Shown: piece after piece, positions 1 through 64,000 of the stretch
Numbering within the stretch: position 1 is the stretch's first letter
Layout: every line of letters starts with the position of its first letter
NCBI GenBank assembly: GCA_002269645.1
Contig: NIVC01000432.1
Location: 186,001 to 250,000 of the forward strand
Direction: 5' to 3'
Origin: Macrostomum lignano
Taxonomy: Eukaryota
DNA: 64,000 bases
The notes under the pieces: model-generated
The model's input: only the letters and a program-made list of their open reading frames with translations
What the model was told of the DNA's origin: nothing
Databases searched by the model: none
Translations under genes and position numbers: made by a program

Positions 1-718
1 AGCTCTATCACTCTTCCATAGCTACCACATCAAAGCTCTATCACTCTTCCATAGCTACCACATCAAAGCTCTATCACTCTTCCATAGCTACCACATCAAA
101 GCTCTATCACTCTTCCATAGCTACCACATCAAAGCTCTATCACTCTTCCATAGCTACCACATCAAAGCTCTATCACTCTTTCATAGCTACCACAGCAAAG
201 CTCTATCACTCTTCCATAGCTACCACATCAAAGCTCTATCACTCTTCCATAGCTACCACAGCAAAGCTCTATCACTCTTCCATAGCTACTACATCAAAGC
301 TCTATCACTCTTCCATAGCTACCACATCAAAGCTCTATCACTCTTCCATAGCTACCACATCAAAGCTCTATCACTCTTCCATAGCTACCACATCAAAGCT
401 CTATCACTCTTCCATAGCTACCACATCAAAGCTCTATCACTCTTCCATAGCTACCACATCAAAGCTCTATCACTCTTCCATAGCTACCACAGCAAAGCTC
501 TATCACTCTTCCATAGCTACCACAGCAAAGCTCTATCACTCTTTCATAGCTACCACAGCAAAGCTCTATCACTCTTCCATAGCTACCACAGCAAAGCTCT
601 ATCACTCTTCCATAGCTACCACAGCAAAGCTCTATCACTCTTCCATAGCTACCACAGCAAAGCTCTATCACTCTTCCATAGCTACCACAGCAAAGCTCTA
701 TCACTCTTCCATAGCTAC
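1..718. repeat. 33-bp intronic minisatellite (agctctatcactcttccatagctaccacatcaa), about 21 copies, runs off the window start
   Basis: Near-identical tandem units end about 20 nt before the acceptor at 739-740. Confidence 0.97.
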
Positions 719-740
719 CTCGCCCCGCCCCGCTCTCCAG

Positions 741-1685
741 GTGAACGTGCCCAACCTGACGGAGATCCAGTCCCGCCTAGCCTACGTGTCCTGCGTGCGC
801 CAGCTCGAGAGCGTCAAATCCGACGGCATCTGCGAGTACATGCGCCCTCCGATCGAAGCCTACGGCACTCTGCAGTTCGGCTCATTCGACGAAATCAACA
901 ACGTCGGCTACCGGTACTGCCTGGATCAGATCGAGCGCTGGGCCCGCGCCAAGAAGCTGCCAGTGTTGAAACGCCAGGTTGCCCAGGAGGTAGCCGACGT
1001 GCTGATGGCTGGCGGGCGGGAGGACGCCTCGCTGCGGTTCACCGACCTGGCCGAGATGGTCTGCCGGATCGACCGGCCTGCGGGAGCCGCCGCCGCCGCC
1101 GCCGCCGGAGCCGCCGACGACAGCCCCGCTGGCCGCCGTTTTGCCAATTTTGTCGACTTCAACGACGACGACGATTTCGACAGCTACTGGTCCGGCGAGA
1201 ATTTCGACGACGACGACGACGACGACTACGAAGAAGACTCCGATGATGATGACGGGGTCCACGGCAAAGCGGCCTGCTGGTCTGACGACGACTTCCTGCT
1301 GGAGGAGGACAGCGACACGGAGGCCGACGCCGCGGCCGCTGCCGCTTCATCTGACGGCGGCGTCCGTGGCGGAGGTGCCAAAAGATCTCAAGGCGGCGGG
1401 CCTGCCGCTGATGGCAGCGGCGCCGAAGCCGGCGGCGGCCTGAGCCGGCGGACTAAGCGACATCATTCCGATCCGGAGCTGTTCGGAGCCGACGTGGTTG
1501 CCGCCGCCGCCGCTGCAGCTGCCGCTGCTGTCGCTGCCGAAGGCTACGCCGGTGAAAATCGATTATTGTCGTCCGAAGCTCCGCCGGCTGGCCAGGGTGT
1601 TCGCCGACGCCGTCGTCTGCCGCGGCATCGACGTGAGCAGCAGCAGCAGGAGAAGCGGGTGAAATTCGCTGAGCAGCAGCAGTGA
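741..1685 (+). CDS. sws: Terminal exon of a neuropathy target esterase / swiss cheese (PNPLA6/7) patatin-like phospholipase
   Basis: Acceptor ctctccAG|GTG at 740/741. VPNLTEIQSRLAYVSCVRQLE..CEYMRPPI and FTDLAEMVCRI match the conserved NTE C-terminal motifs (EIQSRLAYVSCVRQLE, FTDLAE). Stop TGA at 1683-1685. Upstream exons lie outside the window. Confidence 0.9.
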   Translation: MNVPNLTEIQSRLAYVSCVRQLESVKSDGICEYMRPPIEAYGTLQFGSFDEINNVGYRYCLDQIERWARAKKLPVLKRQVAQEVADVLMAGGREDASLRFTDLAEMVCRIDRPAGAAAAAAAGAADDSPAGRRFANFVDFNDDDDFDSYWSGENFDDDDDDDYEEDSDDDDGVHGKAACWSDDDFLLEEDSDTEADAAAAAASSDGGVRGGGAKRSQGGGPAADGSGAEAGGGLSRRTKRHHSDPELFGADVVAAAAAAAAAAVAAEGYAGENRLLSSEAPPAGQGVRRRRRLPRHRREQQQQEKRVKFAEQQQ

Positions 1686-2354
1686 TGTTTTACAGGATAA
1701 TATCGCAATTCAAATTGGTGCGAGTTGCCGTTGACTTTTTTATAACAAATACTATATGTACATTCGCATAAACAGAGTTCATTTTTATTTTAGTTAAGTT
1801 TCGTTGTCAATAGCCTTTCCATCTACTAATAGTAGCTGTCTAGCTGCTTGCTTCTGTGTTTTTAGCAGTTTGATTTTTTATAGAAGTTAATCACAATATT
1901 AATTTTTTTAGAACACTAGTTGCCTAGGAATAGTTTTTTTGTTGTTGTCCGACGTTTTAAAGTAGCTTTAGATTTGATTTAATGAGTGCGCCCGTGTACA
2001 GTTTGACTCTGATTGTACAGCTGGTTTTGCGAGTGCCTTGCCCCGGGGTTTTTTCGGCTTCAGCTTTTTAGTTCAGCTTCTCCTCGTAAAATCTCTATTG
2101 CTCCATAAATTCATTTCTGCCGCTTTGTATTTTTTGCTCATAATGTTCGTAGCATACTACTGCTTATTTTGTTTATCTTACTCTGCAGTAGTAAATATAT
2201 AGAACCTAAAAAAGTTCAAAAAGGTCACATTTTGTTATACCGCATCTTTCCCGAGTCAAAAAACATTGAAAAGTTTCCCGTAATGAATTTAATTCGTGCT
2301 TTGCTTGAGCTGACGTTAGGTTAGGTTGCAGTAATGTGTTTCGCAAGGTGCTTA

Positions 2355-2515
2355 AAGATTAATTGATTGATTGATAAATTTATTGATTGATTTTTACTGA
2401 TTGTTTGATTGATTGATCGATCGATCGATTGATTTACAAACAATCGATTGATTGATTGATCGATTAATTGATTGATTGACTGATTGATGGATTGATTAAT
2501 TGATTGATCGATTGT
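2355..2515. repeat. (GATT/GATC)n tetranucleotide microsatellite
   Basis: Runs of gattgatt and gatcgatc between the convergent 3' ends of two genes. Confidence 0.85.
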
Positions 2516-2885
2516 TCTGCTCAGTCCTCAGTCCATAACTAGCGACTTGCTAAGCAGATGAAGATTTTAAATCTCCGCTGTTGCAAAGAAAGTAGAAAAT
2601 GAGGAAGCCTCAGTCGCAGCAATGTTTTTAAGTAAGAAAAAACCAATGGTTTGTCGAGTCGAGTTTTTTCGTGTCAAAAACTGCCCAGCCCAGCCCTGCG
2701 GTGGTACAGAAAATGAAAAAAATATGATGGCTCCTGCCGAGCCCAGTCAGTCCAATGACGATTGGCCGGCAATAAAAAACGATCAGTTCTTCACAAAAAG
2801 CAAACTGTATAGTCAGTCGAACAAAGGAGAGGATTGGGCTCGGGAGAAAAAATGCTCAGTATTGTTCCAGCTGCTGGCTGAAGGA

Positions 2886-5800
2886 TCATCGCGCGACGCT
2901 CTGTGTGAGCTGCACCGGCTGCAGGCCGCACTGCTTCACGTCCGTCACGTCCTGGTCTGTTAGACGAAACGTGAATAACGGGCTGACGCTGCACTCTTCG
3001 ATTGCTTTGACGGTGTATCGGCACCACCGGCTGACGCTGAACTCCTGGCCAAGCTGGCAGGGCGAAGACCGCGCCTTGCCGCCAAGTCGGGGCTCCTCCA
3101 CAATCAGATAGCAGCTGGCGTTGCTGCCGTCCGAGTCGGCGTCGTTTGAAACATTTGACCTGCCAGCCTCGGATGGCAGCAGGCGGGCCTTCAGCTTGGC
3201 CAAATCAACGTCCAGGTGCAGGCAGATCCCGGCTTGGTACGTTGTTGCCGCGGTTGACGCGTCCAAGCCTTCGGACAGGCTGCTGGGATTGCGGCCGAGC
3301 CCGGAGTCGTCATGCCGACTGCTGCTTCGGCAGCCTACGCCAACGCCGCTGCCGACGCTGCCGCCGCACGAATAAGTCGACGCGTCGGCCGCCTCAAGAG
3401 CGGCATTGGTAGCCGCCGCCGCAGCCGCCGCAGAGACGGATGTAGCCGTGGAGCCGCGGCTGGTGGAGCGTAGGCCGGCCTGGCCAGAGCGGCGACTGAG
3501 CGGCCGGCTGCCGCTCGTGTGCAGAATTCGATAGCGAGTTCGGCTTCCGCCGATGCCAATGCCCAGTGGGCAGCAGAAGCTGCCGTCGGGCTGGCGCTGG
3601 AAGGGCGGCTGCAGCTCCAGGACGCTGTTGCTCGACAGCTGCTGCTGCTGCGCCGTGGCCGCATCGAGGCTGTTGTCATTGTTGCTGGCCATTGTCGAAC
3701 TAGCCGACGGTAGGTCGCGCTGCACAGTGACGTGGAGGCGAACGTCGCCGCCTTTGACCTCCTTGACGTAGAGGGACCGGCTGCGGACGGACAGCACGGA
3801 AGCTGGCAGCACACTGCGGTTGTCGGGATCCACCACGCTGATGAGGTAGTCGGACTCGTGGTCCAGGCTCACGCTTTCCATGGTGCGCATCGTCACCGGG
3901 TGGACGCTGCCCTCAAACACGATGGTGCGCGAGTCTGGGCGGGCCGTGCCGTCCTCGTGCCGGCCGAGCAGCTTCTCAACTCGGTAGATTTTGCGCTCCA
4001 AGCCGTTCACGGTGCCAATGATGAGGGTGTTTTGAACCGAATCAACGTCCAAAAAGAACTCGCCCAGCCAAGGCGTGTCGACGTCAATCGATTTTTCGTC
4101 GAATGTGACGTGGAGCACGAAGGTGGCACGTTGGTCGACCCGGCGTTCCATGAGGAAGTTCATGAACTTGGGCGCCAGGCGGGACTCCTGTACTCGAAGC
4201 ACCTTGCGCTCGGTGACGAGGTCCAGCAGCTCTAGAGGCTGGCCCATGTTAGGCAGCTTCACCATCAGGGTGTAGGGGGTGTCCCTGGCTGCGATCAGCT
4301 CGCAGCTGGCCTGCTCGTCCCCGGGTCGCAGAGACGCCGTCTGCAACTGCGGCTGGTCGCCCTCCTTGCGGCACAGCAGCTGAACGTCGATGTTGCGTTT
4401 CAACTGGTCGGGCTCCGGCAGGGTCACCGTCATGCGCTCCTTGCGCACCTGGTAGATGATGCGCATGTTTGGCAGGTACCTGCGCCAGGGCACGGATGGA
4501 AGGATGGAATTGATTTGTGCTGACTTTAGAGCACAGGCATGCTCAAGCGAGCCAATACTGTACTCAGGCTGTACTCATGCACACGCTCCCAGATCCCCGT
4601 GCTCACTTGCTAGTGGTATTTAAGCCGCTGGAATTGTCGAACCTGCGCAGCTTCATAGCAGATTTGGACGTCGCTGTAGCAACAGATTTAGTTTGCATCG
4701 GCCTCGTGAGCTGCTCCACATCGGCTTCAGCTTCGCCTTCGCCATCTCCGCAGCCGTCGCCTTCGCCCTGCGCCTCATCTTGGTACTGCTCCGCCTCCTG
4801 CTCCTCCAGCTGCTGGTCTTGCAGCTGTCGCTGCTGCTGCTGCTGTTGTTGTTGCTGTTGTTGTTGCTGTTGTTGCTGTTGTTGTCGATGACTTTCTCGC
4901 TGTCGCTGCTGCGGCGGTGGCGGCGGCGGTGCGGTAGCGATGGGGACTATGGAGACATCGGCGCAGGTTGCCGCGCCCTGGCTGCAGGTGCTCACCGTTG
5001 CGGACGCTTTGGCGCGCTGGAACCAGGTGGCGAACCAGCAGGCTAGGAGGCCGAGCTCTTTCACTTCAACGTCCTGCTCGTGCGGCGTCAGCGACAGCAG
5101 TGCGGTGGCCGGCTGCTGGTGACACTTTAGGCAGTACAGGTACTCGCTGTGCGGACTATAGGCTAGGCCAGGCCCCTGTAATTCAGGTAAGAGCAGCTTG
5201 CTTGCAGGAGCTGGGGTGCTGCTCAGGTAAGATAAGAGCAGCTCGTGTGCAGGAGCTGGGGTGCTGTTCAGGTAAGATAAGAGCAGCTTGTGTGCTGGAG
5301 CTGGGGTGCTGTTCAGGTAAGATAAGAGCAGCTTGCTTGCAGGAGCTGGGGTGCTGCTCAGGTAAGATAAGAGCAGCTCGTGTGCAGGAGCTGGGGTGCT
5401 GTTCAGGTAAGATAAGAGCAGCTTGTGTGCTGGAGCTGGGGTGCTGTTCAGGTAAGATAAGAGCAGCTTGTGTGCTGGAGCTGGGGTGCTGTTCAGATAA
5501 GAGCAGCTTGCGTGCAGGAGCTGGGGTGCTGTTCAGGTAAGAGCAGCTTGCGTGCAGGAGCTGGGGTGCTGTTCAGATAAGAGCAGCTTGCGTGCAGGAG
5601 CTGGGGTGCTGTTCAGGTAAGAGCAGCTTGCGTGCAGTATCTGGGGTGCTGTTCAGATAAGAGCAGCTTGCGTGCAGGAGCTGGAGTGCTGTTCAGGTAA
5701 GATAAGAGCAGCTTGTGTGCAGGATCTAAGATTAAGAAACTAAAACTTGAATTGAAAGGAAAGAGTTCAGCTAGAGAGGGAATTGGTAGGGCTACAAAAA

Positions 5801-6095
5801 TGCAGGCATGTAAAAAATGTGACTCACGTTCGGCTTGACAGCGCAGTCCCTGTACAGCACCCTTGGCCGGCACCTGCCACAGGCGATCTGCCTGCAGTTG
5901 GGTTGACAGCGCTCCCGGCCGTACAGCAGCACGTCAAAGCAGGCGGCTTCCTCGTAGCCGATCCCGGAGACGCCCAGCGGCATCAGCATCTTGTTTTCAA
6001 AGTCCACGTGCAGCCGGATCTCGCAAAAGTCCTGCGCCCATCTGGGGCACATCGAATGGTCCAGCATAGCTTTGGTCTCTTGGTTGCAATTGTCA
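2886..6095 (-). CDS. Uncharacterised multi-exon protein of about 780-790 aa: Cys-rich N-terminus, polyQ/acidic linker, beta-rich (possibly FN3-like) domains
   Basis: Phase-consistent exons 6095-5828 (donor AAC|GTGAGT), 5124-4607 (acceptor ctaaAG, donor AA|GTGAGC) and 4479-2886 (acceptor gcgcAG). GC-rich open frame throughout. The start is either ATG 6067 or an unidentified upstream exon. No family recognised. Confidence 0.75.
5183..5725. repeat. About 45-bp intronic minisatellite (caggtaagataagagcagcttgtgtgctggagctggggtgctgtt)
   Basis: About 12 units with 40-45 bp variants, inside intron 5827-5125. Confidence 0.95.
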
Positions 6096-6739
6096 CTTAG
6101 CAGTAAAAGTGAGGGCTCAATCTCGCTCTGCTCTACGCCCCAGTCTCTTTAAGACTCGATAGAGCTAAAAAGTGACACTGTACGCGAATAGCATAGATAG
6201 CGCTGCCCCAGCTTGCTCGGCGCGGCAGAGGTTCTGGCCATAGACAATTCCAACAGACAGACAGGGGCAGACTTGACTCAGCTGCTAAAATCGCCGCTTT
6301 CAATCAATGCTTCTAAATTTCACATTGAAATTCAGGTCCCCTACGAAATATAGCATGTGAAGTGGCAACAACCTCTTTACTCATTCAGGCTGAGCCAAAC
6401 TAAACATCTTAGATTAGATTTTTGGAGTCCGAGTGAGCGAAGGGCCGCGCGGTCTCACTTCAGTGGCCCCTCAAGGACTGCAATTGAGAAACAATTCTGA
6501 AAAAGAAACTTATTTAGAATGGAACAATAAAACGCGCTGTACATTATTCTGTGGATGAATTTGTGACACCCCGCTGACAGGTTAAATGAGTTTTCCTGTG
6601 CTGTTCTTTTTCTCTCTGCCAAGTTTTGTTTTTCTTTCTGCCGCTGGCTGCTTATTAAAAGCAGCAATTTTGACGCAAGGCTTGGCGAACCCTCAGGCTG
6701 CCTTTAGAACTCTTTAACCTTGCTTGAGGCAGTTCCGAC

Positions 6740-7658
6740 ATGCCAACGTCTGCCGCCGGTCGTCAGCTGTCAAGCCGAGCCGGCGGAGGCCGCAGCGGCA
6801 CCGGAAGTTGTCGCTCCGACGCCCGGCACCCGCCGATGGCTGAAGTTCGAGTCCGCGAGGCCAGCCTGCAGCAGCAGCAGCGGCTCTGTCAGGACAGGGT
6901 CAGACTGGACCGCGATCGTTCCACGTTCGACCGCGACTTCGAGAAACGCGAGCGTCGGGTACTGATGGAGCTGGCGAGGCTGCTGGACAGTCAGCTGACT
7001 CCCAGCATCGATGATTGGTTCGCTAAACGGCGGGTGCCGCAGGCGAGCCGGCAGGCCGGTTCCTGGTATTATCGGCGAGGCGGCGACTGCGGCGACCGCA
7101 GCTTCACGCCAGCTGGGGACGGCGAGGTCAGTGATCTGAAGGTGGATGACAGAGAGGAGGCTGCCGATCAGATGCTGGACAGGCAGCGCGTGTTAGAGAT
7201 GAAGAGCAAAGACTGGTGCGGCTTCACATCAATTCCGTCAAAAAAGTAAATAATACTGTACTTTTTGCTTGAAGTGATACTACTTACTCCTACATACTAC
7301 TACTTACTAATTCATTTTCACGAAATTCACGAAAATTTACCCAGGGGGCTGTCGTGCAATTCACACCATGAGGGCCAACCCCAGGTACACAGGGTGTACA
7401 TGCCAGACCCTGTGTGAGCGTGTGTACGGTTGCATTCTCAGGAGTCAGTGGAATTTGGCCTCTAATTATTCCAGACATCAGCCACATGAGCATCACCAGG
7501 GTCCGGGCGAGTCATCGAACACTGCACCTCCAGAGCTCGGCGGAGCGGCGCTCACCCCGAGGCAGCAGAGGCAGAAGCAACTGCAGCGGCATCACCATCA
7601 CAATCATCGAGTTCAGTCGGTTCCGTCCAGGCCGAAAACTGCCGGGGCTCGTTTTTGA
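6740..7658 (+). CDS. Hypothetical two-exon protein (about 229 aa), charged/coiled-coil-like N-terminal half and His/Gln-rich tail
   Basis: Exon 6740-7245 (donor AA|GTAAAT, phase 2) joins exon 7475-7658 (acceptor ttattccAG|A) in frame. GC-rich coding-like composition. No homology recognised. Confidence 0.55.
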
Positions 7659-7825
7659 ACTTTTTTTCAAGTTTGCTTTAACTTCCAGAAAGTAAATTTC
7701 TACTGTATTTGGCTGCACAAAAATATCTTTTTATGCCTTATTCAATTAAAAACATTTAGTACATCTACAAAGCTATCAGTACAAAAGCCACCATTTTTTA
7801 CTTTTTCTCTTTTACTTTGAAAGTC

Positions 7826-8308
7826 ATGGGAGAGTGAGCTCAAACATACACACAGGTGTGTGAATGGGAGAGTGAGCTCAAACATACACACAGGTGTGTA
7901 AATGGGAGAGTGAGCTCAAGCTCACACACAGGTGTGTGAATGGGAGAGTGAGATCAAACACACACACACAGGTGTGTGAATGGGACAGTGAGCTCAAGCA
8001 CACACACAGGTGTGTGAATGGGACAGTGAGCTCTAGCACACACACAGGTGTGTGAATGGGACAGTGAGCTCTAGCACACACACAGGTGTGTGAATGGGAC
8101 AGTGAGCTCTAGCACACACACAGGTATGTGAATGGGACAGTGAGCTCTAGCACACACACAGGTGTGTGAATGGGACAGTGAGCTCTAGCACACACACAGG
8201 TGTGTGAATGGGACAGTGAGCTCAAGCACACACACAGGTGTGTGAATGGGACAGTGAGCTCAAGCACACACACAGGTGTGTGAATGGGACAGTGAGCTCA
8301 AGCACACT
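7826..8308. repeat. 38-bp minisatellite (gggacagtgagctctagcacacacacaggtgtgtgaat), about 13 copies
   Basis: Tandem units; the same family recurs at 11090-11692. Confidence 0.95.
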
Positions 8309-8974
8309 GAGAAATTTATAAATACGAGGTTAGCAACAGAAATTGTATACTTCATAAACATAATAATAGATTCGAATTTCAAGTGATAAGCAATGGCTCG
8401 GTAATCTGAGTCACCAAGGTGTCGCATAGCACTGTACAGTCTATGCAAGTAATGTACTTTGCTACTTGGTTGGCCATGCCCACATTTTGGGCGTGGGTTG
8501 AACGAAGCAATAAGCTGAGCTCCTGTGCGCTCAAGGGAGGGAGAGGAGGGTAAGGAGGGTAGAGAAGCGGACTCTAGGTTGGGGTACAGTGTAACCCTAC
8601 CCAACTTCTCTCCTCTCTCTCTCTGACCTCGCCCTCTCTCCGCTCTCTCTAACCAGTTCTGTCCTGTTGAAGAGAGAGAGAGGGAAGGCACTCCTGCCGT
8701 ACATGCCTAGCATTGCAGCCCACAGAGAGAAATTAGAGACTAAGAGAGATCGGTGAGCTCCACCTTCGCACTTCGGACACTGTCGAGAAACTATTTTTCA
8801 TTTCGATTTTCAGTTTTCTATCTTATAAAAAACTTCTCCAAAACATTTTACAAAATTAACACGATTTGGTCTGAAAGGTAAGTTGGTATTAAACATTTCG
8901 TTTTGATTAGAATAGTTCACTTGATAGTTTAGTTTAATAACTGACTGAACCCGGAAGTGATTAGATTCTGAAGT

Positions 8975-10345
8975 GAAACCTTCACAATCTCACCTGACCC
9001 ATTCACAACCTAACCTGACCCATTCACAATCTCATCTGACCCATTCACAACCTAACCTGACCCATTCACAATCTAACCTGACCCATTCACAATCTCACCT
9101 GACCCATTCACAATCTAACCTGACCCATTCACAATCTAACCTGACCCATTCACAACCTAACCTGACCCATTCACAATCTAACCTTCACAACCTACTCTGA
9201 CCAATTCACAATCTAACCTGACCCATTCACAATCTAACCTGACCCATTCACAATCTCACCTGACCCATTCACAATCTAACCTGACCCATTCACAATCTCA
9301 CCTGACCCATTCACAACCTAACCTGACCCATTCACAATCTAACCTGACCCATTCACAATCTAACCTGACCCATTCACAATCTAACCTGACCCATTCACAA
9401 TCTAACCTGACCCATTCACAACCTAACCTGACCCATTCACAATCTAACCTTCACAACCTACTCTGACCAATTCACAATCTAACCTGACCCATTCACAATC
9501 TAACCTGACCCATTCACAATCTAACCTGACCCATTCACAACCTAACCAGACCCATTCACAATCTAACCTTCACAACCTACTCTGACCAATTCACAATCTA
9601 CTCTGACCCATTCACAATCTAACCTGACCCATTCACAACCTAACCTGACCCATTCACAATCTAACCTGACCAATTCACAATCTAACCTGACCCATTCACA
9701 ATCTCACCTGACCCATTCACAATCTAACCTGACCCATTCACAACCTAACCTGACCCATTCACAATCTAACCTGACCCATTCACAACCTCACCTGACCAAT
9801 TCACAATCTCACCTGACCAATTCACAATCTCACCTGATCAATTCACAATCTCACCTGATCAATTCACAATCTCACCTGATCAATTCACAATCTCACCTGG
9901 TTCATTCACAATCTCACCTGACCCATTCACAACCTAACTTGACCCATTCACAACCGAAACTGACCCCGTTCACAACCTAACCAGACCCATTCACAACCTA
10001 ACCTACCCCATTCACAATCTCACCTGACCCATTCACAATCTCACCTGACCCATTCACAATCTCACCTGACCCATTCACAACCTACCTAACCCATTCACAA
10101 CCCACCTGACCCATTCACAACCTACCTAACCCATTCACAACCTACCTAACCTATTCACAACCTCACCTAATCTATTCACAATCTCACCTGACCCATTCAC
10201 AACCTACCTAACCCATTCACAACCCACCTTACCCATTCACAACCTACCTGACCCATTCACAACCTACCTAACCCATTCACAACCTACCTAACCCATTCAC
10301 AACCTCACCTAATCTATTCAAAATCTCACCTGACCCATTCACAAA
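8975..10345. repeat. 21-bp minisatellite (acctgacccattcacaatcta), about 65 copies, degenerating at the 3' end
   Basis: Direct reading; 7-aa periodicity in the spurious ORF at 8973. Confidence 0.97.
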
Positions 10346-10585
10346 ATAAGCTGGACAATGTCTACCCTATCTAATTTTTGAAAGTGCAAAAAACCCAGCA
10401 TAGAAGATAATTTTCTAACAAATCCCCATTCTTGGAACCCCATTCAGCCCCAGAAACGGTCAGTAAAAACGGAATCGTCAAAAGCAAAGGCAGCAAGAGC
10501 GAGGCAAGGCGCCACAGTCAGCCACATCAGCAACAACAACAGCATCAACAACAACAACAACAAGGAAGATTCAAAAGTCTCCGCC

Positions 10586-13500
10586 ATGCGCAAGACGTCG
10601 AGTCCGAAACTGCGAGCGGCCACTCTGGCCCTGTGCGTGCTGGGCATCGTCCTCTGCCTCGCCGCCATGGGCCTCGCCCTCACCGTCCAGGGTCCAGCCA
10701 GAAGCCTGCGGCCGGTGCTGAGCTACGCTGACTCTGCCTACGTACCGATGTACCTGGACATGGCGGCTGCTGGCCTGGTTGTCCTGGCCGCTCTGACCGC
10801 ATTAATCAGCCAGCTGTACGGGAATCGAGGCCTGGACCTAGCCGCCTGTATCACCCTGGCCTTGGCGGCTGTTCTGGCTTTGGCGGCGCTGGGGCTGGCT
10901 GGCAGCTTGAAGGCCGGCAGCGCCCAGACCGGGCTGGAGGCCAGCCTGGACAGCTCGCTGCAGCGGTACGGCCCGAGCGATACGGCTCTGTACGAGGCCT
11001 GGAACCAGCTGCAGAAAGATGCCAAGTGCTGCGCTGTCCGCACCAACAGGGCTCAGATGGTGAGACTTCAAGTGCTTGTGTACTTCTAAAGTGTGAATGG
11101 GGAGGGTGAGCTCAAGCACACACAGGTGTGTGAATGGGGACAGTGAACTCTAGCACACACAGGTGCGTTAATGGGACAGTGAGTTCAAGAGCACACAAAC
11201 AGGTGTGTTAATGGGACAGTGAGCTCAAGAGCACACACAGGTGTGTGAATGGGACAGTGAGGTCAAGAGCACACACACAGGTGTGTGAATGGGACAGTGA
11301 GCTCTAGCACACACACAGGTGTGTGAATGGGACAGTGAGCTCTAGCACACACACAGGTGTGTGAATGGGACAGTGAGGTCAAGAGCACACACAGGTGTGT
11401 GAATGGGACAGTGAGGTCAAGAGCACACACAGGTGTGTTAATGGGACAGTGAGGTCAAGAGCACACACAGGTGTGTGAATGGGACAGTGAGGTCAAGAGC
11501 ACACACAGGTGTGTTAATGGGACAGTGAGGTCAAGAGCACACACAGGTGTGTGAATGGGACAGTGAGCTCAAGAGCACACACAGGTGTGTGAATGGGACA
11601 GTGAGCTCAAGAGCACACACACAGATGTGTGAATGGGACTCAAGCACTCAAGCACAAGCACTCCAGGACTCAAGACTCAAGCACACACAGGTGTTTCTAT
11701 CATTACTTGCAAGTACTCGTAGGCCTTTTTTGAGTTCCTCATGACGTCGCGGCCCATTGCTGAGTAGGCAGCACTCAACCCGCCCTCCTCCAGGCCTACA
11801 AGAACACGCCCTGGTACCGCCAGCTCAGCGAAGGCACACCGCACACGACGCCAAACATTCCGGACAGCTGCTGCACCGCAGAGGCGCACGCCGACCCGGC
11901 CAAACTGGCCGACTGCACCAACAACCGGCCGGCCGTGCCCTCAGAGAATCCCTACATGCATCCTATCGGCTGTTTTGAGGCCTGCACTGCCGACTTGGAG
12001 GCCTTCAGTAATCGGCACATCATCGTCGGCGTGTTGGTGTTTTTTGGTGCCGTTCTGGCCGCCGGCCCCGTTGCTTTAGGCCTGGTGCAGAGCTGCAGAC
12101 AGCAGGCAGGCAATCAGCTGAAGCAGAAACAGCGGGAACAACAATTTGGCAACTCGAGGCCAGGTAACAATATTTCATCTTCAATCGTAGAAACTTTAAC
12201 AAAGTTGAGAGATTCTTAAAGTGACTGACAGATTCCCAAGGTCGCTGAAAAATTTCCAAAGGTCGCTAAGAGATCCCCCAACGTTTATGAGGAATTCCCA
12301 AGGTCATCGAGAGATTTCCAAGGTCGCTAAGAGATCCCCCAATTTTATAAGGAATTCCCAAGGTCATCGAGAGATTTCCAAGGTCGTTAAGAGATCCCCC
12401 AATTTTATAAGGAATTCCCAAGGTCATCGAGAGATTTCCAAGGTCGCCAAGAGATCCGCCAAGTTTATGAGGAATTCCCAAGGTCATTGAGAGATTTTCC
12501 AAGGTCGCTAAGAGACCCCAAATGTTTTTGAGGAATTCCCAAGGTCATCAAGGATTTCCAAGGTCGCTAAAAGACCACCCAAAGTTCCTGGGTCTTGGGA
12601 AAAATTCCCAAGATCATTGAGAGATTTTCAAGTTCTCTAAGAGATCCCCCAATTTTATGAAGAATTCCCTAGGTCATTGAGAGATTTTCCAAGGTCGCTA
12701 AGAGACCCCAAATGTTTTTGAGGAATTCCCAAGGTCATCAAGGATTTCCAAGGTCGCTAAAAGACCACCCAAAGTTCCTGGGTCTTGGGAAAAATTCCCA
12801 AGATCATTGAGAGATTTTCAAGTTCTCTAAGAGATCCCCCAATTTTATGAAGAATTCCCTAGGTCATTGAGAGATTTTCCAAGGTCGCTAAGAGACCCCA
12901 AATGTTTTTGAGGAATTCCCAAGGTCATTGAGAGATTTTCAAGGTCGCAGAGAGATTTCCTAAGGTTACTGAGAGATTCTCAAGGTCGCTAAGAGACTTC
13001 CAAGGTTGTGGAGAAATTTATAAGATTATTAAACTTTCCGTAGGGACGTTCGGTGAATCTCAAAGTCATTGAGTGAGTTCCAAGATCATTAATAATTCCC
13101 AACCGCTCATGCGTTTTCCAAGGTTCCATTAAGATATTTCCCAAGATCACCGATTCATCCGACACTCTAGCTTTATTGCGGGATTCCCTCAAGTTCATTA
13201 GGAATTTCCATGACAACTACCTACGATGCCGCACGCTTCAACGTCATTTATCAGGCAGCGTAGTTGGCAGCTTGCGCGGCGGCCATCAGCAGTCTCTGCT
13301 GACGTCCCAGCCGCTCCGGTCGGGCTCCTCGGTGTACAACAGCCGGCACTCGCTGTTCAGCGAGCCGCCAGGCACTTGCGGGGGCGTCAACGGGCTCAAC
13401 AGGCCGCCATCGGAGTCGTCTTTGCCAAGCGTGGCGGCCCGGTCACTGTTCAGTGAGCCGCCGGTTCGTCCGCCGCCCAATGCTATCCACGCTCAACCGG

Positions 13501-13907
13501 TCAGACCTCGGCAGCAGAAGCAGCAGCAGCAGCAGCAGCCGCAGCAGCAGCAGCCGCAGCCGCAGCAGCAGCAGCCGCAGCCGCAGCAGCAGCCACCGGT
13601 ACCGAAGCCCCGCGCCAGTCTGGCCAACAGTAGTGTAGCGGCCCAGTATCCCAGCGAAACCGGCGAAGAAGCCTCATTTGGCAGCTTGACAGTGGCCAGC
13701 CAGCCAGCGCAGCCGCAGGCGCAGAAATCAGCCGCCCCTCAGGCGCTGCAAGCGCAGCCAATGAAGCGACCGCCTCAGCAGCAGCACAAGCCGGCCATCG
13801 CCTTGTCCGCCCAGCCTCTGAAGCCGCGGAACCCACAGCAACAGCAACAGCGTCATCTTGGGCCGCCGCCGGTGCAGGCGGGCAAAAAACGGCAATCGAA
13901 CTTTTGA
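10586..13907 (+). CDS. Atypical tetraspanin (about 498 aa) with CCA in place of CCG and a long Q/P/S-rich C-terminal tail
   Basis: Exons 10586-11059 (ATG|GTGAGA), 11794-12163 (ctccAG; CCA G|GTAACA) and 13255-13907 (ttatcAG|GC), all phase-consistent. Three N-terminal TM segments, a large loop with KCCA..PDSCC..C..GC, then TM4 HIIVGVLVFFGAVLAAG. Confidence 0.8.
11090..11692. repeat. 38-40-bp minisatellite filling tetraspanin intron 1 (same family as 7826-8308)
   Basis: Units gggacagtgag(g/c)tcaagagcacacacaggtgtgtgaat. Confidence 0.95.
12225..13210. repeat. About 60-bp degenerate minisatellite filling tetraspanin intron 2, with a 190-bp higher-order duplication
   Basis: Unit aaggtcgctaagagatcccccaattttataaggaattcccaaggtcatcgagagatttcc; a block recurs at 12481, 12671 and 12861. 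Confidence 0.9.
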
Positions 13908-13994
13908 TTTTCCTTTGTAGTTCAGTATCGCATACATATTGTATCTTAACGCCCGTAAATTTCATTCAGTACCGCTAGCTATACGTGTACTTCT

Positions 13995-14600
13995 TGGCAC
14001 CTCAGGAGGCGCAACTTAGGTCCATCGGTCCCTCAGGAGGCGCCACTAAGCTCCATCGGTCCCTCAGGAGGAGCCACTAAGCTACATCGGTCCCTCAGGA
14101 GGCGCTACTAAGCTACATTGGTCCCTCAGGAGGCGCCACTAAGCTCCATCGGTCCCTCAGGAGGCGCCACTAAGCTACATTGGTCCCTCAGGAGGCGCCA
14201 CTAAACTCCATTGGTCCCTCAGGAGGCACCACTAAGCTCCATCGGTCCCTCAGGAGGCGCCACTAAGCTACATTGGTCCCTCAGGAGGCGCCACTAAGCT
14301 CCATCGGTCCCTCAGGAGGCGCCACTAAGCTACATTGGTTCCTCATGAGGCGCCAATAAGCTCCATCGGTCCCTCAGGAGGCGCCACTAAGCTACATTGG
14401 TTCCTCAGGAGGCGCCACTAAGCTCCATCGGTCCCTCAGGAGGCGCCACTAAGCTACATTGGTCCCTCAGGAGGCGCCACTAAACTCCATCGGTCCCTCA
14501 GGAGGCGCCACTAAACTCCATCGGTCCCTCAGGAAGCGCCGCTAAACTCAATCGGTCCCTCAGGAAGCGCCGCTAAACTCAATCGGTCCCTCAGGAGGCG
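13995..14600. repeat. 31-bp minisatellite (ggtccctcaggaggcgccactaagctccatc), about 19 copies
   Basis: Direct reading. Confidence 0.95.
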
Positions 14601-15079
14601 TCACCAACCCTCTCATGTACATGTAACGCTCTTTGTGATAGATAAAATGAATAATTGCTATTGTTATAGTTCTAAGTTTATCATCATCTTATATAGTTGA
14701 CCTACGATGTTGACTAACTAAGGACAGTAGAACACTTGTACTTATAAAAGATTGATTTCCCGTTGCCACTTGCACTTTAACAATTAATTTATAACGAATT
14801 TTGCTAATTTGGACCAACAGTTTTGTATAGTCTGTTTACAATTCAAATCTAGCTTTTAACCCTTTGCATCTACATTAATTGATTGCTATGATCGTTTTGA
14901 ATGCGATAAACTTTGTTATGAACATTATTGACAATACATTCCCAGTTAAATTTTACACAAGCTAAGCATCATTCAATAATACTCTACTTTGCATCCGACT
15001 AGCATATGCAGCTAGTGTAACTGTTTTAATTCATTTTGGCTTTTTCCTACTATCAGTAGCTTGCTTAACAATTGGAGCA

Positions 15080-15572
15080 GTCGGGACACAGATCTCAAGG
15101 ACACGAATGGTGCAGTTGGGACACAGATCTCAAGGACACGAATGGTGCAGTTGGGACACAGATCTCAAGGACACGAATAGTGCAGTTGGGACACAGATCT
15201 CAAGGACACGAATGGTGCAGTTGGGACACAGATCTCAAGGACACGAATGGTGCAGTTGGGACACAGATCTCAAGGACACGAATGGTGCAGTTGGGACACA
15301 GATCTCAAGGACACGAATAGTGCAGTTGGGACACAGATCTCGAGGACACGAATGGTGCAGTTGGGACACAGATCTCAAGGACACGAATGGTGCAGTTGGG
15401 ACACAGATCTCAAGGACACGAATAGTGCAGTTGGGACACAGATCTCAAGGACACGAATGGTGCAGTTGGGACACAGATCTCAAGGACACGAATGGTGCAG
15501 TTGGGACACAGATCTCAAGGACACGAATGGTGCAGTTGGGACACAGATCTCAAGGACACGAATGGTGCACTT
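15080..15572. repeat. 35-bp minisatellite (ggacacagatctcaaggacacgaatggtgcagttg), about 14 copies
   Basis: Direct reading; it explains the ORFs at 15072, 15107 and 15247. Confidence 0.96.
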
Positions 15573-17074
15573 TGGGAACATGCGACGAACAAGTGAGGCA
15601 ATTGCTCCACTTGTTCCAAGCATGCACTGTGCAATTCTCGAGAGTATATCTTCACGAAAGCTTCCAGGAATAGAGCAACAGTGGAAAAATTGATGTCACG
15701 GTTTGCAGTCGACGGTCAATGTGACACTATGCGTGTCCTGTCGTTGCAAACGCTACAGAAGTTGACACCAAGCTTCCAGTAGGCCTACATCCGCGTGTAT
15801 CCGTGTTGGCAAATGTTTGCCCACTGCACAGAGCAATGCTGGCTACGAGTACACTTGGATCACCAAACAGCTGGTATATGTTCCACGCTTCCTTGTAAAG
15901 CGCTGCTGTTTGCTTTGTAATTCAAATTTCACCCAACTTCCGTTTGGCACCAAAAAGTGACTTTTCTTATTAAAAAAGCTTCCTGTTTCGATGAAGTGAA
16001 TTTATGAAATCTTTGAGACGAAGATGATTGACTCGATTCAAAAGCTACAATCATGTTGCAGATGCAAAATTTCTCCGATTTACAATAGCTAGACTACAGT
16101 AGATGTTTTACTGATGAAGTTACATCATATATTAGCAGCAGAAGCAGCTATATATAGAAATACACTAGCAATCTGCGCAGCCCGATAAGGAAAGCAGCAA
16201 AGCAAGAGAAGAAATATTTTTGAATAAATTAAATGTAGCTTTTGGCCTTGTACAGCCACTATATTGTTAGTTTTTTAAAGGAAAATCATGTTTGAAGCAA
16301 AGAAGCATCCGCCCTGAAATCCAGCTATCTGGGCTAAGCTATCAGCATCTCCTATGAGCTTTGGGATCAAAGCCTCCCTTTAAGACATCGCTCAACCCTG
16401 ACTCTCCCTTCGATACTTAGCCTACTAACTCCCAATTGATCCCTGGCATCTGAGCAACCCTTTTCCCGTGAGTCACAGCATTTTAGCAATCCCCCCCCCT
16501 GCATGAACGAGATTTCAGCAATTTCTCCATGAGTCTTCTGTGGTTGACAAGTTGATTCTTTTATGTTAAGTTCTTTTTCTTTTGTTAAGTCTGCTTCAGT
16601 TGATGAAAGCTTTTATTAAAAATAATTTTATATGATCAAAATTCCAACCCAGGTAGCTGCATTAGCAGTTCAGTCTGCTCTCATCTAGGCTAACTTTCGT
16701 TCATTGTAGCACTTTACTAGGTAGATAGATATCTAGAGCAAAACCATTTTTAGTATAGTGGACTAGCACAAAAATAATGCCCCCTTCGGGGCGACCAGTA
16801 AGCAAGGCATGAAATTTATTTTTGTGAATCCTTTGCCTTGACATCTCAGCAATCCCCCCGTAAGTCATGACATCTCAACAATTTAGTAGAGTGGAAACGA
16901 CTAACTAATTGCTTATGAATTAGTTCTCTCATCAAGCCGCTTAGAGTAAAAATTACAGGAAGCAGTTATGGCGTAATCAAGTTCTCAAGCAGTCATTATC
17001 AGTCTCTATTACAGTTAACTAAAGGGTCGACGCAGTCTAAATCAAGTCTAAGTTGCAATTGTTACGCAATTCAG

Positions 17075-17393
17075 GCCGGTGTTAGAGTTTAGGATCTCCG
17101 CGTTTTAGGGTCTCCGGCCTGGAGATCACAAACTGAAAATTGTGTCATTTTAAGATCGCCCACACGGAGATCGGAAACCGGAGATCCTAAACCAGGACTT
17201 TGTTTTTGCGGCCCTGACGGAGAGCTGAAACTGGTTTAGAGTCTCCTGGGGGGAGATCAGAAACTGGTTTAAGATCTCCGGGTGCGGAGACCTGAAAATG
17301 CCCCGGAGACCCTTAAACGGTTTCAGATCTCCTACCCCGGAGACCCATAACCGTTAGAAGTCTCCAGGGGAGATCCTAAACCATAACACCGGC
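17075..17393. mobile_element. MITE-like element (319 bp) with 25-bp terminal inverted repeats
   Basis: Left gccggtgttagagtttaggatctcc versus reverse complement of right end gccggtgttatggtttaggatctcc (23/25). Interior rich in ggagatc/gatctcc sub-repeats. No clear TSD. Confidence 0.7.
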
Positions 17394-18843
17394 GTCTGCT
17401 GAGTTACCAGGCGCTGTCTTATGATGCAATCATCATTCAACTCTAATCGAAATGCCTAGTAGTGGAGAACAATTCTGCTTAAACTTTGCAAAAAAGCAGG
17501 TTTTTTTTATATGTAATATCCTGATCATTAAGACATTTCTTAGCCACGACCCGTGGCGTTACCGGAAATTGTCTAATCGAATGGTGCAAGTTTCATGAAA
17601 ATTCGTTGGGCTGTTTTTTTTCTGAAATCAATCAATTATTCTCGTAGATGTAATGTAGATAGAAATAACTAGTAACGACGTCGTACTCAGTCTTAGTACA
17701 GTGATGGAGGAACTCGGCCAGATTTTTAAGTTTCCACCCGAAACAGTAGTCAAATTTCCTCATCTCAGTCCCAAGTGACGTAATTCATACCACACCTGTG
17801 GTTTTCGTCAACTGTGAATGACGCAATTTGCGTCACAAATTCCCCAGCTTAGGCTGGTGAGGAGAGACTGAAGAGTTGGAGTTGTGGCCAGAGTTGGAGT
17901 AAAGCTGCCACTTGGTGTCCTCTGGTTCAATGCAATGTTTTTCGCTCAATCTTATTATGAATCACATGGACATTCTATAGAGACATTTGTTTATTTGCTT
18001 CTAAGGCTATCTGAATCGCCTTTACATGTAGGATTGTAAGGACGTGTTGTTCACCTGTAATCACCACGGAAATCATCTAGAACTTTCTCATGCTTCGTGA
18101 ACGAAATGAGTTATGTAGCAGTTTTTAGACATCTATAAATTTCTATACGACTACCGTCACAGTATCTCCCTGCGCCTTTCTGCCGCGTTATTTATGAGGT
18201 CTTAATCCAGATTTTCTAGGGCTCTCTAAGAAAGCTACAGGGCCAGGAGCAGCTTTCCTACCTGTCTATTTCGCCGAACCACAGGTAATACTAGAATAGC
18301 CAGTGCTTTTATACTACTTTCGACTTATGATTGGCATGCCAAATGCAAAGACCCCATGTAATTCGGTTTGGTCTTCTTTTACCTTAAGTAGCTGGTTATC
18401 TATTTTAAAGTATTGCTTTTTTCCAACTGTTTCTTAAACCCTTCCCGCTACAATTCCGAAGCTATTGCATCAATACTCAGACTAAGCGTTGGAGAAACTC
18501 GAAATCAATCAATCAGACTATTTTAAAGAGGCTTGAAGCAACGAAGACTTGGGAATAAGCCAGTAGCAATAGTGTAAAGCTGTGCCTTTTCAATTAGCAG
18601 GCTTTCAAGCCGAGTTTCCAATGCCGTCTATTTGAGACTAAGAAATCTCAAAGCAGGTTTCGTGGCGGGTTTTCATTTGCAAGCCGCATTGAGGAGATTT
18701 CAAGGAGATCGACAGAGACATGGAGACATGGGAGGCAGCCAACGTACGGCTGGGTGGGGGGACGCAACAAGCTGTGGGCAATTCTGTTTAGACATTTCGA
18801 GAGTTCATCAATTTGCAGCTCCACACAGACGCAGCTTCAATCC

Positions 18844-19288
18844 TTAACGACGCCGCCTATTGCCGGATCCTTCGTGTGGATTCACGGGCCACCAGCGCTT
18901 GCTAATGTAGGAATCGGGATAATTATCCCAGGCGCTGGCTGGCAGCTCCAGGGAGGGCCTGCCGTGGCCAACCCTCTTCACCTGGATGTTGTCAGCGTCA
19001 TAGTACTTCACGGGCCACCAGCGCTTGCCTCTGCGGGGCAGTTGCAGGTTGTTCAGATGATTTCTTAGAAGTACAAGTCATGCGTCATCATCAAAACTGA
19101 ATTTTCCTCACCCAAATCGGCGCACCTCCAGTGGACGGGCGCTACAGATGGCTGCGGCGGCTGTAATTTTAATGGTTCCTTGTAATCCATAATTCATAAG
19201 GGAAACTTTATACCCAACTCAAGAGGATATTCTTGGATCAGTTTTGCTTACCAATCAAAGCAACCAGCAGCACAGTGATCAGCTTCAT
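18844..19288 (-). CDS. Secreted neuropeptide/prohormone-like precursor (101 aa) with two WWPV peptides; not in the ORF track
   Basis: Exons 19288-19252 (ATT G|GTAAGC), 19160-19112 (attacAG; TTT GG|GTGAGG) and 19063-18844 (cttctaAG; TAA) splice in frame to MKLITVLLVALIAAAAICSARPLEVRRFGNHLNNLQLPRRGKRWWPVKYYDADNIQVKRVGHGRPSLELPASAWDNYPDSYISKRWWPVNPHEGSGNRRRR*. This gives a signal-peptide-like N-terminus plus repeated dibasic sites. Confidence 0.85.
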
Positions 19289-19504
19289 CGTCTCAGTCGT
19301 TTATGCAGATCAGATATTTTCTCCGTTGCTTTATGGACCAGTGGTGAGTCTATAAGCTGTTTTGCTGCCAGGAATCGCGCACTGTGAAAGCAACTTCCGC
19401 AGAGGATTATAATAGGCATCGCCTCCTCATTTGCGGGGGATGGAACAGGTCCAGATGGCTATCAGCCAATCAGAGCGGAGACGGCCGAATGCCAACGTGT
19501 AACA

Positions 19505-20520
19505 GTACTCAGAAATCTCTCCAGATGACCACAGATGCTGGAGTGACACTGCTCAGAAATCTCTCCAGATGACCAATGATGCTGGACTGACAGTGCTCAG
19601 AAATCTCCCCAGATGACTAAGTATGCTGGAGTGGCAGTGCTCAGAAATCTCTCCAGATGACCACAGATGCTGGAGTGACACTCCTCAGAAATCTCTCCAG
19701 ATGAACAAGGATGCTGGAGTGGCACTGCTCAGAAATCTCTCCAGATGACCACAGATGCTGGAGTGACACTCCTCAGAAATCTCTCCAGATGAACAAGGAT
19801 GCTGGAGTGGCACTGCTCAGAAATCTCTCCAGATGACCAGGAATGCTGGAGTGGCAGTGCTCAGAAATCTCTCCAGATGACCAAGGATGCTGGAGTGGCA
19901 GTACTCAGAAATCTCTCCAGATGACCAAGGATGCTGGAGTGGCAGTGCTCAGAAATCTCTCCAGATGACCACAGATGCTGGAGTGACAGTGCTCAGAAAT
20001 CTCCCCAGATGACTAAACATGCTGGACTGACAGTGCTCAGAAATCTCCCCAGATGACCACAGATGCTGGACTGACAGTGCTCAGAAATCTCTCCAGATGA
20101 CCACAGATGCTGGAGTGGCAGTGCTCAGAATTCTCTCCAGATAACCACAGATGCTGGAGTGGCATTGCTCAGAAATCTCTCCAGATGACCAAGGATGCTG
20201 GAGTGACACTGCTCAGAAATCTCTCCAGATGACCACAGATGCTGGAGTGACACTGCTCAGAAATCTCTTCAGATGAACAAGGATGCTGGAGTGACACTGC
20301 TCAGAAATCTCTCCAGATGACCACAGATGCTGGAGTGACACTGCTCAGAAATCTCTTCAGATGAACAAGGATGCTGGAGTGACACTGCTCAGAAAGCTCT
20401 CCAGATGACCAAGAATGCTGGACTGACAGTGCTCAGAAATCTCCCCAGATGACCAGGGATGCTGGAGTGGCAGTGCTCAGAAATCTCCCCAGATGACCAA
20501 GCATGCTGGAGTGACTCAGA
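19505..20520. repeat. 44-bp minisatellite (gatgctggagtgacactgctcagaaatctctccagatgaccaca), about 23 copies
   Basis: Direct reading; probably lies in the 5' UTR intron of the 18844-19288 gene. Confidence 0.96.
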
Positions 20521-21395
20521 AATGCCACCCATTACTTCTACCAAAGCTGATGGAATGACAGTGCAGATAATTTTGAGCGCACATTTTTCTGTGGATAAAA
20601 ATTTTGATCATCAAAACATCCATGTGCTTCAGATAGGCAATGAAAGCCATATAGATAAAGCAGAAAGTAGTGTGACAGGTGAGGTGACACTTGTGATCGC
20701 AATTAAAATGCCCAGAGCCGTATTGCACACCTTGAAATCGAGTACTAGGTAAATGATCTGAAATGAGATTGCAAAACCAGCTCATACTCACCTGCCTCAG
20801 GTCTGCAAGGTGATAACTCATCCCGAACCGTCTCCCCCCATCCCCTACTCAACAACTGGTCGCTGAAGCTATCCGCTACCCACTCGACACTTCGTGCCAA
20901 TTAGTGGATTTCCATTAGGTGAGGATGGCCCGACACGAGCAGGCTCAGGGCGATGCTCTAATGCCTTGCGCTTATCCGTGTCAGCCAAACTCCATAGCTA
21001 CCTATTCCCATGCGAATTGCGTGCTCAGGGATGTCCGAGCAGCCATCAGGCTGGCTGGCTGGCTGACTCGGCTCTCGCAGTTATTGACAGGATCGCCCGA
21101 GAGAAGAGACAGAGAGAGGGAGAGAGGAGGGGGGCAGAAAACAGCGCATGCCGTAAAGCCTGCTGCTGTTGCTTGGCGTGTTGACTCGTTGCCAGTCAGT
21201 TACTAAACTTGGGCACTTCATGGGAATTCTACCGGAATCTAGCGGTATCAGATTTCTTGCGCCAACCTCTGCCGCCGTGGGTACGGCGCATATTGTAAAA
21301 AGATGCAAGCAAAGCCTGAGAATCAATACAGGTGAAGGTGCAAGCGCGTCGTCTCCAGGGAGCGGAGGCGGATAGCGAGAGAAACGAATGTCGAT

Positions 21396-21708
<313 letters not shown>

Positions 21709-22441
21709 TGAACAGATGACAGAACAGGCTATATTGAGCGAATGGTTATCAGTCTTTAATAAAAGCACTCAAAACGGAGAGAATTCTGAGAGGCATTTCA
21801 AAAGCCTGCATTTAGCCGCTCCTCACGCCACCCCAGTCGTCGCCTGAGTTGGCTTTCAACTCTGCCAATAACCCTCTTAAGCCCATCCGGAACGCTGATT
21901 AGAACAAAAAAATTCCGGATTTTATTGAGGCTCGCCAAAAACATTGGCGCCAATATAAAACAAAAGCAACACGCGCGGTTCCGCTTTCAGCAACAGGTTC
22001 CCAAGAGAATCCGGAACGATTAGAAACCGCCCGCCCTAGCACTAATAGGTTGGCCTATATAGCACTTGGGACACCCTAATGCGTAGAGAACTCTCCCCGG
22101 CTAGAGCAGACATCGATTCGAGTGGATTCAGCCTGCCCAGCAGCTACTGCCTGCAGGGAATTGATAATTGACAGGTCACACTATCGCCTCCCGCTCCAGC
22201 GCAGCTTTACACGTCAAACACTCGAGCTATAGCATGCAGGCGATTTGATAATTAGCTATAGAAATCTAGCCTAGAAGCGCCGGTTGTCACAAGCCAAATA
22301 GCAAATGGAGCCAGTCAGTCATACAGCACTACACTATATTATTTAAATACTACACAGGCAAAAGAAGACCCGCTGTCATCTCTGTGCCCCCCTGCCCTGC
22401 TGATTTTCGAGTCTCTGTCTTATTTAGTGCGACCAGGGCCG

Positions 22442-22632
22442 CATGCATCAGCAGAGTGGGCTATCAATAATTGATAACCCCCCCCCCGTCAGGCCTCCGC
22501 TTCTCTAGGCAAAGAATCTCTCTCTTAGTACAAGAAGACAAGAATATGGAGGGAGAAAGAGAAAGCAGCAAGTTGGGTGAAAACTCGAATCGAGGGGGGG
22601 GGGGAATCCATAATAGCCCAATAAGATGCATG
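22442..22632. mobile_element. Possible small MITE with imperfect TIRs and C-run/G-run subterminals
   Basis: Left catgcatc..tgggctat..C-run versus right G-run..atagccca..gatgcatg. The match is gapped. Confidence 0.4.
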
Positions 22633-23559
22633 GGTCACAGAGAATGCTTCGAACAGCCTATCTTAACAGTAGAAAGACCCCGACTACGTGGACCTACGTG
22701 GACTAGCTAGTCGGGGCCGCGTGGTGGCACTCCGTTGAAGGTCCCGAACGTCGCTTGTATGTCTACAGGTCAACCTAGAGGGTCGCCGTCGTCCATTTCA
22801 TTCACCGATTATGTCTACTGACTGAATGCTGTATACAGAAGAGGATTCTTCCATTTCAGTTTTGGGAACGCAGCCGTCTCTGCGATGCCGATCGGGTGCT
22901 TTTGTTGAAGGTCCCGACGGTCGCCGCCGATGCTCCAGACGGTGATGAAGGGGACCCTAGTTCCTGGGATGCTGAGAACAAAGGCCTTTACGACTGATAT
23001 GCATAGTTTCCTGAGCCGACGTGGTTTCATGATGAGATTTTGTGAACAGAAAAAATTTGCCATTGTTGGTGGTATTGCTTCATCGAATAGAGCGGAAAAT
23101 TTTAGCCAGTGTTCTGGATTTTGATGGCAATTGGTTGAATATTTTCGGAGATCCAGACAAAAGAAAAATGTGTGTATTTGAAATACACCTCCCATGGTCT
23201 TTCTATTGTTAATAAATATCTAAATTACATTTTAACATTCTGGTCCAATTCGGAGTAGACAAAAGATCGACCAAAAAATTGTCAGTCAATCAGCAGTCAT
23301 TCGGTTAAAATTGAAGTACAAACTGGTCTAACGTGTTAAGTGATTTATTTTGTTTATTTACGAGTATAATTGTTGTTTCGTTGATCGGCAAAGTTGGTCG
23401 TGGAAGTATTTGGAATGAGTTGAAAATTTGTTAGAACAATGCTCGCAACTGGGGATTACATTAAAGAACAGAAATTGAAGCGATATGATTTTATGTACTT
23501 TCAATTACGATGGAGCCGATTGAGAGTGGAAATAATTATCGCTAGGGAATCTAGAGATG

Positions 23560-24150
23560 GAGTCCTAGGGATGGGGTCTTGGGATGAGCATTTGGGATAG
23601 GGATCTTGGCATTAGATTCGAGGATGGGATCATGAGATGGGGATCTTGGGATAGGGATTTTGGGATGGGATCTTAGGTTGGGGATTTTGGGATAAGGATC
23701 TTAGGTTGGGGATTTTGAAATGGGGATTTTGGGAAGGAAATCTTGGGATGGGGTCTTGGGATGAGATTCAAAGATTGGGGTCTTGGGGTGAGATTCAAAG
23801 ATTGGGTTCTTGGGATGAGATTCAAAGATGGGGATCTTGGAATGATCTTAGGATGGGGATTTTGGTATGAGGATCTTAGGTTGGGGATTATGGGATGAGG
23901 ATCTTAGAATGGCGATTTTGGGATGGGGATTTTGGGATGGAAATCTTGGGATGGGGATTTTGGGATGGGGTCTTGGGATGAGATTCAAAGATAGGGGTCT
24001 TGAGATGAGATTCAATGATGGGGATCTTAGGATGGGGATTTTGGGATGGGGTCTTGGGAAGAGATTCAAAGATGGGGATCTTCATATGGGATATGAGATG
24101 AGATTGTGTGATGAGACTAAGGAATGTGACCTAGCGATTGGGATAAAGAT
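23560..24150. repeat. Degenerate GGGAT-rich low-complexity repeat (ggggattttgggat-type units)
   Basis: Direct reading. Confidence 0.85.
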
Positions 24151-24719
24151 CTAGGGATGATGTTTAAAAATGGGGATTTAGGCTAGCTCTAGGGTTGAGA
24201 TGAAGATATTGAGAATGTTTTCATGGCTGCATAAATAAAGCTACATACAATGTTGGAAGACAATGATTAGCAAAAATGTTAAACAAATATTAACTAAAGA
24301 GACAGCTGCAAAAAACGTATTTAACTTGTGCCAGACAGAAATTTGTCGCTCACTGAAAGCAAAACAGTAGAAGAACTACTACAAATGGCTCGGCACTTAG
24401 TAGCCTACTGAATTATAGATGAGTTTGTGACCGCAAACACAGGGCACACGCGAATACATCACATTTTGTTGGCACTCAGTTGGCAGATACAGTGCACTAA
24501 GTATCAAGGTGTGGTTTAACCGTAAAATTATCTTTTTAAACAATTAGTGCAGAAGCAGTGGGCGTTACTAACAGTAGAGTGAAACGGGCGATCTAGTAAA
24601 ATTTGATCAAGCAAATAATTATTTAAACACGAAAGGCTCACGGAGCCTGAGGATTAAGATTATTATGGATTGATTTAAGCAGCATTCTTCAACCATTCAG
24701 GATTTGATAAAATTAGTAA

Positions 24720-26418
24720 AGAGCCTGAATGATTCATGACGAGCCTGAATGATTCATGACGAGCCTGAATGATTCAGGACGAGCCTGAATGATTCAGGAC
24801 GAGCCTGAATGATTCAGGACGAGCCTGAATGATTCAGGACGAGCCTGAATGATTCAGGACGAGCCTGAATCATTCATGATGAGCCTGAATGATTCACGAC
24901 GAGCCTGAATGATTCATGACGAGCCTGAATGATTCATGACGAGCCTGAATGATTCATGATGAGCCTGAATGATTAATGACGAGCCTGAATGATTCAGGAC
25001 GAGCCTGAATGATTGATGGCCAGCCTGAATGATTAATGACGAGCCTGAATGATTCATGACGAGCCTGAATGATTCATGACGAGCCTGAATGATTCAGGAC
25101 AAGCCTGAATGATTCATGACGAGCCTGAATGATTCAGGACAAGCCTGAATGATTCATGACGAGCCTGAATGATTGATGGCCAGCCTGAATGATTAATGAC
25201 GAGCCTGAATGATTCATGACGAGCCTGAATGATTGATGGCCACCCTGAATGATTCATGACGAGTCCGAATGATTCATGACGAGCCTGAACGATTCATGAC
25301 GAGCCTGAACGATTCATGACGAGCCTGAATGATTCATGACGAGCTTGAATGATTCATGAGTCTGAATGATTCAAGACGAGCCTGAATGATTCATGACGAG
25401 CCCGAATGATTCATGACGAGTCTGAATGATTTATGACGAGCCTGAATGATTTATGGCCAGCCTGAATGATTCATGACGAGCCTGAATGATTCATGACAAG
25501 CTTGAATGATTCATGACGAGCCTGAATGATTCATGACAAGCTTGAATGATTTATGGCCAGCCTGAATGATTTATGACGAGCCTGAATGATTCAAGACGAC
25601 CCCGAATGATTCATGACGAGCCTGAATGATTCATGAGTCTGAATGATTCATGACGAGTCTGAATGATTCATGACGAGCCCGAATGATTCATGACGAGTCT
25701 GAATGATTTATGACGAGCCTGAATGATTCATGACGAGCCTGAATGATTCAGGACGAGCCTGAATGATTCAAGACGAGCCTGAATGATTCATGACGAGCTT
25801 GAATGATTCATGACAAGCTTGAATGATTCATGACGAGCCCGAATGATTCATGACGAGCCTGAACGATTCATGACGAGCCTGAACGATTCATGACGAGCCT
25901 GAACGATTCATGACGAGCCTGAATGATTCATGAGTCTGAATGATTCAAGACGAGCCTGAATGATTCATGACGAGCCCGAATGATTCATGACGACCCCGAA
26001 TGATTCATGACGAGCCTGAACGATTCATGACGAGCCTGAATGATTCATGACGAGCTTGAATGATTCATGAGTCTGAATGATTCAAGACGAGCCTGAATGA
26101 TTCATGACGAGCCCGAATGATTCATGACGACCCCGAATGATTCATGACGAGCCTGAACGATTCATGACGAGCCTGAATGATTCATGACGAGCTTGAATGA
26201 TTCATGAGTCTGAATGATTCAAGACGAGCCTGAATGATTCATGACGAGCCCGAATGATTCATGACGACCCCGAATGATTCATGACGAGCCTGAATGATTC
26301 ATGACGAGCCTGAATGATTTATGACGAGCCTGAATGATTAATGACGAGCCTGAATGATTCAGGACGAGCCTGAATGATTGATGGCCAGCCTGAATGATTC
26401 AGGACGAGCCTGAATGAT
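24720..26418. repeat. 20-bp minisatellite (gagcctgaatgattcatgac), about 85 copies, with a 137-bp higher-order block
   Basis: Direct reading; the 17-bp deletion variant catgagtctg recurs at about 25929, 26066 and 26203. Confidence 0.97.
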
Positions 26419-26610
26419 ATTGTAGATTTGGTAGGCTTGGATTCATAGACGCTGAAGCACTTAAGGCTTTTGTCTTGTAACTGTGTACTGGATCAATGTT
26501 AGACATAATTATAGAACAGAAGATATCAATAGCAAACGAATTGGTGCTTTATATTTATCAATCATCAATTATCAATACGGCCACTGGGTTACTGGAAATC
26601 AATGGGAAAA

Positions 26611-26969
26611 TTATCCCACACCAGTGGAGCGCCGATTAACAATGCCGAACACGGTCTCCCAGTCGAACTCTTCGTAAGTTTGAGTTTCCATCTCGCAGCC
26701 GGCAAAGCCGCTGCCGAACGCGTCGTTAGTTTGAGTCTCCATGTCGAGCAGCTGCTCAAGCGGATCTGGGCCAGCCTGAATGCCCAGAGTGATGGGCGGT
26801 GAGGCGCCGGAGCCAACGCAGACGCCTTGAGTTATGCCGGAATTGTTGGATTGAGACGATTGAGTCGCCTGCTGTTGCTGCTGCTGCTGCTGATAAGAGT
26901 ACTGGACCCCAACAGAGTAACCATCCGTAGCAATAGGAGAAGTGTACTCTGTCTGAGTATGCATAGTGC

Positions 26970-27000
<31 letters not shown>

Positions 27001-29373
27001 ATTGGAATCTTGAAATGACACAACAGCAAAATTGGAACAGCTGGAGCCCCGGAAGCTGGCATGATCGTGCACCATCACTGGGCCAGTGTGATGATGCGCC
27101 CTGTACAGCATTGGCTGCTGCTGGCTGTACAGGTAAGACGGCGGGTGAAACTCATTAGTCAGGGCCAAGTCTGTCTGGCAGGCTCGGGTCTCAGTTGGCA
27201 GCGGCCGGGGCACCAGCGGCCGGTAGCGGCTTGTTGGGCCCGATGCATTGTTAGCATTAGCGCTGGCGTTAGCGCTGCTGGCAGCCGTAGCTTTAGCCGC
27301 GGCGGCAGCCGCATCAGCTGAGACGGACATCACCGAGGCTGAGGGAGCGCCGCCGCCAAGGCCGGTGAGCACAATCACCAGGTTCATTGGCTTTGGCGAC
27401 TCACTGACGGCCGGAGCACTGGCGAGCGACGCGCTGACGTCGCCACCGAAGCCGCTGGCTGCGGCGGGACTCTGGACAACTCGATCGTCCAGATCAACGT
27501 CTTCGGCGTTGCCAGTCCGCCGCTGTTCATTCTTCAGTCCACGGCACTGCGGCCTGCGTCGTTGGCGCTGATTGAAGATGCTGTTAGCGCCGTGGCCAGT
27601 CTTCTTGAAGTGGCTGCGCAAGTTTTTCAAATCCCGATAGAACCGGGAGCACTCTTCGCAATTGAAGAATCTGCCGCAGTCGCGCAGGTGAAGGCTGAGC
27701 AGAGAGTCGGATGGGAAGCGGCGGGAACAGTAGCGGCACTGGGATTTCTTCTCCACGTGCTTCCAGCTGTAGTGCTGCGGGATTGAGCGTTTGGAAATTG
27801 TTTAAGGGACTCCCTGCTGACACTGCCAGGGAGGAATTCCCTGCTGACACTGCTAGGGGGATTCCCGGCTGACACAGCTAGGGGGGATTCCCTGCTGAAA
27901 CTTCTGGGGGATTTCCTACTGACACTGCTGACACTTGAATTCCCTGCTGACACTGCTAATGGGATTCCCGGCTGACACTGCTGGAGGAATTCCCTGCTGA
28001 CACTGCTAGGGGGATTCCCGGCTGACACTGCTAGGGGGATTCCCGGCTGACACTGCTAGGGGGATTCCCGGCTGACACTGCTAGGGGATTCCCTGCTGAC
28101 ACTGTTGGGGTGCTAGGGGGATTCCGTGCTGACACTGCTAGGGTGCTAGGGGGATTCCCTGCTGACACTGCTAGGGGGTTTCCCGGCTGACACTGCTAGA
28201 GGAATTCCCAGCTGACACTGCTAGGGGGATTCCCGGCTGAAACTTCTGGGGGATTTCCTGCTGACACTGCTAGGGGGATTCCCTGCTGACACTGCTAGGG
28301 GGGATTCCCTGCTGACACTGATAGGGGGGATTCCCTGCTGACACTGCTAGGAGGGATTCCTTGCTGATACTGCTAGGGGGATTCCCTGCTGACACTGCTA
28401 GGAGGATTCCCTGCTGACACTGCTAGGAGGATTCCCTGCTGACACTGCTAGGAGGATTCCCGGCTGACACTGCTAGGAGGATTCCCGGCTGACACTGTTG
28501 GGGTGGGGATTCCCTGCTGACACTGCTAGGGAGGATTCCCGGCTGACACTGCTAGGGGGATTCCCGGCTGACACTGCTAGGGGATTCCCTGCTGACACTG
28601 TTGGGGTGCTAGGGGGATTCCGTGCTGACACTGCTAGGGTGCTAGGGGGATTCCCTGCCGACACTGCTAGGGGGATTCCCGGGTGACACTGCTAGAGGAA
28701 TTCCCAGCTGACACTGCTAGGGGGATTCCCGGCTGACACTGCTACGCGGATTCCTTGCTGACGCTGCTAGAGGGATTCCCGGCTGACACTGTTCGGGTGG
28801 GGATTCCCTGCTGACACTGCTAGGGGGATTCCCTGCTGACACTGCTAGGGGGGATTCCCTGCTGAAACTTCTGGGGGATTTCCTGCTGACACTGCTAGGG
28901 GGGATTCCCTGCTGACACTGCTAGGGGGGATTCCCTGCTGACACTGCTAGGGGGATTCCCTGCTGACACTGCAGGGAATTCCCTGCTGACACTGCCGTGG
29001 GGATTCTGTATCTCATCTCACACGAAGCCGAAAATAAAAAACATCTAACCTGTTTAACTCTAGACAGAGTTGTAAAAAACTCTCCCCGCAACTCGCTATA
29101 CGGACAGTTGATCTCCGGACAATGGTAGCGCTTGATTTCCGGAGCCGCTGACACGGCCGCGGCCAGAGCGGCGCTCGGATCAGAGCAGCGGTGAGTCTTG
29201 ACCATGTGGAAGCGCAGATTGCTAGTGGAACGGAATGGCAAATTGCACAGAGTGCATACTAGCGGAAATTCCGGACAGCTGAACTCTCTAATGAGCTCGG
29301 CTTTTGTTGGAGTGATTTTCAGTACAGCTGGCTGCTGCCGCTGTTGATCACCATCCCCCTGGCCGGGAAGCAT
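26611..29373 (-). CDS. ATMIN: ATM interactor / ASCIZ zinc-finger transcription factor (about 495 aa)
   Basis: Exons 29373-29050 (VKQ|GTTAGA) and 27774-26611 (cccgcAG|HYSWKHVEKK). Four ASCIZ-type zinc fingers (CTLC..HMVKTH; YHCPEINCP..VKQHY..H; CRYC..H..DC; CEEC..HFKKTGH) and C-terminal TQT LC8-binding motifs. Confidence 0.9.
27806..28990. repeat. 25-bp minisatellite (ccctgctgacactgctagggggatt) filling the ATMIN intron
   Basis: Direct reading; occupies about 1.18 kb of a 1275-bp intron. Confidence 0.96.
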
Positions 29374-29444
29374 GCTAGTCAGCGTCTGTTAACTCGCTGC
29401 ACAGTTGGCAACTTCAGGCAATAACAGAAATTTAAAGCAGCCTG

Positions 29445-31222
29445 CACTGGGGTGTTTTATGGGTGGGGTTGCGTCGGGAGCAGTGTACACTGGTCTGTTT
29501 TATGGGTGGGGTTGCGTCGGGAGCAGTGTGCACTGGGGTGTTTTATGGGTGGGGTTGCGTCGGGAGCAGTGTGCACTGGGGTGTTTTATGGGTGGGGTTG
29601 CGTCGGGAGCAGTGTACACTGGGGTGTTTTATGGGTGGGGTTGCGTCGGGAGCAGTGTACACTGGGGTGTTTTATGGATGGGGTTGTGTCGGGAGCAGTT
29701 TACACTGGGGTGTTTTATGGGTGGGGTTGCGTCGGGAGCAGTGTGCACTGGGGTGTTTTATGGGTGGGGTTGCGTCGGGAGCAGTGTACACTGGGGTGTT
29801 TTATGGATGGGGTTGTGTCGGGAGCAGTTTACACTGGGGTGTTTTATGGGTGGGGTTGCGTCGGGAGCAGTGTGCACTGGGGTGTTTTATGGCTGGGGTT
29901 GTGTCGGGAGCAGTGTGCACTGGGGTGTTTTATGGGTGGGGTTGCGTCGGGAGCAGTGTGCACTGGGGTGTTTTATGGGTGGGGTTGCGTCGGGAGCAGT
30001 GTACACTGGGGTGTTTTATGGATGGGGTTGTGTCGGGAGCAGTTTACACTGGGGTGTTTTATGGGTGGGGTTGCGTCGGGAGCAGTGTGCACTGGGGTGT
30101 TTTATGGCTGGGGTTGTGTCGGGAGCAGTGTGCACTGGGGTGTTTTATGGGTGGGGTTGCGTTGGGAGCAGTGTACACTGGGGTGTTTTATGGGTGGAGT
30201 TGCGTCGGGAGCAGTGTACACTGGGGTGTTTTTTGGGTGGGGTTGTGTCGGGAGCAGTGTACACTGGGGTGTTTTATGGGTGGGGTTGCGTCGGGAGCAG
30301 TGTACACTGGGGTGTTTTATGGATAGGGTTGTGTCGGGAGCAGTGTACACTGGGGTGTTTTATGGGTGGGGTTGTGTCGGGAGCAGTGTGCACTGGGGTG
30401 TTTTATGGGTGGGGTTGCGTCGGGAGCAGTGTACACTGGGCTGTTTTATGGGTGGGGTTGCGTCGGGAGCAGTGTGCACTGGGGTGTTTTATGGGTGGGG
30501 TTGTGTCGGGAGCAGTGTGCACTGGGGTGTTTTATGGGTGGGGTTGCGTTGGGAGCAGTGTACACTGGGGTGTTTTATGGGTGGGGTTGCGTAGGGAGCA
30601 GTGTACACTGGGGTGTTTTATGGATGGGGTTGCGTCGGGAGCAGTGTACACTGGGGTGTTTTATGGATGGGGTTGCGTCGGGAGCAGTGTGCACTGGGGT
30701 GTTTTATGGGTGGGGTTGCGTCGGGAGCAGTGTGCACTGGTGTGTTTTATGGGTGGGGTTGCGTCGGGAGCAGTGTGCACTGGTGTGTTTTATGGCTGGG
30801 GTTGTGTCGGGAGCAGTGTACACTGGGGTGTTTTATGGCTGGGGTTGCGTCGGGAGCAGTGTGCACTGGGGTGTTTTATGGGTGGGGTTGCGTAGGGAGC
30901 AGTGTACACTGGGGTGTTTTATGGATGGGGTTGCGTCGGGAGCAGTGTACACTGGGGTGTTTTATGGATGGGGTTGCGTCGGGAGCAGTGTGCACTGGGG
31001 TGTTTTATGGGTGGGGTTGCGTCGGGAGCAGTGTGCACTGGTGTGTTTTATGGCTGGGGTTGTGTCGGGAGCAGTGTACACTGGGGTGTTTTATGGCTGG
31101 GGTTGCGTCGGGAGCAGTGTGCACTGGGGTGTTTTATGAGGTGGGGTTGTGTCGGGAGCAGTGTACACTGGGGTGTTTTATGGATGGGGTTGTGTCGGGA
31201 GCAGCCTACACTGGGGTGTTTG
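29445..31222. repeat. 43-bp G-rich minisatellite (cgtcgggagcagtgtacactggggtgttttatgggtggggttg), about 41 copies
   Basis: 43-bp period; many units carry the palindrome CAGTGTACACTG and all carry four G-runs. Confidence 0.97.
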
Positions 31223-32017
31223 TGGAATAAGCTTTTGTTAATTTAATATAGAATAAATTTAATACTTGGTGTCTAGAAATTTCTAGTGTTTTGAATTCCT
31301 CAGTAACGAAACAATAATCACCTAAACGAAGTGTTGCGCTGAAACTGTCAAGGATGCAACATAAAACTTACGCGAGAAGGAGAGTAAAGCATACAAACTA
31401 AAACGAAATATTACCATAAACTTGAACTAAAACACTATTAAAAAGTAGGACGACAAAAAGCAAAACAATTAATCGATTTAATGAACTCGCCAGTTTATTG
31501 AGATTAATATTAACTTAAATTCGAATAATAATAATGAAACAGTAGTGATAAAGATAATAGTAATAGTAATGATAATATGAATAATAGGCTCACCTCACAC
31601 TCGAACAGTTATCATACTAACAGTGAAATCTGCTGCCGCTTATTAAATAATATCCATAATTTTGCTTCTATTCTGCCGATAATGATACACTACATAAAAA
31701 CAACTGACGCACAAGCATGGCTTTGCGCTCATACACAACAATTAGCGATAAAAACTACTGGAATGAACTTAAACAGTTTGCATTATATGCCCGCAGCAAT
31801 GCTTAAACAAGAAAACAGGAGTACACAGAAAGGCCACAAGCAAGCTTAAACAGGAAAAATTGAAAACCTGAAAAACTGGCTGAATAACTTTTCTATCTTT
31901 GATCGCACTTCAACTTTTTATTGGCACCAATTCGAAGGACAAATAACAAATAATAAAAATGAACCTGCTTGCATCAAATGGAAGCATTTTTATGTGTCAA
32001 CAGGCCAGAATCGGAAG

Positions 32018-32445
32018 GAGTTGTGTCGGGAGCAGTGTACACTGGGGTGTTTTATGGGTGGGGTTGTGTCGGGAGCAGTGTGCACTGGGGTGTTTTATGG
32101 GTGGGGTTGTGTCGGGAGCAGTGTGCACTGGGGTGTTTTATGGGTGGGGTTGTATCGGGAGCAGTGTACACTGGGGTGTTTTATGGCTGGGGTTGTGTCG
32201 GGAGCAGTGTGCACTGGGGTGTTTTATGGGTGGGGTTGCGTCGGGAGCAGTGTGCACTGGGGTGTTTTATGGGTGGGGTTGCGTCGGGAGCAGTGTACAC
32301 TGGGGTGTTTTATGGGTGGGGTTGTGTCGGGAGCAGTGTACACTGGGGTGTTTTATGGGTGGGGTTGTGTCGGGAGCAGTGTGCCCTGGGGTATTTTATG
32401 GGCGGGATTGGGGTTGTGTCCGGAGCAGTGTGCACTGGGGAGTTT
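32018..32445. repeat. Second block of the 43-bp minisatellite, about 10 copies
   Basis: Same unit and orientation as 29445-31222, separated by about 800 bp of AT-rich sequence. Confidence 0.96.
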
Positions 32446-32934
32446 GGTCGACACAATGCGTACATTGAAGCTATAAAAAAACAAATTGAGCAACACAAGA
32501 GAAGTTTTTCAAAGAAAACACCTCAGTTAAGATGCAAGAAATCGATGGATATTTTCCGTTAGCATCAGCAGAAACAAAGGAAGACAGTAAGGCGTATTTT
32601 CATAAAAACACAAGCAAATCAACTGATTAATGGTGCACACTCTGCATACTACTTATGGAAGCAGAAGCTACAGAAAACAGTACAAAAAACAATTTGCAGA
32701 GTAAATATAATATTCACAAAAAACGCAGTGCCAACTGATTGAACAGCTCGAATAACTTTTTTCTTAACTACTAATTGAAATAAACAACAGATCACCTTAA
32801 TTTTAATGGACAATAGGAATATCAAACCAAAAACGCAAAATTTTAACACTGGGAAAGTTCGACATAACCCACTCGAGAGGGTAGGAAAATCTGTTAATAT
32901 ACTTTTATTACTAACCTTTGTTGAACGCATACGA

Positions 32935-33310
32935 AGTTCTCAAGCAAGGGTCTAAACCTAGAGTCTGGAAAGGGAACTCAATCAGTGAAACACGGAGTTC
33001 TAAACCCATAGTTTGGAAAGGGAACTCAACCAGTGAAACATGGAGTTCTAAACCCAGAGTTTGGAAAGGCAACCCAACCAGTGAAACATGGAGTTCTAAA
33101 GCCAGAGTCTGGAAAGGGAAATCAACCAGTGAAACATGGAGTTCTAAGCCAGAGTCTAGAAAGGGAACTCAACTAGTGAAACATGGAGTTCTAAACCCAG
33201 AGTCTAGGAAGGGAACTCAACCAGTGAAACATGGAGTTCTAAACTTAGTGTCTGGACAGGGAACCCAAACCGTGAAACACGGGGTTCTAAACATAAGAGT
33301 CTGGAAGGGA
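32935..33310. repeat. 48-bp degenerate minisatellite, about 8 copies
   Basis: Unit ctggaaagggaactcaaccagtgaaacatggagttctaaacccagagt. Confidence 0.88.
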
Positions 33311-33428
33311 AATACAGAATCATAATACTTCAAACAAATTTGTCCTAGTACCAAGTAGTACTATTCAGAGCTAAACCAGAAATACCTGAACAAAACAATC
33401 ACTAAAACAATAACGCCAATGACCCTCG

Positions 33429-34352
33429 CTACAGTTGGGCATGTGCAGGTGGACCAGCAGCAGATGATGTCGCTGAGGAACTGACCATCGTCGCGGTTGT
33501 AATGATTGGCTTAACGTCAACCGGCTGGATGCTAGTAGAAACCGTTACGGATGTAGGAGCGGCAGCGGCGGCAGCTGCAGCGGCCTCCTGATGACTGATG
33601 AAGATCTGCATCGGCTGCTGCTGCTGAGACTGTGACTGAACTTGCAGGCCGGCACTGCCTCCAACCAGCTGGCCACCAGCAGCCGCACCAACTGGCAATT
33701 GGATAACGTATTGAACTGGCGCCGAGCCACCGCCGCTGCTGATCACAGCCGCCATTGTTGATGATGCCGAGGAGCCGGCCGAGGATGAAGTGGACTTATT
33801 AATATTATTATTAGTATTGTGATTATTGTTATTCTTGCTGCTGCTACCGGCGCTGGCGCTGTTATGCCCAGCAATTGCTGTTTGCTGTTGATAATGCGCC
33901 ATCTGATGCTGCTGATGAGGCGGAAGCGACGGCGGCGGCGTATCTCTCGGCACAATGTCGATAAGAAAGTCGAATTGATCAGTTTCCGGATCGCCAACGC
34001 TTAGCGCAATATCGTTACGCTGAAGAGTCCGCCGTCTGGCCCGCTCTGTGTGCATCCAGGCTCGATAGGTGAGCTCGCGAATGAAGATCTCAGCCGCCTT
34101 GGAGAACAATAGCGGGGCCTCGGCTGCGATCATCATAGTCTTAACATCGTCATCTAATTTCATAATCTTTTTGATTCGAGCCAACGGCAACTCCGCGCTT
34201 TTGAATGCAGACAGTTCCGATGGGATGGCTTGAATCGCGCGCATCTCCTGCTCCCAGAAGGTATGATCGCTAACGCGAGTCTGCAGATGCTGCTGTTGTT
34301 GTTGCTGATGCTGCACATGATGAAGCTGATAGGCGGCCGAGCGCTCCGCCAT
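33429..34352 (-). CDS. NFYC: Nuclear transcription factor Y subunit gamma (histone fold), intronless CDS of 307 aa
   Basis: [68 protein letters not shown] is the NF-YC signature, followed by a Q-rich tail. First ATG at 34352; the ORF track starts at a TTG. Confidence 0.92.
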
Positions 34353-35054
34353 GGAAACCGGATTAGCAGCAAAGTAGGACCTCAATTAGCAGCAGAATCA
34401 CTATTTAACTACGGGATTGATATATTAAGGATAATGGGGTGGGTTATCTTGGGTTTTCATGGGTTATGAAAACAGTACCAATGCCAAAGAGCAACTTGCG
34501 TCGATCCAGAGTCATTGCAAGCAACACAGGTGAAATAGGAAAGAAGTGACTCTACACGACCCTAAAAAGGACGAGATGTCACGATCGCCAAAAATCATCA
34601 AAGAGTCGCCTAAGAGTTAATTTTCAAATAAAAAGTAAACACTGATCAACAGCAACATCTGCATCAAGATGAAAATCAATATATAAAAATTTATTGATTT
34701 ATTTTATTTTAAAATTGGAACAAAAGTTTGAAATCGGGGACAACAAACGCATGATCTATACGGAATTAGAAAGGATTAGAATGGATGCAAATAATTCTGT
34801 GCTGCGACAACGACTCAATACTCAAGCCAATCGTATAAAAAATGTAAAAGGATAGGATTAAAAAATCTGGTCATGACTTGCATAATGATCTACTATGACT
34901 AATTATATGACGAAATAGAATCGAATTATTCTATGACAAAACTTTTTGAGCCGAGACAATAAGAGAACGATAAATTTATAAAAATTAGCAATTTACTGAA
35001 AAAATCATTTGGCAAAGTAATAAAAATGGCACACAGGTCACGTGTAAAGGGTCC

Positions 35055-36010
35055 ATCGCTAGAATCACTCCGAAGAGTCACTCGCTAGAATCACTCTGAA
35101 GAGTCACTCATTTGAATCACTCCGAAGAGTCACTCATTTGAATCACTCCGAAGAGTCACTCGCTAGAATATCTCCGAAGAGTCACTCGCTAGAATCACTC
35201 CGAAGAGTCACTTGCTAGAATCACTCCGAAGAGTCACCCATTTGAATTACTCCGAAGAGTCACTCGCTAGAATCACTCCGAAGAGTCACCCATTTGAATT
35301 ACTCCGAAGAGTCACTCGCTAGAATCACTCCGAAGAGTCACTCGCTAGAATCACTCCGAAGAGTCACTCACTAGAATCACTCCGAAGAGTCACTCGCTAG
35401 AATCACTCCGAAGAGTCACTTGCTAGAATCACTCCGAAGAGTCACTCATTTGAATCACTCCGAAGAGTCACTCGCTAGAATCACTCCGAAGAGTCACTCG
35501 CTAGAATCACTCCGAAGAGTCACTCACTAGAATCACTCCGAAGAGTCACTCGCTAGAATCACTCCGAAGAGTCACTTGCTAGAATCACTCCGAAGAGTCA
35601 CTCATTTGAATCACTCCGAAGAGTCACTCGCTAGAATCACTCCGAAGAGTCACTCACTAGAATCACTCCGAAGAGTCACTCGCTAGAATCACTCCGAAGA
35701 GTCACTCATTTGAATCACTCCGAAGAGTCACTCGCTAGAATCACTCCGAAGAGTCACTCACTAGAATCACTCCGAAGAGTCACTCGCTAAAATCACTCCG
35801 AAGAGTCACTTGCTAGAATCACTCCGAAGAGTCACTCGCTAGAATCACTCCGAAGAGTCACTTGCTAGAATCACTCCGAAGAGTCACTCATTTGAATCAC
35901 TCCAAAGAGTCACACAAGCAAGGGATCACTCTAAAGAGTCACTCGTTAAAATCACTCTAAAGAATCACTCGCTAGAATCACACGAGAAAAAACACTCCGA
36001 AGTATCACTC
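35055..36010. repeat. 26-bp minisatellite (gaagagtcactcgctagaatcactcc), about 36 copies
   Basis: Direct reading; the unit holds two related halves, gagtcactc and gaatcactc. Confidence 0.96.
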
Positions 36011-36091
36011 CGGTTTTTTTAATCAAACATATTAATCCCATGAAACTCGCAAAGTTATCTGTCAGTTCTTCCAACACATCAATATTTCGAA

Positions 36092-39000
36092 TCAGACGTT
36101 CCTCCTCTGCACCCGCAGTCGAATACCGTGAGCCGGACGCAGAATAAGCTCCCCGGCCGGGTCAACCTCCTCCTCAGTCTGCAGGCTGGTGACGTCATAG
36201 TGCCTTAGAAACCAGCACAGCACGGCTTTCTCTTCTAGTTGGGCAAACTTAGCGCCGATGCAGTTGCGAGGCCCAGCAGAGAAAGGCACATAGGCATAAG
36301 GATTGCGTCCGCGCACAGCCTCTGGCAGGAATCTGTCCGGGTTGAATTTCTCCGGCTCGGGGAAATATTCGGGATCGCGGTGCAGCTGAGTGGCCAGAGC
36401 CAGCACCGTGGTGCCGGCGGTGATTGTGTAGCCGTCCACTTCGATGTCTTCAGCTGCTTCGCGGCCAAAGAACGGCACAGACGGATAGATGCGGAGGGCC
36501 TCCTTGACGCAGCGGTCCAACAGGCTCAGCTGGTTCAGGCATTCGGAAGTCAGGTGGCCCTCGGGCTGAGGCGTCCCTGCGAGTTTTGTTGCTTTCTGGC
36601 TATAGAACTACTATTTATATAGGATATGAAGGCTTCTGGTAGCTCAGTCTGAGCAGCTGAAGGCTTCTGGTAGCCCAATTTGAGGATCTGAGAGTTCTGG
36701 TAGCCCAATTTGAGGATCTGAGAGTTCTGGTAGCTCAGTCTGAGGATCTGAAGGCTTCTGGTAGCTCAGTCTGAGGATCTAAAGGCTTCTGGTAGCTCAG
36801 TCTGAGGATCTGAAGGCTTCTGGTAGCCCAATTTGAGGATCTACGGGTTCTGGTAGCCCAATTTGAGGATCTGAGAGTTCTGGTAGCCCAATTTGAGGAT
36901 CTGAGAGTTCTGGTAGCTCAGTCTGAGGATCTGAGAGTCCTGGTAGCTCAGTCTGAGGATCTGAAGGCTTCTGGTAGCCCAGTATGAGGATCTGAGAGTT
37001 CTGGTAGTCCAATCTGAGGATCTGAGAGTTCTGGTAGTCCAATTGGAGGATCTGAGAGTTCTGGTAGTCCAATTGGAGGATCTGAGAGTTCTGGTAGTCC
37101 AATTGGAGGATCTGAGAGTTCTGGTAGCCCAACCTGAGGATCTGCGAGTTCTGGTAGCCTATCGGAGGATCTGAAGTAATCACGGAGTACAGTTTTGGTT
37201 GAACCTGAGAAATACAGCACAGACAGACTGATACCTCTTCCCAGATGGCGTCGATTTCCTTGTGCACCTCGGCCTGGACGTCGGGATGCCGGCCCAGCAG
37301 GAACAGGCACCAGGTCATAGCGGCGGCAGTGGTGTCGTGGCCCTCGAACATGAAGGTGTCCACCTCCTCCCGAATGTCCGAATCGGTTAGCTTGGCACCA
37401 GTCTCGCTTTCGAATAGCAGCAGATCAAGAAAAGTTAAGCGCTTCCTTCGTCGCCTAATCGCCATCTGATCGCGACGCTCCTCCTCTGACATCGCGGCAA
37501 AGTCGGCCCGACGCTCGGCAATGACGCCGGTGGTGAAGGCGTGCATAACGCCCAGACAGGCATTCTGCTCGGCGGACAAGCGGCTGCGAGCGAATAGTGA
37601 CTCCGAATAGTATAGGGGATTTTTCAAACGGCGCATCACAATCTCGGACATGTTGGCTACGGAGGCGACATACTCGCTGTTCTGCTCAGTTTGGGCGTGA
37701 ACCTGGGGAAACGGACGAAGCTATTTTAATAAACTGCTGCTAATACTACTTACTAAGTAGCTAGTATTAGATTTATTCAACTCCAGTGCCAGATCTACTG
37801 ATTCCAATAAAGTCCTACCCATTGTTCACTCTGAATATCTATAGATACATCTAGAGACTTACTTTACCTATATATAGATATGTAAAAGTTGATTACTGCA
37901 GACAAAAACAAAATATTTACAGTACACAGAGTGTACAGCGGCCCTGACTTTCTAATCGTAAGGCATGTACACTCTCTCTGTGCCTTGTCTTGAGGGGGGG
38001 GGAGCTGGCTGGCTCCTATGACTGTGAACTCCCCAACGACAAATTTTCAAACATGCTGGATAATTAAGCGATTGATTAAATAGACACTGTTTTACCACTT
38101 CAAAGCTCTATCTTATATAATAATATATAAATAATTGATTACACCTGCCTTAACGGACAGATGCGCAACCGACAGCTCAGTCGCAGCTATTGCGCGGCGC
38201 ATCTGAAGGCTGCGTACGGCTGTTCAATTCAAGGACTGTGTGTGGTTGGTCGCCACACACACCCTCAATTACCCCAGCTAATGCCGGCTGGCACCCATTT
38301 TACAGCTGGGTGAACTGAAGCAATGCAGAGTTAGGTGTCTTGCTCAAGGACTCAAATTGTTCCGAGTGGGTCGAGAATCGAACCCTCGACCTTCAAGTCG
38401 GGAGTCTGACGCTCTAACCACTAGGCTACAACCCTTTACTAGGCTACAACCAAAGATCTTATATACACAAGATGGGCCACTCATTAACCACTTATGTGGC
38501 CATGGAAGCTAATGTAAAAAAATTTGCAACTCGCAACAGCGCAAAAATCAACTACTGAACTCAATTTCGTCAGTAGTCTCTGCAGTGCATGCATCATTCT
38601 TAGTTTGATTGAGTAGCTTTTTATTCAATTCATGAGAAGTTCTATTAAATTCTCAAAAAATAGCGTCTATGTCCCTAAGCTACTGAACTCAAATTTATAA
38701 GAAACCTACGTCGGCTTTTTCGCACAAGTGACGAAAAACAGCGGTCGCACTTTCCCTATTGTCACGACACAAAGTGGCCTATCTAGGGAATATAAGATCT
38801 ATGGCTACAACCCCCTTACCTGACAGCCCATCGCAGTCTCGCAGATAATATCCAGAGCGCACCGTCCCATATAGGGAAAGATATCCAGCTCAGCCTGACC
38901 GTCAGCATTCAGCTGATCATCCAGCACCTGCAGCAGCACCCGAGACTGCTCGCTAAACACTGGGCAGAAATCCTGCAGGATACTAAAATGAAAAGCTGGC

Positions 39001-39404
39001 GTCAGCATCTTCCTACGGGAGTGCCATTTCTCTCCTGCGCTGGTTAGCAGACCGGTGCCAAGCCAGGTGTGCAGAAAGTCATATTGAAACGCCTTAGTAA
39101 TATGCTTACTGCTAGATAGAATACTTTCAACAGACTTCGCCTTCTGCAGTACAACAATAGGATAGATGCCAACCCAGATTCGGAACATTGGATGGTCTTG
39201 ATACTGCCGCCCAAACTCCATGATTTGCCGATAGAAAGCGGCGCCCCCATATTCAAATTGGTGCGCATTGCCAACCAATGGCAGTTGAGCTGGGCCAATA
39301 ATATTGCGCATAGTGAACAGGTCCATGACATACTTGGCCAGGCGTTTCCAAAGCTTAGCTGTTAGGAAACAGCTGGCCAGAATAACTGTAGCAACTAAAA
39401 GCAT
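36092..39404 (-). CDS. Cytochrome P450, CYP4 clan (CYP4V/CYP4C-like), about 508 aa
   Basis: Exons 39404-38820 (CAG|GTAAGG), 37702-37235 (ccccAG; GAG|GTATCA) and 36565-36092. N-terminal anchor, C-helix WHSRRKMLTPAFHF, I-helix EEVDTFMFEGHDTT, K-helix KEALR, PDRF, heme motif PFSAGPRNCIG. The exact exon 3 acceptor is inferred from phase. Confidence 0.92.
36630..37172. repeat. 30-bp minisatellite (aggatctgagagttctggtagcccaatttg) filling CYP intron 2
   Basis: Direct reading, about 18 copies. Confidence 0.95.
38140..38432 (-). mobile_element. tRNA-derived SINE with a CORE/Meta-like central domain, in CYP intron 1
   Basis: Minus strand reads gtagcctagtggttagagc (A box)..ggttcgattc (B box), then ccttgagcaagacacctaac..cacccagctgtaaaatgggt, then an AT-rich tail. 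atcttatata flanks it at 38110-38119 and 38456-38465 (possible TSD). Confidence 0.8.
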
Positions 39405-40139
39405 TTGGATCTTGCACGAGATTAGTCTTTGTTAAATTGTATTTTTGTGTGCTCAAAACCTAAACTGAAATGGTTACCGATTTCATATGCATAAATTGTT
39501 GACAGGCACATTTAGCATAAGTAAGGTCATAACTCATACGATTTTTCTGCTTTAGTTGGCCTAATTATTAACATTGACAGTCAGCAATAATATTAATATT
39601 GTTTTATTATATCATTATTAATTATTAATAGGCAAAAATAATCTTACTGATACCAACAATAGCAACTTGTTTTCAAGAAAAATTGTTGCACTTTGCAATA
39701 ATAAAAAGATTATTATAATACCAAAGTCTTGATATTGCTAAATCAATCAAAATTAACAGGGTATAAAGCTATTAGGGCATGGCATAGGCAAAGGACTAAG
39801 CTCTTCTAGATATAAATTTTCTTATGCTCCCTTTATACTCATATACTACTTACCATTCAACCTAGGTTGAACTGCAGTGGTTTTTTGCAGTCAATTTACA
39901 TTGATTTTAAGCTTAATTTATTCATTCAAACTTACTTACTTTATACCTAGGTTTTTTGGTATACGGGTGCTATGCTATGGCATCCTGACTTTCATTACTG
40001 TATCATGGATTTGGACCCCCTATGCCAAATTGACATCCTGTTTTTCTGAAATTGATTTTCTGAAGTGGCTTTTTTTCTGAGCCACTGCACCCATATAATT
40101 CTTCATTTTCCAACAGCACCAATGGTGCACCTGTAGGTG

Positions 40140-40334
40140 CAGTAGCGCAACCAGAAATTTTCCAAGGGGGGGGGGCAGATTCTGAGGGTAAAGTCCCGGG
40201 AGGGGGGGGTGGCGGAGGGGTGGCTCTGTTTTTGGCGAAAATTCGCTTGGTCCCCCCTTTGATTTTTTTTCGGTCCCCCGCCTAAGGGGGGGGGGCAACC
40301 GCCCCCCCCGCCCCTCCCCCTGGTTGCGCCACTG
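40140..40334. mobile_element. Non-autonomous hAT MITE (195 bp)
   Basis: TIRs cagtagcgcaaccag / ctggttgcgccactg (14/15); perfect 8-bp TSD TGTAGGTG at 40132-40139 and 40335-40342; G/C-run interior. Confidence 0.9.
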
Positions 40335-41789
40335 TGTAGGTGAGCAAAAGTTTTAAAAACTTGATTATACACCCACGTGTGATGCTGTTTGCAGGCAGGT
40401 AGTGCTACTAATTGTGCCTGGAGGTGTTCCACAAACCGAGCTGCCACATGTGGCTGGATTATGAAGCTGGTGTCAGAGCTGCGAATGCGGCCTCCATCTT
40501 CATAAATGCAACAAGTAGGTACCACTGGCGATGGTTCAATTAACCCACATGATGCATGCGAGTAGGTCTTGTGCTGGATGTGAATGCCCACAGGTGCGGA
40601 TGTTATAAGCAGAGTTACACAGCTGACAGTGAAGAACTTGGCTTCACTTTAGCACATACCTGCCAATGTACTCAACAGCTTTCAGTGAGGCATTGCTAAC
40701 AGCCTGCAAGGAGTCCAGCTTTTCTTGGAGCCAGCTGCTGCTGTGGTGCCTGGTGTACTTGTACAACACTACTTGAATTTGGTGGACCCGCTTTGGTAGT
40801 CACGCAGTCTCTGGCACTGGTGGGGGCACAGGCTACTATGATAGCAGCATTGCAGTTGTCATCTTTGCAGTTGCGGGATGTCGAGTCAGGCTGGGCTAGG
40901 CTGCTGGCAGCCATGGACAGCAGGGCACCAACGAAGGAGCTGAGCTCTGGTCTGTCATTAAAACCATTGTGCTGTGTAGCTGAGCAATTCTGTTATTGCT
41001 TCATTGTTCAGCATGACCTTGGTTGGTGGAGCTGTTGGCTATTTGCATTGCCTTCTGCTTTCCAGCCTGTGGCGGCTCACAATCAGTGCTGTTGAATCAT
41101 GAATGGCTGCAGTTCAGGTTGTCAGCCTCTTCGTCATTGCAAACAACCAAATGTGTCAGGTTGTGCAATGAGGCGGAGTAGATTCAGCTCCCTGTCTGGA
41201 ATGGTATTCCACTGCAAAAGTGTCGTATCTTTGCAAATGGCTCCGATGTCCAAGTCAATTCCAGCATCTGCCGCCATCAATTCGCTCCGTCGTCTGCTAG
41301 AAACCTGTGCATTCGCACAGTCACTCTTTTGTCTGTAAGAGATTGCACTGTATGGTGCAGGTGGCTGCACAGCAGCGCTTTGAGCTGAATTCTATGCCAA
41401 TGTGGTGATTGCACAAAGTATTGCTCACAGAATATAGACAGAATGCCCGATCGGCTGTCGCGTGATGTTTGGAAATTAATATGCAAACAAACTACTTTTG
41501 TGGTGAAGCGGAGCAGTAGTTATAAAAATTCAATGTCTGTATATATATAATGTATATATGTAGACTGTGTATGATTCTATAAACTTAGATATTGCTTCAA
41601 AATTTAAAATTAGCGGGTTTGGCAGTGCCCAAATTGGAATAAAACCATAGGTGTTGCCACTAATCATTTATTTGAAACAAATAACATATTTGAAGCATAA
41701 TTTATTTATTATTATTAACAATTCACCAATTTACTCCAACATGTATTCGCTGATCCAGTTCAAATTATATATATGCTTTTCCCAATCAA

Positions 41790-42772
41790 TTATATTCCTA
41801 AATCAGTGTTCAGTTGCCTCAGCTTTCTCTGCACTCGTACAAGTGCAGTCCCTTTTCTGCTTTTCCTCTTCAGCGCCAGAATTTGCCAACTGTTGCACCA
41901 ATGGTGGAGCCTCAGATTGGTGTACAGCATTGCTAAACCAATAGTACAGCATTCGCTGTACTCTTCAGAATGAGTTCGTATGAGACTTCGAGCTGAACTG
42001 AGAAACAAAGCTCTAACACTGGCGCCAACATGCGGCTTGTGGAATTTATCTGACGGCACTGCCAGAAAGCTCGCTTTTATTTCTGCAACAGCCGCCACCA
42101 CTGCATCACTGGGCACTACTAGGCTGCCTTCTTCGTAGCTTTTCAGATAAATAAAAGCCTTGCTTTCCACAGAGGCTGAAGTGAGGTCGCAGCGACAGTC
42201 CTCACAGTGGCATTGAGTCTTGAAAAGCTTGAACAGCTTGATCTTTCGTCCTCTCAATTTTGCTGAATCTGCAGCTGAGATGACTGGTTCCCCATCAAAA
42301 CACTACATATCGTCCTCAGTGCAACCTTCTCTCGGCTTCCTCTCCTTCGCAAGTTGAGACACTCTTACTCTCGGACGGGAGCGTCGGTAAGGTTCTGCTG
42401 TTTCTTTGTACAGCTGGAGTGTCGGGTAAGCTGTGGGCATCAGTCTGATGCCAGGCTCATGTCTCTGGTCAGGAGTCAGGACACATGTACATGCTTTCGG
42501 GAAAATGGTGGGTGCACACAATAGCATTCTTCTATCTCGCTTTGTTCTTCTTGCCCAAGAGTTCTGCTCGGAGGATGCAACAAGCCCAATCCTCACACCT
42601 ACAGTTGTTAGGTTTCAGTGAATGACTGTGCAGCAATAGCAGGCAAGTCACACATTTACATGAATATACCTTTCACGGTTTGCTGGGAATCGATGAAATC
42701 TCGTTTGTGCAGGACATTTTTTGCATAGTTCTAGCAGCCATATGCAGCGCATTGCCTTCTTGATACTGTCAT
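41790..42772 (-). mobile_element. Decayed, internally deleted P-element/THAP9-like transposase remnant
   Basis: MTVSRRQCAAYGC*N..FHRFP..(intron 42669-42599)..W..CTHHF..RL.PTAYPTL gives a THAP domain with stops and frameshifts. It is followed directly by CHCEDC..GSLVVPS..E..F..C..LRLHH, resembling a P-transposase C-terminal region. No RNase H core and no TIRs found. Confidence 0.65.
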
Positions 42773-43441
42773 AATGTTACAGTTGTCTTTGTTGGTGCCT
42801 TTGTTGCTGCTAATCACTGCCTTATTCATGTGATAACGCAGTCTCAGTCGTCTATGGCACAACCCCTCTAAGCCGCATATGCGTAAGTATAATAAGTGAA
42901 TGCTATCTTTCTTCACCTTTCTTCACTTTCTTCAAGTAGCTAAATTTGCAAAAACTTTTTGCAGCAGATTTTTCTACGAGAGGGCTGATTGGGCATTCTG
43001 TATTCTGTGGTATTGCTAGTGTTGTGTTAGTCTTGCTCTGTTTGCTGGCAAGCCTCAAAGCGCAAAGTATAAAATCTATCCTTTCTCCATCCTGCCTCTT
43101 TTATTTAAACTCTGTATCTTGTCCCGCTAGCTAAATACAAAGTCAATCTATTTCTTTAGCTGTCTATGACTAAAACTCAATGCTTTTTTGGGGTGGGGGC
43201 AGATTTTAACAGTGGGTTTTATGCTTGAGAATTTTGATCTACTGCCAAGCTTGGCCATAGATAAAAGAATTAAAAGCTGCAAAGTATGCGTGTGATATGG
43301 GCAGCTAGCCTATCATTTTCTCAACAAAAAAAATAGAGCAAATATGCACTTATGCCACTAGACAGAGAGTAGCAAATCAAACTGACACTTAAGATAGTGC
43401 TGAGTGAACTATCTAGGGTATTTAGTATCTATGGTCTAGAC

Positions 43442-43913
43442 TAGGGGTTGGCAAACTCCAGCCCACGGGCCAAATTCAGCCTGCAAAGTCTTTCTATCTG
43501 GCCCTTGGGTCCTTTAAAACCTTCATAATAGCAATCCAGCCTATTTAAGGTTTTTGGCCTCTTATCTTCTCAGCTCCTTTCTCTCTGATATCCTTTGTCC
43601 TCTTTTCTTTTCTCTCCTCTCCTTTCTCCTCTTTTCTTCTCTCCTTTATCCTCTCTTTTCTCTCTTCTTTTTTCTCCTCTGCCCTTTCCTCTTTTCTTTT
43701 TCTGTTTCTTTTTCTCCCTTCTCCTCACTTCTTTTCCCTTTCTTCTTCTCTCCCTTTATTGCTTTCTCCCCTCTCCTCTCCCTTCCCTTCTTTATTCTCT
43801 TGACTCTCCTTATTCTTATTTCTGTTCCTTCTCTTCTCTTCCCTCCTTTAGCTTGCAATCATGCTCTAGGTTCTCTATCTGGCCCATGAGGTAAAAAAGT
43901 TTGCTGACTCTTG
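43442..43913. mobile_element. hAT (Charlie/Buster-type) MITE carrying an internal CT-rich tract
   Basis: Ends taggggttggcaaact / agtttgctgactcttg; perfect 8-bp TSD GTCTAGAC at 43434-43441 and 43914-43921, matching the NTCTAGAN preference; internal ggccc motifs. Confidence 0.85.
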
Positions 43914-44073
43914 GTCTAGACTATAGATATTTGGACTAGACCATAGACATTTGGAAGACATATATCACATAGTATCATATCATCATTGTATATGGTATGG
44001 GCACTAATACAAGTTGAAAAACATTTAAATATTTGGCCACTGACTACTGCAGCTTTCTAACATCAGATATAAT

Positions 44074-44574
44074 CCATAGTCCGGATCATGCTGGGTGCAT
44101 GCCTGAACAAAAATTGAATAATTACAAATGCACGCTGAAAAAAATTAGTATATGCCCATTCTCAAAAATATGCCAGTGTTGCAACAATAAATGACATTTT
44201 TTACATTGTGACAATAAAAGACCTTTTTTAAATTTTGTAATAGACCCTTATTAATAGATCATTTTTGTTGCTTTTAAGGCTTTTTGGGCGATACTATTTA
44301 CAGCAGAAAGTTTATACATGCAAAGATTTGTTTAAATACTCTCTTACAAGCTAGAAAAAACCGGAAAGCTTGAAATTTGCACCTAAAAATGAACTTTTTA
44401 TATATTTTTCTACTTTACAATAACTCATGCATTATTCTATAAAGTGCACGCCAGGTGTGCACGCATACTTTTTTCTCAGGAGTGATGCATGCCAACTGTG
44501 CATGCCTAATTTTGGCATACAAGGCCAATGCACACCCGAATTTTCGGGTGTATACTACATGATCCGGAGTGTGG
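44074..44574. mobile_element. MITE-like element (about 500 bp) followed by a diverged partial tandem copy (44611 to about 44950)
   Basis: Ends ccatagtccggatcatg / catgatccggagtgtgg are imperfect inverted repeats; the left end recurs at 44611. Confidence 0.6.
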
Positions 44575-45897
44575 GATATAATGGAACACATTTTAAAATA
44601 TAAAATAGTGCCATAGTCCAGATCATGCTTGGTGCATGCCCAAATGAAAATTGAAGTTACAAATGCACACCAAAAAAATTTAGTGCATGCCCACCCTCTT
44701 AAATCTATGCCTGTGCTATGACAATAAATGATCTTTTTTGCATTTCAATAGTAAATTACCTTTTTGTGTTGCATTAAGAATCCTTCTTAGTAGATAATTT
44801 GGTTGTTTATTTATCTTTCTTGACTATAGTATCTTAAGTAGAAAATCAACATAAACAAACATTTGTTTAAATGCCTTATTATGAGCTTAAAAACTAGAAA
44901 GCTTGAAATTTATGCTTAAAAAACTTTTCAATATTTTTCCACTTAACACTAACTCTTCTACTTGTAGGCCTTACTTTTACTAAATGTACCCTCCTGGTTT
45001 CCTGTTGAATTACTATTAATTACATTGAATTATACAGGCCAAACAGGCTTTTTGCCTAAGCTAAACTTACTACTCCACTACTACTATTACTACTAAGTTT
45101 GAATCTTGAAATACTTTCTTAACTTTGGCATGTAGCCTGCGCATAATTATTTTATGGTTCTGAACTTTGGTATAAATTGGCATACACAGAAAAAATTCTG
45201 ATTCATCATTCTGGTATATACTGGACTTCCTGACTATAGATTGTCTATTAAATATAGATTATGTCTAGAGTCTAGTAGTAGTATGTCAATTCTAAAATTT
45301 AAATATTAAGTTTGTAAAAAAATAAATGGGCCTAGTAACAATGAATTTTGAAGTTTTGTATTAGGCCTAGTATAAAATAAAAGGCAAAAGCTCTAAATTA
45401 CTAAAAAATGTTCAAAAATAAGTCCATAGCATAGGCTACATTGGATTGGATACAAAACTTCAAAAGCTATAGTCATAGACAATAATCCAACAGCTTATAG
45501 GCCATATAGACCTAATGCTATTCTAGCACTATAGTTCATAGGATATGTGCATTACACAGGAATTTTGTAGCCCCTTTTGGAAACACTGGGAAAAAAGCTA
45601 GCTAGAGCCTAGAGGTTAGGTTGGTAACATCGGCATACTGGCGTACACGAAGAAAGTTGAACTAGCCGCACTGGACTGTAGCGTTGGTAGGTGCAGCGGG
45701 CATAGGCCTATATCTGTGTTATTTGCATATAGATGATGCACATTGGTGTACATCAATAGAATATCTGATACTGCAGACGCAGGTCCAGGCATAGCAGACT
45801 TTAGTTAGCGTAATAATTTAATTCGACCAGTAAACAAACTTTGACAACCCATGGGATTCAAAAAAGCGTTGGTATATTTTAACAAAGTAGCTCGATC

Positions 45898-46100
45898 AAA
45901 GTGTGAATTGACAGACTGTGTGAATTGACCAACTGTGTTAATTGACAGACTGTGTGAATTGACAGACTGTATGAATTAACTGGCTGTGTGAATTGACTGA
46001 CTATGTGAATTGCCTGACTGTGTGAATTGACGGACTGTGAATTGACAGACTGCGTGAATTGACTGACTGTGTGAATTGACAGATTGTGTGAATTGACTGA
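45898..46100. repeat. 17-bp minisatellite (tgtgtgaattgacagac)
   Basis: Direct reading; the same family recurs at 53685-54080. Confidence 0.9.
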
Positions 46101-46198
46101 TATATTTCTTTCGTCTCGTCTCAAACTTACAATTTCATTCGTCTATTTTGAAAACATTCTGTGATATATACAAGTAGTATATTATGTGGCTATTTATA

Positions 46199-47469
46199 CT
46201 TCGGCTGTCCGGAAAATCGTGAGGATGTGTCAATTAAGCAAGAAAGCAGCAAGCTATTGACGTGGGACACAGAAATTTTCAATAATAGACTCATATATGT
46301 CTATGGTGAAAATTCTTGTTATTCTAGTAGCAAAATTGGGGGCAGGGGCGAGCTCAGTATAAAGTGCTCAATAGCAAATGCAACGCGGTGATCAAGCTTG
46401 AAAAATTTGACAGGAGTTCTCAAAATGGAAGACTTCCAGGCTTATGCCTATGCTAGATGCCGTCTTGGAATCTCCGCTCTCAGCTGTAATGACGAGCTGC
46501 TCAAAGTTTATGGAGATGCTGCCCCAGGTCAGTCAACGGTTTACAGATGGTTTTTGAAGTTCCGTAACGAAGCATTTCCCCCGGTCTCAGCTCCTCGGAC
46601 TGGCCGGCCACGGTCAACAAGGACAGCGGAACTGATCGAAACCTGCCGAGCTCTTATTGAAGAGGATCCAAAAGTTAGTGTCCGAGACCTCGCTGACTTT
46701 TTGGAAGTTGGAAAAACAACAGTGCACGAAATTTTGACTGAGGATTTGCACCTTCGAAACGTTTCTGCTGTCTGGGTTCCGCATGCTCTATCCGAGGAGA
46801 ACAAGACTGCTCGCATCAATTGTGCCAAGCAAATTCGCAGGCTTTTTTACAACGAGGGCATGAAAAACTTTTGCGACAAGTACGTGGTGGAGGATGAGAC
46901 GTGGGTGCACCTGAACAACACTGGCACAAAGCAAAACAACAGGTGCTGGCTTGGCCAAGGGGATCATCGGCCCCATGTTGTCAGGCACTCAGTCGGCAAT
47001 GCAAAGACAATGCTTCTGGTTGCTTTTACTCCAAACAAGCGCTTCTCCATTGAATCCACAGCCCCAAAGCAAACTGTTGATGCAAATGGCATGGTTGAGT
47101 TCATTCGGCACACCGGAGACCTATGGCGTACTCTCAGGTCAAGGCCAATTCATCTGTCGGATGTTCTTTGACAGTGGGACAATGCGCGACCTCACGTGGC
47201 TCGTTCTGTGCAGCAGTACATGGAGTCCCGTGGAGTTCAGCTGGTGTTTCAGAGTCCTTACAGCCTCGACTTCAATTTGTGCGACTGTTTTTTGTTCATT
47301 TGGATGAAGACAGATTTCTCCAGGCGAGTGTTCACGACCACAATGAAGTTCGAGAAGCTGCGTTGCAATGGGCAATAGGCCTTGACGAAGATTGCTTGAA
47401 AAGAGAGGTTCAGCGACTCGTTGACCATTGCCAAGCTGTAATCAACGCAAGGGGAGATTACATTACCAA
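46199..47469 (+). mobile_element. Mariner (DD34D) transposon, inactivated, 3' end interrupted
   Basis: TA|cttcggctgtccggaaaat left end; ATG 46425; HTH, GRPR, WVPH, DETW, DNARPH and SPYSLDFNLCD, with 34 residues between the last two Asp. In-frame TGA at 47169-47171 and a frameshift near 47335. Right TIR not found. Confidence 0.92.
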
Positions 47470-47890
47470 CTAGTGAATGAAGACGCTGTCGTCTTCAAAG
47501 GTGGGACGATGGGTATATATTGGCTTATTATCTTTTATGGCTATGACCTATTTATTTAACCCAAATTAAGAACTAGTTAAAACGCTAGATTGTGTTTTTA
47601 TCTTTTACGGCTATGACGTATGAAGAACTAAGAAGCTTAATCGGCTACATTTTTAATTTGATTTAATCAAAGTTTATACATAACTGTTGAAATATAATAA
47701 AAAAAAATATTTATAAAGCAAACATAAATTGCAGCTATATATTTACTGCTAAAATACATCTTACTGACCAATATTTCTAAATCCTAAATACCTTACGCCA
47801 AATATCCAAAATAAATAGTGCACAATTCAGTCTCGACGAGATCTCGTGCACAGCAGGCCATCCCACCAAGTACCACGAGTATTTATAGGA
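47470..47890 (-). mobile_element. Non-autonomous Helitron-like element, 3' end (5' boundary uncertain)
   Basis: Minus strand reads hairpin gaagacg-acag-cgtcttc, attca, CTAG|T. The identical terminus and similar adjacent sequence recur at 54338. Confidence 0.6.
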
Positions 47891-48049
47891 CGAAAACTAA
47901 AACATGGTGTGAAACTTTTGAGGGTCAATTAGCCACTTGTCGAAGAGCATCCGCGTCGACCTTGTGCTGAGTATCCACTTTGTTGTTGTGTAGTAAGTGT
48001 TGTTAAGGGGCTTGTTAAAGGGGTTGTTGTTGTTGTTAGGGTTGTTGCT

Positions 48050-50150
48050 GGACATCAGGTTTCAATCCGAGCGCCCGGGACACGCCTCCTTTGCCGGAAA
48101 AGACAGGCGGCTTCACATCATCTGCGTCTATACTCCAACGGCCCCCTGACCAGCGAAGATCCATGTGAGACAGAAGCCCTTTACGACTTTCTGGGCTGCA
48201 TGCTTGATTCAATCTCTGCTCGGGACTCTGTCATTGTCGCTGGTGACTTCAGCTCGCCGTTGCCAGCCGCGACGGCCGCCTGGTGAAGAACAGCTGTCGC
48301 ATCCCCAATTCCAACTCACCTTTCCTATCCAGTTTTATCCAGGCCAGAGATCTCTGGCCTGCGCCACCTACCTCACCCGCTCTGGGCCGACCTGAGAAAC
48401 CCGGACACGCGGCAGGCCTTCCTACACAAGCTGCTTGCCGAAACTCCTTGCTCCATTCAAGTCCTTCGAGTCTTTTCATCACGCTGTTGAGGATGCGGCA
48501 GCTCATGTCCAACGGAGACAGGCAAACCACCCAAAGGCCCATAGGACTGCGATCTCATCATCTCCCAGGCATGCAAGGCGTCATGTGCAGAGCACTGCTG
48601 CCCTCCATGGACATGACAGCGACCAAGGCCAGTGCTCCTAACTCTCCACTGACAACTGCCGTCATAGTTCTGCCTGGAGGGCCATCCAACCAAGCTGACT
48701 GGCAGGAAGCCCAGGCCCAACACCATCGTCGGCGCTGATTCCACGGAGCACCGCAAGACTCTGCTGGCCACCGCGAGGTGCTCAACGCGCCCGTTCCAAC
48801 TGCGCCTCTTCTGAGAATCTCAGACTTCGCTCCAGCCCAGCCAGGCGCCTTCAACACCGGCCCCATCACTGCAGGCGAGGTTGACCGAGCACTGAGGACC
48901 ATGCGAGCTGATGCCGCCGCTGGGGTGGACGCCATCCCTCCCAGGGTCCTGAAGCTGGCTGAGCTCACCCAAATCATTACAAGCCTACTGAACAAGCACT
49001 GCAGGCTGCAGCCTTGGAGGCAACGAGGCCGCCTCAGCTCCTCAGCAATGGTGCACCTCTACGATTGTCTTCATCCCAAAGAAATCTAGCGGGGCATCGC
49101 GCTAGAATGCACAACGCCGAAGCTGCTGAACGCGATTCTGCGCAACCGCCTCCTGCCCGGCCTCAACCCGCTGCTGCTGAGCCCCCAAAGCGGCTTCCGC
49201 CCGGGCAGGTCCACCACCGAGCAGGTTGCCACCATCCGCTCTGTCATTGGGGCCTGCAAGACCCGCCAGCGCTCCGTGTCAATCATCTTCGTCGACTTCT
49301 ACAAGGCATTTGACTCCGTGTCCAGGCCTGCGATCGCATGGCTTCTATCTTACTATGGCATACCTGCTATCCTGGTGAGCTCGGTGATGGACCTCTACCG
49401 CGACTCCAGGACTTTTGTCATGTCGAGCGACGGCCCCACAGTAAAGTTCGGCGCCGGCACAGGTGTCCTTCAGGGCGACACGCTGGCTCCTCTGCCCTTC
49501 CTCGTGGTTGTGGACTGCATGCTTCCTTGATACCTCCGCGAGGACGACAGCTACTTGCTGGCCCCACGCCGAAGCTCCAGACACCCTGCTGTTTTGCTGC
49601 CCGATCTCGCTTACGCTGACGATATCGCGCTACTCTGCCGCGATCCAGCTGCGCGCTCTCACAAGGCTCTGCGACGAGGGCGCCCGTGTTGGGCTGCTGG
49701 TGAATGCTCGCAAGACGGAGGCGCTGCACGTGGGCACAAATACGGCCCCAAATGGAGACCGCATCGCGATGTGCGAGGACTTCCGGTACCTCGGCGCCCT
49801 GGTGATGAACCTCGATGTCATTGTCTCCGATAGAAGGACTCAGGCCTGGCGTGCCGCGCACCTCCTCAGGAACGTCTTCAATTCAGCTGCTAGAGACGAC
49901 CTGAAGGTGCGCCTGTTCCGCGCGGCCGTAGAGCCGATCCTCCTGTACGGCATGGAGGCTGTGCCGCTGACCGAGACTCGAGAGCGGGCTCTGGACGCGC
50001 TCTTCCGATCGCTGCTGTGCTACGCGCTGGGCGTGCACTAGCCGGAGCGCCTGCCGACCAAGGTTCTGATGACTTGCGCTGGAGCCCCGCCCCTGAGCGC
50101 TACCCTGCGCCGACGCCGTCAGATGCTGCTGGGCCACTGCCTCCAGACCC
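48050..50150 (+). mobile_element. Decayed non-LTR retrotransposon (RTE-like), APE and RT fragments
   Basis: LHIICVYTPT and VIVAGDF (endonuclease); QSGFRPGRST, FVDFYKAFDSV, GVLQGDTLAP, YADDIALL, KTE..FRYLG (reverse transcriptase). Several stops and frameshifts. Confidence 0.92.
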
Positions 50151-52194
50151 TGGGCTAAAGGATCTTGGCTGAGCGCTGACCCCCCTCCCGTCTGTTCTGC
50201 GAGCGTGTGCGCGCAAGGCGTCTCTTGTGTAACCTCGATATAATATTTACAACGTACAATATTTGTTTGTAGAATTTAATACAAGTAGATTCTATAGTTA
50301 ATAATAAGAATGCAGTTCTTACACAGCTTAAATACATTGAAAGTTCGTCAAGTACTTTCGAAGGATAACTTACAATCCTTTAGCTAGGATTAAGACGGCC
50401 ATAGCTTGTTTCCCCGGCTGCATACAGCAAATTCCTGTCCTCGTGGATAAAGGCTCAATAGGAATTATAAAAATTGTTTACTGGGATAGGACCTTCTACA
50501 CGAAAACTAGCAAGAAAATTTCATGGAAAATGAGTCTTAATTCATTTTTCCAAATAGATAACTGATTTCCATGGGTCTCGATAGATATGTCTATCGAATT
50601 CGAAAAATGGCTACTTTGATATCTATAACTATAGCCCTCGGTAGCTACGAGGTTTAAGGATGTTCGTATTGAATGTCGAGATGGAGCTTCATAAAAGCTG
50701 TTCGAAACTTTTTGAAATTTTCTCACACATAGCTACAGTTATAATTTACAGCTGGGATAACTTTGTTCGCTAGCAATATTTAAAATTTCCCAAATAGCAA
50801 ATTGCAATAAAGTTGCTTGCCTTACAGATGCGCTCGTAGGAGGTGATCACAACAATTATAACAAACAATGTAGCGACGTACTTATTATTATCGAACCATG
50901 CATGGCGTCGAGAAATGTCGTTAATTTCTTCTTTTGTCCTCGATCCGATCTATTGCTGATGAATAATGTGTTAGCTTTGGAAAGAATTTTACCCGCTACT
51001 GGCACATGGTCTGCTGTGTGTGGTGACATATTTTCTTTATACATGCGGCTAGATATACTGGAGTCATTTGTGCTCACGTTGCAGATATAATTTAGCTCCG
51101 TACATGCCAGACCTTGCTAAGTTTATAAATGTACTTTTTGCCAACTTTGACTGACCCTATGCGACCCTCGACCTCTCTATACTAGCTATAACAGCAAAAT
51201 GGAGTGTTTGTGCTGCCCTTGTGCTCGAAACGAAAAGGATAAAAACCATGCAAGATAAGACGTTTCAATATTGTAGACACATTGGTTGCATTGCATGCAG
51301 GTGTGTGTTTTCTACTCCGAAATTTTTTTATATACTGTAAGGGAAAGAGCACCGAGATTTTGTCAAGGGTGAAGTCAAATCATGCGATTTCGAGAGATGG
51401 CCCAATCCGATGTGGCAGGCAGTGACAGCTGTCGCATGACTGCCCTGGATGTCAGCTGCATGCATACTGCACTCTGCACTGAGGGATAGAAAAAATCTGC
51501 TTGCTGCGCGCGCCTAAAAGACGGGAAATGGATTAATGGGAAGTGCAGCGAGACCAGCCAATCCTCGCGAAATCTCCCCAAAAAAGGGGGAGAATAGGGG
51601 AGGAGACTTTGGGAAGAGTGGCAACTGTGGAGCAGTCGCAACTGCCCCAATGTGCAGTGGAGGAAGAACAGGAAGGCATGCATTAGCACTGCGCGTTGGA
51701 AAGTTGCTGAGAGCTGGGTATATAATCTGTTGTCGCGCCCCACCCTCCAATCTAGGGCATTCTCTCTCCTCTCATCCCTCCGTTCCATGATCTTGCGGAT
51801 CACTTGTCCAATATGCATTCTGTCCGCCCCTTCATTTCTCTTCCACGCTCAGTTCGCGACCCTGATTCCGGCCTCTAGGCGGGGGTGGCTAGCAGTTCAG
51901 AGAGCGGGCCGCTGCACACTCCGTGCAGGCGTCAAGCGGTACGTCACCCTCTTTTCATTAAAGTGACCATTCTAATCGCAAAAGACGTCTGTATGCGGCT
52001 CGAGTCAAACCAAAACAAACAGATAACCGAGCAGCCGAAAATCTCTCTCCTTTTCTTATTCTCTGTACTGCATCACGCACAAACACACAAATAAAGCAGA
52101 TAAAAAGAGCGTTGTACCTGACAGCTCGTACAACAGAGGCTCTACAGCTACATCTTTGAAGGCCAGATTCTGTACTAGATTTCTAAACAGAAGC

Positions 52195-53666
52195 ATGGAG
52201 AGCCAATCGGTGCCGTCTGAACGCGTCATCGATGGCCTCCGCTATCGAGTCGCTCGACCAGACGATCGCGACGCCATCTGGAAGCTGATGCTGCAGGATT
52301 TCTTTCCGAAGACGCCGCTAAATAAGCACATTGGCGGGGTCAACCCTGAGGATTTAAATATTGATCTGGCACTACCGCCCGGTCTGCTGGGTCAGGGAGT
52401 GACGGTGGTGACGGAGGATCCGAGTAGCGGAGCTCTGGTCGGAGCTCGAGTCTCCTGTCAGGTGCCGAGGCAGAGCGCGAAACGGCATCCGTTGGTGCTG
52501 GACCAGCAGCTTGCGACGAGGTGTGCACTTTTAATGAGCTAATTATCGTATCAGCTCACTAAACTACATGTACCGGATTTAATCTACTTCACTATCACTT
52601 CAGTATTTCTAGTTGCCGACTTTTCCCGTAATTTACCGTCCATTTACTCGTAATATCGGGAAGATTTTTCAAAAACGTACAGAGTCATGTCGCATACCAT
52701 CATGAACATGCCATCACGCGACACCATTGGCATAAAATGGAGCAACACAAGGGCTTATCAAAGTTTGCCTTCATATAAGTTTCATATTTTGATATTTTTA
52801 TCCGTAAAAATATGCAAAACAACTTCCGAGTCGTCGAGATATTAAAAATTCGTTCATGGCGGTTCAGCACATTTCTTGTGAATTTAAACCGTCCTCGATC
52901 CAAACCGTTACCACCAAATGTCTCCAGGATGCCAAAATATCAAGCGGGGTGCGCTATTTCGACTTAATAATATTACCTAGTCATGGGTGATATGGACGAA
53001 TTGCCAAGGAAATTAGAAGAATGGGTATGGGTAATTCTAGAGGCGCACGCAACTTTGGTCATCGTCAAGGTCTCGATACGCTCGTAGGGGTTGCTTTCAC
53101 AACCGCTAAATCACCTACTTTCTTTCCCCAACGCGAAACTTCACAACCGCTAAAAAGACTGCCGTATATGAGAGTCAGTGCAAAAATTTTAGCAGTTGTG
53201 AAGTTTCGCGTTTATGAAACCCACCCGCTCGTAGCACTCAAAAACAATGAATTACCATTGCAACCTCGAACTCGCCTACCTTCACTTTAGGTATCCAAAG
53301 GACGCCATAGTGACTCGAGTTCTGGACCATCTGACAGCTCCTGTGGATCTGTACAGCCACTACAATGTTGACACAGTCGTCGATTTCAAGTACCTAGTCG
53401 TCCTAGAAGCGATGCGCAGTCGAAGTATCGCCAAACGTCTCATCGATTTTTCTCTCGAACTCGCCAAACTTCGTGGCGTCCCAGTTGTAAACGTCGTTGC
53501 TGCGCATCGGCACGCTGGACGAATCTTCGAAGGTCTCGGCTTTGACAGGCTCAACTCGGTGCTGCTGGTCGAGTACAATGACCCTGTTGATGGCGAGCGG
53601 CCGTTTGCCGGCCTGGATCCGGAAGAGCTGCGAGAGATTGTGCTCTATGCAAAGCGGATCGAGTGA
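52195..53666 (+). CDS. GNAT-family acetyltransferase resembling insect-type arylalkylamine N-acetyltransferase (233 aa)
   Basis: Exons 52195-52520 (ACG AG|GTGTGC) and 53291-53666 (cactttAG|G), phase 2. YRVARPDDRDAIWKLMLQDFFPKTPLN, LVGARV, YLVVLEAMRSRSIAKRLI and RIFEGLGF follow the aaNAT/Dat motif layout. Confidence 0.8.
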
Positions 53667-53684
53667 ACTGAACGTGTCTCGGCT

Positions 53685-54080
53685 GTGTGAATTGACAGAC
53701 TGTGAATTGACGGGCTGTGTGAATTGACAGACTGTAAATTGACGGGCTGTGTGAATTGACAGACTGTGTAAATTGACAGACTGGGTGAATTGACGGACTG
53801 TGTGAATTCACAGACTGTGTAAATTGACTGACTGTGTGAACTGAAAGACTGTGTAAATTGACTGACTGTGTGAATTGACTGACTGTGTGAATTGACTGAC
53901 TGTATGAATTGACTGACTGTGTGGATTGGCAGACTGTTGTGAATTGGCAGATTGTTGTGGATTGGCAGACTGTTGTGGATTGGCAGACTGTTGTGGATTG
54001 GCAGACTGTTGTGGATTGGCAGACTGTTGTGGATTGGCAGACTGTTGTGGATTGGCAGGCTGTTGTGGATTGGTTGATTG
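53685..54080. repeat. 17-21-bp minisatellite (tgtgtgaattgacagac grading to gttgtggattggcagact)
   Basis: Starts about 20 nt after the GNAT stop codon. Confidence 0.9.
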
Positions 54081-54337
54081 TGTAAGTTAACAGCATGATA
54101 AATCAGATATGATTTTTCAAATCATAAATCAAGTTTTCCGGACAAGTGTGTTTTGCATAAGCAAACTTTCTACAAATAGCAATGTTACTGTCGTAATAAT
54201 TAATAAAGTAAGTATGATATAATGTTTCATTTGCTTTATTAGTCACTTTTAAAATGTACGCTAAACATAGAACTTTTTGCTTTAACTAACTAGCTAACTA
54301 ACTAGATAACTAACTAGCTAACTAACTAGATAACTAA

Positions 54338-55530
54338 CTAGTGAATGAAGACGCTGTCGTCTTCAACGGTCGTCTTCAGATGGTTATATTGTGTTTTTAT
54401 TTTTTATGGCCTAAATTAAAAACGAACTATGAAGCTATTATATTAGCTATTAGCCATTATTATTCAGTTATTAAATGCTCACCCGTTCGACTTTGCTGTT
54501 GGGTAGAAAAGGCCACAAGTGAGGGGGGCTAGCTGATTCCACACCCCTGGCATTATAGTAAGGCTATAGGGGGGCTCGCCGCCCCCCACACCCCTGGCTT
54601 TAGTTAGGCTAGTGGGAGGCTCGCCACCCCCACACCTCTGGCTTTTTAAGGGCTAGCGGGGGGCTCGCCGCCCCCACACCCCTGGCATTAGTAAGCTATA
54701 GTGGGGGGCTCGCCGCCCCCACACCCCTGGCAGTAGTAAGCTATAGTGGGGGGCTCGCCGCCCCAAACCCCTGGCTTTTTAAGGGCTAGCGGGGGGCTCG
54801 CCGCCCCCACACCACTGGCATTAGTAAGACTAGTGGGGGGCTCACCGCCCCCCACACCCCTGGCTTTAGTTAAGCTATAGTGGGGGGCTCGCCGCCCCCA
54901 AACCCCTGGCATTAGTAAGCTATAGTGGGGGGCTCGCCGCCCCCAAACCCCTGGCATTAGTTAAGCTATAGTGGGGGGCTCGCCGCCCCCAAACCCCTGG
55001 CATTAGTAAGGCTAGTGGAGGGCTCGCCGTCCCCACACCCTTGGCATTAGTAAGGCATCTGGTAAATGGCATCTAACGCATCTGTGTGCACAGTTCGAAT
55101 TGTAGTAATGTTGAGGCGATATGTATCGAAAAAATATTTTAGTAGCTAAATGTATAATTGCAGTTGCACTTTGAGATTTAGTGTTGCTCTAAAAAAAGAA
55201 TAAAATAAAATAAAATTTAATAAAATTTAAAATTTAAAAGTAAAAAATGCGAAGAATTTCTGTTCGCTAAAAAATTTCAAATTAAAAAACTCATCACTTG
55301 GGATTCAAACCTTGCTACACTCAATTACAAGGCAGTTGACCTAACCAACTAACTAACTAACTAGCTGACTAACTAACTAACTAACTAACTAGCTGACTAA
55401 CTGACTAACTAACTAACTAGCTGACTAACTGACTAACTAACTAACTAAACTACCTCTAGACTCTATTGGTACGCTGGTAACATGTACTCGCGGCTACGGT
55501 GGTCGGCTTTGCTTTTATATGACTAATAGA
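54338..55530 (-). mobile_element. Non-autonomous Helitron-like element (about 1.2 kb) containing a 45-bp minisatellite and (AACT)n
   Basis: 3' end is a hairpin plus CTAG|T at 54338, identical to 47470. Candidate 5' end TCTATTAGTCATATAAAAGC at 55530, preceded by G rather than the canonical A. Confidence 0.55.
54540..55055. repeat. 45-bp GC-rich minisatellite (gctatagtggggggctcgccgcccccacacccctggcattagtaa), about 11 copies
   Basis: Direct reading; lies inside the Helitron-like element. Confidence 0.93.
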
Positions 55531-55669
55531 CAAATATAAATTTGGTCACCGATACCAGTTTTTGGTTTTGTTTCTTCCTTCTTTGAAACGATAATTTTTG
55601 AAGAATTCGATTAGTATGAAATGCTTTCATGGAGACAAGGATTACGAAAAACCGTTGTAAGGGTCATAT

Positions 55670-56648
55670 AGAGAATCGCTTTGGGTCATAGAGAATCGCT
55701 TTGGGTCACAGAGAATCGCTTTGGGTCATAGGGAATCGCTTTGGGTCACAGAGAATCGCTTTGGGTCATAGAGAATCGCTTTGGGTCATAGAGAATCGCT
55801 TTGGGTCACAGAGAATCGCTTTGGGTCATAGGGAATCGCTTTGGGTCACAGACAATCGCTTTGGGTCACAGAGAATCGCTTTGGGTCACAGAGAATTGCT
55901 TTGGGTCATAGAGAACGCTTTGGGTCATAGAGAATCGCTTTGGGTCATAGAGAATCGCTTCGGGTCATAGAGAATCGCTTTGGGTCACAGAGAATCGCTT
56001 TGGGTCACAGAGAATCGCTTTGGGTCATAGAGAATCGCTTTGGGTCACAGAGAATTGCTTTGGGTCATAGAGAACGCTTTGGGTCATAGAGAATCGCTTT
56101 GGGTCACAGAGAATCGCTTTGGGTCATAGAGAATCGCTTTGGGTCACAGAGAATCGCTTTGGGTCATAGAGAATCGCTTTGGGTCACAGAGAATTGCTTT
56201 GGGTCATAGAGAACGCTTTGGGTCATAGAGAATCGCTTTGGGTCATAGAGAACACTTTGGGTCATAGAGAATCGCTTTGGGTCATAGAGAATCGCTTTGG
56301 GTCATAGAGAATTGTTTTGGGTCATAGAGAATTGCTTTGGGTCATACTGTAGAGAATCGCTTTGGGTCATAGAGAACGCTTTGGGTCATAGAGAACGCTT
56401 TGGGTCATAGAGAATCGCTTTGGGTCATAGAGAATCGCTTTGGGTCATAGAGAATCGCTTTGGGTCATAGAGAATTGGGGTCATAGAGAATTGCTTTGGG
56501 TCATAGAGAATCGCTTTGGGTCACAGAGAACGCTTTGGGTCATAGAGAACGCTTTGGGTCATAGAGAATTGCTTTGGGTTATAGAGAATCGTTTTGTGTC
56601 ATAGAGAATCGCTTTGGGTCTTAGAGAATCGCTTTGGGTCATAGAGAA
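55670..56648. repeat. 20-bp minisatellite (gggtcatagagaatcgcttt), about 49 copies
   Basis: Direct reading. Confidence 0.96.
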
Positions 56649-57498
56649 TCATCGCTCGTCATGTAAAATCGATATAGGTCATGGAATCAACTATGATACT
56701 TCTACATAGCAAAAATGCCATTTGGTCATAGCAAAGTTGTGAGTCAGTACTATTGCCACAATTTTGGTTGTCAATCTGAAACAAGTTGATTTGACTTTTT
56801 AAGCGTCATTTACCAACCATACTACTCACTGCGATATGCCTTGCTACTCTCTCTCTATATACTACTCAAACGTAATTCTGGCTTCCATCTCTCCCCCTCT
56901 CTCTCTCTCTCTGTCACTATGGAACTGCTCTTGTACACTCCGAGAGAGGGGCAAGCCATTCAGTATTGAATTGGGACCGGATTAACAAAGCACTGAATAG
57001 CCGTTGCTTCTGCTGCACCAATTGGCTTTCAATAAAATTGAGGGGTTGCAGCAGAAGCAGCAGCAGCAGCAGTAGTATGTTGTGGTGTAGGCCGGTCCGG
57101 GGCTGTGGGCTACTATTGGCAGGCTGGCGGAGAAGAATCCAAGGCAGAGAGTGGAATGAGGGGAGAGGCCGTCCAGAGAGACCGACATGGGAAGCGGAGG
57201 TGCGGCCGGCACTGGGGGGGTTGGTTGGTAGGCGGAGGTTGGTAGCCATAGCGGGAGGGTGGGGACAGGCAGTGTGCAGTTGGCTAGAAGGAGGAGACGC
57301 CTGGGGCTTCAGCCGTAGCTATAGCTTATAATATTAATATAATATAAGCCGGCCCGCGGAAGAGAGGGCGTAGACAGGCGCTAGACGCATGTGGCTCAGG
57401 TACCTCTCTATACTCCTTTTTTGTTCTTTCTCTGTCTCGCTCTCGCTCTATTTTCCACGACCCATACCTCAGTCAGTCGGCTGGGCGCGCAATCCAAG

Positions 57499-57535
<37 letters not shown>

Positions 57536-57777
57536 AAAAACCCCTTTTGCCACCGTTTCCGACCATGCAGATCGAGGAACTATAGCATAAAGCTATATTA
57601 TGCCGACCGTCTCCGCTTGAAAGGCGTTTCAGCTTTACTAAAAATTCGGTAGACAAAAGGCAGTACAGCTACAAGGAACCATTTTCTCAAGATCCAAGAA
57701 AAAAATAACGATTATTGAGACACTACTGTCTGTCTCTTTGAAACTTTGGCGACCGGCCGGGGCCGCTCTGTTTACCG

Positions 57778-61545
<3,768 letters not shown>

Positions 61546-62149
61546 CTATCTGCTAATTAATCTGCAAGATTGTGATGCCTTCTAAGAATTCAGATTTTTC
61601 ATGTCTAAAATGTTCAGAATGTGCTGTTTAAAAAATTTTTAGATCTTAAAGAAATTGAATTTTTAAAACTATAGGTTCAACCTAGCTACCATTTACGGTC
61701 AATACTGTATGCTCTTCTCTCAGTCATATAACGTATTTACATTCTAGTCGCTCTCCATTACGGTTGCGAGTTGCCAAAGTTAAGATTGGGCAAGGAATTC
61801 GACCCCATAAGGCCCATCACACGAGGTTCCCTTAGGGCTGGCAGTCCAGCAACTGTCCCCACTCTCTGACCCCAACACTCAGCTTCACGTCTCCATCTGC
61901 TCAGGGCTCGTGGCAACCGGGAATGAATTGGAGATGAAGCGTGGCGCTGGCTTACTTGATAAGGAAGGCTGTAGCCTTGAGCCTAATCTTAGGCTCCGGT
62001 GTGTTCGATAGTTAGCTAGGCTGCCAGAGAGGCCTCCAAGCTATTGGCCAAGTCAGTATTAATCTGCGTCTTAGCTTCTTGTGCAGACGGGAATCGGACT
62101 TAGTCTTCTAGAATTTATCTGCTTTAGCTTCCACCCTGACATAAATAGA

Positions 62150-62575
62150 CACTGCGTCATGGACAGATTGGGTCATAGACAGTTGGGAGATTGGGTCATA
62201 GACAGATATGGTCATAAACAGTTGAGGACATAGATTGTGTGATAGACAGATATGGTCATAGACAGTTGGGGGCATAGACAGATTGGGTCATAGACAGATA
62301 AGGTCATAGACAGATAAGATCATAGACAGATAAGGTTATAGACAGATAAGGTCATGGACAGATAAGGTCATAGACAGATAAGGTCATAGACAGATAAGGT
62401 CATAGACAGATAAGGTCATAGACAGATAAGGTCATAGACAGTTTGGTCATTTTCAAATTGAGGCATAGACAGTTTGATCATATCCAAATTGGGTCATAGA
62501 CAGTTTGATCATATCCAAATTGGGTCATAGACAGATGGGTCATAACCAAATTGGGTCATAGACCGATGGGGAGAC
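62150..62575. repeat. About 16-bp degenerate minisatellite (ggtcatagacagataa)
   Basis: Direct reading. Confidence 0.88.
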
Positions 62576-63118
62576 AGTTTAATGTACTATTAAAAATAGC
62601 TTGGCAGATGCTGCGTCAGTTTTTTAAAATCGATGCGGCCAGAGCACACATCATAGTGGCATTAAGTGGAATGGAATGGATTTTTCTGAGTGCATTGGTG
62701 AACTGGGGAGGGGTGCGAGATAGATAAGGGAAACCCGGCGGGGGTCGGCCCAACCCCCCCCCCCATAGCACCGGAAGCGGCAATCCATGCAATTTCAAGC
62801 CTCCCCTTTTGATGCCAAAATCCCGCTTAGTGGCTACTTCAGTGGCTGCGCGGAAGAAGAAATTAATAGCGGCCAAAAATCCCGAAGTGCCTACCGATTT
62901 CTGCTCCCGGGCTGCATATTTTTTTATAAAGCAATTGCCGACAAAGGCAATTGACCCCTAGGAGGGGGACGGTTAGAAGGAATAAAATGAATAGCTTTAC
63001 AGCTGCGGAAATTGCTATATTTTTAGGGATATCGGGTATGGAAGGTATTACAATTATTTAGAAGTCTCTTGGTAGGCTTTGGCGAGCGCAACAGAAGATG
63101 CCTCTTTTTCCTGCAGAG

Positions 63119-63345
63119 ATTGACCCTTGGGAGAGGGCATAGCGGGCTTCAATGACTCCTGGGAGAGGGCATAGCGGGCTTCAATGACCCTTGGGAGAGG
63201 GCATAGCGGGCTTCAATGACCCCTGGGAGAGGACGTAGCGGGCTTCAATGACCCTTGGGAGAGGGCAAAGCGGGCTTCAATGGCCCTTGGGAGAGGGCAT
63301 GGCGGGGCTTCAGTGACCCATAGGAGGGGGTATGGCGGGGCTTCA
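63119..63345. repeat. 32-bp minisatellite (tgacccttgggagagggcatagcgggcttcaa), about 7 copies
   Basis: Direct reading. Confidence 0.9.
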
Positions 63346-63829
63346 GTAAATAAATAGTTATAAAGTAGCGATCGATAAATTTTACCCAAATAATTGCGGT
63401 TATTGCAGAATAAACTGCCGCAGTCAGTTGCCCTCCCAAACCCAATAATAAGTGTTTGCTTCGGGTCAGTCAGAATTCCATTGCGCATGCAAAATGAAAC
63501 AAATGAAGGTCGAAAAGGCTACAGTAAAGAACTTGTGTCCCCGCGCGCCACCAGCCAATATCCCAATCTTCATCAGCCTTCATCAGCGTCGATCTCTAGA
63601 GGCCCATCCATCCACAGAGCGGTTCAAAGAGGCCGAGGTCAAGCAAGTCAAACATCACGGCACCTTACTCCCAACATCCTATTCTGCCGCATCTCGCAAT
63701 CCCCACCCCATCACTGTACAGCTAGGGGAGAAACATTCAGGGGAATGAGGAAAACACAGCCTCACTTTATCTCCCAGTTGTGGGAAGAACTGTTGAACCT
63801 GACATCAGCTGTTGTAGCTCTGAAAGTGT

Positions 63830-64000
63830 TGCTGATCTCTCTCCCCTCTCTGATCTCTCTCCCCTCTCTGATCTCCCTCTCTCCCCTCTCTGATCTCCCT
63901 CTCTTCCCTCTCTGATCTCCCTCTCTTCCCTCTCTGATCTCCCTCTCTTCCCTCTCTGATCTCCCTCTCTTCCCTCTCTGATCTCCCTCTCTTCCTTCTC
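63830..64000. repeat. About 22-bp pyrimidine-rich repeat (tctctgatctccctctcttccc), runs off the window end
   Basis: Direct reading. Confidence 0.9.

Follow-up and report, generated by a model that had tools for sequence, protein, structure and literature searches.

A small minus-strand gene in a 64,000-nt stretch of the Macrostomum lignano genome (positions 186,001 to 250,000 of contig NIVC01000432.1; the window) probably encodes a secreted precursor that a convertase would process into peptides beginning with Trp-Trp-Pro (WWP). The gene, Mlig007078, is a real, transcribed three-exon gene that is annotated but uncharacterised, and sequence comparison suggests a WWP family seen in M. lignano only, as two paralogue groups with non-amidated, N-terminally conserved candidate peptides. 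We tentatively propose that WWPVKYYDA[DG]NI[QE]V, together with a second WWP-x peptide, represents a new neuropeptide or peptide-hormone family that is restricted to Macrostomum or to macrostomorphans and acts through an orphan receptor. A specifically neuronal or endocrine role for the products is plausible, but falls short of being probable.

M. lignano is the only flatworm in which transgenesis is routine, yet only a few peptide signals have been defined in it, and a two-gene family whose 14-residue, KR-flanked peptide is sharply conserved provides a concrete, synthesisable ligand candidate. The “hypothetical protein” entries of the M. lignano genome conceal peptide precursors, and comparison of paralogues can single out the bioactive part.

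Gene structure and the intron 2 acceptor

The deposited GenBank counterpart of the gene is the 90-aa hypothetical protein BOX15_Mlig007078 (g1/g2; accessions PAA58252, PAA83139, and PAA88489; UniProt A0A267GT56). The protein is encoded on three scaffolds of GCA_002269645.1, one of which is NIVC01000432.1, with which the window is 100% identical over the 20,445 nt compared. A preliminary description of this DNA, made from its sequence, presented the gene as hidden; because it is deposited on three scaffolds with PAA accessions and a UniProt entry, it is not. The flatworm origin assumed in that description is correct. The annotation of this assembly derives exclusively from a genome-guided transcriptome (RNA-seq with STAR, StringTie, and TACO, together with de novo assembly and TransDecoder), from which alternative transcripts were dropped solely if their CDSs were identical (PMC5730564). 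Since the GenBank models of the assembly are RNA-seq-derived only, the splicing of the Mlig007078 model is RNA-supported (PMC5730564). Among public assemblies, no transcript contigs with the 90-aa protein were found, the matches being the three genome scaffolds only. The identifiers Mlig007078, Mlig013973, and Mlig028624 (the latter two from the paralogue group described below) are absent from the full-text literature searched and from the supplements of PMC5816591, PMC5730564, PMC7336406, PMC12896417, and PMC5946080. A different identifier set (Mlig455) serves the single-nucleus atlas of the species.

The three copies of the gene are 98% identical to one another. Their coding sequences differ by one synonymous change and their introns by two substitutions and one 7-nt indel, a divergence too small to inform on constraint. 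Intron 1 is 98 nt long in one other genomic copy, from a 7-nt insertion, and the deposited gene spans (445 and 452 nt, with a CDS of 273 nt) correspond to introns of 91 or 98 nt plus 81 nt. Read unspliced, the locus contains many stops. Because three copies and a diverged paralogue with matching exon phases share it, the gene structure is far beyond what chance would produce.

Table 1. Positions of the Mlig007078 gene features in the window, with both versions of intron 2 and exon 3
Feature	Position	Strand	Description
Putative core promoter	19407-19470	-	Inverted CCAAT box (ATTGG, 19466-19470) and TATA-like TATTATAA (19407-19414)
Exon 1 (CDS part)	19252-19288	-	37 nt; ATG 19288-19286; first 12.3 signal-peptide codons; followed by a phase-1 intron
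Intron 1	19161-19251	-	91 nt, GTAAG...TTACAG
Exon 2	19112-19160	-	49 nt; codes for the last signal-peptide residues (..AAAAICSA) plus RPLEVRRFG(G); next intron in phase 2
Intron 2, deposited RNA-derived model	19031-19111	-	81 nt, GTGAGG...CCCCGCAG; acceptor CAG at 19031
Exon 3 CDS, deposited model	18844-19030	-	187 nt including TAA stop 18844-18846
Intron 2, preliminary description	19064-19111	-	48 nt, GT..AG; AG at 19064-19065
Exon 3, preliminary description	18844-19063	-	220 nt
Disputed 33-nt stretch encoding NHLNNLQLPRR	19031-19063	-	Exonic in the preliminary description; the deposited model places it in intron 2
Signal peptide coding, aa 1-20, MKLITVLLVALIAAAAICSA	19138-19288	-	Split by intron 1; predicted cleavage after Ala20
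Peptide 1 WWPVKYYDADNIQV, 14 aa	18979-19020	-	KR codons at 19021-19026 and 18973-18978; conserved family core
Acidic spacer VGHGRPSLELPASAWDNYPDSYIS, 24 aa	18901-18972	-	4/24 aligned residues the same in the paralogue, dN ~ dS
Peptide 2 WWPVNPHEGSGN, 12 aa	18859-18894	-	Preceded by KR (18895-18900); followed by RRRR (18847-18858), then the stop

The exons of 37, 49, and 220 nt first proposed, with GT-AG introns of 91 and 48 nt, do join in frame to give 306 nt and a product of 101 aa, as originally quoted. The deposited 90-aa protein is identical to this product except for the absence of NHLNNLQLPRR, and is reproduced exactly from the window using the acceptor at 19031. Thus the proposed exons 1 and 2 and intron 1 agree with the deposited model, whereas the start of exon 3 differs from it by 33 nt. 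These 33 nt are intronic in the main transcript, although a minor in-frame isoform is possible. This assignment rests on the RNA-derived 81-nt intron, on the alignment with the paralogue's CCTAAT, and on the sizes of the four supported introns across both paralogue groups (79-98 nt).

It is very unlikely that the 101-aa isoform, made with the AAG acceptor at 19064, accounts for most or even a sizeable share of the product. In this isoform the precursor would gain NHLNNLQLPRR, along with an R-G-K-R site of furin type and an amidated peptide of the form ...LPRR. The acceptor is a legal AG, the frame is kept with either acceptor, TGAC branch-point-like motifs lie 14 and 21 nt upstream of it, and the upstream pyrimidine content is similar for the two sites (0.60 for 19064 and 0.55 for the other). 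The 33 nt are also open and invariant in all three copies, but with copies that are 98% identical this invariance carries no weight. By contrast, the 90-aa protein is what each of the three deposited, RNA-derived copies encodes, and the 101-aa protein is absent from the database even though alternatives with differing CDSs were retained. The paralogue is without a segment equivalent to NHLNNLQLPRR, and its acceptor lies 7 nt before the KR codons; the corresponding distance is 4 nt for the 90-aa model but 37 nt for the 101-aa one. The AAG at 19064 sits inside a branch-point-like TTCTAAG, which aligns with the similarly branch-point-like CCTAAT about 30 nt before the paralogue's acceptor, and the 48-nt intron that it defines is shorter than any of the supported family introns. 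AAG is the rarest among the usual acceptor triplets. With the deposited intron 2 ending at 19031 (CAG), the stretch behind the proposed LPRR peptide is intronic; both this amidated peptide and the 101-aa product need an acceptor that is used by neither the deposited model nor the paralogue.

Layout of the putative precursor, the diverged paralogue, and constraint

The signal peptide proposed earlier is borne out by inspection of the N-terminus, which consists of MK, a 15-residue hydrophobic core, and C-S-A with small residues at -3 and -1, and by AlphaFold2, which predicts a single confident helix at residues 2-19. The remainder of the model has pLDDT <50 (mean 55); it was built from an alignment of two sequences only, and the predicted lack of a fold is weak evidence. 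There is no cysteine in the product beyond the signal peptide. The two WWP peptides lie beside dibasic sites as first described, in the arrangements KR-peptide 1-KR and KR-peptide 2-RRRR, and the KR-WWP starts are kept in the paralogue. The 18-nt motif AAGCGCTGGTGGCCCGTG, which encodes KRWWPV, was reported to occur twice, and indeed has exactly two occurrences (19009-19026 and 18883-18900) and none elsewhere in the window.

In an HMMER search that covered 1.84 billion representatives exhaustively, one other credible relative was identified (E = 4e-6), on a scaffold that differs from that of the window; its cluster comprises the 89-aa paralogue group BOX15_Mlig013973g1/g2 and BOX15_Mlig028624g1 (PAA70515, PAA74368, and PAA70533). 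Each of the two paralogue groups has three copies, and neither the window nor the fetched loci contained a further family copy. The complete paralogue reads MRLLPTVLLLAVALFGSCALLADA / HPSAGGVH-KR-WWPVKYYDAGNIEV-KR-HHNGGQPAWDQPSEPAQVREVAAASGHGH-KR-WWPQQEAV, followed by the stop, and its signal region comprises MR, a core, and A-D-A. Its gene has a 37-nt exon 1 (phase 1), a 79-nt intron, a 52-nt exon 2 (phase 2), and a 92-nt intron. The paralogue is similar to the window gene in its three-exon plan, its intron phases, and the order signal peptide-propeptide-KR-WWPVKYYDAxNIxV-KR-spacer-KR-WWP peptide. However, the two proteins are 39% identical overall, the second peptide of the paralogue is WWPQQEAV, and the paralogue is without the Gly before the first KR, the RR in the propeptide, and the C-terminal RRRR of the window gene.

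Three annotation points concern these searches and entries. A third HMMER match, which matched just the hydrophobic signal-peptide stretch, is likely spurious. PAA70515 (positions 5001-5504 of the fetched locus on NIVC01001231.1) is a 5'-partial CDS whose translation includes 5'-UTR, read as SCLTAPYPTPRSYSSQCSRNK, before the real start Met. One paralogue entry (A0A1I8ISX4) is called “WW domain-containing protein” by UniProt, a name that is unsupported, with no Pfam match at E <= 10.

Comparison of one paralogue pair reveals very uneven divergence along the precursor. The 18 codons of KR-WWPVKYYDA(D/G)NI(Q/E)V-KR carry seven synonymous and two non-synonymous differences (dN 0.05, dS ~1.9), such that 12 of the 14 residues of peptide 1, and 16 of 18 codons when both KR pairs are counted, specify the same residue. 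The second KR-WWP is likewise identical at the protein level. In the rest of the same pair (signal peptide, N-terminal propeptide, spacer), both types of change have reached saturation, at values of 1.1-1.5 for dN and dS alike; the spacer (24-29 residues) and the propeptide are unalignable, and the conserved blocks each begin exactly at a KR pair. Because dN is low there compared with saturation elsewhere, selection has kept one 14-residue peptide and the start of a second, plus their bounding dibasic pairs. Such a pattern of constraint is characteristic of a peptide precursor that is processed by convertases.

In both proteins, basic residues cluster more than in shuffled sequences (P = 0.003 for the Mlig007078 product and 0.01 for the paralogue), and six of the eight basic residues of the paralogue fall in its three KR pairs. 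The three conserved KR sites are without an Arg at P4, a feature of PC1/PC2-type rather than furin-type sites. An alternative is that the product is a small secreted protein left uncut and acting whole, such as a component of gland secretions, seminal fluid, mucus, or adhesive, in which the KR pairs form part of a conserved surface. Such a protein would fit the signal peptide, the lack of a domain, and the lineage restriction, which are shared by many Macrostomum gland and seminal-fluid transcripts, and would also fit WWP peptides without amidation. It would not readily explain why conservation is confined to two short blocks that each start from a KR pair, with an unalignable spacer and propeptide, why basic residues are paired more than shuffling predicts, or why a protein of ~70 residues has no cysteines and no predicted fold, and we consider it unlikely.

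Calculated charges of -1 to -2 and pI values of 4.1-5.2 make the predicted peptides mildly acidic. Their computed monoisotopic masses are 1795.857 for WWPVKYYDADNIQV, 1738.836 for WWPVKYYDAGNIEV, 1378.605 for WWPVNPHEGSGN, 1042.487 for WWPQQEAV, and 1127.668 for RPLEVRRFG-NH2. An antimicrobial or defence peptide precursor cut by a furin-like enzyme, similar to multi-peptide immune precursors, could show the same multi-peptide layout, dibasic and tetrabasic sites, and Trp-rich N-termini. That reading is extremely improbable, with peptides that are predicted to be net acidic, neither cationic nor amphipathic, and with the P4 Arg of furin sites missing at the conserved positions.

Processing of the putative precursor and its relation to known peptides

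In the processed-precursor reading, which we prefer, the 20-residue signal peptide would direct the precursor into the ER and would presumably be removed. A PC2-type convertase would then cleave behind each of the three Lys-Arg pairs, as well as at the terminal RRRR, within the regulated secretory pathway, and a carboxypeptidase would remove the basic residues. The predicted products are WWPVKYYDADNIQV, WWPVNPHEGSGN, the acidic spacer, and a short N-terminal fragment, RPLEVRRFG, which may be Gly-amidated in the window gene only. WWPVKYYDADNIQV would be the conserved and probably bioactive peptide, and the WWP peptides would most likely serve as extracellular signals, either as a neuropeptide or as a peptide hormone. 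A candidate enzyme is present: M. lignano has an essential PC2 homologue with expression in the nervous system, whose knock-down halts post-embryonic development (PMC4490696). The PC2 promoter of M. lignano drives pan-neuronal reporters, and worms in which PC2 is knocked down die and fail to complete reproductive development.

Two features of the WWP peptides are atypical for neuropeptides and argue against the processed-precursor reading, namely the lack of an amidation signal and conservation at the N-terminal end. Among bioactive peptides from convertase-processed precursors, C-terminal Gly amidation signals are frequent but dispensable. No Gly amidation signal is found on either WWP peptide, peptide 1 ending ..IQV-KR and peptide 2 ..SGN-RRRR. 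The sole G-KR of the 90-aa model comes after RPLEVRRFG, where the paralogue has ..GGVH-KR, and thus no amidation signal is conserved between the paralogues. In addition, bulky or beta-branched P1' residues, as in KR|W and KR|V, are less favoured by mammalian convertases.

The suggestion that the WWPV peptides belong to an undescribed family withstood searches of Pfam, protein databases, open full text, and planarian supplements, none of which returned a match, within a scope that excludes McVeigh 2009 and Koziol 2016. Neither the 90-aa, the 101-aa, nor the paralogue protein matches Pfam at E <= 10, and a profile search of the PDB gave nothing significant (best VirB7, E 0.58). No homologues outside M. 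lignano were found in 5.8 billion clusters or 1.84 billion representatives, and a two-paralogue profile added nothing; the protein collections searched exclude transcriptomes of other Macrostomum species, and non-M. lignano orthologues sharing only the 14-aa peptide could fall beyond the E-value limit used. A degenerate DNA pattern for KRWWPVKYYDA had 0 matches in JGI metagenome contigs. The 13 occurrences of “WWPV” in open full text are unrelated, “WWP” and “KRWW” are absent from the supplementary files of the planarian prohormone catalogue (PMC2953531), and the WWP peptide is unlisted in the M. lignano supplement sets searched.

In architecture the product reads as an ordinary small flatworm prohormone, with a sequence that appears to match none found. 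As in the spp/npp prohormone genes of Schmidtea mediterranea, the precursor is small (~90 aa) and encoded by short exons (Collins et al., 2010; PMC2953531). Mlig007078 further resembles flatworm prohormone genes in containing several KR-bounded peptides to which conservation is limited, and in its restricted distribution, many of those genes being taxon-restricted with no homologues beyond flatworms. Since taxon-restricted prohormones are common in flatworms, a gene of this kind is unsurprising. It differs from the flatworm prohormones in that there is no sequence similarity and that its predicted peptides are non-amidated and N- rather than C-terminally conserved.

Precursors of the orcokinin and pedal peptide type contain repeated KR-flanked, non-amidated, slightly acidic peptides with the motif at the N-terminal end. 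Mlig007078 shows no sequence resemblance to them and has just two copies, and the analogy is with their architecture only.

Promoter region and genomic surroundings

The putative promoter elements of the window gene (Table 1), identified by direct reading, lie ~120-180 nt upstream of the ATG. In the paralogue ATTGGCT is followed by TATATAA, the order being that of the window gene, and the deposited transcript begins ~25-40 nt past the TATA; the promoters of the two paralogues are otherwise not alignable. A 44-codon upstream ORF (19285-19419, minus strand) begins within the TATA-like element, which its ATG overlaps, ends with its stop codon on the main ATG (..cgATGAag..), and would be relevant only if transcription begins further upstream than the TATA suggests. 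No AATAAA or ATTAAA poly(A) signal is present within 500 nt of the stop, and an Rfam search across the whole window found nothing.

Mlig007078 has a tetraspanin gene on one side and a C2H2 zinc-finger gene on the other, with exons of the flanking genes at 10586-11089 (plus strand) and 26611-29373 (minus strand), an arrangement common to all three copies. The tetraspanin gene encodes a 498-aa product (PF00335), and the other flanking gene a Gln-rich 495-aa product with C2H2 zinc-finger-like motifs, for which only a faint match to zf-C2H2_4 was obtained. The neighbourhood of zinc-finger, WWP, and tetraspanin genes is found three times in the assembly at ~90-98% identity, consistent with the hidden polyploidy and the redundant assembly reported for M. 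lignano.

Several repeats were observed in the same region. A tandem array at 19502-20515 (a 44-nt unit in 23 copies, with 90% matches) starts ~215 nt upstream of the ATG, just past the putative CCAAT/TATA region, and at least its proximal units are common to the other two copies. A (GATA)n microsatellite of ~78 copies (21393-21706) gives spurious long minus-strand ORFs. Tandem repeats at 29405-30895 and 15107-15693 are open in several frames, with repeated units of ~45 aa and ~35 aa in their translations, and are probably satellite-like rather than genes. At 13176-13907 on the plus strand, a long open frame rich in poly-Gln/Pro (QQQQPQQQQ...) may be either a low-complexity protein exon or a CAG-type repeat.
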